Shown here piece after piece: positions 1 to 64,000 of a DNA stretch of 64,000 nucleotides; the stretch's first letter is position 1, and each line of letters opens with the position of its first letter. The stretch is from Octopus vulgaris (lineage: Eukaryota): positions 71,486,001-71,550,000 of the forward strand of contig OX597827.1 of assembly GCA_951406725.2 (NCBI GenBank), written 5' to 3'. The notes beneath the pieces are model-generated. The model saw nothing but the letters and a program-made list of their open reading frames with translations, was not told where the DNA came from and made no database searches. The position numbers and the translations under genes are program-made.

Positions 1-31
<31 letters not shown>

Positions 32-149
32 GAACGTTTCAACTGCATATAACCCCCACCATACACACACAACCCCATCCACTCCCTATCACTTCAAAAC
101 GTTTGGTCACTACAAGAACACAGCAATTCATTCAATAGGTTCAGGATAT

Positions 150-912
150 TATCGATGATGATCCCGAAAAATGAATGAGGACCACCGTCAAAGTACTTCA
201 GCCGTTGGAGTGGACTATCAGAATTGTGGCACATGAGAACATGCAATACAAGTCGTTGTACCGGGGGAGAAGTCAGTTCATGTCTGTAAAAGCAGGAAAA
301 CAATTCGATCCATACCAAGCGGTTATTTAACAAGGTTAAAAATCCTCAGAAATATGGTATGCTTTGGTTTTTCTTTGACAAGAAAATTGTCGACCATGAC
401 CAAAAGTTTCCCAGGAGAAATGACCGGCGTTTCTTTGCAGATTCTTATGGACTCCCCAGAATGATTCACTTTACTTTTCAAACAACTGTGATGGCTTTAA
501 GAATGGTGAGTAACGAAGGTCGTGTGATGCTGTCAAATATCTTTCCACAGTCTTCGATTAATGCTGCTGGATACATTGAAATGCTATGCTCTTGATGGAT
601 GAAGTACACAGTGAAAGGCTATATATGTTTCAGCAAGACTCATCATCTTCTCACAAGAACTGGTGTCAAACAATCCTTATCGTTATGCAACACCAAACAC
701 GTGACCTCAGATTTGAATCCTATGGACTATTACGTTTGGCGCGTTGTTTGAAGAGAGACTAATCGATATACTTATTGTTTTATAGCTTCACTGAAGGCTA
801 CCATCGCCGAGGTGATGCCCGAAATGAATATGGAACAATTGATGCAAGTATATCAACGATTCCGGTCCCGTAGTGAAGTTGCCATCGAAGCTGAAAGCGG
901 ATTGATAGAATT
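150..912 (+). pseudogene. Degenerate Tc1/mariner (maT/DD37D-like) transposase relic
   Basis: Frameshifted peptides TIRIVAHENMQYKSLYRGRSQFMS, WFFFDKK..DQKFPRRNDR, VMALRMVSNEGRVM, YMFQQDSSSSH (622-654), DLNPMDYYVW (710-739) and C-terminal EAESGLIE match IS630-Tc1-mariner catalytic motifs. Stops and deletions prevent counting the D-D spacing. Confidence 0.85.
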
Positions 913-1424
913 TTGTAAGGAAGATTATCGAGGAAATATTCACAGTTTTTTTTTTATTAAAATACATTTGATTTTTGTCTGATTAGAGTCATTTTATTGA
1001 ATTACAAAATATGTCCTCAAATACTTTTCGTTATTTCTATAAGTAACGGTAAGTAACCCAATAATACTCAGAGGCGACTTTTGCTAATTATACTAAATTG
1101 TTTTTGGATATATTGATCGGTGATTTTATTACAGGGACACAACTCGATAATAGAAAGACGTTCATATAATGCAAGGGAAGTAACTCATGACGCCCACATA
1201 TAATTTGCATCCTCATTGCATTACACTGGTATTCATTTTGGACATTACATCCTCTTTCCATGCTTTCTGAGAAATACTCTTGTATTAAATTAGAACTGTT
1301 TAGAGAAAAATCTATATATACACATGCGTACATAACTAAATTTCTAAATACTTCTATGCAATTTCATATATCAAACATTTTGGCTTTGATGATTCATACG
1401 TAATTTCTCCTGCTATTTCGTATA

Positions 1425-1682
1425 CAGTAATCCCTCGACATATCGCGGTTCACCTATCGCGGTTCACCTATCGCGGTTCACCTATCGCGGTTCACCTATC
1501 GCGGTTCACCTATCGCGGTTTATTATTTAAGCTTACGCCGATTCCTCTGTGGTGTTGTTTTGGATTTATAATAAAATAAATATAATAAAAAATATGCAAT
1601 ACAGTACTGCTTCTACTTCGCGGATTTTCACCTATCGCACTGGAGTTTTGAATGTAACCCGCGATAGTCGAGGGATTCTCTG
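1425..1682. mobile_element. Tigger/pogo-like MITE with internal 14-bp tandem array
   Basis: TA followed by CAGTAATCCCTCGAC at the left end; GTCGAGGGATTCTCTG (imperfect inverted copy) at the right end; (TATCGCGGTTCACC)x5.7 at 1441-1520. Confidence 0.75.
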
Positions 1683-1687
1683 AGACC

Positions 1688-1893
1688 CCATTCGGTTACG
1701 ACTGACCATGGGATTGCACCTAGAAAGTTGCCCTCCCAGGCACAAGTCCGGGCAAGGTTGTTTATGGAAGACCAGCAGTCGCCCATGCATGCCGGCCTCC
1801 CCTCTCCACGCCACCAGTGTTATCCAAGGGAAAGACAAAGGGCCGATACAGCTTGGCACCTGTGACGTCGCAACTCATTTCTACAGCTGAATC
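1688..1893 (-). mobile_element. RTE-5'UTR-like SINE/LINE fragment
   Basis: Reverse strand reads CAGCTGTAGAAATGAGTTGCGACGTCACAGGTGCCAAGCTGTATCGGCC...GTCGTAACCGAATGG. This resembles RTE/BovB-type 5' UTR sequence (from recall) and shares the GTCGTAACCGA tail of the SINEs at 16438 and 57104. Confidence 0.5.
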
Positions 1894-1894
1894 A

Positions 1895-1923
1895 CACCAA
1901 CATCGGTGGTGGACAAACATATA

Positions 1924-2021
<98 letters not shown>

Positions 2022-2180
2022 TATATACATATATACGACGGGCTTCTTTCAGTTTCCATCTACCAAATCCATTCACAAGGCTTTGGTCAGCAGAAGACAC
2101 TTGCCCAAGTTGTCCCGCACTGGGACTGAACCCGGAACCATGTAGTTGATAAGCAAGCTACTTTACCAGACAGTCACTCC
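1895..2180 (-). mobile_element. tRNA-derived SINE family B, 5' half
   Basis: Reverse complement of the intact copy at 54407-54817 (GGTTCCGGGTTCAGTCCCA...CTTGGGCAAGTGTCTTCT), with internal (CT)n(TA)n. Confidence 0.8.
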
Positions 2181-2185
2181 ATCGT

Positions 2186-2217
<32 letters not shown>

Positions 2218-2519
2218 TATTCAAAACAACCGCTTTAAATCCTATTATCAAATACTGAAATCCAGATTGTGTTTATGTTAACCGAAAGAAACCCGTTTTT
2301 TTTTATACGGACATTGCTAAGGCTGTTTAACCCCGATTACAGCGCTGATCAAGCAGAGTAAAATGAAAATGCATCCCGCCTAAGACTCCCATCTTGTTTT
2401 CAGACAATGTTGGACTACATTGTCCAATGTGCCTTTATAGTTTTCTTTTAATGTTAGGATGAAACTCTGTGAGTTGATCTCTCACCTTCTTTCACTTTTT
2501 CTTGTTTTTCACTGGCTTA

Positions 2520-3124
2520 TGTCGTATTCGACAAAAGGTTCTGTATCAGTGATTAGAAACTGAATCCCTGCATACACGGTCAGACATCACGAGCAAAGCA
2601 CAACAGTTTCACGTGATCGGTCTATTAACCGTCAAACATCACGAGTAAACCACAACAGTTTCACGTGATCGGTCTAGTAACCGACCAATCAGTGTGAAGC
2701 GATGATGGGAAAAGGTTTACTCGAACATTCTAGAATTTGACTTCCGGTCTCCTATAAAAACCGTTCGGCGCGCATTTTTAGGAGTCAGACGACTCAGGAA
2801 AGTGAGTAAGACAGATGGTGGAGATAGATGACCGGAACCTCCGTTGCCACGAATATAGCACAATTGTTTGCAGTTATGTTGGGCAAGCCGCTTGTTGCCG
2901 TATCAATAGTTTGTCGTAAACTCCAAGCAGTATCTCTCTCCCAGTGTGTAATTATTGCTTTTGTTATCTGTAAAAGGCCAACGCAGTTTGTCTTTATATG
3001 CGATAATAAAATCGTTTTAAAAAAATACAACCAGGTTTTGGATTAAGCCCCGATATCAAGAAGGTTGAAAAACTACTGCTGTAACCTCTTGGCCACGTAC
3101 CTTCACCTTTTCTTTGTAGCGACA
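2520..3124 (+). mobile_element. Candidate solo LTR
   Basis: TGTCG...CGACA inverted termini, two ~51-bp tandem repeats (~2578-2683), CCAAT at ~2685, TATAAAAA at ~2753 and AATAAA at ~3005, in LTR order. No target-site duplication was found. Confidence 0.4.
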
Positions 3125-3183
3125 CGAAATAGCATCAAATGTAAGCAACAGGCGTCATTAACAACACAAATGCAACGAGAATC

Positions 3184-3462
3184 ATGAATGATGATGACGG
3201 TGATGAAGATGATGATGATGATGATGACGACGAGGACGACGACGACGATGATGATGATGATGATGACGATGACGATGATAACGATGACGATGATAACGAT
3301 GATGATGATGATGATGATGACGATGATGATGACGACGGCGATGACGACGACGATGATGATGACGACGACGACGACGACGATGATGACGACGACGACGACG
3401 ATGATGACGACGACGACGAGGACGACGATGACGATGACGACGACGACGACGACGACGATGAT

Positions 3463-3494
<32 letters not shown>

Positions 3495-3523
3495 CGACGA
3501 CGACGACGATGATGATGATGACG

Positions 3524-3584
<61 letters not shown>

Positions 3585-3615
3585 CGACGACGATGATGAT
3601 GACCACGACGACGAC

Positions 3616-3646
<31 letters not shown>

Positions 3647-3667
3647 CACAAAATGGTGATGATGACG
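3184..3667. repeat. (GAT/GAC)n compound trinucleotide microsatellite
   Basis: About 480 bp of interleaved GAT and GAC triplets. Confidence 0.95.
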
Positions 3668-4019
3668 GATTATCTGCGATAAGTTGACTGTCTCACACAA
3701 GATCGGTCGTTGACTCGTACAGCTTTCGATAAATAAGTGTAAAAAAATTGTGAGCTGGCAGAATGGTTACCGCGCCGGACAAAATGCTTAGCGGCATTTC
3801 TTAACGTTCTGAGTTCAAATCCCGCCGAGATTAACATTTGGCTTTCATCCCTTCGGAGCTGATAAAATAAAGTACGAGTGAAGAACCGGATTCGATGCAA
3901 ACGCCTTGTGCTCTCCATTCAAAGTTTCTGGCTTTGAACCCTGCAACAGACCATGGCTTGTAAGCCATGGGAACCGAGTAACCGGTCTTAAGAGTCATGG
4001 CACTCAAGAAAAAAGGTCC

Positions 4020-4396
4020 GCGTGCGTGAGTGCTTGTGCGTGTGTGTGTTGCATGCGTGTGTGTTGCATGCGTGTGTGTGAGTGCGCGCGTATATATATG
4101 AGCACTTGTGTGTGTATGTGTGCGAGTGTATGTGTATGTGTGGGCGTGTGTGTGTGTGCGTGCGTAAATGAGTGGGTGCGTCTGTGTGTGCGTGCGAGTT
4201 TGTGTGTGCGTATGCGTGTGTGTGTATGCGTGTGCATACGCGCGTGTGTCTGTGTATGTGGGCGTGCATGCATGGGTGTGTGTGTGCGTGCGCGCGCGCG
4301 TTCGTGTGCGTGTATGCATAAGTGTGCGTGCGTGCGTGTGTGTGCGTGCTTGTGTGTGTGTGTGTGCGTGCGTGTGTATGTGTATGCGTATGCGTG
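4020..4396. repeat. Degenerate (GT/GC)n microsatellite
   Basis: Imperfect GT/GC dinucleotide run. Confidence 0.85.
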
Positions 4397-4577
4397 AGTT
4401 TGATGGGTTTACGAAATCTCGTAGTGTATAAAACCTGAAAGGAAATAACGAAGGTAAAGCCCTCATTAACGGAGACAGATGTGAGGACTTGCAGGAAAAT
4501 CTTATTTCTAAACAGGAGCGTACGTGAGTTGTCGGTCAATCCGGCACTGCCCGAGGGCCCGGAGCTCTCAGATGCCC

Positions 4578-4683
4578 GCACTCTACATGTTAACTCTACT
4601 GATATCAATGCTAAGGGGCCCGACGGCCCTTAATACTCTCAGTCCACCCCTGCTTCTAAATGTATACATATTTCAAAGATGGC
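4578..4683 (+). repeat. Left arm of 106-bp inverted duplication (contains hAT-like terminus)
   Basis: Reverse complement of 6996-7101 with 5 mismatches by eye; includes CAGTCCACCCCTG, the reverse of the hAT-like end CAGGGGCGGACTG. Confidence 0.9.
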
Positions 4684-5375
4684 AAGCTTGCAGAATCATT
4701 AGCACGCCGGGCGAAGTGCTTAGCTGTATTTCATCGGTCTTTACGTTCTGAGTTCAAATTCCGCCGAGGTCGACTTTGCCTTTCATCCTTTCGAGGTCGA
4801 TAAATTAAGTACCAGTTACGCACTGGGGTCGATATAATCGACTTAATCCGCTTGTCTGTCGTTGTTTGTCCTCTCTGTGTTTAGCCCCTTGTTGGTAGTA
4901 AAGAAATAGGTATTTCGTCTGCCGTTACGTTGTGCGTTCAAATTCCGCTGAGGTCGACTTTGCCTTTCATCCTTTCGGGGGTCGATTACGTTCGTTCTGA
5001 TTTCAAATTCTGCTGGGTTCGACTTTGCCTTTAATCCTTTCCGGTTCGATAAAGTAAATACCAGTTGAACACTGGGGTCGACTTAATCAACTTAGCCCCT
5101 CCCCAAAACCTGCGGGCCTTGCACCAAAATTCCACTCCTTGAAACTAATTTATACATATTTCTAAGGCAACGAATTGGTGGAATCATTAGCACGCCGAAT
5201 GAAATGCTCGGTGGCATTTTGTCCGTCTTTACGTTCTGATTCAGATTTCACCGTTTATTGACTTTGCCTTTCATCCTTTCGAGATCGATAAAATAATATA
5301 ACCGATCATTCTTCCCCCGCCCTCCCCCTCCCCTCACCAATGAAAATTTCAACCCTTGTTCCTACAACAGACAAG
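4678..5375 (+). mobile_element. SINE family A cluster (multimeric copy plus older copy)
   Basis: tRNA-like head with B-box GAGTTCAAATTCC and central domain GTCGACTTTGCCTTTCATCCTTTCGGGGTCGAT, repeated several times. Confidence 0.85.
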
Positions 5376-5387
5376 AATTTATACATA

Positions 5388-5777
5388 CTCTTTTATTCTT
5401 TTACTTGTTTCAGTCATTTGATTGTGGCCATGCTGGAGCACCGCCTTTAGTCGAGCAGATCGACCTCAGGCCTTATTCTTTGTAAGCCTAGTACTTATTC
5501 TATCGGTCTCCTTTGTCGAACCGCTAAGTTACGGGGACGTAAACACACCAGCATCGGTTGTCAAGCGATGTTGGGGGGAGGGACAAACACACACACACAC
5601 ACATATTCATATGTACGACAGGCTTCTTTCAGTTTCCGTCTACCAAATCCACCCACAAGGCTTTGGTCGGCCCGAGGCTATAATAGAAGACACTTGCCCA
5701 AGGTGCCACGCAGTGGTACTGAACCCGGAACCATGTGGTTCGTAAGCACGCTACTTACCACACAGCCACTCCTGCGC
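5388..5777 (-). mobile_element. SINE family B, full length
   Basis: Reverse complement of 54407-54817, from the CTCTTTTA tail to the CCTGCGC head. Confidence 0.9.
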
Positions 5778-5964
5778 ATATTCTTTTCTACTCTAGACAC
5801 AAGGCCCAAAATTTTTGGGGAGGGGGTCCTGTCGATTAATTTGTCGACCCCGAAAAGATGAAAGGCAAAGTCGACCTCGACAGAAGGAATTTATACATAT
5901 TTCTTCTGTTTTGTAATTAATATATTTGTGTGTCAGTGTATATCCTGATATGTGTTCGTATTCT

Positions 5965-6108
<144 letters not shown>

Positions 6109-6214
6109 ATGTACGTGTGAGTACATGTATTTGCCCCGACACTCTACGCTCTACGCTCCAAATACTGCAAAGGCCAACTTTGCTTTTCATCCTTTCGGAG
6201 TCGATAAATAAAGT

Positions 6215-6820
6215 CCTTTCTTATTTCTTTACTGCCCACAAGGGGCTACACACAGAGGGAACAAACCAGGACAGACAAACGGATGAAATCGATTATATCG
6301 ATCCCAGTGCTTAACTCGTACTTCTTTAATCGACCCCGAAAGGATGAAAGGCAAAGTCGACCTCGGCGGAATTTGAACTCAGAACGTAGCGGCAGACGAA
6401 ATACCTATTTCTTTACTACCCACTAGGGACTAAACACAGAGAGGACAAACAAGGACAGACAAACGGATTAAGTCGATTATATCGACCCCAGTGCTTAACT
6501 GGTACTTAATTTATCGACCCCGAAAGGATGAAAGGCAAAGTCGACCTCGGCGGAATTTGAACTCAGAACGTAGCTGCAGACGAAATACATATTTCTTTAC
6601 TACCCACAAGGGGCTAAACACAGAGAGGACAAACAACGACAGACAAACGGATTAAGTCGATTATATCGACCCCCAGTGCGTAACTGGTACTTATTTAATC
6701 GACCCCGAAAGGATGAAAGGCAAAGTCGACCTCGGCGGAATTTGAACTCAGAACGTAAGGACACGAAATACGGCTACGCATTTCGCCCGGCGTGCTAATG
6801 TTTCTGCCAGCTGCCGCCTT
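6215..6820 (-). mobile_element. SINE family A, trimeric (one head, three ~180-bp body units)
   Basis: Three tandem copies of TATTTCTTTACTACCCACAAGGGG...GAACTCAGAACGTA, then a single head GCCAGCTGCCGCC. Confidence 0.9.
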
Positions 6821-6995
6821 AATAAACTCCTTTCTACTTTCGGCACAATGCCTGAAATTTTAGTCGATGATGTCGGTCCCATTGCTAAACTGGTACTTGT
6901 TTCGTCGACTCCGAAAGGATGGGCAGAATTTGAACTCACAGCGTAAAACCGGAAGAAATGCCACGAAGCATTTTGTACGGTGTTCTAACGAATCC

Positions 6996-7101
6996 GCCAT
7001 CTTTGAAATATGTATACATTTAGAAGCAGGGGCGGACTGCGTGTATTAAGGGCCCTCGGGCCCCCTAGCATTGATATCAGTAGAGTTAACATGTAGAGTG
7101 C
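6996..7101 (-). repeat. Right arm of 106-bp inverted duplication
   Basis: Reverse complement of 4578-4683. Confidence 0.9.
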
Positions 7102-7552
7102 TTATTTTGCTTAACGGTTAATCCAGCGCTGCTTCTCTCCCCAAAAGATTTTCGCCACAAATTCCATTATAATCGTAATCTATTCCATCTGAAACGTGTT
7201 AGTAGAAAATTTCATTAAAAAATATCCATACTTCGGAAAGTTTCTGTAGTTATTCTCTAATTTATTTACTGAGTGAATGAGTACTGTTCGACAGATAAAG
7301 GATAGAATAGAAAGGGAAATTAGACGTAAAATATGAGAAAAATCACTCAGATTGGGAATCAGACGTGTAAATGTTATTATGCAACTGGCAGGCAAACGTC
7401 TGGAAGGCGCTCGTACTGCTGGTAATAACTAATGTTCAGTGGCATGGGAATTCGTAAAAATATGGTATTTTTGAGTGCTTATCGATTCTTAATTATTCAC
7501 TTGTAAATGTTGACGACACAAAAATATGCTTCCTAGCTTTTGCTTTATCCAT

Positions 7553-7591
<39 letters not shown>

Positions 7592-7779
7592 CTAGTGATA
7601 TGTCGTCTGCCATTTCCATTTATTTACGTGCTATACGATTATATTTAAAGCTTATTGTCTGAAAGGAGATATACATACATACATACATACATACATACAT
7701 ACATACATACATACATACATACAAACGTACATACATACAAACATACATACATACATAAAAAAATATACATTCATACATA

Positions 7780-8111
7780 AAAAAAACTATGCCCGGAAAT
7801 TTGAGGAAGAAAGTAGAATTGACACGAAGTGCAGCCTCTCTTGGACACAAGACCACAACATTACATCACACTTTGAGGGCTATACGTTTGCAATCCAGGA
7901 ACAGGAGATTACCACAACGTACTTGGTGAACAAGAGAGACAGTGACGCTCTTGTAATCCCAAAGTGCAACCGCTTGTGTAGGTTATGTCATGTTTCTGTG
8001 GAAGATATAACGCATGTGATTAGCAGCTGTCCTAAAATGTCGTCACGGTACTACCTTAAGCTTCTCAAAACCAGAAATAAGAAAGCTAATTCGAAGACTA
8101 CAGATCCATAA
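7780..8111 (+). mobile_element. R4/Dong-like (RLE clade) non-LTR retrotransposon fragment, CCHC zinc-knuckle region
   Basis: Peptide ITSHFEGYTFAIQEQEITTTYLVNK...CRLCHVSVEDITHVISSCPKMSSRYYL has the AIQ(D/E)Q motif and the Cx2Cx7Hx4C motif that precede restriction-like endonuclease domains. Confidence 0.8.
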
Positions 8112-8325
8112 TCATGCGTTCATAAATTAGTTTGATAGTTGAGCTCTGATTGGCTGTATGCAAATGAGTTCATAACTGGGGTCCGGAACTCTCGTGAGAA
8201 AAAAAAAAATTCGCGGCTCCAAGATGCAACAGAAGGCACCTACCCGAGTGCCATGCAGTGAAACTGAACCCGGAACCATGTAGTTGGATCGCAAACTACT
8301 TATCACACCATCACGCCTGCACGCC

Positions 8326-8750
<425 letters not shown>

Positions 8751-9778
8751 GACTAAATCTGGAAGGAAACAGTTTTGCCAACGTTACGAGAAAATGCTTT
8801 TATCCTCAATAGTGTACAAAACCAAACGACACACTTAGCATACGACGTGCCGTTGCATTGCGTGACCTAATGAAAAGAGCAGACGACATGTCATGCAACC
8901 AAACGCAAGAAAATACGAAGTGTATTTTATTTGTTATGTCATAGTTGTAATTTTATCGCCATCTTAGTTGCAAATCAAACAATCTTAAGAGCAAATATAG
9001 CTGTGTGCATGTGTGTGTGTGTGTGTGCGTGTACGTGTATACACGTATCTGTGTGTATGTAATGTGTGTGTTGAGTCATGTTTGCATGTGTGTGAGTATG
9101 TGAATGTGTATGTTGTGTCGTCGTGTCTGTGTGTGTGTGTGTGTTTGTGTGCGTATATATTTGTATTAACACATGTATTTGCGTTCAGCGAATGTGTTGT
9201 GTGTAGCGCTGTGTGTGCGTGCGTGTACACATGTATCTGTGAACATGTGAATGTGTGTTGTGTTGTGTGTATGTGTGTATGTGTGTGTATAAGTGTGTGC
9301 ATATATATTTATCTCTATGTATGTGAATGTGTTGTGTTGTGCATATATCTACATGTTTCTGTGTGTACGTGAATGTGTGTGCACGTTGTGTTGTGCTCTG
9401 TGTGTGTGTGTGGTTTTGTGTGTGCGTGCACGTTGTGTTGTGCTGTGTGTGTGTGTGTGTGTGTTTGTGTGTGCGTGCGTGTATGATACAGAAAGATGTT
9501 ATGGATGCAGTAACGTCTTTGTCGAGGAAATTAATTTAATTGCCCGAATGAGCTCGTAGTGGATCATGTGAGAGGTCCCTGCCTCAAATTGAATCTGGCC
9601 TCTTTCGTTTCTAATTAGGTTTTCGTAAACAAAGATCAGATCTTTCAAATTGAGTGGTGACGTCATAGCATTCTAGCCTCTGATGCTGAACGACTACACA
9701 TCAAATTTATTGTCTGAAGTCAGCAGAAAACAGAAGAGGCAAAAGTTCTTGATTATTGCTTCATGAAGCATTGATTAA

Positions 9779-9998
9779 CCATTCATCATTTAATCCGTCC
9801 ATATCTGGCTTAAATATTCAATCGTTTTTATATTCAAATCGGTCCGATCCGACCTCTTAGACCTACTCAATAAATATCATCCTAAAAATAATGATATTAC
9901 ATCATCGAAATCTTGAAGCTCTGAGATGATCCACGATTAATTCAAAACAATGTGAATAAATATGCATTTCATTTGACAATAATCTGAGGGCTAAAGGC
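9779..9998. mobile_element. Degenerate piggyBac-like MITE
   Basis: TTAA-CCATTCATCATT at the left end and GCTAAAGG-CTAA at the right end; consistent with decayed TTAA-CCCTTTAGC...GCTAAAGGG-TTAA ends. Confidence 0.5.
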
Positions 9999-10123
9999 TA
10001 AACACTGCTTATAAAAAGAGGAACGAGATATAGATAGCCCAGCTATTTATATCTCGTGGATAGTCACAGGATAAGAAGAGGTTACTAACGGACTAGGGAG
10101 AACCGATCGCAGTCATAACTCAC

Positions 10124-10447
10124 ATAAGCGGAAAGTGTAACCCCTCGAAAGAGCTGTTCTTCACTCCTGCTCCAGAGCGTCGGCTGCGGGGTCACTCCGA
10201 AAAGCTCTATCTGCGACGATTTCATCTCAATCGAAGGAGAGGGACTTTCTCCGTCCGGGTTGCGGATCCGTGGAATAAGCTGCCGGACGAGATAGTGAAG
10301 ATGCCGACGACCGCTCGGTTCAAAGTCTCTCTTGACCAGAAATGGCCTGAACTTTTTGCATGTACACCCTCCCTGTACATAACTCCATGTCCCCCTACAT
10401 AGCCTTGCTTTTAGCTTTTTGAGCCAAAAAATTAACTTAACTTAACA
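10124..10447 (+). mobile_element. CR1/L2-group LINE 3' end
   Basis: Open frame ...ERRLRGHSEKLYLRRFHLNRRRGTFSVRVADPWNKLPDEIVKMPTTARFKVSLDQKW carries the RGH and FS.RV..WN.LP motifs, followed by a short 3'UTR and (TTAAC)n tail. Confidence 0.85.
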
Positions 10448-11225
10448 TCAGACGTTATTGACAATCGGCCGATGTGAACTACCGAATGTGCTTCTAATCT
10501 AAAAATGATAGGCAGCATATACATTCATTCTTTCGAACTCTCTCTCACCTACACGCAGCCATACAAGATGCTAAATAAAATCATTAATGTGAAAAGAATT
10601 TTCCGACGTTACTTTGTTGGTTTTTTGTCATGGACCTGTCGCGTTTTATTCCAATTTTTAACCCCAACAAAAGAAAAAAAAAACATGAAATATAAAAAAA
10701 GAACCCCAACAACTCTTCATTCAGCTAACATCCCATTCACCCCATGTTTTTCATTGTACAAAATGATGACAACAAGATATTTTGTTAAAATTTCTTCTGA
10801 GATTACTTTCGTGATGTGCAAACGAATGTTCGTCAAATGAAACTTGGCAGCCTCTTTAAAAAGGATACATTGACAAATGTTGCCCTAAATACACTGAATT
10901 TGAATAAATGGTGATGCTCATACCAGAAGTGTCTCTAATCATATGCGTGCCAGATCAGGGCTAGCTTGAGGCTAAATGAGAGTAACAACAATGAGAAAAG
11001 TCTCAATGTAGAAATACCAGCCAAATCTTTTCTTATTATATCTACCGTGTAAGAAAAAAAAAAGGATACATAAGAAAATGTAGTCCTAGAAACACTATTT
11101 ATAAAAAAATAAATAAAAGGTGGATGGTCGAGGTTGAAATGCCTTTGATGATAGATGCAGTCGATCATGGCTAATTTAGCGCTCAAACAACAACAGCAGA
11201 AACGGTGGAGGCGCAATACAGTCTA

Positions 11226-11645
11226 GGCGGCGAGCTGGCAGAAACGTTAGCACGCCGGGCGAAATGCTTTGCCGTATTTCGTCTGCCGTTACGTTCTGAG
11301 TTCAAATTCCGCCGAGGTCGACTTTGCCTTTCATCCTTTCGGAGTCGATTAAATAAGTACCAGTTACGCACTGGGGGTCGATATAATCGACTTAATCCAT
11401 TTCTCTGTCCTTGTTTGTCCTCCCTGTGTTTAGCCCCTTGTGGGTAGTAAAGAAATAGGTATTTCGTCTGCCGTTACGTTGTGAGTTCAAATTCCGCCGA
11501 GGTCGACTTTGCCTTTCATCCTTTCGGAGTCGATTAAATAAGTACCAGTTACGCACTGGGCTCGATATAATCGACTTAATCCGTTTGTCTGTCCTTGTTT
11601 GTCCCCTCTATGTTTAGCCCCTTGTGGGCAATAAAGAAATAAGAA
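11226..11645 (+). mobile_element. SINE family A, dimeric, young
   Basis: Head GGCGGCGAGCTGGCAGAAACGTTAGC, two ~180-bp body units and an AATAAAGAAATAAGAA tail. Confidence 0.9.
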
Positions 11646-11879
11646 TACAGTCTTTTCTTTTCAAGGAGAGCTTCTCAAAGAAACTCTTTCATACAATCAC
11701 AAGAATTTTGCCAACAGAAATATCACTGTATTCCTAACGTGTTTCTGTGGAATACACGTATATACACTGGCATGTGTATACACACATACACAAACACACT
11801 CGCTCACAAACATAGAGAACGATGATTTTTCTTGGAATTGTTTCATTTTTAACTATCATGGTAATGAAACTATTATAAC

Positions 11880-12355
11880 TATGATATAACGCTAGAAAAA
11901 AACACAATGAAACAAAGAAAATAACATGCTATTTTCCCATGTTGGCTGCGTGACATATCGTCTGCTCTTTTCATTAGGTCACGCGATACACCAGAACACC
12001 TAGCTTGCTCAATGTATCGTCAATTTTATTTAGTTCGTTTTTTTTTTTCTTAATACATTATGGAAAACTGCATTTTCTGTTCATACTGACAAAACTGTTT
12101 CCTTCCAGATTGAGTCGTCACGAATATATGACCTTTCAGACGGCAAACACTAACGTAATTATGTCACACATAACGAAATACAAATAGCAGACGACATGAC
12201 GTCGCATAAATATATAAATAAATAAATAAATAAATACAGCAATGCTGTAAATCTTTTCTTTTTGTTTTTGTTTTTTTGTCGTCAGTAGTTAGGAGCGAAT
12301 AATTAAAAATCGATATGCACTCAAAAACTGTATATTTATGAATTCCCATGTCACA
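11880..12355 (-). repeat. Old dispersed repeat, uninterrupted copy
   Basis: Reverse-complement similarity to 7438-7670 plus 8750-8965. Confidence 0.7.
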
Positions 12356-12646
12356 AAAAATTAATACAAAGAAAGGAGAATTAAGTTTATTATTCGCTCG
12401 CATAAGTGTTTCCGTTGGTTGTTTTCAAAGACAGAAAGTCTAAAAATATAGATTATGGAATATAATAAAGGAAATTCATGTAAGTTTTCGGATCATTCTG
12501 TAAATGTCAGAAGTGATTATAACCTGAAGGAGAAAAATGATGCAGAATATTATTTTGTTTTCAATTATTAGCTGTGTCCTCGCATATCCAAGCTGCTCCG
12601 AACACTCACATAAGCATAACGCATATTTTCTCTGACAAGAAAAAAA

Positions 12647-12647
<1 letters not shown>

Positions 12648-12725
<78 letters not shown>

Positions 12726-12736
12726 AAATCTATCTA

Positions 12737-12790
<54 letters not shown>

Positions 12791-12801
12791 AAATCTATCT
12801 A

Positions 12802-12875
<74 letters not shown>

Positions 12876-12886
12876 AAATCTATCTA

Positions 12887-12960
<74 letters not shown>
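12648..12960. repeat. (TATC)n microsatellite with higher-order periodic interruptions
   Basis: The interruption CAAATCTATCTAATTA recurs three times in the array. Confidence 0.95.
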
Positions 12961-12962
<2 letters not shown>

Positions 12963-13234
12963 GCTGTCAACACCCGTTAAAAGGAGGGCTGGGCATGCCG
13001 TGGTTGATGATGCGCAGACACGCGCTGAGACTGCGACATCTCCGGCTCTATGTAGACGACGGTGAACAGGTGTGGTCGCCGTTTGTGAGGCACGCATTCC
13101 CGCAACTCGTCTCCATGACCGAACTACAGTCGTGGATCAAAAAGAGGCCGAGGAAGGGCGAATGGCACCGCGAGTGTCGCGTTGCTCTCAAGCAACTCTG
13201 CCTCTGCCGTCCCGGGTCGACTGGGCTCGACTGA
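12958..13234 (+). mobile_element. L1/Tx1-like ORF2 internal fragment (post-RT region)
   Basis: GC-rich open frame [42 protein letters not shown]... The P..GGLG.P..A.RL motif is typical of L1/Tx1 ORF2. Confidence 0.75.
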
Positions 13235-13949
13235 GTGACAATGAAAAAAACAAAATATCGTGAATAACGGTGGTAATGAAACTGAAGCCCTTAATGTTGA
13301 CAGTGTTACACACGGCAGGCTCAGAAATACTGGTTTGACTCCAGCCTGTCGTTATGTAGCAAGGGACCAGCTCACACGGCGTAGATGGGACAAAACAAAG
13401 TCAATGCTGTGGTCATAGTGTTTTACTACCTGAGCAACCCTGTAGACGAAAATAGCGTTCATATTAGAGGATACCGACAACGTATGTATGATCAATGGAG
13501 AGAAAGAGGTTTGTTTCAACTCAATATGATTGTTGCTTAAAGATTCAATAATGAATAAGTATGGCAGATTGATGTCTTATAACAAATAACAAAGGAAACA
13601 TTTGAAAAACGATCCAGGAATCTGATTGCTGACTGGAATAAGAGTGTAGTAGAGACATGGGTATTATTAATTATACGAATATTTATTATATTTATTTTGA
13701 CTTTGAAATATTCATGATCCTTTATAGCACTGGGGTCGATTCGTTCGACTAAAAAATTCTTCAAGGCGGTGCCCCAGCATGGTCGCAGTTCAATGACCGA
13801 AACATGTAAAAGATGAAAAAAAAAAAATTAACATACTCTGCTTTTTAATTTTATTTTTTACTATAATCTTAGGATCCAGAAATTTATTATAGCGATCAGC
13901 CAATCAACTTGCTAGATTGGTTCCGAATGAATAAATACAACATACATAC

Positions 13950-14036
<87 letters not shown>

Positions 14037-14284
14037 TGTGAAAGAAAAGAAATCGATACGTGGTTGTATTGTAAGAAGCTTGTTTTCCAACCGCATGGTT
14101 CCGGGTTGTCTCACTGTGTGGCGCTCTGAGCAACTGTCTTCTACACTATCAGGCAAATGTAATTTACCTTCATATTATTGGTGTTGAATGATTTGTGATA
14201 ATTATGTATAGTGGAAAATGAGATAGGAACGGAAAGTTCGTATCTTTAATGAATATAACCATGTTAGTGACTATATTCATTTTA

Positions 14285-14600
14285 AAAGCTTAAGCAATTG
14301 GCTCGAAAATCTTCGACTAAACCTTTTAAAGTGGTTCCCTTCATGGCTGTAGTCCAATGACTGAAACAAATAAAAGGTAAAAAAATAAACGACACATACA
14401 TACACACACACATACATACATACATACACACATACATACATACATACATACATACACACATACATACATACATACATACATACATACATACATACATACA
14501 CACATACATAAACACACATACATACACACACACACACATACATACATACGTACATACATACACACACATACATACATACGTACATACATACATACATACA

Positions 14601-14630
<30 letters not shown>
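14285..14630 (+). repeat. SINE-B tail plus (TACA)n; direct repeat of 16192-16358
   Basis: TAAGCAATTGGCTCGAAAATCTTCGACTAAACCTTTTAAAGTGGTTCCC...GACTGAAACAAATAAAAGG is near-identical at both sites. Confidence 0.85.
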
Positions 14631-14631
<1 letters not shown>

Positions 14632-14679
14632 TTACAGTAAGTAAACAGTATTATCATAAGAATGTAGGATTATCAATCA

Positions 14680-15492
14680 TAAGTTAGAATTGAACCCAGA
14701 AACTCTCTATCGCAGCATGAACAACCATTCCGTCAACGTTGTAAAAGCTTCTCCCAAACATGATCTGGTGTCATAATTCTGGGTATAATCTGGAATGTAA
14801 AGAAACAGCAGAATCGAGACACAACGTGGTTGAATGATGTACAGCAAGTTATTTAGTGGGTATTGCACAAACGTCTTGCCTTACCAGAGATACTCTCGTC
14901 AGTCTGTGAAACAAAAAGGGTTTAAATAGAATAAAACAGAGGCTAAACTCAATGCATTAGACTAGCTGACAATTGCATAAACAATAGCCGTATCTAAAAA
15001 CCAAAAGATGAATGTAGCAAAAAAAGAAAGAAAATGCCGGTCCGTGGCATGTTTAAATGTTATGCAAAAAACGATGTTGCGACTGATGGGCAGGTATGAA
15101 GAAAGAAGAGAGATGGAGGCTGTGCTGAGCAGCTCCACATCAATAGACCCGTTTGTAAAACTGCATCCCTGAAGTCTGCTGACAGCATGATCAGACGATA
15201 GAAGTTTGACTTTGTTCTGTCTTCATCGATACTAGTGCCGCCATGTTTTATCAAGTTTCCATCTGTTGTAGTCGATGTTATTAAAAGACTGACAGCTACA
15301 CGATCCTCACAAATACCTCTAAGAACTGAAGTAACTATTTATACTTACAGAGGTATTCCAGGGTGATAGCTTATCTGTAAAACTGTTCGCCTTGGCAGTG
15401 AGCTTCACGTCAGCGTTCGGGAAATGTCAAAACTATGTGTCAGGATCTACAGATGAGAGGTCAACTGTTGTCTCTGTCTCTGTCTCTTTCTT

Positions 15493-15530
<38 letters not shown>

Positions 15531-16030
15531 GCACAAACAAACACACACTTCTTTTGTTGATGCCATAGAATTGTATTGAGGAGTCACAAGACCAAGAGAA
15601 ATGTAAAGCTGGCCGTAACATCGCAATGTTACGACATAGGCATGGAGTTTGATCAGAATAAGTGTTCATATTTAGGAGTTAGTCAAATAAGGATTGTCGA
15701 CCAGGTTAGAAAGAGGGATGTCAATGTTCTGTTGATCTCCTTTATTATTTTCAATGATGAATGTACGCTATCTACATGTGGAAATTGAAGAGGATGTTAC
15801 ATTCATTAGTGCCCTGAGGAAAAGCCAGGGTAATAAAGGAATATTTCAGAAAATTTCAATGTGCAATGTAACTGCAAAGAACTCAGTGTCTGCATTCAAT
15901 AAATTCATGTCCCATTATGATTTTGACCAATATTTGGGATATCAGACCGAACACTCGAAAAGATCAGCTACTTGAATATCAAGACTAGGAAGATACTAAC
16001 AACAGATGGTATCTTCCTAGTCATTAATGG
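14680..16030 (+). pseudogene. Highly degraded R4/Dong-like reverse transcriptase
   Basis: Ordered motif remnants: CRSVACLN (from YRPITCLN, ~15034), FQGDSLSVKLFALAV (~15356), FVDAIELY (from YMDD, ~15552), DIGMEFDQNKC (~15633), LNIKTRKILT (~15972). Confidence 0.7.
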
Positions 16031-16106
16031 CATGACAGGACCGCAGTTGGACGGAAGGATGGAGGCAATATAAGGTCAATCTAAAGGGCGTTCGCTTAGG
16101 GTTTTC

Positions 16107-16191
16107 GCCTACGTTGAATGCACAGGTTCACGTTGAATGCACAGGTTCGCGTCCGATCACCGAAGCTAAGCAACGTCACGCCTAGTTAGTA
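16107..16191 (+). pseudogene. 5S rRNA pseudogene fragment (5' two thirds, rearranged)
   Basis: GCCTACG-TTGAATGCACAGGTTC(x2)-GCGTCCGATCACCGAAGCTAAGCAACGTCACGCCTAGTTAGTA follows the metazoan 5S sequence, including box A (AGCTAAGC). It has an internal deletion and a 19-bp duplication, and is truncated before box C. Confidence 0.85.
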
Positions 16192-16437
16192 TAAGCATAA
16201 GCAATTGGGTCGAAAATCTTCGACCAAACCTTTTAAAGTGGTTCCCTGCATGGCTGTAGTCCAATGACTGAAACAAATAAAAGGCAAAAAAAAATAATAA
16301 ACCGTACATACATACATACATACATACATACATACATACATACATACATACATACATACTTTTAAAATTAATTGCTGCTTCAAACACGTGCTGCAAGCTT
16401 GGGAAACCTAGGTGCTGTAGGTATCTCGCTTTTAGTG

Positions 16438-16765
16438 AAGGTGCGTGACTTAGTAGTTAGGGTATCCAGCTCACGATCGTAAGGGTGTAAGTTCGATTCT
16501 TGGTGGGGCGTTCTGTTTTTGAGCAAGGCGGTTTATTCCACGTAGCTCCGATCCACTCAGCTGATAAAAAAGAAAAATGAGTTGTACCTGTATTTCAAAG
16601 GGCCAGCCATGTAACATTCTGTGTCACGCTGGATCTCTCCAAGAACTACGTTACGGATGCATGTCTGTGGAGTACTCAACCTCTTTCACGTCAATTTCAC
16701 GAGCAGGTTGTTCCGTTGATCGGATCAACTGGATCCCTCGTCGTCGTAACCGACGGAGTACCAGT
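16438..16765 (+). mobile_element. tRNA-derived CORE-type SINE (family D, OR-like)
   Basis: tRNA head GACTTAGTAGTTAGG...AGTTCGATTC, CORE-like TTGAGCAAG...CCACTCAGCTG...AATGAGT, tail GTCGTAACCGACGGAGT. Confidence 0.8.
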
Positions 16766-16905
16766 TTTTAAATGGCATCTGATTGCCGCATCGCATCACT
16801 CAGACAACTAAACAACACTTACTGGACAAAAGGGAGACAAATGAGTGCAACACGTAGATGAAGAATTCATTCCTGAGCAGGCATTCTGAGTTGGCACTCG
16901 GAATA

Positions 16906-17104
16906 CGAAGGGTTGCTGAAAAGGTCTAGGCTTTGGGCAAAAGAAAAATATAGGAGGATCAGTTAATTATGATTTTATCCAACATATTCTCATATTCACA
17001 CATTAATTGCAGGGCTTCTTCAGTTTTCCTAAACTCGAAAGGTATGGCCTCTAGCCAGGCCTTTCTCGATACCTTTAAAGCCAGGAACTTTTCAGCACCT
17101 ACCG
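16906..17104. mobile_element. Mariner-like MITE
   Basis: TA-CGAAGGGTTGCTGAAAAGGTCTAGGCTTT ... AAAGCCAGGAACTTTTCAGCACCTACCG-TA: imperfect ~28-bp TIRs with a TA duplication. Confidence 0.75.
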
Positions 17105-17113
17105 TATTTGTTA

Positions 17114-17177
<64 letters not shown>

Positions 17178-17799
17178 AAGAGAGAGAAATAGAGTTGTTT
17201 AAAAGCTAAATAGTTATACGATGCCTCCTCTATTAATGTTGTGGTTGTCCTCTAGTTTGTATATATAAACTTCCTGTATATAACGTTCCTGTATATATAT
17301 TCCTGCTGCTATGATGAGTGTTTCTGTTTCCAGTTTCTGTTTTTGTTGGTTAGTCCAGCTCTCTTAAATTGCATGGAACATTCGTTCTCTCGGAGTACCC
17401 ACTCAGGAGTTTTTACGTCATCCATTAAAAATATTCTAATGGGTGAAGTAAGATCTTATAAACACTTGAAAATTTTATTTTGTAATAAACTACGAGTGTA
17501 CTGAAGCAATATTACGAGTACTTGCTATACCAACCTTGGAGAAAAGAAAGTGGAAGTCAATCTCGGTGGTTTGAAAATTCAGACTGTAGAAGGACAGAAC
17601 TCTGTAATTACTGAAACATGTTTACTTCAATGCTCTATCGTTTCCGCCATTTTATTCACCCTTACTTCATAATATGTTGATAGTCCATTCTGTGACTCAG
17701 TTTGGGTCGTTGATACATAAGGGAAGATACGCTACTGTTCGTGTAGGAACTAAAATGTATTACACAACTACAGTGGTTTCTCATCACCTTTTTCCTTTC

Positions 17800-18080
17800 T
17801 TTTTTAAGTGCTGAGTTTGGAAGAATGGGCCATGCCCATGACTTTTGAAGGCTCTCCGGCACCGATGTTTAAACTGATACAGGTCAATACCTGCAGGAAA
17901 GGCAGAATAGGGAGTAGATTTCAAAGGCGCCGATGTTCCGGGGAGAAAGGACTGGATATAGCGTTTAGTGCAAGGTCAAAAGATGGGGTTGAATGAAATA
18001 AAGGTGACGAGAAGAGGAGAGACGAATAGTTCAGAGATGCCTGAGTGGTGGAGGTACGAGGCCAGCTAGTTCCAATGTAC
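17800..18080 (-). mobile_element. Degenerate LINE 3' end (CR1/L2/Daphne-like)
   Basis: Reverse-strand frameshifted remnants LASLVPPPLRHLRTIRLSSSRH, TKRYIQSFLP, NLLP and FPAGIDLYQFK resemble the SFFPRT..LWN.LP..FP..DL..FK C-terminal motif. Confidence 0.65.
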
Positions 18081-18850
18081 TGAGGCCATCAAGATTAAGA
18101 GGAAGAATTGAAAATTCAGTAGTGCTGCAAGATAATGGTAACTCGACAAGTTTACGAAGTTACCGTTGTGTACAGCACTGAAACCATACAATTCTGCCAG
18201 GGGAGAAGCCTTACCTACCATTGCAGTGGTCACCACCTGAAACATCAGACCTGTCCATTCCTTCAGACTCTACATTGAGTGGACAGTTAAGCGCAGTGAA
18301 GAGAGTAGGATGTACTCAAATTGTAATACTTCACCATATACGATTATTCACTGCATGTCCGAATGTTGCGATGTGGGTTTTTAGCTAGGAAGAGATATGG
18401 AGCATTTGAAGCAACAAATCTATGGTTCGCATATACATGCCCTGCTGACAAGTTGCGTGTTATAGACGTTCTCAATAAGAGCTAACATGAGGTTGCACAC
18501 AAACAACACCCGAGTTAGAAATTATTAAAAAGAAAACGACGAATGTGCCGCAGCAGTACGGAAGATATTAGCGTCACATCATCAACGATTGCCTTCCAAA
18601 TTGCAAAATGTCCGTTAGATGCTACCTTCTCACGAGATATGACGTTGCTACCTTCTTACGTGACATGACATTATTTACCAGGCCACCAGTAGGGAAGATT
18701 AACTTAAGGATCCTAAAAGGTGGCCCATATTCAAGTGCACACAAGTGAGTGAAAGATTATTTTATGGATGGAATATTGACAACTTAAAAAAAGATCAAAC
18801 GCGTGGTGAAAGTAAAACAATATTAGTCAAGGACTGGTTTTTTTTTACAG

Positions 18851-18929
18851 TTTCAGAAATGTACGGGAGGCAACTCCGAGCATATTTTAGTATTGTTGAA
18901 CTTCATCAGTGAAGAAGTAGTTTGCCGAG
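18851..18929 (+). CDS. Weak candidate internal exon (FQKCTGGNSEHILVLLNFISEEVVCR)
   Basis: Acceptor T9ACAG and donor GAG|GTATT; the open phase-0 frame ends in phase 1, compatible with the longest frame of the exon at 20369. No recognisable homology. Confidence 0.2.
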
Positions 18930-19529
18930 GTATTAGCAAACAAATCGTTTACGATTATTCATATCACGTTAGAATGTTGAAGTATGGCTTTTAGTTAGGC
19001 AGAGACGCGGTGTATCTAAAACAATAGACCAGTGGCTCACATATACACGCTCGGCTGACTATCAGTGCCTCATAGATGTATGTGCGCTCAATATGCCTCA
19101 TAGTGCCTCATAAATGTATGCGCTCAATATGCTTTAACTTGTGGCTACAACCAACAACAACTTAATTTTAAAACATGATAATAGCTGGGAGTGGAAACGA
19201 ACCACCAACCTCAAGGAATAAGTGTCCAGTGTTCTACTAATTCAGCCATGTGTACATTCATTTCCTGGTTATCTCCCCTTCATTCAGTCGCTCTCCGACC
19301 ACAATGTTCAAAGAACAATGATGATGTTGTTTAAGACTTAATTCCATATTTATTCAACAGAAAAAGTGAGTGTATATGTGGATGTATGTTGAGTGAGTGT
19401 ATATGTTGTTGTGTGATGAGTGAATAATGTATAGCTGTATAGTTTCATTGAAACACGTTTGTTTTTCTCCCCAATATATAAACAGTAAACATACCTTGTG
19501 TATGCATAAACGTATATGAATGTGTTTTG

Positions 19530-19567
19530 TATATATTAACATATATATATTTGAATATATGCGTGTC

Positions 19568-19603
<36 letters not shown>

Positions 19604-19627
19604 TGTATATATATATATATGTATATA

Positions 19628-19698
<71 letters not shown>

Positions 19699-19709
19699 GT
19701 GTGTGTATA

Positions 19710-19764
<55 letters not shown>

Positions 19765-19853
19765 GCTTTTACACGTATATATGTACATGTGTAAATACAT
19801 TATAATACGAGAATGTAATTATATATGTGCATATATGCATATATATGCATGTA

Positions 19854-19937
<84 letters not shown>

Positions 19938-20056
19938 TATGCACGTATATATACATATATACATGTATATGTATACGTGTTGTGTCTATATATAAACAGA
20001 TACGCACGTATATATACATATAAATGTATATGTATACATATATAAATATATGTATA

Positions 20057-20147
<91 letters not shown>

Positions 20148-20280
20148 TATATATATATATTATATCATATATATATATATATATGTATATATTTATATAT
20201 ATCATATATATATATGTATGTATATATAATTCACATATATACGTTATAGTCATGCATATATTTATATATACGTATATATA
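19530..20280. repeat. Imperfect (TA)n microsatellite
   Basis: About 750 bp of TA with TG/CA interruptions. Confidence 0.95.
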
Positions 20281-20368
20281 AATCATAGCCATATAATGGT
20301 TGCGAATATCTCCAAAAATTCCCTGATGGGAGATAATCCATAACTTTAGTTTCATTTTCTTTCGACAG

Positions 20369-20466
20369 ATGTTCCCGTCTCTCTATGTTCCCCACGTAGG
20401 GTTGCCAAACACATAAAGTTACAAACTCCTCCTCAAGTTCAAGAGTTCGATTCTCCGAGGTGTTAG
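20369..20466 (+). CDS. Candidate terminal coding exon of an unidentified gene
   Basis: Acceptor TTTCATTTTCTTTCGACAG, then ~100 bp of balanced-composition unique sequence. Longest frame is xVPVSLCSPRRVAKHIKLQTPPQVQEFDSPRC*; alternatives are MFPSLYVPHVGLPNT* and xCSRLSMFPT*. TE-free U-rich sequence follows immediately. Confidence 0.55.
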
Positions 20467-22162
20467 TTCGTTTTCACTTTTCTTCTTCTTTTTTTTTTAC
20501 ACTTTTTTTGTTTTTCATCTCGTTTTGTTTTATTTTTTAAAATTTATTTTTAAGTTGGTGGTTCTTTCTCTAGGTTAGTTTTGGTGCAATGTAGTGCCTA
20601 TATATCAACAACAACGACGAGAACAGCAACAACAACAACAACAACAACAACAGCAGCAGTAACTAGTTCAATATTATAAATAATGAAATGAAGAATTCAT
20701 AAAAAAAAAAATGAAGGGGGGGGGGACAAAAGACCGGGCGGGCGGCGGGGGGGGGAGGAATAGTTGTTAACAATTCTGTGATTTAGCTGAACACAAAAAG
20801 GTTATTTGTTACACAACCTAACATGGTCTTTCTTTTAGAAATAAAATTTCATTCAAATTTAAATTGAAACAATCTGATTAAATATCAGTAAAAACACAAA
20901 CGTTGCAGTCTTTCATCGTAAAACCAGATTATAAAGACTCACACACATACAAAACAAAAAAAAGTAATAAGAGAAAAAAATCCATTGAATGCTTTAAAAA
21001 ATGATTTTGTTTTTTTGGTTGGTTGGTTATCTGCATTATTATTATTGTTATTTTTTTTTTTTTTTTGGAATTTTGAATCTTTTTTCATTGGAAAATGAAA
21101 TTTGATAACTTTTTTTTGATTTTCATTGAAAACTGAAGTAAGACGTTTCGGTTTTGTCTTGCCATTGTTAGTTCACTTTTGTTGTTTTGTTTCAGTAAAA
21201 AATTGACGTACGTAAGGATACGTTTGCATGTAGATAATATATATGATATATATATATGTGTGTATGTGTATGTGTGTATTTGTATGTGTACGTATATATT
21301 AAATACGTATATATTAAATACTTTTGTAACTTTTTTCATATTTTGTTTTCGTATTTTTAAAATTTTATTTTTTTAAAACATTTTTCGAATCGTCTCTCTT
21401 TTCCACAAATGTCTATCGTTTTAGTCTTTTGTTATTTTTTTTCCATATTTTCTATTCATATTTTGAAAATTTTATTTAATTTTTTGAAACATGTTTTTGA
21501 ATCATCTCTTTTTCACAGATGTCCTTCATTTCTATCCATTTTATGCCCCGCATTTTTTTTTTTAAATCTGGGGGTCATTTGATGTAATATTACTTGACTT
21601 GGTTACTGTTGTTATTATTATTATTATTATTATAATTTCATTTCAAGATTCACTTTGTTGTTTGTCGTCTGATTATTTTTGGAAATTTTAAAAACAAATT
21701 TATTATGATTCCCCTTACGCATTTGTCGTAGTTGTTTACAAATGTCACAATTGGCGTTCGTCTTCACAAATTCTATAACTCAGCTAAAGATTCGTCGTCC
21801 ATCTGGTCATTTCCAATCAATTGTAGATATTTATGATGACTTACTTTTTGGTTTCTTTCGAAGCTTCACGATTTCTTTATTACGCTTTTTTTTTATAATT
21901 ATTTTTCTTAAAAATTTCGCAGGTATTCATTTTAATCTCGTAATTAGCGTTTAAGTAGTACAAACAGAAATTCTTTCCACAATAAACTTATTAATTATCA
22001 TTATCATTTTCTTTTTTGGTTTCGTTTCGGAATATCATTTCCACTTTTTCCGTTTTTAACATTGTTGTATCAACTGATTCCGGGAGATATTTGCCAAGAC
22101 AGTACCAGTATTCAAAGATGCAGCATCTTTGAGAATTATCTCATAGCATCGCCAGTCGTTAC

Positions 22163-22234
<72 letters not shown>

Positions 22235-22834
22235 AATTCCAGAGTCAGTTTCTTCAATCCACACCAGGCCGTTGTAATGATGTAACTCACAAGAAAAGAA
22301 ACCTGGAAGTTTATATATATAAATTTAAATGCGTGTAGCTGTGTGTATGAGCGTATGTGTGTACTGAACACTCACTGGAAGAGAGGAAGCGAAGAAGCCA
22401 GATCTGTCGTAAAGTAATCGTTCGCAAAAAGCAAGCAAAGAAACAAACCAAAAGCTGATACTTTTTCTTGTTGTCATTTCATTTTTTTTTTGGCGATTTT
22501 TTTCTTTTTTGCAAATTTAACCTAAATTTAATTGAACAAGATATTTAATGGACGCTCTTATTACGTAGATTCATTGAAAACTATCGGAGAAATAATAGTA
22601 ATAATGATGACAATAAAAATGATAATTTTTGTTATTATTGTTATTATTTTTGTTGTTGTTGTTGCTGTTATGAAAGATGTGTTTCTAAATAATTTTTCAG
22701 CAGTGACCCCAAACCGACGAAATAAGAACATTGGGGTTCTTATATATACATGTTTTATATTATGTTACATTATATTATATTACAGTTATATGTACACATA
22801 TATATTTCTACATGTGTATATGTATATATGCCCT

Positions 22835-22868
<34 letters not shown>

Positions 22869-22893
22869 TTCTATATATATATATATATATAGA

Positions 22894-22933
<40 letters not shown>

Positions 22934-23640
22934 ATTTGTATATACACACGCTTATATGTATATTCTCACAAATAATGTGTGTGTCTGCATATACACACAT
23001 ACACACTCACACGCATACATTGAAAACACGACCGTGTCCTTCGTGTTTAGTTGAGCCCAATAACATTCCTAAACTAATCAACGTTTAAAGACTACCATCT
23101 CCTAACTATCATCTCCTGAACGGGACGGTGATAATAGCACATTCTTGAAGCATTTTGCATTAAGCAACGAGTAATCATAAGACTGAACTTGTAACTCATA
23201 AAATCATCATCGCCTCATATAAAATTATTTAACAGCTAACTTCTGGTTACTTTCATAATCTATTTCACATGTTCTGTAATCCTGGCTTGATTTTGGTTTG
23301 TATTGTGATATAAATAAATTTTCATAACATATCTACAACTTTATTTTGTGGCATTTTATACATATGGCTGTGTTGTCGAATAATGTTTTTTCTGTTTGGT
23401 TTTGTTTCGCGTTCGGTTCCATGTTACAGTGGTCCATATTAGATCACAGTCGGATCTTCAATACATGTTCGAAAGAAATGATTTTGCATATGTGCGAGTG
23501 TATATTCACTTATACATACTGTACTTATTGTATCATATTACTCTTTCATGTACATTGTTTTGTTCTATATTATTATGTTTGACCTTAATGTTCATATGTA
23601 GTGGTTTAATAAATTATGTGATGGGGTATTATCTGGTAGT
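20467..23640 (+). other. Putative long 3'UTR
   Basis: About 3.2 kb with no recognised SINE or LINE in an otherwise TE-saturated window; U-rich on the + strand; AATAAA at 23313 and 23608. Confidence 0.5.
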
Positions 23641-23679
23641 TGATCATTGATTAAGATGTGTTTCTCCATTTTCTTATTT

Positions 23680-23727
<48 letters not shown>

Positions 23728-23848
23728 TGTATGTATACACATATATATCTATATGTGTATGTGTGTGCATATATACATGTATGTATACGTATATAGATTT
23801 TTTATATACACTTATGTGTATATATATGTACGTGTGTGTATGTATGCG

Positions 23849-23886
<38 letters not shown>

Positions 23887-23906
23887 CATATACATACATA
23901 CGTACG

Positions 23907-23963
<57 letters not shown>

Positions 23964-24229
23964 GATATACATATAGATGTATATGTATATGTATTTACAA
24001 ATCCCACCCCACCCCATATATCATTCGTTTGTTGAGTACCCAGTACTTGAAAGTCCCTTTGTGTCCTCTCAGTTGCCAACTGGGGGTAACACCGGCGTCG
24101 GCAGTAATAAGATGAAATACTCGCATACTTCCTTCTCGACTTGCTAGTAATACCACCCAACGGATCTGCAAAAAGTGCTAAATCATTTTCAACACATTGG
24201 ATGGGAAAACAGCAAAAGCAGCAACAGTG

Positions 24230-24420
24230 GGGGCACAATGGCCCAGTGGTTAGGGCAGCGGACTCGCGGTTGTAAGAACGCGGTTTCGATTCCCAGACCT
24301 GCCACTGTGAGTGCTTATTGAGCAAAATATCTTAGCTCCACGAGGCTCCTGCGAGGGTGGGGGGGTGAACCCCGCTGTACTCTTTCACCACAACTTTCTC
24401 TCACTCTTTCTTCCTACTTC
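24230..24420 (+). mobile_element. tRNA-derived SINE family C, 5' half
   Basis: GCACAATGGCCCAGTGGTTAGGGCAGCGGACTCGCGG...GGTTTCGATTCCCAGAC; matches the reverse copy at 57104-57482. Confidence 0.85.
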
Positions 24421-25534
24421 TGTCACAAAGCAGAGGAACCATGGTGTAATCCACTATGGTGTGGTAAACTGTCAGACCCTAGTCTAGATTGAGAATCCTC
24501 TGTACCCCAGGATGGTTCAGCTTTCTACCCGTTAAAAGCCACCGTTTACGGAATGAGGATAACAACGTAGCTTTCGCGCCCGTGCAACCGCCAGTCTATC
24601 GCGTGTGGTGAGTGGATCTTCAAGTTGCCACACGCATTCTTAGTAGCTTAGAGTAGGCTCGAATTAGAGATTATTCTATGTGACTAATGGCGTAAGTCCT
24701 GATTAGAAGAAGACAGCAGCAACAACGACTAAACTAATAAATAAATAAATAATTTAAAGAATTATTTATTAATTTATTTAACTGTGTAAAATATTGGTTT
24801 CAAATTTTGGTACAAGGCCAGCAACTTTTCGCGGAGTCGGGTAAGCGGATTACATCAACCTCAGTGCTTAACTGGTACTTACTTTATCGAACACGAAAGG
24901 ATGAGAGCTGAAATTGGACCTTGGTAGAATTAGAACTCAGAACGTAAAGACGGACGAAATGTTGCTAAGCATTTTGCTCGGCGTTGCTAACGATTCTATT
25001 CAAGAAAAATGCATAAAATATTAAAATTGATTTCCAATACGAGCAGCAAACAAAATTTATTTTAGAACAAAGATGTAGTCGATTTGTAATCGATCGATCG
25101 ATTCATTGATCAATATTTCCCTAAAATTTGTATTATCATCTGTTCTGAAATGACGAAAGTTAAACTGGAACCATATAGAATTCGAACTCAGAACGCAGAG
25201 GGACGTAATGAAATATGCGGTTTTTTAAAATAAATATTTGTAATATTCTTCTATTCTTACCTTTCTGTTGCAATGCTTTCTAATTTTAGCCAAAAATCCA
25301 GCAATTTTTAAGGGAAAGGGGTTAGCCTATTCTATCAACTCAAGTACTTACTTTATCGACCGTGAAAAGATGAAAGACAAAGTTAACATCGGCGGGATTT
25401 GAACTTTAGTACATAATGAGCCGGAACAAATACGTAAAAATTGTTTGTACGCCGCTCTAGCGATTCTCCTAGCTCGCCGCCTTAACAATTGAAGCAAAAT
25501 ATAGTTACAAATTTTGCCACAAGTAGTTCTAGAT

Positions 25535-28501
25535 ATGTATGTATAGATGTGCATGTGTGTGTCTGTAGAGGGGGATGGGGAGGAGTGTTAGTTGATACTC
25601 AGTATTTGATCTCTACTTTATTTAATCAGCCGCGAAAGGATGAAAGTTGACCTTGGTGGGAGTTGAACTCAGAACATTAAGGTACGGAGCAAATCCGAAA
25701 AAAAACCCAAACAAACTAATAATAATAAAGTGAATAAAGCACTTATCTAACGATTCTGCCAGCTCACCGACTCTGTCCGTTGAATATCTTATCATATTTA
25801 AAATTGGTACATTGCCGTATATCTTGGTATAGGTGGTGATCGTGGCCATGATGCAGTAGTCAATTAAAATTCTACCTCATTGTATTACTGGTATTTTTGT
25901 TATGGATCCCCGACGAGTAAAAGACAATGTCAATCTCAGTAGGATTCGAAGTTAGAATCTTTAAGGGACGAAGCTAAAAACTGCAGTGCAAGCTACCGAA
26001 TTTGATGACATACAAGATGCGCCTTTTGGTTTTCCCCATAAATGTATGTATAGATGTGCATGTGTGTGTCTGTAGAGGGGGATGGGGAGGAGTGTTAGTT
26101 GATACTCAGTATTTGATCTCTACTTCATTTAATCAGCCGCGAAAGGATGAAAGCTGACCTTGGTGGGAGTTGAACTCCGTACCTTAATCTTTAAAAACTA
26201 ACCCCGAGTCCTACATGTGAAGTCGAGCTTCCCATAAGCTTTAATACTTTAAAAACATTTTTATACCCGAATGTAAGCTGGTGAAATTGGGGTGGATCTA
26301 ATATGATCACCTGTTTTTTTACGCCATCAAATAACGGTATTTAAGCCATCACTAATAATTCTATTTGTAATGTCCATTGCCCTCTAAATAAAGGTTCCTA
26401 ATTTAAAGAGTCAGAACAAATATCGAACCATTTGGTCCGAAGTCCTTACGTTTCTGTCGGTTCGTAGCCTGTTTTAATAATAGCAGTTCCTACTTTTGGC
26501 ACAAGGCCAGTAATTTTGATGGTGCGGTTAGTTGATGCCATCGATCCCAATATTTGACTGGTACTTATTTTATCGATCCCGAAAGGTTAAAGGACAAGGT
26601 TGACTGTGGCAGGATTTTGAGCGCAAAACGTTGCCAGCCGGATGCTCTAACGATTCCACCAAACCACCGTCCTTGCCCTTGGTAATAGCTATTTCTACTA
26701 TAGGTACAAGGGCCTGGAATTTTGTGGAAAGGGTTACGCGATTACGTCGATTCCGATATTCCACCTCGAAAGGATGAAAGACAAAGTCGACCTCGGCGGG
26801 ATTTGAACTCAGAACGTTAGGCGGGAAGAAATACTTCTAAGCATTTCGTCCGACGCGGTAACCTATCTGCCAGTAATCATGATAATAATAATAAGGTTCT
26901 ACATTGTCATAAGGCCCAAACACTGTTTTTGGAGGTGGGATGAAGTACAGAGTAAAAAATAAAAATACCCTCAGTATATAACTAGTACCTATTTTATCGA
27001 CCCCGGGGATATAGACAAGGCTGATCTTGGTGGCGTTTGATCTCAAAGCGTAGAGAGGTATATAAACGTTGCAAGGCATTTAACGGCGGCAATACTGATT
27101 CCCTAAAAATACAAATACGCAAAATTCCAAATCCATGTATACGACTGAAATATCCATACACATACGGAAATACGGAAATAATAGGAATTTCTGAATTAAG
27201 TACACGGCCAGCAGTCGACACCATCCACTCCATGTTTGAATGGTTCTTTCTTTTTGATCTCCATGTGTCTAACACACGTGGACATGCCTACAAAGTCAGA
27301 AAACAACACAGCTCCCATGACTTTCGGAAACATTTTTTCACGCTCAGAGTTGCTGAAGCATGGAATAAACTGCCTGCGTTAGTTGTTGACTGCCATGACA
27401 CTGCATCCTTTAAGGCCCTCATGCTTTCCGAAATCCGCCGAAACTACACCTGATTATATATACACTTTAGATGAGTTGTAGTGCACCTGAGCACTGTACA
27501 CAATTATTATTATTATTATTAATCTATTTTGGATAGGTGAAAGGTAAAGTTGTCTCTAAGTGTGATTAGAGATCAGAAAGTAAAAAACTAGAACAAAACC
27601 ACAAAGCGTTTTTTTTCCCCTGCCGCTCTGATGATTCTTTCTAACTCGCTGCCTCAGTAATGAAGCAATATGGAATGGGAACGGGATAAGTCTATTACAC
27701 TGGCTCCAGTAGTTGACTTGTACTTTATTTTATCGACCCCGAAAGGATGAAAGGTAACGATGGCCTCAGCAAGAATTTGAATTCATAAGGTAAAGGGCCA
27801 AGGGAAACGCTGCTAAAGGCGCGAACGATCCTGTCAGCTCGCCACCTCAAGTTAATAATGATAATAACACTTTCTAGAATTGGCGCAAGGCCTGAAATGT
27901 TTTGGGAGAGGGTTATTTGGTTATATTGACCCAAGATCGACTGTTACTTATTTTATCAACTCCGAACGGACGATAAGCTACGTTGGACTTGGGCGGAACT
28001 TGAACTCAAAATGTGAAGAGCCGGAAGAAATGTCGCTAGGCAATTTGTCCGGGCAGGTAACGATTTTGTCAGTTTGCTACCTTGAAGTTAATAACGATGA
28101 TAATGATAATTCTTTCTAGTAGCGGCTCAAGGTCTGAAATTTTGGTGGAGTGGGCTAGTCGATTACATCGACCCCCAGTGCTCAACTCATTGTATTACTG
28201 GTATTTTTGTTATGGATCCCCGACGAGTAAAAGACAACGTCAATCTCAGTAGGATTCGAAGTTAGAATCTTTAAGGGACGAAGCTAAAAACCGCAGTGCA
28301 AGCTACCGAATTCGATGACATACAAGATGCGCCTTTTGGTTTTCCCCCCAAATATCTTTAAAAGCTCACCCCGGGTCCTACATGTGAAGTCGAGCCTCCC
28401 ATAAGCTTTAATGCTCTAAAAACATTTTTATACCCGAATGTAAGCTGGTGAAATTGGGGTGGATCTAATATGATCACCTGTTTTTTATGCCATCAAATAA
28501 C
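25535..28501 (+). repeat. Nested local direct duplications
   Basis: 25535-25670 is duplicated at 26042-26177. 25876-26037 plus 26187-26335 is duplicated contiguously at 28186-28501. Confidence 0.9.
27215..27520 (+). mobile_element. CR1-like LINE 3' end
   Basis: NTRGHAYKVRKQHSSHDFRKHFFTLRVAEAWNKLPALVVDCHDTASFK...* followed by a short 3'UTR and (ATT)n tail. Confidence 0.9.
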
Positions 28502-28837
28502 TTATGATCAAAATCCTTTATCGACTCTGAAAGGATGAAAGGCAAAGTCGACTTCGGCGGAAATTGAACTCAGAACGCAAAGACAGGCGACATGCCGTTA
28601 AGCATTTCCCCCTGTTGTGCTAACGATTCTGCCAGCTCGTTGCCTTAAGGAACATGATAATAGTGACAATACAACTTAGTTAACCACTAAGTTATACAGT
28701 GACAAGTATAACAGGAGTAAAGTATGAAGACGAGCTTAGAAACAGAAAGACAGAATAAATATAAATAACTGTAAGATGACAAGATAAATAGAGAGACGAT
28801 GGAAGAAAGAAAGGTAGACAGGGTGAGTAATTTACTG

Positions 28838-28874
<37 letters not shown>

Positions 28875-28937
28875 AGTGAGAGAGAATAGAGAGAGTAAAA
28901 AAGAGATGAAGAAAGAATAAAGATAAAGATATATATG

Positions 28938-28993
<56 letters not shown>

Positions 28994-29144
28994 GGTGGGG
29001 GAAAGAAAGAGAAATAGAGATGGTTAGTGACTGAGTGGAAGATAGAAATAGATTTAGAAAGAAGGGGAATGTTAGAGAGAAAGGAAGAAACAGACAAAAG
29101 ACAAAGAGAAATATAGATAGATAAAGGGAGAGAGAAAGAGAAAT

Positions 29145-29195
<51 letters not shown>

Positions 29196-29764
29196 AGAGC
29201 GAAGAAAAGAAAAAAATAGGAAAGAATGTTGTATTTTTCATTGTTTCTCATCAAAGATTGATGACATGCTAGAAAATTTAATATTTTAAAAAAATTTCTG
29301 TTACGAAGCCGCCATGTTTGATAGTAACCAAAATATATTATTTGTCGAAGAGTAAATGTAGATTATTGCAATTATTTTTCAATATTTACCGCCATATTGA
29401 ATCTGTTTCGAGTAGCCTTCAGTGACGAGAACCAGGGACAAAGGTTGCTATTATGGTCCGTAGTAAGGAAAGACCACCACCTAAATCTGAACGTCTCCAT
29501 CCCACTTAACTTTTCTTAAGGACACTCTCTGTCAATGGTGACCACGCATCTGCACACATATGTGCAATCCTGGAGATGATTTCCTTTTTTTTAGTTGCCT
29601 ATGTATCTATTATGATGACCAGTTACCTATGTATCCACGCCATAGAAGTTTAATCAAATAAAATGCTACTGTCTTGGCTCTAGTATAATTATAGGCGTCG
29701 CTGTCTGAATGCAAAGATATCACAAGTCACGTCGTCTAATCTTTTAACAGTTCCGTCAACTTAC

Positions 29765-30181
29765 CTATTTCTTTACTACCCACAAGGGGCTAAACACAGA
29801 GGGGACAAACAACGACAGACAAACGGATTAAGCCGATTACATCGACCCCAGTGTGTAACTGGTACTTATTTAATAGACCCTGAAAGGATGAAAGGCAAAG
29901 TCGACCTCGGCGGAATTTGAACTCAGAACGTAGCGGCAGACGAAATACCTATTTCTTTACTACCCACAAGGGACTAAACACAGAGAGGACAAACAAGGAT
30001 AGACAAACGGATTAAGCCGATTACATCGACCCCAGTGCCTAACTGGTACTTAATTTATCGACCCCAAAAGGATGAAAGGCAAAGTCGACCTCGGCGGAAT
30101 TTGAACTCAGAACGTAACGGCAGACGAAATACGGCTACGCATTTCGCCCAGCGTGCTAACGTTTCTGCCAGCTCGTCGCCT
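29765..30181 (-). mobile_element. SINE family A, dimeric
   Basis: Two ~180-bp body units and one head (GCCAGCTCGTCGCC). Confidence 0.9.
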
Positions 30182-31134
30182 AGTTCCGTTAACTTACCGC
30201 GTTTGACTGATACTCAACCAGGTAAACTGTAGTAGTAGTAGTAGTAGTAGTAGTTGCTGTTGTTGCTTAGCGTTAAATCAACGGCGCAGATCGTGCCGCC
30301 ATGACAATTCTAGAACTAATGTTCAATAGGTCTTTTCGTTTTCTTGATGATCGGGCGGGATTTTCGGGAGAGATGTAAGCTATTTCGAGCATTTTGTATG
30401 ACCATGTAGAAGCGCCCCTATTAGGTTTTTAAACTTGGCAACGTTTCACTCACGTTTATTTCTGTTTTTGTTATTTCTAATATTTTATGTGGCCACACAA
30501 TGACTTCCCCATGACTTGTTCTCTAATTCAAGATTACCCTGTTCAAACAGACTTATGATCAAAATCATTCTAACCAAGGCCATGAATACTCTGTCTTTTA
30601 ACCAGACATAGTATTATATCGCAATACTACACAATGGCTGTGTGAGCTACGAAAATCCTCGTCACCACTGTTATATCTCACGTTCGGATGACCTCTACTC
30701 AACTCCTCGACGTCTAGAATTCTCCCTCTATATCTACGTATTGGGCTAGCCTACTTCATCGTCTGGGGGCGTCTACACAATACATAGTCTACCTCAGGCT
30801 ATATTAACAAATGTGCCAGTTTTTAAAGATTAGAAGGTGAGCTGGTGATGATGTTACGTGGTGTAGATTGAACTATTATTTCTTTAGAGTCAAGCAACTA
30901 CGAAGATGTTCGAAATAGTTCATGTTTTCAAAGCGCCTTTAAGAAATGCTTCACGGCATGGTCAGGGTTTTTCCAGAGTCAACTTATACAGCTACGAGAA
31001 AATTCCGTGAAAATACAAATACGCAAAATTTCACATCCATATATACGACTGAAATATCCATACTCATACGGAAAATTCAACGTACATCCACGCATGGAAT
31101 ATTCCACAATTCCATACAGATGGAAACTTCTCCC

Positions 31135-31282
31135 TGTAGGTTAGAAACTCGCCTTGTAACCACGTGGTTTTGGGTTCAGTTCCACTGCGTGACACCTTGG
31201 GCAAATGTCTTCTACTATAGCTCAGGGCCAACCAATGCCTTTTGATTGATGTGAGACGGAAACGGTGTGGAAGCCCGTTGTC

Positions 31283-31314
<32 letters not shown>

Positions 31315-31590
31315 TGTATGTATGTATGTATGTATGTATGTATGTATGTATATGTGTGCGCGTGCGTCTATGTGCATATGTGTGTATGTCACTTTATGTT
31401 TGCGTTCGTCCTTTCCACCGCTCGACAACCAGGGTTAGTTTGTTTACGTCCTCGAAATATAACGGTTCGGCAAAAGCGACCGATAAAATAAGTACTAGGA
31501 GGTGGAGGGGGGTCGATTTGTCCGACTAAGCCTTTCAAGGCGGTGCCCCAGCATGGCCACAGTCCGATGACTGCAACAAGTAAAAGACGT
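31135..31590 (+). mobile_element. SINE family B, older copy
   Basis: GGGTTCAGTTCCACTGCGTGACACCTTGGGCAAATGTCTTC...(TATG)n...GGCGGTGCCCCAGCATGGCCACAGTC...AAGTAAAAG. Confidence 0.8.
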
Positions 31591-31680
31591 GAAATGAATA
31601 TATGTTAAGTTCCGCGTAGAAGCGCGAATGAATTGTTGCATACACATTAACACATTAAAATGGCATACGTACCCCTCCAC

Positions 31681-31745
<65 letters not shown>

Positions 31746-31981
31746 CACGCACACACACACACGGGAAGTTCCATGCACATATGGAACATTCCATACACAT
31801 AGGAAAGGAAAATTCATGCAGACGCAGTAAGCTCGATATTCGAACATATACAGTAAGTTGTGTACGGATTTATGGTTTCGAAATTTTGACACAAGGCCAG
31901 CAAATTTAGGGGTGGTGGGGGTGGGGCACTTTTATTTTATCGATCACGAAAGGACGAAAGGCAAAGTCGACCTGCAATTTG

Positions 31982-32405
31982 GGATCTTTTCGGTTTGAAC
32001 GGCAGCTTTTTCTAGCGGTGTCATATGAAATTGTCACCCATAATTATGACCCTAGTATCGATCTATTGCATTTCAATCTATTTTAGGGTTAGGGTTAGGG
32101 TTAGGGGTGGGGGGAAAGGTATCTTTTTTTCTTCACAAATGTAAATAAACCCAATCTGTTTCTTAAACGAGGGGCATATTGATACGGCACAGAATGTTGT
32201 TTACCACAATGGACGTCACTGATTGGTTGAAATTGCAGAAATTAAAGAAAAAAAAACAACAAATATCTTACAAACTATAGAATTTTCTCAATAAAGCCAA
32301 GAGAAAAAGATGTTTCATAAACACATTCTACCAGTATACGAAGTTAAAAATTTTTTAGTTACCTAGAAATTATGTTAAAAACTGCCGTTCAAACCGAAAA
32401 GATCC
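31982..32405. mobile_element. MITE with ~28-bp TIRs, 8-bp TSD and internal (TTAGGG)4 (Merlin- or MULE-like)
   Basis: TIRs GGATCTTTTCGGTTTGAACGGCAG and CTGCCGTTCAAACCGAAAAGATCC; TSD GCAATTTG at 31974-31981 and 32406-32413; inserted in a family A SINE. Confidence 0.9.
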
Positions 32406-32871
32406 GCAATTTGAACTTAGTAAAGACGGACGAAATGTCGCTAATCATTTTGCTTGGAGCGGTCACGATTCCACCAACTTCCGCCAGATTCTGGCCATCT
32501 TCCGTCTTAAGCCGTAGACACATATTAAAAGTCGTCCACATAAACACACATGGAGCCGTGGAAATATTCACTGCTATAAGTAGTAAGCAGAGTTCAATTC
32601 TATAGAAGAGCTTGAACCTTCCCATGGGTTTGGACAGATTAAAGGAGAAATCACATAAGATATTCAATGATTTAGCCACAATTTTGATGTCTTGTAGATA
32701 TTAACTATGTCGAGTTTATATCCCGTCGAGTCAACTTCGCCTTTCATCACTCCGAGATCAATAAAATAAAGTAACGGTTAAGTACTGTGCTAGATTTAAT
32801 CCGCCTACCAGTCATTCCTTTCACAATAAGAGAAAAAAAAAACGTCTAACCTTGTGGTCATGTTAGAAACA

Positions 32872-32945
<74 letters not shown>

Positions 32946-33051
32946 GCATTATTTCGACAAAATGTTTATTCACTTTCAGATTTACCTTTGAATGAGTTCT
33001 TTATTCTAAGTGGACGGATATAGTTTCTTTGAACACTTCGCCCCTGGAATA

Positions 33052-33146
<95 letters not shown>

Positions 33147-33159
33147 TATATACGTATAT

Positions 33160-33190
<31 letters not shown>

Positions 33191-33254
33191 TTATTATATA
33201 GAAGGAGCTTCTACAGGACTAGAACTGTGGTCAACCCCGAATCAACCCGGGACC

Positions 33255-33306
<52 letters not shown>

Positions 33307-33447
33307 TATATATATATGTATATATATATGTATATATATACGTATATATATATATATATTTATATATATATGCGTGTGTGTGTGTAATATTTACATCTAT
33401 CTATCTACCTAACTATCTATCTATCTATATATATATATATGATATAT

Positions 33448-33505
<58 letters not shown>

Positions 33506-33974
33506 CATACATATTTATATGTATATGTATATATATATATGTATGTATGTGCACACACACACACACACACACGTACGCACGAAACAGCAGTTTGGCCCTT
33601 TGAAGAATCCTTAAAGCTAAGATTGCATAACTTTGCTCCGTTTTATGCCACTTCCCGTTCACAGAGGAGAAAGCTGATAACTAACGAGTAAGCTTCCTAG
33701 CAAAGATTGCTACTTACCTATCCCAAACACTTTTTGCACATCTACCGAGCAGGGGTTGATGAGGAAACCGGTTCATTTAAAACTAATTTTGTTGATGCTT
33801 AGAGAAACAGCGAGAGAACGGCACCGGATACGACGCCATAAGTCATATAGGAAATGTCCGTTATACACAAAGTCTTTCTGAGCGATTTACATTGACACAA
33901 ATTATCATTGTTTCGGGTTGTATTTATTCAGAATCTAGAGCGATACAATTTGATCTTCTGAGAATCAATCTCAA

Positions 33975-34112
33975 TGTTTAGTTATCTTCGCAACCACGTG
34001 GTTTAGAGTTCAGTCCTACTGCGCAGTACCTTAGGCAAGCGTTTTCTGCCACACACACACACAAACACATGTATATATGTATATATATGTATATATATGT
34101 GTGCGTGTATAC

Positions 34113-34160
<48 letters not shown>

Positions 34161-34202
34161 TATACATATGCATATATAAATATATATGTATATATATATA
34201 TG

Positions 34203-34255
<53 letters not shown>

Positions 34256-34530
34256 GTATATATATGTATGCATGTATGTATGTATGTGTGTGTATGCGTG
34301 TGTGTGCATGTGTGTGTTTAAGTGTTTGTCTGTCTTCGCTCGACAACTCTGTTAGTTTGTTTATGTCTCCGTAATTAGCGGTTTATCAAAAGAGACCGAT
34401 AGAATAAATACCAGACTTTAAAAAAAAAAAAATTTGATATAAGTACCGGAAGCGATTTGTCCGGATAAACCCTTCAAGGCAGTGCTCCGGTATGGTCGCA
34501 GTTCACGATTGAAACAAGTAAAAGATAAAA
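33975..34530 (+). mobile_element. SINE family B, old, with expanded internal (TA)n
   Basis: Head GAGTTCAGTCCTACTGCGCAGTACCTTAGGCAAG and tail GGCAGTGCTCCGGTATGGTCGCAG...GAAACAAGTAAAAGATAAAA. Confidence 0.7.
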
Positions 34531-34972
34531 AACAAAAATGAAAGACAAAAAAAAAAAAGATAATATTTTATTTTATCGATCTCTTTCTCGGAAGGATGAG
34601 AAATATTGTTTACCTGAGCAAGATTTGAACTAAGAACCTAGAGGGCCGCAACCAGCTTAATTAGCGCAGACATTCCATTCTTTCTGACATTCTAACGATT
34701 CTTTGTCACTTTACAGATTTCTCGTAGATGTACATGGCGGGGTTCGCGTGGGAAAGGAAAAGGCGTGATTCGAACGAGAGCTGGTTGTTGTGGCTAATTA
34801 GCAACGCATTGTGGGTTGTTTTTGGGATCATGCAAAGAAGGAAGGAAATTTGGCTGTTCTTTCTAACATTCAGGAATACTATGCGGAGGCACTCATTGTT
34901 GGCTCTGACACAGTTGTGTGTAATTTAAAGAAGAATTTGATGCTATATTTCAGTTAGATGTCGCTACACTAC

Positions 34973-35022
<50 letters not shown>

Positions 35023-35176
35023 TTCTTTCTTCCTCTGTCTCTTATTGGTTCATACATACCCGTATTCGAGTATGTGTGTGTTTAGATACATTCGCACACA
35101 CACTCACACACACACACAAATGTATAATATATATTATGCATGCATGTATGTATATAATATATATATTATGCATGTA

Positions 35177-35222
<46 letters not shown>

Positions 35223-35311
35223 ATATGTATATATATACATATATAATGCATGTATGTATATATATAATATATATATATATATTTATATATTATGCATGTA
35301 TGTATATATAT

Positions 35312-35352
<41 letters not shown>

Positions 35353-35369
35353 GTATATATAAATGCATA

Positions 35370-35400
<31 letters not shown>

Positions 35401-35427
35401 ATATGCATGCATGTATGTATATATAGC

Positions 35428-35502
<75 letters not shown>

Positions 35503-36243
35503 GTATATAAATATTTATATCGGATGAACACAACGCCATATTCAGTCCGTCATCTGATGTGCTTTTCACTCTGTCTATCTCTTTCTCTAAAATCTCTCTT
35601 CTTACCATCGTCCTCCCTCCCTCCCTCTTTCATTCGTTCACTCACTCCGTCACTCACTCTTTCCTTCTCGCTTTCAAAGCTACAGGGTATAATTCTAAGG
35701 GAAATTTAGTTGCTATTTCTCGCTAGTCGATCGACGACCACGCCGCTCCTCTCTGGTGTGTTTTAAACGGCTGTCACGACTCTACACAATGCAATTATTT
35801 CCTATAAATTTCAAAGGAAAAATATATCACCGTTAATGTCTGGCTGACATGTCATGCAAATATCTCATCACGAGATTTTAAGCCGTAGTTTCGCATTTGT
35901 TTTTTCTTGTTTTCTTTTAATAAAACCTAGGAAATCTTTGAATGCTTCAACCTTTTTGGTTCCTCTCCTCCAAACAACAATAATAACAAATGACCAAATA
36001 CTGACACTGCAACTGCAATTTTTTTTATTTTTTTAATCCTAAATTCCTATAAAACATATTTTGCTCTTAACAAATGATGTATGTTCATTTGATAAAAGCG
36101 AACGTCAATCAACAGACGCTGGTCTGTCTAACCTATTAACTGTTTTTTTTTTTTATATATAACTGTTTTATATAACTATTTTATAGTTATTTTTTTTTAC
36201 AGATATTTCATGAGAAAAACAGTGAACTCACCACTAGCTTGTT

Positions 36244-36322
<79 letters not shown>

Positions 36323-36451
36323 GACATACACGTACGCACACACACAAACGCACGCACGCAGGCATACAAGCATGCTCACAACCATTGCATTTACATACAT
36401 GCATATATATATATATATTATACTCTTATATATATATATATATGTATTATA

Positions 36452-36485
<34 letters not shown>

Positions 36486-36489
36486 GTAT

Positions 36490-36687
36490 ATGCTCTTTTA
36501 CTCTCCTTTTACTCTTTTACTTGTTTCAGTCGTTTGACTGCGGCCATGCTGGAGCACCGCCTTTAGTCGAGCAAATCGACCCCAGGACTTATTCTTTGGA
36601 AGCCTAGTACTTATTCTATCGGTCTCTTTTGCCGAACCGCTAAGTTACAGGGTCGTAAACACACCAGCATCGGTTGTCAGACACCAT

Positions 36688-36722
<35 letters not shown>

Positions 36723-36922
36723 TACATATATATATATATACACACACATACATATATAATACAGGCTTGTTTCAGTTTCCGTCTACCAAATCCACTCACA
36801 AGGCTTTGGTCAGCCCGAGGCTATAGTAGAAGACAGTTGCCCAAGGTGCCACGCAGTGGGAATGAACCCGGAACCATGTGGTTGGTAAGCAAGCTACTTA
36901 CCACACAGCCACTCCTGCGCCT
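36490..36922 (-). mobile_element. SINE family B, full length
   Basis: Reverse complement of 54407-54817. Confidence 0.9.
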
Positions 36923-37072
36923 ATTATATATATATATGTATATACATATATGAATATGTATATATGAATATATATATACACACACATACATGCTCACATA
37001 TATACGCTTATATATATATATATATATATATATGCATGCATACTCATTATGTATGTGTGTGTGTGTGGTATA

Positions 37073-37471
37073 TCTTTATATATAAAAGTAAGGTTGTGTG
37101 TCTGTCTCCTACGATTTAGATTCCTAACTACTCCCACATTTTGCGGTGCAGTTTAACCAAAACCAGGGTATCTTATAGTCGTGATTCATATCGAGCCCTT
37201 CTGGGTATTAGCGCGCGTCTACGATGAGTCTACGATTTTAAAAATAATTTACCATCATGTTTTTCCATTTTAATGCATTTTTTCCGCTATTATATAAGGG
37301 AAGTAACTCTCTAAAAATGTCTACGATGAGTCAACGATTTAAAAATAAATTTACCATCATTTTTCTTCCATTTCTAATGCAATTTTTTGCTATCTTTTGG
37401 CTATAAATCTCTAAAAATGCTTTATAGTTATTTCCCTTACAAACCCGAGCAACGCCGGGCGATACTGCTAG
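37073..37471 (+). mobile_element. Non-autonomous Helitron, intact ends
   Basis: 5' TC (A|TCTTTATATATAAAA), 3' hairpin CCCGAGCAACGCCGGG about 10 nt before CTAG|T, insertion between A and T with no TSD, and an internal ~100-bp duplication (CTACGATGAGTC...TTTACCATCAT). Confidence 0.9.
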
Positions 37472-37479
37472 TACATATA

Positions 37480-37544
<65 letters not shown>

Positions 37545-37622
37545 ATGAATATATATCATATAATTTTATGTACATGTGAAACAAGTTAAAGGGATATATA
37601 AATATATATAAAACGTGTGTGT

Positions 37623-37666
<44 letters not shown>

Positions 37667-37674
37667 CAGACCGT

Positions 37675-37880
37675 TTAACTCACGATGGTGAAATCGTGAT
37701 TTCAGTCCCTGGAGCGCGTGATGCATTGTGTTCGTGAACAAGGGACTTCATCTCACGCTGCTCTACAATTACCTCCACATCTGACGTGTTGTACACCGTA
37801 CGTCTGTTCAGACAATGTCGATTTGATGGAGGGTATGAGCTAATGTACAACACATACATTCGACCACTATAAAAAAATCG
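37675..37880 (-). mobile_element. Old CORE-type SINE fragment
   Basis: The reverse strand contains CORE-like GTAATTGTAGAGCAGCGTGAGATGAAGTCCCTTGTTCACGAACACAATGC. Orientation is uncertain: the + strand may be the sense strand (CATTGTGTTCGTGAACAAGGGACTTCATCTCACGCTGCTC). Confidence 0.45.
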
Positions 37881-38084
37881 TAAGTGCAGAACTATCTTTC
37901 TCGGACTACGGGGGACTACTATCATCTATATATTGACGGTTACCTCTGACGAGTGCAAGGTTACATAACCGGACCGTTACTTAACACACCGTTGGTAAAA
38001 TCGGCCGTAATTTATATATAATGCTGTACATTTCGATCAATGCACACACACACACAGACACAGACACAGACAGACAGACAGACA

Positions 38085-38136
<52 letters not shown>

Positions 38137-38947
38137 AATACATTCATAATACATCCATGTCAGCGCGTCTATGTTTTGCTGTTGCTGTTGCGGTCTTTCT
38201 CGTTGCTGAATCCTAGGCCAGTCCTTTTCGAGCCGACCTACATTCAAAGACATTCCATGCATGACCCTCCAGTTTTACTCCTTGCTTCAGTACTGCAGTA
38301 TCGTCTTTCTTTACTACAACAACGCTATAGTGTAAAATGGCGAGAAATTTGACTACTATTTCTAACCGATCAATCGACCACGTAGAGGGACCCCACTAAC
38401 AGCAGAGGATGGAGTCGGAGATAGCAGTAGGATAACATAGAATTGCAGTAGGATGGCAGCAGAATGGCAGTAGGACTGCAGTGGGATGCGGCAGTCGTAA
38501 TGGTATTTACTGCATTGATAGTCGGAATAATAGAGAATTGGTCGAGCGATGGTGGGGTGTTGTTGTTGGCGGTAGGGTCATAGGCACAAGGCCTGAAATT
38601 TTGGAGGAGGAGGCGGGGGTCGTCGATTACATCGACCCCAGAGTTCAACTGATACTTTATTTAATCGGCCCTGAAATGATAAAAGGCAAAATCGATCGCA
38701 GTGGAATTTGAACTTAGAACGTAAACCGGACGAAATGCCGCTACGTATTTTGTCCGGCGTGTCAGCTGGCCGCTTCCAGTGGTGTTAGTACTGATGATTA
38801 AGTCGATGATATTGTTGATGGTAGTGTCGTGCTGATGGGGATGTAGTGTTGGTTGCCATGGTGTCAATATCGATTTTGGTTCGTGACAGTGTTGGTGTTA
38901 GTAGGGTGTTGCTGAGGGACGTCTTGGTTGTAGTACTGTTAACATTT

Positions 38948-39112
38948 ATGATCACCTGATGGTCATCTGATGATCATTTGACTACTGACGGTCATCTGAT
39001 GATTATCTGTTGATCCTCTGATGGTCACCTGATAGTGATCTGATTGTCATCCGATAGTCATCTGATGTTCAGCTGGCTGTCATCTGATGGTTATCTGATG
39101 TTCACCTGATGG
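38948..39112. repeat. Degenerate 11-bp minisatellite (TGATGGTCATC)n
   Basis: About 14 imperfect units, e.g. TGATGGTCATC, TGATGATCATT, TGATGGTCACC, TGATGTTCACC. Confidence 0.8.
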
Positions 39113-39844
39113 TGCTTCTTGTGTTGGTCAGGCGATGAAAATACGAACTTGATATGAAAGTTGGTCAAGCGATACTGATTTATAACTTAGGTACAAGACC
39201 AGAAATCTGGCATTGGATGAGAACAGCAAATTAAATCGATCCTGATCGATTTACAGATTATATCGATTCTCATCTCAATATTTTTTTTATCAATCTCGAA
39301 TGGCTGAAAGGAAAAATTGATCTCAGAGTGATTTGAACTCAGAACTTAGGTTAGACAAAAGACCTAGCCATATATTTATTTATATGTTTATCACGATATC
39401 GGGGAGATATAAAATGGAATAATAAATTGTGAGATTAATAGTATCTTTCTCTCGAAGAGATCTAAGGGAAGCGCTATCACAGAATCATCCTGTTACGAGC
39501 TTATCGCAAATTCCTTTACTGCGTTTGTTAGCAATACAGGTTTCGTTTAACTACGAGTCTCGGAAAGAGTGGGAGGAGTAGAAACAGAAGAAGTCGAAGT
39601 CGAAGAAATAGTTGGAGTAGGAGGAAACGAGAAGTTCTGATCTCCGTTTTTTTTTTTGTTTTTTGTGTCATGACTTTTGTGAGATAAAAAAAAAAATGAA
39701 GCACTACGAACTTGAAACACAAAATCGAGACGTTGGGAACCGCCCCGAAACAGCAGTAACGGAATAACGGTCATGTCTTCTTTAGCTGTGGACACAATAA
39801 GTGCTGTGTTCTCTAATGATGACAAGGGAAGAGATAGACAGATA

Positions 39845-39913
<69 letters not shown>

Positions 39914-40007
39914 AGTAGACAGATAGGGAAAGAGAGAGGAATGTATACAGAATGAGACAAATGTAGAAAAAAGTGAGATAGCTAAATAGATAGACAGACA
40001 GACAGAC

Positions 40008-40083
<76 letters not shown>

Positions 40084-40221
40084 TGAGAAAAGGAGAGAGA
40101 GAGTGTGTGTGTGTGTGAGAGTAGAAAGATAGGGAAAGAAAGCAAAGAATGTATACAGAATAAAATAAATGTAGAAAAAAAAAGCGAGAGAATTAGAGAG
40201 ATAGAGATAAATAGATAGACA

Positions 40222-40308
<87 letters not shown>

Positions 40309-40629
40309 GGGGAGGGAGAGAAAGAGAAGTAGTTAGAGACAGGAATGTATAGAGAAATAGATAGACTGAGACATAAAGAATGTGCGGCGGGAATCGTTCT
40401 GAGCTTGCCTTATGGTAGAAACTGGTTGTGATCGGAAACTGGTCAAAAAAAAAAAGAAAAAAAAGTAATAATTAATTTCAAAATTAAAAAAAAAAAAAAA
40501 AATGGAGAGGAAACGGAAGTGAGTTTAATTTATGAATTCTTTGTAAATGCGTTGCAAAATTTATTTTTTGCTGATAATAAACATCAACACTAATAACTGC
40601 AAAACCAATTCCAATATTAGGAATTATTT

Positions 40630-41278
40630 AAGGCGAGAGATGGCAGAATTGTTAGCACGCCGGGCGAGAATGCTCAGCGGTATTTCGTCTGTCGTTACGT
40701 TACATTCTGAGTTCAAATTCCGCCGAGGTCGACTTTGCCTTTCCTCCTTTCGGGGGTCGACAAATTAAGTACCAGTTACACACTGGGGTCGATGTAATCG
40801 ACTTAATCCCTTTGTCTGTCCTTGTTCGTCCCCTCTATGTTTACCCCCTTGTGGGCAATAAAGAAATAAGAAACGTTACCGAAATGCTCAGCGGTATTTC
40901 GTCTTCAGTTACGTTCTGAGTTCAAATTCTGCCGAGGTCGACTTTGCCTTTCCTCCTTTCGGGGTCGATAAATTAAGTACCAGTTACACACTGGGGTCAA
41001 TGTAATCGACTTAATCCCTTTGTCTGTCCTTGTTTGTCCCCTCTATGTTTACCTCCTTGTGGGCAATAAAGAAATAAGAAACGTTAGCACACGGGTCCGA
41101 AATGCTTAGCGGTATTTCGTCTGCCGTTACGTTCTGAGTTCAAATTCCGCCGAGGTCGACTTTGCCTTTCATTCTTTCGGGGTAGATGAATTAAGAACCA
41201 GTTACGTACTGGAGTCGATCTAATCGACTACCCTCTCCCCCAAAATTTCGGGCCTGTGCCTAGAGTAGAAAAGAATAT
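40630..41278 (+). mobile_element. SINE family A, trimeric array
   Basis: Three tandem units, each re-entering at GAAACGTTA(G/C)...GAAATGCT; the last unit ends with the alternative tail CCCCAAAATTTCGGGCCTGTGCCTAGAGTAGAAAAGA. Confidence 0.9.
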
Positions 41279-41764
41279 TAGGAATTTTTTTCTCCAGAAA
41301 TGCTCAATGTGGAAAAAAAAGGGGGTTTTTTTCATATGATAATTTTATTCGCTGGTCTGCAAGATTTGACTTAGGTCGTCGCAGATTCTTCGGCACCGGC
41401 GAGGTCGATGGCTTTAAGAGCCGTCCTCAACAGTCGTAAAACGATAGCCGGAAATAAATTCTAAACAGCCGGAGTTCTTATGAAGAAGGACTTGGTTTAA
41501 TGGGTAGCGCAGAGTCAAGGGTCGTAGTTGTGGTGATGGTTGTGGTAAACAAAATATGGGTGACAGGAGACGAAGAGAGCTGAGAATCCTTGAGTGGCGG
41601 TGGCTACGAGATTAGCTTGCTCCGAGAAGCGGGAAGCTACCGTCGTATTAATAGAAAAGAAAGAGCAGACGACAGGCTAGTGGAGCTGAGGCAGGAGGGC
41701 GTTGTTGAGTGACTTCATGTTAATGGTTTGGGTGATCTTTCAGTGGATGTGTTCTAGGAGGGTT

Positions 41765-41951
41765 ACTCTCTTTTACTTGTTTCAGTCATTTGACTGCGGC
41801 CATGCTGGAGCACCGCCTTTAGTTGGGACTTATTCTTTGTAAGCCCAGTACTTATTCTATCGGTCTCTTTTGCCGAACAGCTAAGTGACGGGGACGTATA
41901 CACACCAGCATCGGTTGTCAAGCAATGCTAGGGGGACAAACACAGACACAA

Positions 41952-41983
<32 letters not shown>

Positions 41984-42158
41984 ATACATATATACGACAG
42001 GCTTCATTCAGTTTCCGTCTACCAAATCCACTCACAAGGCATTGGTCGGCCCGGGGCTATAGCAGAAGACACTTGCCCAAGGTGCCACGCAGTAGGACTG
42101 AACCCGGAAGCATGTGGTTGGTAAGCAAGCTACTTACCACACAGCCACTCCTGCGCCT
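41765..42158 (-). mobile_element. SINE family B, full length
   Basis: Reverse complement of 54407-54817. Confidence 0.9.
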
Positions 42159-42604
42159 AGATATAGCAAACAGCAAAGTGGTAAATGTAAGAGCCGTACA
42201 ACATGTTGGGTTGTATCTAGCCTTGTAGAGCATTAATAGTTGCAATGTGTTTGGGCATTGAAGAGAGGAGGGTTAGTTTTAAAGATCTGACTATTCTTTG
42301 TTGCGCTGAGAATGTCCGTTGAAATCCTATGTTGAGATAGTCTAAGTTATGATGATGATGAACAAGAAATAGCTAAAAAAAACAAAACAAGGAGAGCAAA
42401 ATGATAAAGGGAGAAAGGAAGAAGGAACGGAATAATACTAAAATGGGTGAAAGGACAAGGAGAAATAAGATAAGAACGGTGGATGAGTAGGAGGAAGGTA
42501 ACAACGATAGGATAAATGGTGGGAGGATATGTACGACGGCGATGACGTTGAAGTGTGAAGAATGAACGCGAACAGCAACGATATTAGCAACGAAATCAAG
42601 TACA

Positions 42605-42703
<99 letters not shown>

Positions 42704-42784
42704 AGTATATATGCCTGTATATGTATATATATATACACACATAAATATGACACATGTATATAAATGAAATATATATGCGTATAC

Positions 42785-42823
<39 letters not shown>

Positions 42824-43112
42824 AGTATATATGCCTGTATATGTATATATATACACACATAAATATGACACATGTATATAAATGAAATAAATGAAATATA
42901 TATGCGTATACGTGTATATATATATATATATATATTTATACATATATATGTAAGTACGTATTTGTATGTGTGTGTATGTGAGTTGATGAAAGAAAAATCT
43001 TATCAGACTAGAAATAGTATTATTATTAATAAACAGTATTTCTCCATCGTCTATCTACTTTCTTCTTTTATTAATATATAAAACCTATTCGCCACTAAAG
43101 ACACTCAATACA

Positions 43113-43198
<86 letters not shown>

Positions 43199-43217
43199 CC
43201 TACCGACCTATCCATCC

Positions 43218-43290
<73 letters not shown>

Positions 43291-43522
43291 ACTATCTGTC
43301 TGTCTGTCTGTTTGTACATATATATGTATGTATGTATGTGCACATAATATAGGAAATGTCGCCCATTAAAACAGATCTCGCCCTTATTGAACTCTCGTAT
43401 CAATGAGATTCTATTCGTTTGTTCATTACTTGTATAAAATATCACCTTGTTAATCGCCATTTTGTTTGTTCGCTATTCAAAAACAAAATTTTAAAACTAT
43501 CTTTTTTTTTTGCAAAAGAAAA

Positions 43523-43559
<37 letters not shown>

Positions 43560-43719
43560 GCAAAACAGAATTTAAATCAAAATGAATACGAAAATTCAAT
43601 TATTAAAAAAAAAAAAATATGTAAAGTGAAATCGGAAATAAAAACAATTTTCATAAAAGATTCTGAAATAAAAAAATTATTTCCGTATGATCTGACTGAT
43701 TTAGAAATAGAAATGGCTT

Positions 43720-43787
<68 letters not shown>

Positions 43788-43962
43788 TACACACATACAC
43801 AAACACACAAACACACACACACATGCATGTATATATATATATGTATATACATATATATATGTATATATATATATGTATATACATATATATATATATGTAT
43901 ATATATATATATGTATATATATATGTATATATATATGTATATATATACATATATATATATGC

Positions 43963-43993
<31 letters not shown>

Positions 43994-44065
43994 TGTATAT
44001 ACATATATATATATATGTATATATATATATGTATATATATGTATATATATACATATATATATATA

Positions 44066-44112
<47 letters not shown>

Positions 44113-44255
44113 CAAACCATATTTCTGTATATATTTTTATAATACACACAAATTTGAATACTATAAATATATATATATATATATATTTCACAGACACTAC
44201 ATAGAACATATTACATAATATATAATATGCGTGAGTATATGTGTAAATGTATATA

Positions 44256-44293
<38 letters not shown>

Positions 44294-44379
44294 CATACTT
44301 ATATGGAGAATATATTTCTAATTTAGTCAGATGTGTATGTGTGTGAATATATATATATTTATATATGTATAAATATATA

Positions 44380-44493
<114 letters not shown>

Positions 44494-44838
44494 CATATAG
44501 GCTTGTATAGTTATTCGATTTGAGTACTCTTATGTGTACTTTGTCGACACTCTGGAAGAACTATACATAAAAACAAACAAAAAAAAATCAATGCAAAGAC
44601 AACACAGAAAATAACACAGCAAAAATCGGAAGGCAAAGTTGACTTAAAGAGGGGGTGGGGGTAGGTGTTGTAATTTTTAGAGAGGAGGGGAAAAAAAATA
44701 AAAAATTTTAGTGATGGTTGTTTATGTTATTTTTATTTATTTTTGGTGATTGTTGTTTTGTTACTGTTTTTCTTCCATGTGTTTATTTTTATATTTATTG
44801 AATGGATTCCAGTCATTAGTGAACAAATAACGATAATG

Positions 44839-44871
<33 letters not shown>

Positions 44872-44942
44872 GTAATAATAGTAATAGTAATAATATTAAC
44901 AATAATGATAACAATGATAAAATAATAATAATAATAATAATA

Positions 44943-44996
<54 letters not shown>

Positions 44997-45061
44997 GTAA
45001 TAGTAATAATAATAATAATAATAACGATCGTACTAATATATCTAACAACAATAGCAGCAAT

Positions 45062-45092
<31 letters not shown>

Positions 45093-45212
45093 CGAAATTA
45101 TAAAATGTGAAAAACAAAACGAAACGAAACGAGAAATAAATAAATAAGTAATAGCGCTGGATAATCCATGATGTTCATAATGAATGTTAATTTATGATAG
45201 TGTCTGAAAGTT

Positions 45213-45267
<55 letters not shown>

Positions 45268-45282
45268 TAATAATAATAATAA

Positions 45283-45545
45283 TCCTTTCTACTGTAGGCA
45301 GAAGGAGTGAAATTTGATGGTGGTGTTGGTCGGTGGGGGAGGGGGGGTAAGTCGATTACATCGACCCCCAGTACTTGACTGGTACTTAATTTATCGACCC
45401 CCCGAAAGGATGAAAGGCAAAGTCACCCCTGGGCGGAATTTGAACTCAGAACGTAGCGAGCGACGGGCGAAATACCGCTAAGCATTTCGTCCAGCGTGCT
45501 AACGATTCTGCCAGCTCGCCGCCGCCTTAGATGATGATAATAATA

Positions 45546-45641
<96 letters not shown>

Positions 45642-46369
45642 TGTTTTAATTTAGGTATAAGACCAGAAATTTTGAAAGGAGGGGAAAAATCGATGGCATC
45701 AACACCAGTCCTTGATTGCTACTCATCTGATCGACCCCGGAGGGGATAGCATTCAATGTAGACCTGGGTGGGATTTGAACTCAGAAGGTGAAAAGACGGA
45801 CAGTTCACCGCCTTAATAATTCTTTCTAATTTTAGCACAAGACCAGCAATTCTGAGGGGAGGGGCAAGTCGATTACATCGACCCCAGTACATGACTGGTA
45901 CTCAGTTTTATCGACTGTGAAAGGATGAAATGCAAAGTTGACAGGTTTTCTAATTTAGGCACAAATGCCAGTAATTTTGAAGGAAGGGATTTAGATACCA
46001 TAGGACCTAGTGTTTGACTAGTACTTTATTTTATCGACCCCGGAGCGATAAAAGGCAAAGTTGACCTCGGCGGTATTTGAACTCGGAACGTACAGAGTCG
46101 TAGCTAAATACCGCAAGTCTGATGCTATAACGATTCTGCCAAGCCACCACCTTACCTTTTTATTTTTTTCAAGCGTAAGCAAAAGGCCTGAATTTTATTT
46201 TTTTTAGGAGTAGGAGATTAGCCATTGTTATCAACCTCCAGTACTTGACGGATAGTTTATTTCACTGACCCTTAGAAAGATGAAAGGTGGAGCCGGCCTC
46301 GGCAGGATTAGAAATTAGAACGAAAAGGATTTTATCCGATGCTCTAACGATTTTGTCAACCCGCCGCCC

Positions 46370-46427
<58 letters not shown>

Positions 46428-46774
46428 TAATAAAGTTTCTTGAAGCATGACCAGTAAACAAGTGCCACCTTAGTCTGCTGGTTGTGGACAGCTGACACTT
46501 TCCATCAAACCCAGCAAAATAAGCTGTGAGTTTACATGAAATGATAATAATAATAGTAATTGGTTGAAATTAGGGCACAAAGCCAGCAATTCCAGGGGAG
46601 GGGTTAAATCGATTACATCGACCCCAGTGTTTAACTGGTACTTATTTTATCGACTCCGAAAGGATGAAGGGCAAAGTCGACCTGGGCGGAATTTGAACCC
46701 AGAGCATAAAGACGGACAAAATGAGCTAAGCACTTTGTCCGGTCCGCTAACAGTTCTGCCAGTTCGTCGCCTTC

Positions 46775-46836
<62 letters not shown>

Positions 46837-47070
46837 CAATAATTATAATAATCCTTTCTACTGTAGGCATAATGTCTGAAATTTGATAGGAGGGGGTAAA
46901 TCGATCACATCGACCCCAGTACTTGACTGGTACTTAATTTTTTTCGACCGCGAAAGGATGAAAGGCAAAGTCGACCTCAGCAGAATTTGAACTCCGATCG
47001 TAAAAAAAAACGGACGAAATGCCGCTCAGCACTTTACCCGGTGTACTAACAATTCTGCCAGCTCGCCGCC

Positions 47071-47072
<2 letters not shown>
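45283..47072 (-). mobile_element. Nest of about 7 family A SINEs separated by (AAT)n/(GAT)n
   Basis: Copies at about 45283, 45645, 45820, 45945, 46170, 46565 and 46852, all in the same orientation and mostly bounded by AAT triplet runs. Confidence 0.8.
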
Positions 47073-47131
<59 letters not shown>

Positions 47132-47175
47132 TGATGATGATGATGATGACGATGATGATGAGGATAATAATAATA

Positions 47176-47244
<69 letters not shown>

Positions 47245-47669
47245 TTTGAGATGCAAATAATTGTAGATTTTTTTGGTGTGTTTTTTTTTCTGTAAATTTT
47301 CTTTGCTTGTTATTGGTCCTTTTTATTGAGTTTTTGTAAAATTCATTTCCAATTTTTTTTTTTTCCTTTTAAACTTTTTTTTCTTGGTTTTGATAGTAAT
47401 TTTTGATTTGGACAAAACAAAATAAAAACAAATAAAAGTGAATAAACAAATAAGCAAATAAATAATAGATTGCTGGATCTTGTTTTTTGTTGGTTTTTTT
47501 TTTTGGTTATCTCTCTCTCTTCTGAGAAGTTCAATGTATGTGTCTATGTTTATATGTGTACACGAGTTTGTGTATGTGTAACTAAGTATATACACAGACA
47601 TGTGTTTTGTATGCATAGGTGCATCTCAGGTGTGTGTGTATGTGTGTGTGTGTGTGCATATATATATGT

Positions 47670-47707
<38 letters not shown>

Positions 47708-47882
47708 ACATATATATGTATATACATATATATGGATATACATATATATATACACATATATATACATATGAATATACATGTACATACACACACGATATAC
47801 ACAGATAAACACATACAGTTACACAAATATGCATATACATATGTACGTATATATATATATGTATACATACATACATACATAC

Positions 47883-47938
<56 letters not shown>

Positions 47939-48159
47939 GCATGAATCTTTATGCACAAAATTCTACACACTTACATACCTACACACAAATATACATGCAT
48001 TTGTGCGTGTATATAAGTTTGTTTATTGTATCAGTGTAGGTGTGTGTTTGTGTGTATACATACATACATATATACACACACAACATAATCATATATGTGT
48101 ATATATGTATTTTGTGTCAACACACACACATATATATATGTATACACACACACATATAT

Positions 48160-48190
<31 letters not shown>

Positions 48191-48257
48191 TATATATGTA
48201 TAAATCTGAGTGTGTGAGAATGTATACACGGTTGTACACGCGTGTGCGTGTGTGCAC

Positions 48258-48316
<59 letters not shown>

Positions 48317-48576
48317 CGTACATGTTAGTCGATGAAACATTTATAGTATTAAGTATTAAATAAGTTTATAGTTTTGTTGTAAAGGGATTTAATGATATGT
48401 TAATCTAAATATGTATATTCTCTTAAATTTTAAATACAACATAAAAACTGTGGGTTTCCTGTTTAAAGTATCTTTCTCTTTGTCTATGCATGAATATACG
48501 AATGTATGTATGTGTATATATGATAGTATTATCTTTTCAAAACTCTACAATTCCCTTCCAGTGAGTTTCTTCCTAC

Positions 48577-48610
<34 letters not shown>

Positions 48611-48825
48611 TGGAAAAAAAAATGCATATATTTCGGCTTGGAGTTCCATTTGGATCCCGGAATTAATATCCTAAAATTAAACTTGATGAAATAACGGCTA
48701 ATATGGATTTTTTTCCTTGTTTTTCTTCATCCTCTTCTTTTCGTTTTTTATTATTATTATTATTTTTTTTTTTTATTATCATTTCCTTCCAGGGGCTATG
48801 GTTGTTCCAGCATTATTTCCTGAAA

Positions 48826-48900
48826 TCACACTTGGGTGTGTGTGTTTCCATCTGTAACGGTATCGAATCCCATACTTTGTGATGGTCCTGAGTATGTGTA
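48826..48900 (-). CDS. Terminal coding exon YTYSGPSQSMGFDTVTDGNTHTQV* (class I PDZ ligand; possibly AMPA-type glutamate receptor C-terminus)
   Basis: Acceptor TTGCTCTTGTTCTGTCTTACAG. The phase-0 frame ends T-Q-V-stop, the S/T-x-V PDZ motif, and is followed by AT-rich UTR-like sequence. The family assignment is from recollection of molluscan GluR tails and is unverified. Confidence 0.65.
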   Translation of the reverse strand, partial: YTYSGPSQSMGFDTVTDGNTHTQV

Positions 48901-49029
48901 CTGTAAGACAGAACAAGAGCAATGTGAGGATTTAAAGAGACATACAGCAACAAAAAAAAAAAAAAAAGACAAAGCAGCCGCGGCAACAGCAGCAGCAGCA
49001 GTAGCAACAAACAATAACAACAACAATGG

Positions 49030-49061
<32 letters not shown>

Positions 49062-49159
49062 ACATTACTATTTTATTTCAGAAAAATACGAAAACAAAAA
49101 AAAAAGAAAAAAAAAAAAACAAGCAAGAATTATTTCGGAGATTGTTTCTCTTCACGTAC

Positions 49160-49184
49160 CTTCAAATCAGATTCGTAACATATA
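49160..49184 (-). CDS. 25-nt candidate microexon (phase 0: YMLRI*; phase 2: xICYESDLK, in frame with the final exon)
   Basis: Long polypyrimidine tract TTGTTTGTTTTTGTTTCTTTTTTTAG, exon TATATGTTACGAATCTGATTTGAAG, donor AAG|GTACGT. Confidence 0.55.
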
Positions 49185-49506
49185 CTAAAAAAAGAAACAA
49201 AAACAAACAAACCCCTCCCCCCCCAAAAAAAAAAAAAAAACACAAACAAACCTTAAAGAACTCTCCTGAAAAAGAAATACAAAAAGCAAAATGCAAAAAT
49301 GCAAATGCTGTCACACATACACACACATACATACACGCATACGCGCATACGCACACACATACACATATAAACGCAAACTGTTTATACATGTATACATACA
49401 TACATTCACCAATTCCTCCATGCATACTTGCATACACGTATACAAACATGTGTACATAAATACACACATATATATATATGTGCATACACACATATATATA
49501 TATATA

Positions 49507-49597
<91 letters not shown>

Positions 49598-49608
49598 GTA
49601 ATGGTAAG

Positions 49609-49640
<32 letters not shown>

Positions 49641-49749
49641 GAATATGCATATATACACATACACACTCAAAGGGAAAAAATACAGAACAGATCCTTTCCC
49701 GTAATAGCATCCAGTCTCTCTCATCAGTTTTATGCCATACTTGCACAAG

Positions 49750-49835
<86 letters not shown>

Positions 49836-49990
49836 TTCGCGTTACGGTTGAACTCGAAGTACATACAGCTATAGCATATCGTAAGAATATTGAGAAAAAA
49901 AGTCGAAGGCTGCCTTCGGGCAAACTTCGATATTTTTTCTAAGGGCTTTTAATCCAATATTCAATATGCTACATTGTATTATTCATAGGT

Positions 49991-50045
49991 TTATCTGCTT
50001 CGAGCTCCCTCGTTAGAACGATTTATTCCATATCTCTCGAAGTTT
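49991..50045 (-). CDS. Candidate alternative terminal exon (phase 0: KLREIWNKSF*, stop at 50013; phase 2: xNFERYGINRSNEGARSR*)
   Basis: Very strong acceptor (~55-nt U-rich tract ending GTATCTTTTTTCAG), then unique sequence with a stop in every frame and no strong donor nearby. Confidence 0.5.
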
Positions 50046-50759
50046 CTGAAAAAAGATACAAAAAAAAACAACAAAAAACAAAAAAAACAACAACAAAAAC
50101 AAAAAGGACAATTCTTATAATAATATAAACACACACACATACACACACGCATTATCTGAGGAGGCTGTGGATAATTGAAAAGACATTGCAAATTTCACAT
50201 AAAATATATGGAATAATTTCCGTATACTTTGCATATAATAAGCCTCGAGTGCTTCTTTCACGAATTCATGAATTGTGAATTTCCTGTACATGCATCCATC
50301 CATCCATACAAACATACATATGTATGTATATGTGTGTATGTCATGCGTATGTGTGTGTGTATATATATATATGTGTGTATGTATATATAAACATACATGC
50401 ATACATGTATATTTTACATATATAAAACGCTGGATGACATGTCAAATAGTTTTCATTGGAAAGAAAACGCAGCGCTTGCGCTAAGAAAATTGGGTGAGGG
50501 TGAAAGGATGTATTATAAAGAGAAGTAGATTTGATAGATATATAGACTGATGATAAATTGAAGAGAGTGGGATGGATAGTGAGAGATAAAGACAGCGAGA
50601 GAGAGGGGGAAGGGAGGGATGGAATAATATTCAGCTGTTACCATGGAGCTGGGGTGTAAGTAAATGAACTAGAAGGTAAGAGGGTCAGAGCGGAGGAGCA
50701 TGACAGCACAAACCGAAAGAGAGAATTAGAGACGTGACGAGATAAAGTAACCAGATGAA

Positions 50760-51092
<333 letters not shown>

Positions 51093-51963
51093 TTATATAT
51101 TAATACACATATGTATGCGGATATAAACTTACATACATGTTTCTTCATTTACGTCCATACGTAGTGTATGTGCGTGTATATGGATGTAAGTCTAGTATAC
51201 CATTAAATCTAAAGTATGGAGTCATTTAATTATCAGAGTAGATACTTCAGAAAATATAAATCAGAAAAAAACCCGTCGTATACATACATTACATACACCC
51301 CCACCCACATGCATACACACACATACACACACATACATACATACACATATACATATACACACACGCACCCACCCACACATACATATATGTATATATGCGT
51401 TTGTCTGTGTGTGTTTGTGTTTGTTCCCCACCAGTGTTGGTTTGATTACGTCCCCGTAACAGCGGTTCGGCAAAAATTAACCGATAGCATAAGTAATGGG
51501 GTTGATTTGCTCGACCGAAACCCTTCAAGCCGGTGCCCCAGCATGGCCGCATCCAATGAATGAAACAAGTAAAAGATAGATGATAAGAGACTCGGTCACA
51601 AACGCAAACACGCTAAAATACACACAAAATATGTCTACGCGTATTGATTGATAGAAAAATCAATTAGGAAGATACAAGGTTTTATCGAGGGATTTTTCTG
51701 TCAAACATTTTCATCGACCAACTTCATATCGAAATGACTTCTAATCGAAGGTCTTTTCATCGATGGATTTTGTTTTTTTATCGAAACAGCTTTTCAGTAG
51801 CGTGAAGGGTTTTTTTTTTTTTTTACTGGACCGATTTTTCGTAAAATAATTTCATTGATTTCGTTGTGGCACGAGGCCAGTAAATTCGGGGGGTAAGTCA
51901 ATTACATCGACCCCCAGTGCTCAACTGGTACTTATTTTATCGACCCCGAAAGGATGAAAGGCA

Positions 51964-53069
51964 AAGTCAACCTCGGCGGAATTTGAACTCAGGACGTGAA
52001 AACGGACAAAATCGACCCCCAGTGCCCAACTGGTACTTATTTTATCGACCCCAAAAGGATGAAAGGCAAAGTCAACCTCGGCGGAATTTGAATTCAGAAC
52101 GTGGAGACGGACAAAATGCTGCCAAGCATTTTGCCTGGCGCGCAAACGATTCTGCCAGCTCGCCAACTTTCACTATAGAATAATTTTATTAAAATACAGA
52201 ATATTTTAAAAAGAAAATAAGAGCTACTACAGATCGTAGATATTTTTAATAGTTAGTCCTGAGGGTAGAACATGAATGACAACGGCCATCGCCTCAGTTG
52301 GCCACGTTCGTGAATTCGACTGGAAAATCTGATGACAGTGGTTTCTGATATCACCGCAAGGAGGAGGTGCCAACGAACAGTGGGTGGAGAAAATAGACGG
52401 GTATTTTGTCGAATAATTTCATCTGGTAATGATTTAAAATATAAAATAATTTAAAATATAAACTGGAAATAGACTTTCTATTCGAAAATTTAATTAAAAT
52501 CATTTAGCCTCGGCGGAATTTGAAGTCAACCTCGGCGGAATTTGAACTCAGGACGTGAAAACGGACAAAATCAACCCCCAGTGCCCAACTGGTACTTATT
52601 TTATCGACCCCGAAAAGATGAAAGGCAAAGTCAACCTCGGCGGAATTTGAATTCAGAACGTTAAGACGGACAAAATGCTGCCAAGCATTTTGCCTGGCGC
52701 GCAAACGATTCTGCCAGCTCGCCAACTTTTACCATAGAATAATTTTATTAAAATACAGAATATTTTAAAAAGAAAATAAGAGCTACTACAGATCGTAGAT
52801 ATTTTTAATAGTTAGTCCTGAGGGTAGAACAAGGATGACAACAACCATCGCCTCAGTTGGCCACGTTCGTGAATTCGACTGGAAAATCTGATGACTGTGG
52901 TTTCTGATATGACCGCAAGGAGGAGGTGCCAACGAACAGTGGGTGGAGAAAATAGACGGGTATTTTGTCGAATAATTTCATCTATTAATGATTTAAAATA
53001 TAAAATAATTTAAAATATAAACTGGAAATAGACTTTCTATTCGAAAATTTAATTAAAATCATTTAGCCT
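51964..53069 (+). repeat. Tandem duplication, period 559 bp
   Basis: 51964-52510 and 52523-53069 are near-identical (SINE A part plus ~350 bp of unique flank); the junction is CCT|CGGCGGAATTTGAA|GTCAACCTCGG. Confidence 0.92.
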
Positions 53070-53369
53070 ACTTTTAAATTTGTACAAAATAACCAATACG
53101 CCAATTAATATTCTACAGGAAAATGCATGCATCGGTCTCTATTGATGTTTGCTTTTAGAAATATACATGTATACACACACATATATACACAGCCACAATT
53201 ATGATAGCTATGCGTGTGTGTTTGTGTACATACATACATAGATATATATTACTATTGACCTCTTCCCAGATCCACATTTTCACACCTACACATACACACA
53301 CGCACACGTCAAGATCACCAGCCCTCTTCCGCATGCACATACCAACTCTCTTATACACACGCACGCGCA

Positions 53370-53637
53370 CCTTCGTTTTGGGATCACCTCCACTTTGTTA
53401 TCTCCCCTTCTCCCTAGCTCTCCTGTGTGACCCTTCTGTCCGGCCTTCGCCATGATAGATTGCTAGCCACTACACATTCTTTATTTTCTCTCCTTGTTTC
53501 TTTCTGTGTTCCTTTCTAAGGAAGAGCGTAGGCTCGAAACGTTAAAGACTTTTTCATTTCCCGAGCGTTATACTAATACATCTGTTTGTTGTCTACACCA
53601 CGTGTCTTTGTCTTTTGTTTTTTTTTTTGTGAATTCT

Positions 53638-53640
<3 letters not shown>
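53370..53640 (+). mobile_element. Penelope-like pseudo-LTR fragment with degenerate minimal hammerhead motif
   Basis: CTTT-CTAAGGAA-GAGC GTAG GCTC-GAAA-CG-TT-AAAG at 53512-53548 has the type I minimal hammerhead layout of Penelope-like elements; the fragment ends in (TA)n. Confidence 0.55.
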
Positions 53641-53689
<49 letters not shown>

Positions 53690-53711
53690 TGTTCTTATGT
53701 CATGTTATAAT

Positions 53712-54000
53712 TGGCACTCCGTTGATTATGACGACAACTGTCCCCGTTGGTTCGACCAACGGAATTGCCTACTCGTGAAATTAACGTGTAAATGACTGTA
53801 TATTTTATAAAGACGTATATCTTTAACGCAGTTCTGAGGGAGATTCAGTGTGACACAGGCTGTAACAAGGCTGGTCCTTTGAATTATAGGTACAACTCTC
53901 ATTTTTACCAGCTGAGTGGACTGGAGCAACGTGAAATGAAAGGTCTTGCTCAAAGACGCAAAGCGCCGCATGATGGAATCGAACCCTCGATCGAAAGCCG
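53712..54000 (-). mobile_element. CORE-type SINE family D, old
   Basis: Reverse complement of the 16438 copy (ACTCTCATTTTTACCAGCTGAGTGGACTGGAGCAACGTGAAATGAAAGGTCTTGCTCAA). Confidence 0.8.
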
Positions 54001-54406
54001 AATATCCTAACTTCGCAACTTTGGTACCGCAAACGTAATTAGAACGTCGCAGGGAAAGAATCACACGAAAGAGACTTCAAGTCGAGTCAAATAACAGGTG
54101 ACGCAGGAGAGTTCAAGAACAGGACGGTTGAATAATAATTACAGCCTCTGTTGGCAACGGTTGGGAATCCGACCGATAAGTGTAATGATGGCTGATTCTG
54201 ATAGGACCCTTTGAAAAAAATGCCTGAGGACTCTACTCTTACAACGGCCCCAGAAATTGTGGACAGAGAAAATGGATGGATGGATTTTATATTGAAAATT
54301 ATTCTAATCCAAAAATTGTTACAATCTCTAACATTTTTATTTTATATTAAAAAAGAATATTTTATATTTAAAATTGTTCTGCAGATAAAATTATTCTATA
54401 CATATA

Positions 54407-54817
54407 GGCGCGGGAGTGGCTGTGTGGTAAGTAGCTTGCTTACCAACCACATGGTTCCGGGTTCAGTCCCACTGCGTGGCACCTTGGGCAAGTGTCTTCT
54501 ACTATAGCCTCGGGCTGACCAAAGCCTTGTGAGTGGATTTGGTAGATGGAAACTGAAAGAAGCCCGTCGTATATATGTATATATATATATATGTGCGTGT
54601 ATGTGTTTGTGTGTCTGTATTTGTCCCTCTAGCATTGCTTGACAACCGATGCTGGTGTGTTTACGTCCCCGTCACTTAGCGGTTCGGCAAAAGAGACCGA
54701 TAGAATAAGTACTGGGCTTACAAAGAATAAGTCCCGGGGTCGATTTGCTCGACTAAAGGCGGTGCTCCAGCATGGCCGCAGTCAACTGACTGAAACAAGT
54801 AAAAGAGTAAAAGAGTA
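54407..54817 (+). mobile_element. SINE family B, intact young copy
   Basis: tRNA-like A-box (TGGCTGTGTGG) and B-box (GGTTCAGTCCC), CORE-like CACCTTGGGCAAGTGTCTT, internal microsatellite, tail GGCGGTGCTCCAGCATGGCCGCAGTC and (AGTAAAAG)n end. Confidence 0.92.
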
Positions 54818-55030
54818 ATGGTATATTTATAAAAATGATGTCATTCCGAAGCTTGAAAAAATTTTGGTCGATGAAAATTTATTCGAAAAACAGTCGTTTC
54901 GATGTTAAGTTATTTCGATGAAATCACTTCATGAAGAGTCGTTTGATAAAGTTGAATCACGATTAGATGACATCTGACAAACAGTTTAAGGAAAAAATAC
55001 ACACATATATGTATATATCCATATCCATAT

Positions 55031-55087
<57 letters not shown>

Positions 55088-55091
55088 AATA

Positions 55092-55143
55092 CAGTAGTAC
55101 CTCGGTTTTCGAACAACTCTGATCGCGAATATATGGTGCTTTG

Positions 55144-55174
<31 letters not shown>

Positions 55175-55302
55175 CGCGGTTTACTTGCGATCAGAGGCGT
55201 TCGTAAACCGAGGTACTACTGGATTAAATAAATATGAAAAAGACAGGAGATAAAGTACGTTTTATTCGTGATTAGAGTTGTTCGAAACCCGAGGTTCTAC
55301 TG
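55092..55302. mobile_element. Tigger/pogo-like MITE with two alternative right TIRs
   Basis: Left TA-CAGTAGTACCTCGGTTTTCGAACAACTCTGATCGCGAA; inverted copies end at 55221 and 55302. Confidence 0.8.
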
Positions 55303-55304
55303 TG

Positions 55305-55371
<67 letters not shown>

Positions 55372-55490
55372 TTATTTAAAATTGAGGATAAAATCTTTAT
55401 AAGAAATTATCAGTAGTTAGCGTGAAAAACCTCATAAGAGAAAAAATCCGTGAATTTTTCCACTTTGAAAATATTTATTTATATTATATA

Positions 55491-55692
55491 GAGGGTACTA
55501 CTATTCATAGATACCGCACGCTAGGAGGGACCCTTGCGGACAAAACTACTAAAATAAACAAATTGTACCGAATGGAAAACTTCAAAGCAAGTCATTTAAA
55601 AAAAGAATTTAGTTACATATCACCTTTATTTTAGTAGTTTTGACCGCAAGGGTCCCTCCTAGCGTGCGGTATCTATGAATAGTAGTACCCTC
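55491..55692. mobile_element. Foldback MITE with ~68-bp TIRs in TA context (Sola- or Academ-like ends)
   Basis: GAGGGTACTACTATTCATAGATACCGCACGCTAGGAGGGACCCTTGCGG...AAAATAAA (55491-55558) is inverted at 55625-55692 with one mismatch, flanked by TATA on both sides. Confidence 0.85.
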
Positions 55693-55743
<51 letters not shown>

Positions 55744-56335
55744 GATAGATAGATAGATAGAGAGATTAGATAGATAGATAGACAGCTGTATATATCTATA
55801 TTTACACATACACACACTCTATCTCAGGCACACACGCATACGCATACACACCCACACGCACGCACATACGCACACACACACACACGCACGCACGCATAGG
55901 TATCCCACGTTACAGTCGCAGCAGATCACGAAATTTCCCGATTACGGTAATTGTAAAGTATAAGCACTAGTTTCGAGATACGGTCTGAAATTTCGTCCTA
56001 ACAGAAACTCGGATAAATGTTAGTTTAAAAGCTTTCGTCTTTTCTAAAAGGCCGTTTCATGGTATTTTAGATGGGACGAAAAATTATAGTTAATAATATG
56101 TAAAGCTATAATCACGATATATATCTTTACATATACATGTATGTATGTATGCATATATGCGTGCGTTAATGTATATTTGTGTGTGCGTGCATGAATGCGT
56201 GATGCGCACGTGTACGCACGTGCCTGCATGTGTGTATGCAAGTATTTAAGTATGCGTCACTCTAAACATTTATGGTGTGTGAGTTGGAATTTTTCACTAT
56301 TTGTGTGTGTAGCTAATTTACTTGCTTACAATGCA

Positions 56336-56337
56336 TG

Positions 56338-56404
<67 letters not shown>

Positions 56405-56415
56405 GTCTGTCTTTG

Positions 56416-56496
<81 letters not shown>

Positions 56497-56517
56497 GCCT
56501 GCCTGCCTGTCTGCCTG

Positions 56518-56580
<63 letters not shown>

Positions 56581-56600
56581 GTCTGTCTATCCATCCATCC
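56336..56600. repeat. Compound tetranucleotide microsatellite
   Basis: Blocks of TATC, TGTC and TGCC. Confidence 0.95.
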
Positions 56601-57103
56601 ATCTCTTTGTATGTCTGACTATCTATCTATATGTACACACACACACATATATGCACACAGTCAACAAGAACAGTATAATTAACATCAAAAATACCTCCAC
56701 CATCTCCATCGCTATCAGCCCCAATATCAAAACCAACATCACCGCCACTACCAACCTATCAACACTTGCATAACCAATTGGCAATAACAATAATTGTATC
56801 AGCATAATACTAATGACTGTAGCTACATATGTTGTATGTCAACACACCGCCGGTGTGTGTGGGTAGAGTGTTGAAAGTGCAGGGATGGAAGTGCCCATAA
56901 ACCTGGTAACTTTTCAACTAATTGTAATCATATACTTCCTCTCACCTCACTCCATCACTCTTTTGTCTGCTCTTTTCCATTCTTACATCCTTAAGAATAC
57001 GACAACAACTTTCTGCTTTCACAAAACGCTTCTTCCTTGAGAATACAGATGAGAATAAGGAAATACGGAAACTCTTCCAACCCCATTTACATTTACTGTG
57101 GAA

Positions 57104-57482
57104 GCACTCCGTCGGTTACGACGACGAGGGTTCCGGTTGATCGGAATCAACGGAACAGCCTGCTCGTAAAATTAACGTGTAAGTGGCTGAGCACTCCACA
57201 GACACGTGTACCTTTAACGTAGTTCTCGGAGATATTCAGCGTGACACAGAGAGTGACAAGGCCGGCCCTTTGAAATACAGGTACAAGAGAAACAGGAAGT
57301 AAGAGTGAGAGAAAGTTGTGGTGAAAGAGTACAGCAGGGATCACCACCATCCCCTGCCGGAGATTCGTGGAGCTTTTAGGTGTTTTCGCTCAATAAACAC
57401 TCACAACGCCCGGTCTGGGAATCGAAACCGCGATCCTATGACCGTGAGTCCGCTGCCCTAACCACTGGGCCATTGCGCCTCC
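57104..57482 (-). mobile_element. tRNA-derived SINE family C, full length
   Basis: Reverse strand: GGAGGCGCAATGGCCCAGTGGTTAGGGCAGCGGACTC...GGTTTCGATTCCC head, and GTCGTCGTAACCGACGGAGTGC tail shared with family D. Confidence 0.9.
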
Positions 57483-57779
57483 ACTGCTGATAACAACCCT
57501 AATAATGAATGTTTCATATAAATTACAAACGGATTTTGGAGTTTACAATCAGTCAATTCCTGCACTGAGCAGTTCAAACAGATGATGCACCATAAATATA
57601 AAAATTTTAGGCGAATTCTTCACCCCTCAAGCAGATGTTGATGATGATGGGCTATTAGATAGAAGAAAGGGTCCCTCATGCTCCAGTAACTCTCATCTCT
57701 AGTTTCCCTATCACCTCTCACACAGTGATCAACAGATCAACATGTTTTGTGGTAAGAATGCATCCTATATAATTATATC

Positions 57780-57994
57780 TCCTTTCACTTATTTTACTTA
57801 CTGCAGTCATTGGATTGCGGCCATGCTGGGGCACCATCAGGAAGGGTTTAGTCGAACGAATCAACCTCAGTATTAATTCTTTTTTATACCTGGTATTTAT
57901 GCTATCGGTCTTTGGCCGAACCGCTAATTTTGGAGAGGTAAACAAACCAACACTTTTGTCAAGTGGTGGTAGTGGACAAAGACCCCCGCCTACA

Positions 57995-58049
<55 letters not shown>

Positions 58050-58051
58050 AG

Positions 58052-58088
<37 letters not shown>

Positions 58089-58284
58089 AAAAAAGGAGAT
58101 GTCGAGCACGAGTGGTGATATATAAAAGGAAATGAAGAAAATGCTGACAAATAATTGAAGTAATTTAAGTAATTTAATTAGGTGGAAGTTCTTTTTACCG
58201 GTTGCGCGCAACCGGTAAAAAGAACTTCCACCTAATTAAATTACTTAAATTACTTCAATTATTTGTCAGCATTTTCTTCATTTC

Positions 58285-58340
<56 letters not shown>

Positions 58341-58480
58341 CGACGGAGTCCTTTCACTTTCCGGCCTTCCAAAGGTTTTGGTCGATTGGAGGCTATAGCA
58401 AAAGACACTTGCCCAAGATGCCATACGGTGAGTCTGAACCCGGAACCATGTAGTTAGGAAGCAAACTTCTTACCACACAG

Positions 58481-58485
<5 letters not shown>
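57780..58485 (-). mobile_element. Old SINE family B hosting a palindromic insert in its microsatellite
   Basis: Tail at 57780-57970 and head at 58340-58485. Confidence 0.75.
58118..58295. repeat. 178-bp perfect palindrome without spacer
   Basis: 89-bp arms are exact reverse complements, centred on TTGCG|CGCAA (58206/58207). Confidence 0.95.
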
Positions 58486-58527
<42 letters not shown>

Positions 58528-58875
58528 TACACACACACATATATATACACACATAACTTGGGGCGGACAGAAACACCGAAACGCATTTCATTAGTTTGCA
58601 TTAATTATGGATGTAATTTGCATGGAAACAATGATTGGAGCTGGAATTCATTACAAACATACAGACACACACACACACTTACACATACAGACATAGACAT
58701 GCACATGCACAAATACATACACATGCACATATATATACACACACATACACACTTGCACACGCACAATCACAAGCACGTGTATATTACATGCATGTACGTA
58801 TGTGCGTATATACGTGTTTATTCATATATGGCTACACACACACACACATATATATATATGCATATATATCATACA

Positions 58876-58936
<61 letters not shown>

Positions 58937-58966
58937 TCATATATACATACCAATACTCAAACATTC

Positions 58967-58997
<31 letters not shown>

Positions 58998-59078
58998 GGA
59001 ATTTATGAATACATTACCACATGCATGTATAAAGTGTATGTGTATACATGTGTGTATATATATGTATATATATATATG

Positions 59079-59140
<62 letters not shown>

Positions 59141-59822
59141 TATACACACACGCACACACAAATCCCTATACCCATACACACATGTATATAAGCCTTTATA
59201 TATATATATATACATACACATACATTTAAACATATCTATGTATACACATACATATATATATATATAAATATGCATCTCTCAGTCTCTCTGTTAATATATA
59301 TATACATATACATACATACATACACATACATATATATATATATATGTATGTGTATATATATATTTATAATTCTCTCTCTCATTCTCTCTGTTACTATATA
59401 CATACATACACACACACACATATATATATGTATATATATATGTATGTATGTATGTATTTATGTATATATGTATGTATGTATGTATGTATGTAAACGTGTA
59501 GCCAGCTTGAAGCCTGCTCACATAAATCCAAAATGGCGCATACTTGAATGCATCCAACCAATCACATGCCTGAGCACGTGTATGTATATAACCACTAATT
59601 GAAGCTAAAAGTCATATTCGTGTAGAGACACATAAGCATGAGTATGCATAATTGAATTTCAGCTTTTAATTATTGGAACTACGCAATCGTGCGCACGCGC
59701 ACACACATATATGTATATATATATATATATGTATATATATGTATGTATACAACTATGTGTGTGACTTATATGTACGAACACTCTCACATGTGTTTGTTTG
59801 TGTGTCTGTGTGTGCGTGTGTC

Positions 59823-59860
<38 letters not shown>

Positions 59861-60206
59861 CTATGCTTACACGTATATACATTTATACAGATATATACGT
59901 ATATATATATATACATAAACGCACACACATATATATGCGTATGCGCGCACGCATATATATATATATATATATATACAAAATATATATTTAATATGCATAA
60001 ATACACACACGCACGCACAAATACAGACACACACACACACATAACTGCAAACACTAGCAGAGGGCTAATAGCTTGTCTAGTTTCATTTTCATTAAAAAAA
60101 TGTTAATTAGAACATACTAAATTTAGCTTTAATTTGTTTTGTACATTTTGCTCCTTTTTTTTTTTTACACTTTTTTATGTGGTTATATTTTTATACGTAT
60201 GCACAC

Positions 60207-60512
60207 GCCGCGTGCGACTTAATGGTTAGAGTATTCAGCTCGCGATCGTAAGGCCGTAGGTTCGATTCGCGGCGGAGCAAGTCACTTTATTTCACGTTGT
60301 TCCAATCCACCCAGCTGGCAAAAATGAGCCGTACTCGTATTTCAAAAGCCAGCATTGTCACGTTCTATGTCACGTCGAATTTACCTAAGAACTCCGTTAA
60401 GGATACGCGCGTATCTGGAATACACGGCCACTCGCACGTTAATTTCATAAGCAGGCTGTTCCGTTGATAATATCAAGTGGAACACTCGTCATCGTCTTAA
60501 CCGACGGAGTGC
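60207..60512 (+). mobile_element. CORE-type SINE family D
   Basis: GCGACTTAATGGTTAGAGTATTCAGCTCGCGATCGTAAGG...GGTTCGATTC head and AACCGACGGAGTGC tail. Confidence 0.8.
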
Positions 60513-61157
60513 TAGTAATGTGCAGGTACTTACCCAAATGTGCTTATTATAATGTATGTATTAATGTATTAGATTAAACTTCTGAGAGATTTCAACCTCC
60601 TCAATGCTGAATAGCTCGAGGGTTACCTTCTCTCAGGTATATCATTCCAAGAGCAGAGGCAGACTGATATCCGACTGACCATACGAAAATGCTATTCATG
60701 GAACAAATAGTGCTCTATCTAACTAAGGAAAAATTGCTCTCTACGTCTGTTTCTCAAATACAACGCTCATACATAATGCTATGTTGACACCAATGTGTTT
60801 CTCGGGTATTTGTAGAAATAACAATCCATGCCTTGAGAACAACTGCATGCTTGGGGTCTACTAGAAACACCCGACTCCTTTCTAACTTAACTCACATAAA
60901 GATAATTGGAAAGATATTCAGAAAGAGGTCCCGGAACAAAACTGGTCAGCCAGTCTCCCTAAACAGGATGCTGGCATAAAGCTACAGTATATTCCTTTCT
61001 CTTCTAGGCACAAGGTCCGAAATTTTTGGGGAGAGGGACAGTCGATTAGATCGACACCAGTATGCAACTGGTACTTAATTTATCGACCCCGAAAGGATGA
61101 AAGGCACAGTCGACCTCGGCAGAATTTGAACTCAGAACGTAACTTATGACAATCATG

Positions 61158-61342
61158 CAGCACTCCGCAACCTTTTTCCACTTGCGGCACACCTATATTC
61201 TTTTCAGAAATCAGTGGCACACCTGAACTAAAGCTATAACTAAAAGTATAAGGGAAAGATTATATTCAGGTTACACTGCGGCACACCTAGAATCGTTTTG
61301 TGGCACACCAGTATGCCGTGGCATACCGGTTGAGGAACATTG
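61158..61342. mobile_element. hAT (Charlie-like) MITE
   Basis: Decayed TIRs CAGCACTCCGCAACC and GGTTGAGGAACATTG, with repeated subterminal GCGGCACAC motifs. Confidence 0.65.
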
Positions 61343-61401
61343 CTCCAGAGAGAATGTCAAACCGACAGAAATATGAAAATTCTAATGAGATGTTGCCAGA
61401 G

Positions 61402-61808
61402 CGGCTAACTGGCTTCCGTGCCGGTGGCACGTAAAAAGAACCATTTGAGTGTGATCGTTACCAGCGCCGCCTTACTGGCCCTTTTGCCGGTGGCATGTGG
61501 AAAAACATTCGAGCGAGGTCGTTGCCAGTGCTGCTGGACTGGCTCCAGTGCAGGTCGCACGTAAAAAGCACAGTTTGAGTGCGGCCGTTGCCAGTACCGC
61601 CTGACTGGCCCTCGTGCCGGTGGCACGTAAAAGCACCAACTACACTCTCGGAGTGGTTGGCGTTAGGAAGGGCATCCAGCTGCAGAAACCTTGCCAGATC
61701 AAAATTGGAGCCCGGTGCAGCCATCTGGTTCGCCAGTCCTCAATCAAATCGTCCAACCCATGCTAGCATGGAAAGCGGACGTTAAACGATGATGATGATG
61801 ATGATGAC
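61402..61808 (+). mobile_element. RTE-related retroelement 3' end with ~65-bp internal tandem units and (GAT)n tail
   Basis: Four imperfect units containing GTGGCACGTAAAAAG, then GGCGTTAGGAAGGGCATCCAGCTG, ending GGACGTTAAAC(GAT)n. Confidence 0.65.
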
Positions 61809-61809
61809 T

Positions 61810-62775
61810 ACAAAGCTTTCAAATGATGTAAATAGGCCATTAAAGAATTGTGGAGAACCCTATCTCAAACGAGCAGCGAATGAGATTGAAACTGAACTCA
61901 AAAACTTTTATGAAAAGGCGAGCGTAGCAAAAGAAGGCAGATTTGTAAGAAACGTAAAGATAAACCATAACGTATTCTATAGATTTTCAAAAGAGTCTGC
62001 TTAGTACTAGATAAGGCCACTGTTCGAAGAAAATGGCTCACTCTCTGCGGACGCCCAAAAGGATAAGTGAAATGCTGAATGTCCAATACAAAGTGTTTTC
62101 ATATCTCTATTGGGACACTTGCAAATAAATATGGCTGACAAGTTCTACATAGAGGAATGGCAAATATCGATTATATCGAAATATTGAAAACTGATGCAAT
62201 ATCAGCCATTGATGAAATGAGCTTAAACTCAGCCACAGGCTCCGATCGTTTCGCGGCAATCCTGCTAAAATTTGCAAACACATCAAAGCAAGACCACTAT
62301 AGGTCCTCTTCCAAAGTTTTCTTGCAAGTGGTAATCTTCCCAGAAAGTTGAAGGAGGGAATATGTCCTATCCATAAAGGAAGAAACAGAGTAGGAGCTAA
62401 AAACTGAAACAAGTGATGAACGTAAACGTGATATGTCTCGATTTTGCAAAAGCATTCGATGAGGTTGATCACGGAATGTCACAAACTATGAGAACTCAGT
62501 ACAGTTGAAAAGCTATATGACTTCTTAAAAGGCTGTAGTAGCCAATGGAGTCCTCTCTAAGAAGACATTAATAGCGAGTGAAGTGCCCCAGGAAACTGTC
62601 ATGGGGTCACCTGCCATCAGGCTAGCAGTAATACAGGTAGTCACTCTTACTAGGGGTGTTGACGATATAAAGTACTGCAAGCAGTCAAGAATCCTCTCGA
62701 TGCTAATTTTCTACAGAAAAATTTAGATGCCATACATAAATAGGCTTAATACAACAACATGCAATTTTATGCAGA
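61810..62775 (+). pseudogene. Degraded CR1/L2/Jockey-group LINE reverse transcriptase
   Basis: Ordered remnants NVKINHNVFYRF, SATGSDRFAAILLK, PIHKG, VNVICLDFAKAFDEVDHG, SEVPQETVMG (from SGVPQGTVLG), VDDIKV (from ADDTK) and LQKNLDAIHK*A*YNNMQF. Confidence 0.85.
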
Positions 62776-63060
62776 AACTATACTCTCGTATAGAGTAAGG
62801 TACAGGTCTACATTGAGGTTTGTAAGGTACAGGTCTTTTCTATTCAAGGCACAAGGCCCGAAATCTTGGGGAATGGGACCAGTCGATTAGATCGATTCGG
62901 GTACACCACTGGTACTTAATTTATCGACCCCGAAAGGATGAAAGGCAAAATCGACCTTGGCGGAATTTGAACTCAGAACGTACTGGCAGACGAAATACTT
63001 ATTTCTTTACTACCCACAAGGGGCTAGACACAGAGGGGACAAATAAGGACAGACAAACGG

Positions 63061-63229
63061 TCTTAAAAGGTTGTAGTAGCCAATGGAGTCCTCTCCAAGG
63101 AGACATTAATAGCGAGTGGAGTGACCCAGGAAACTATCTTAGGGTCACCTGCCATCAGGCTATCAGTAATACAAGAAGTCACCCTTACTAGGGTGTTGAC
63201 GATATAAAGTACTACAAGCAGTCAAGAAT
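63061..63229 (+). repeat. Local duplicate of RT segment 62523-62692
   Basis: TCTTAAAAGG...GCAGTCAAGAAT is repeated with shared deletions and joined to a truncated SINE A (62836-63060). Confidence 0.88.
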
Positions 63230-63468
63230 ACAAACCTCAATCACAGCGAGAAACTCAGCCGAGGACTGCAATATCAAAAACTCCTTTATTCACCAAAAGC
63301 CAACAACACGACAATGGGCATTGAAAAGGTAATGATAACGATGGTGCTCCAGCATGGCCATAGCCTTTGAGCTGATATAAAAGAATATAAACATACACAC
63401 ACACACAAGCATCAACTTTGCTTTAGCTGAAATGTATTTGTTAAATTGTTAATGATATTCACTTCCGA

Positions 63469-64000
63469 AGGCGGCGAGCTGGCAGAAACGTTAGCACGCC
63501 GGGCGAAATGCTTAGCGGTATTTTGTCTGCCGTTACGTTCTGAGTTCAAATTCCGCCGAGGTCGACGTCGCCTTTCATCCTTTCGGGGTCGATAAATTAA
63601 GTACCAGTTACGCACTGGGGTCGATATAATCGACTTAATCCGTTTGTCTGTCGTTGTTTGTCCTCTTTGTGTTTAGCACCTTGTGGGTAGTAAAGAAATA
63701 GGTATTTTGTCTTCCGCTACGTTCTGAGTTCAAATTCCGCCGAGGTCGACTTTGCTGTTCATCCTTTCGGGGTCGATTAAATAAGTACCAGTTATGCACT
63801 GGGATAGATATAATCGACTTGATCCGTTTGTCTGTCCTTGTTTGTCCCCTCTATGTTTAGTCCCGTGTGGGTAGTAAAGAAATAGGTATTTCGTCTGCCG
63901 CTACGTTCTGAGTTCAAATTCTGCCGAGATCGACTTTGCTTTTCATCCTTTCAGGGTCGATTAAATAAGTACCAATGATGCACTGGGATAGATATAATCG
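63469..64000 (+). mobile_element. SINE family A, at least trimeric, runs off the window end
   Basis: One head (GGCGGCGAGCTGGCAGAAACGTTAGC) followed by three ~180-bp body units. Confidence 0.9.

Follow-up and report, generated by a model that had tools for sequence, protein, structure and literature searches.

Acceptor-like sites in the last intron of the AMPA-type glutamate receptor gene of Octopus vulgaris and a proposed switch of its PDZ ligand

The receptor gene and its exon map

The window analyzed here is a stretch of 64,000 nucleotides of the Octopus vulgaris genome (G000:C14:71486001-71550000), and continued window coordinates, which run on past 64000, are used for positions beyond its end. 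The gene on its minus strand is that of the O. vulgaris AMPA-type glutamate receptor CAI9733262.1; the AMPA type had been guessed in the original prediction, and the exon map, the Pfam architecture and the structure matches bore it out. The ligand-gated channel family profile PF00060 matched the minus strand 47-52 kb past the window end, and the exon encoding M4, used as a query, retrieved O. vulgaris CAI9733262.1 at 100%. By tblastn, this protein and O. bimaculoides XP_014776221.1 were placed on 15 exons, with the final one at 48900-48829. PF01094, PF10613 and PF00060 exceeded their cut-offs in both proteins, corresponding to an amino-terminal domain (ATD), a ligand-binding domain and an M1-M4 channel. 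When solved structures were compared, the best 60 of 101 matches were named GluA1-4 or plain "Glutamate receptor" (top E value of 4e-237), and GluA1-4 were the closest vertebrate relatives as judged by these structure matches rather than by a tree. A FAT-like cadherin, which had been offered as an alternative source of the tail, was discarded, since the records that carry this tail are glutamate receptors. The features of the gene that are needed below were the following (a slash marks the exon-intron boundary):

48826..48900, minus strand: coding stretch of the last exon as annotated, with 24 codons, a TGA stop and a T-H-T-Q-V end; 100% match to the ends of CAI9733262.1 and XP_014776221.1, covered by contigs of 4/4 runs
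48901..48930, minus strand: true 3' splice site closing the last intron, with pyrimidine tract and CAG; score of 3.1 bits, a scan of the 78 nt upstream showing no second AG
48901..64000, minus strand: window portion of the last intron (whole intron 28.4 kb; 28,439 nt), from the tblastn exon map and boundaries
C14:71563447-71563340, minus strand: 108-nt cassette exon, upstream beyond the window, donor ACG/GTAAGG; tblastn exon map
C14:71578818-71578681, minus strand: M4 exon, upstream beyond the window, donor AAG/GTAAGC; tblastn exon map
Upstream of the M4 exon, reaching C14 ~71667500, minus strand: 12 more exons; tblastn exon map
46000..48825, minus strand: probable long 3' UTR, suggested by contig pieces at 48632-48716, 47521-47623, 47251-47344 and 46000-46359, which may or may not form a single transcript

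The two exons that may precede the last one, M4 and the 108-nt cassette, lie 44 and 28 kb from 48900, respectively, and each of them has a phase-0 end. The phase assumed in the original prediction was thus correct, and a phase-2 upstream intron was excluded. Low-stringency tblastn with the C-terminal regions of 9 homologs yielded no additional or duplicated exon between 48,000 and 112,000, the open reading frames listed for the window and a 200-kb flank gave nothing informative, and the first exons of the receptor gene were not found in the 200 kb examined upstream.

Some features of the gene model were recorded on the side. The donor of the M3 exon was apparently of the GC type (AAG/GCAAGT; continued window coordinate 111582, C14:71597582), and that of the next exon apparently G/GTTAGT. 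The record CAI9733262.1 (743 aa) begins within the N-terminal domain and lacks the genome exons at continued window coordinates 181526 and 149905, indicating that the O. vulgaris gene model is truncated at its 5' end. The candidate 3' UTR would span at least 2.8 kb, with its contig cover interrupted by microsatellites and a high-copy repeat.

Conserved tail, recorded splicing and transcript-type contigs

Class I PDZ ligands are C-terminal S/T-x-V/I/L motifs. The T-Q-V at the real C-terminus of the octopus receptor fits this pattern and is conserved, and its role as a ligand is predicted from the motif. THTQV had been put forward as one of three possible ends; it turned out to be the real end of the gene, encoded by the annotated last exon and conserved in relatives. 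It was found in 17/17 cephalopod-type proteins with an M4 end (16 with the cassette and 1 without it), the squid-type cluster having 15 of its 20 members among the matches listed. In selected records from other molluscs, 34 of 37 ended in HTQV or HTEV and five skipped the cassette; two of the three exceptions looked truncated or fused, and the third was the Patella X2 isoform, with a VQLV end. HTQV or HTEV also closed 122 of the 143 fetched proteins longer than 400 aa that held the M4 motif, and the THTQV end was shared by arthropod relatives as well.

The splicing on record concerned the 108-nt cassette (36 residues), which was either included or skipped in squid, scallop and abalone records, with THTQV kept in both cases. 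Long and short records measured 924 and 888 aa in squid, 910 and 874 in Mizuhopecten, 911 and 875 in Pecten, and 914 and 880 in Haliotis, skipping being seen in Mizuhopecten, Pecten and three Haliotis records. For Octopus, the long form was the only one among the fetched records. The M4 exon is followed by 60 residues when the cassette is present and by 24 when it is absent, and the cassette carries several S/T close to basic residues.

Two further variations were observed at this end of the protein. The Patella vulgata record XP_050415806.1 (P0146), annotated as isoform X2, has a tail ending in VNRVQLV instead of THTQV, and was the sole mollusc record among those examined with an altered end that was not obviously truncated or fused. 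Arthropod orthologs (P0087, P0089, P0092, P0096, P0098 and P0179) carry short in-frame inserts at the junction preceding the last exon.

Assembled contigs, which carry no tissue labels, were compared for 4 (3 studies) of the 24 runs listed, all guessed to be RNA. In all four, the contigs with the last exon matched the genome up to 48901 and then continued for 358-3131 further letters that lie off the window. An upstream exon ending in AAG, be it a microexon or M4, would extend the match to 48902, while the ACG end of the cassette extends it to 48901 only; the alignment ends and exon boundaries thus fit a direct join of cassette and last exon. Bins from 49015 to 50019 had zero contig cover in 4/4 runs, a count made on assembled contigs, which drop rare variants, and the cover of bins 50020-50220 came from an intronic piece (50155-50282, depth of 4.5) in one of the four runs.

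Acceptor-like sites, candidate microexons and a dispersed repeat

Acceptor-like AGs precede 50045, 49184 and 48900 on the minus strand and, read in phase 0, give KLREIWNKSF*, YMLRI* and YTYSGPSQSMGFDTVTDGNTHTQV*, as had been noted from the sequence. The sites were ranked with a crude acceptor score trained on the 15 acceptors of the gene itself, one of which had been entered at 100898 instead of 100900, an offset of 2 nt; donors were scored with generic frequencies. In the 28,439-nt last intron, only 50045 (12.7 bits), 49265 (11.5 bits) and 49184 (10.3 bits) reached 10.3 bits, while the true acceptor at 48900 scored 3.1 bits. Of the three strong acceptors originally claimed, 50045 and 49184 were therefore confirmed as strong, but 48900 was modest and the stronger 49265 had been missed. 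By this crude score the true acceptor is weaker than its neighbors, so that something must make the spliceosome ignore the latter, a point against taking them for decoys.

The closeness of these sites to the last exon partly reflects local composition. Runs of at least 8 T were 2.7 times denser in the 1.2 kb before real acceptors than gene-wide (1.03 vs. 0.38 per kb), and five of the nine unannotated strong acceptor sites in the gene were within 1.2 kb of a real acceptor. Three of these five were 50045, 49265 and 49184, so that two more strong sites lay near a real acceptor; together with the denser T runs, this means that clustering alone says little. A class II-like C-terminus is likewise cheap, since with a loosely defined pattern 8 of the 25 acceptor-like sites in the last intron had such an end when read in phase 0.

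The preferred reading is that 48900-48826 is the annotated last exon, that the acceptors at 49184 and 50045 are likely unused decoys, and that T-Q-V is likely kept in all main forms (probability of roughly 0.72). The spliceosome links the M4 and last exons either directly or through the 108-nt cassette, both forms being on record in squid, scallops and abalone, and the choice would alter the length of the spacer between membrane and PDZ ligand but not the class of the ligand. Decoys may arise wherever T-rich intron ends meet an AG, one of these AGs probably having been supplied by a MITE-like insertion. The claim of three alternative 3' exons was not supported: 50045 lies in a dispersed repeat, YMLRI was present in 0/245 proteins, and the splicing on record is that of a 36-residue cassette with an unchanged PDZ end. 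The proposed PDZ-ligand switch is thus unproven and probably not real.

Several observations count against the decoy reading. The acceptor-donor pair at 49184 is rare by chance and single-copy, and it sits at a junction where arthropods have in-frame inserts and Patella X2 a changed tail; in addition, the 14-nt and 25-nt pieces described below are in frame and stop-free together, and three TGC motifs accompany 49265. Support for decoys is also bounded by its sources, contigs and gene models that drop rare isoforms, with 4 of 24 runs covered. The pieces concerned were the following:

49160..49184, minus strand: 25-nt candidate microexon with TAG acceptor and AAG/GTACGT donor, single-copy, which in phase 0 would give a YMLRI end; from site scores
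49252..49265, minus strand: 14-nt candidate microexon with CAG acceptor (11.5 bits) and weak AAG/GTTTGT donor (0.6 bits), 67-nt spacer to the next acceptor; from site scores and in-silico translation
49286..49303, minus strand: three TGC motifs, 21-38 nt ahead of the acceptor at 49265, similar to the UGC signature known from neural microexons of the eMIC/SRRM4 type; 0-2 TGC at the 15 annotated acceptors, 0 at 49184 and 50045

An alternative is that the 25-nt piece does serve as a microexon, probably a neuron-specific one, which on its own in phase 0 would end the protein in Y-M-L-R-I and replace the class I PDZ ligand by one of class II. The piece and its donor are indeed present as originally described, with TGA followed by 7 nt before the donor, so that an isoform with its stop 7 nt before the last junction would escape nonsense-mediated decay (NMD). 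Phase 0 was confirmed upstream, both splice sites are strong, and the genome search found no other copies. The two strands of 264 kb held 24 strong acceptors outside the annotation, and of these 49184 alone had a donor as strong no more than 30 nt away, where ~0.1 such pairs would be expected by chance, at thresholds set post hoc at the observed values and in a scan that selects such cases. Vertebrate GluA2/3 rely on an -SVKI end for GRIP/PICK1, according to the portion of PMC6502786 consulted. Against this, the length of the piece breaks the frame, class II-like ends are frequent by chance, as stated above, and the contig ends of 4/4 runs fit a direct cassette join. Seven candidate peptides, YMLRI among them, were present in 0/245 fetched proteins, and none appeared among 82 matches from a search for shorter proteins with alternative tails; metagenome contigs gave 0 exact matches to the 25-nt piece. 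The site has no TGC, and its AG-free zone of 28 nt was the shortest of 18 sites compared. P0240 is an unnamed protein whose reading frame crosses the intron and enters a squid-type tail; when it served as a query, 0/227 pattern matches were confirmed, and by eye its intron-derived part had no likeness to the octopus intron in that frame. A 25-nt microexon retains some probability because assemblies and annotation lose rare forms, yet we regard it as unlikely.

A wider version, in which the octopus gained a neuron-specific microexon module where the 25-nt piece alone would give the class II-like L-R-I and addition of the 14-nt piece would restore frame and T-Q-V, appears quite unlikely.

The two pieces might instead be co-included, the 25-nt piece then being read in phase 2 (xICYESDLK) and the protein gaining 13 residues while keeping THTQV. 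In-silico translation showed that 14 + 25 = 39 nt are in frame, free of stops and read into the normal tail, a fit that has a chance of 1 in 3. The three TGC ahead of 49265 resemble the signature given in the available part of PMC8797185, where eMIC-dependent microexons combine UGC motifs close to their 3' splice site with an extended AG-free zone; the latter measured 40 nt at 49265, vs. 32-78 nt at annotated acceptors. Short in-frame inserts in arthropod records occur at the same junction. The 14-nt donor, however, is so weak that ~11% of sites have one as good within 30 nt, the 67-nt spacer holds a single A before its AG, and the combined peptide was in 0/245 proteins; the pair is very unlikely.

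The remaining site, 50045, belongs to a repeat that adjoins a T-rich tract:

49819..50052, no strand assigned: degenerate palindromic MITE-like repeat, whose left arm gives the AG and the KLREIWNKSF* read (right arm ~49873-49819); at least 40 other genome matches
50053..50105, minus strand: T-rich low-complexity tract adjoining the repeat, absent before the AG in the other repeat copies compared

At least 40 other genome matches of the repeat, on many contigs and at 70-97% identity, were found. Of 14 copies compared, 10 had AG/AAACTTC, and the peptide reads KLRETWNKSF* and KLQEIWNKSF* came from two copies. Long inverted arms were found in 4/12 copies: in L027 (203-501) they measured 83 nt at 84%, and L029, L032 and L035 were palindromic over 221-259 nt. 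These arms, together with the decayed right arm of the window copy, mark the repeat as MITE-like, in the manner of MITE-type non-autonomous DNA transposons. The window copy is flanked by a microsatellite and the T-tract, and its AG resembles a strong acceptor because of the T-rich tract beside it. As for the family as a whole, it measures ~230-290 bp with arms of roughly 85 nt and occupies at least 41 genomic places; a 22-nt inverted repeat with a 4-nt loop lies at 49893-49940, in the middle of the window copy.

Exonization of this repeat as an alternative terminal exon ending in KLREIWNKSF* would remove the PDZ ligand, as a K-S-F end fits neither class I nor class II. Its acceptor score is the strongest in the intron, phase 0 fits, and ATTAAA at 49953 is a possible poly(A) signal; nevertheless, the AG and the peptide are the repeat's own sequence, there is no good donor, and the peptide was in 0/245 proteins, so that exonization is highly improbable and the 50045 "exon" likely an unused part of a genome-wide repeat. 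Scarcely credible is a frameshift of the last exon by the 14-nt piece alone into a 33-residue tail without PDZ ligand: its frame is open to a stop shortly past the normal one and Patella has a recorded isoform with a different end (P0146, XP_050415806.1), but the donor is weak and the peptide motif was in 0/245 proteins.

Public records already cover the gene, the tail and the splicing of the cassette, so the finding matters little as it stands. Were the 25-nt exon real, it would mean a splicing-controlled change of scaffold partner in a receptor whose tail barely varies across protostomes, and through it the trafficking of the receptor during synaptic plasticity in the octopus could be approached directly. 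The parts of the literature consulted (including PMC11201320, PMC9282427 and PMC8212780) held no report on tail splicing of the octopus gene; 10.64898/2026.09.05.749416, as far as its available text goes, includes O. bimaculoides, and its supplements may list exons of the receptor gene.

Comparison with known systems

The two octopus records, CAI9733262.1 from O. vulgaris and XP_014776221.1 from O. bimaculoides, have an identical last exon and cassette, and both are without the 14-nt, 25-nt and 50045 pieces. On sequence similarity, CAI9733262.1 is the ortholog of squid SqGluR (Doryteuthis opalescens CAB65182.1, 924 aa, and CAD58975.1, 888 aa), with which it shares 87% identity and the M4-cassette-tail layout; past M4, the 36-residue cassette is what sets the two squid records apart, and they share the THTQV end. 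SqGluR is expressed in the brain and the giant fibre lobe, according to the section of 10.1101/2024.03.16.585344 that was available. The HTQV/HTEV C-terminus is shared by Lymnaea stagnalis P26591 and by the protostome GluR1 group (scallops, abalone, limpets, crustaceans and insects), where no fetched record has a YMLRI-like end and the arthropod junction variants are in-frame inserts. The repeat at 49819..50052 is, like MITE-type transposons, short, dispersed and present in many copies, with long terminal inverted arms.

In vertebrate GluA2 and GluA4, splicing between long and short tails changes the PDZ ligand, whereas the mollusc splicing on record leaves the ligand unchanged. Vertebrate GluA2/3 end in -SVKI and bind GRIP and PICK1, as described in the portion of PMC6502786 consulted. 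If the microexon module were true, the octopus would have converged on the GluA2 tail switch, with its ancient class I T-Q-V ligand replaced; the likeness of its receptor to vertebrate GluA2 depends on use of the 25-nt exon.
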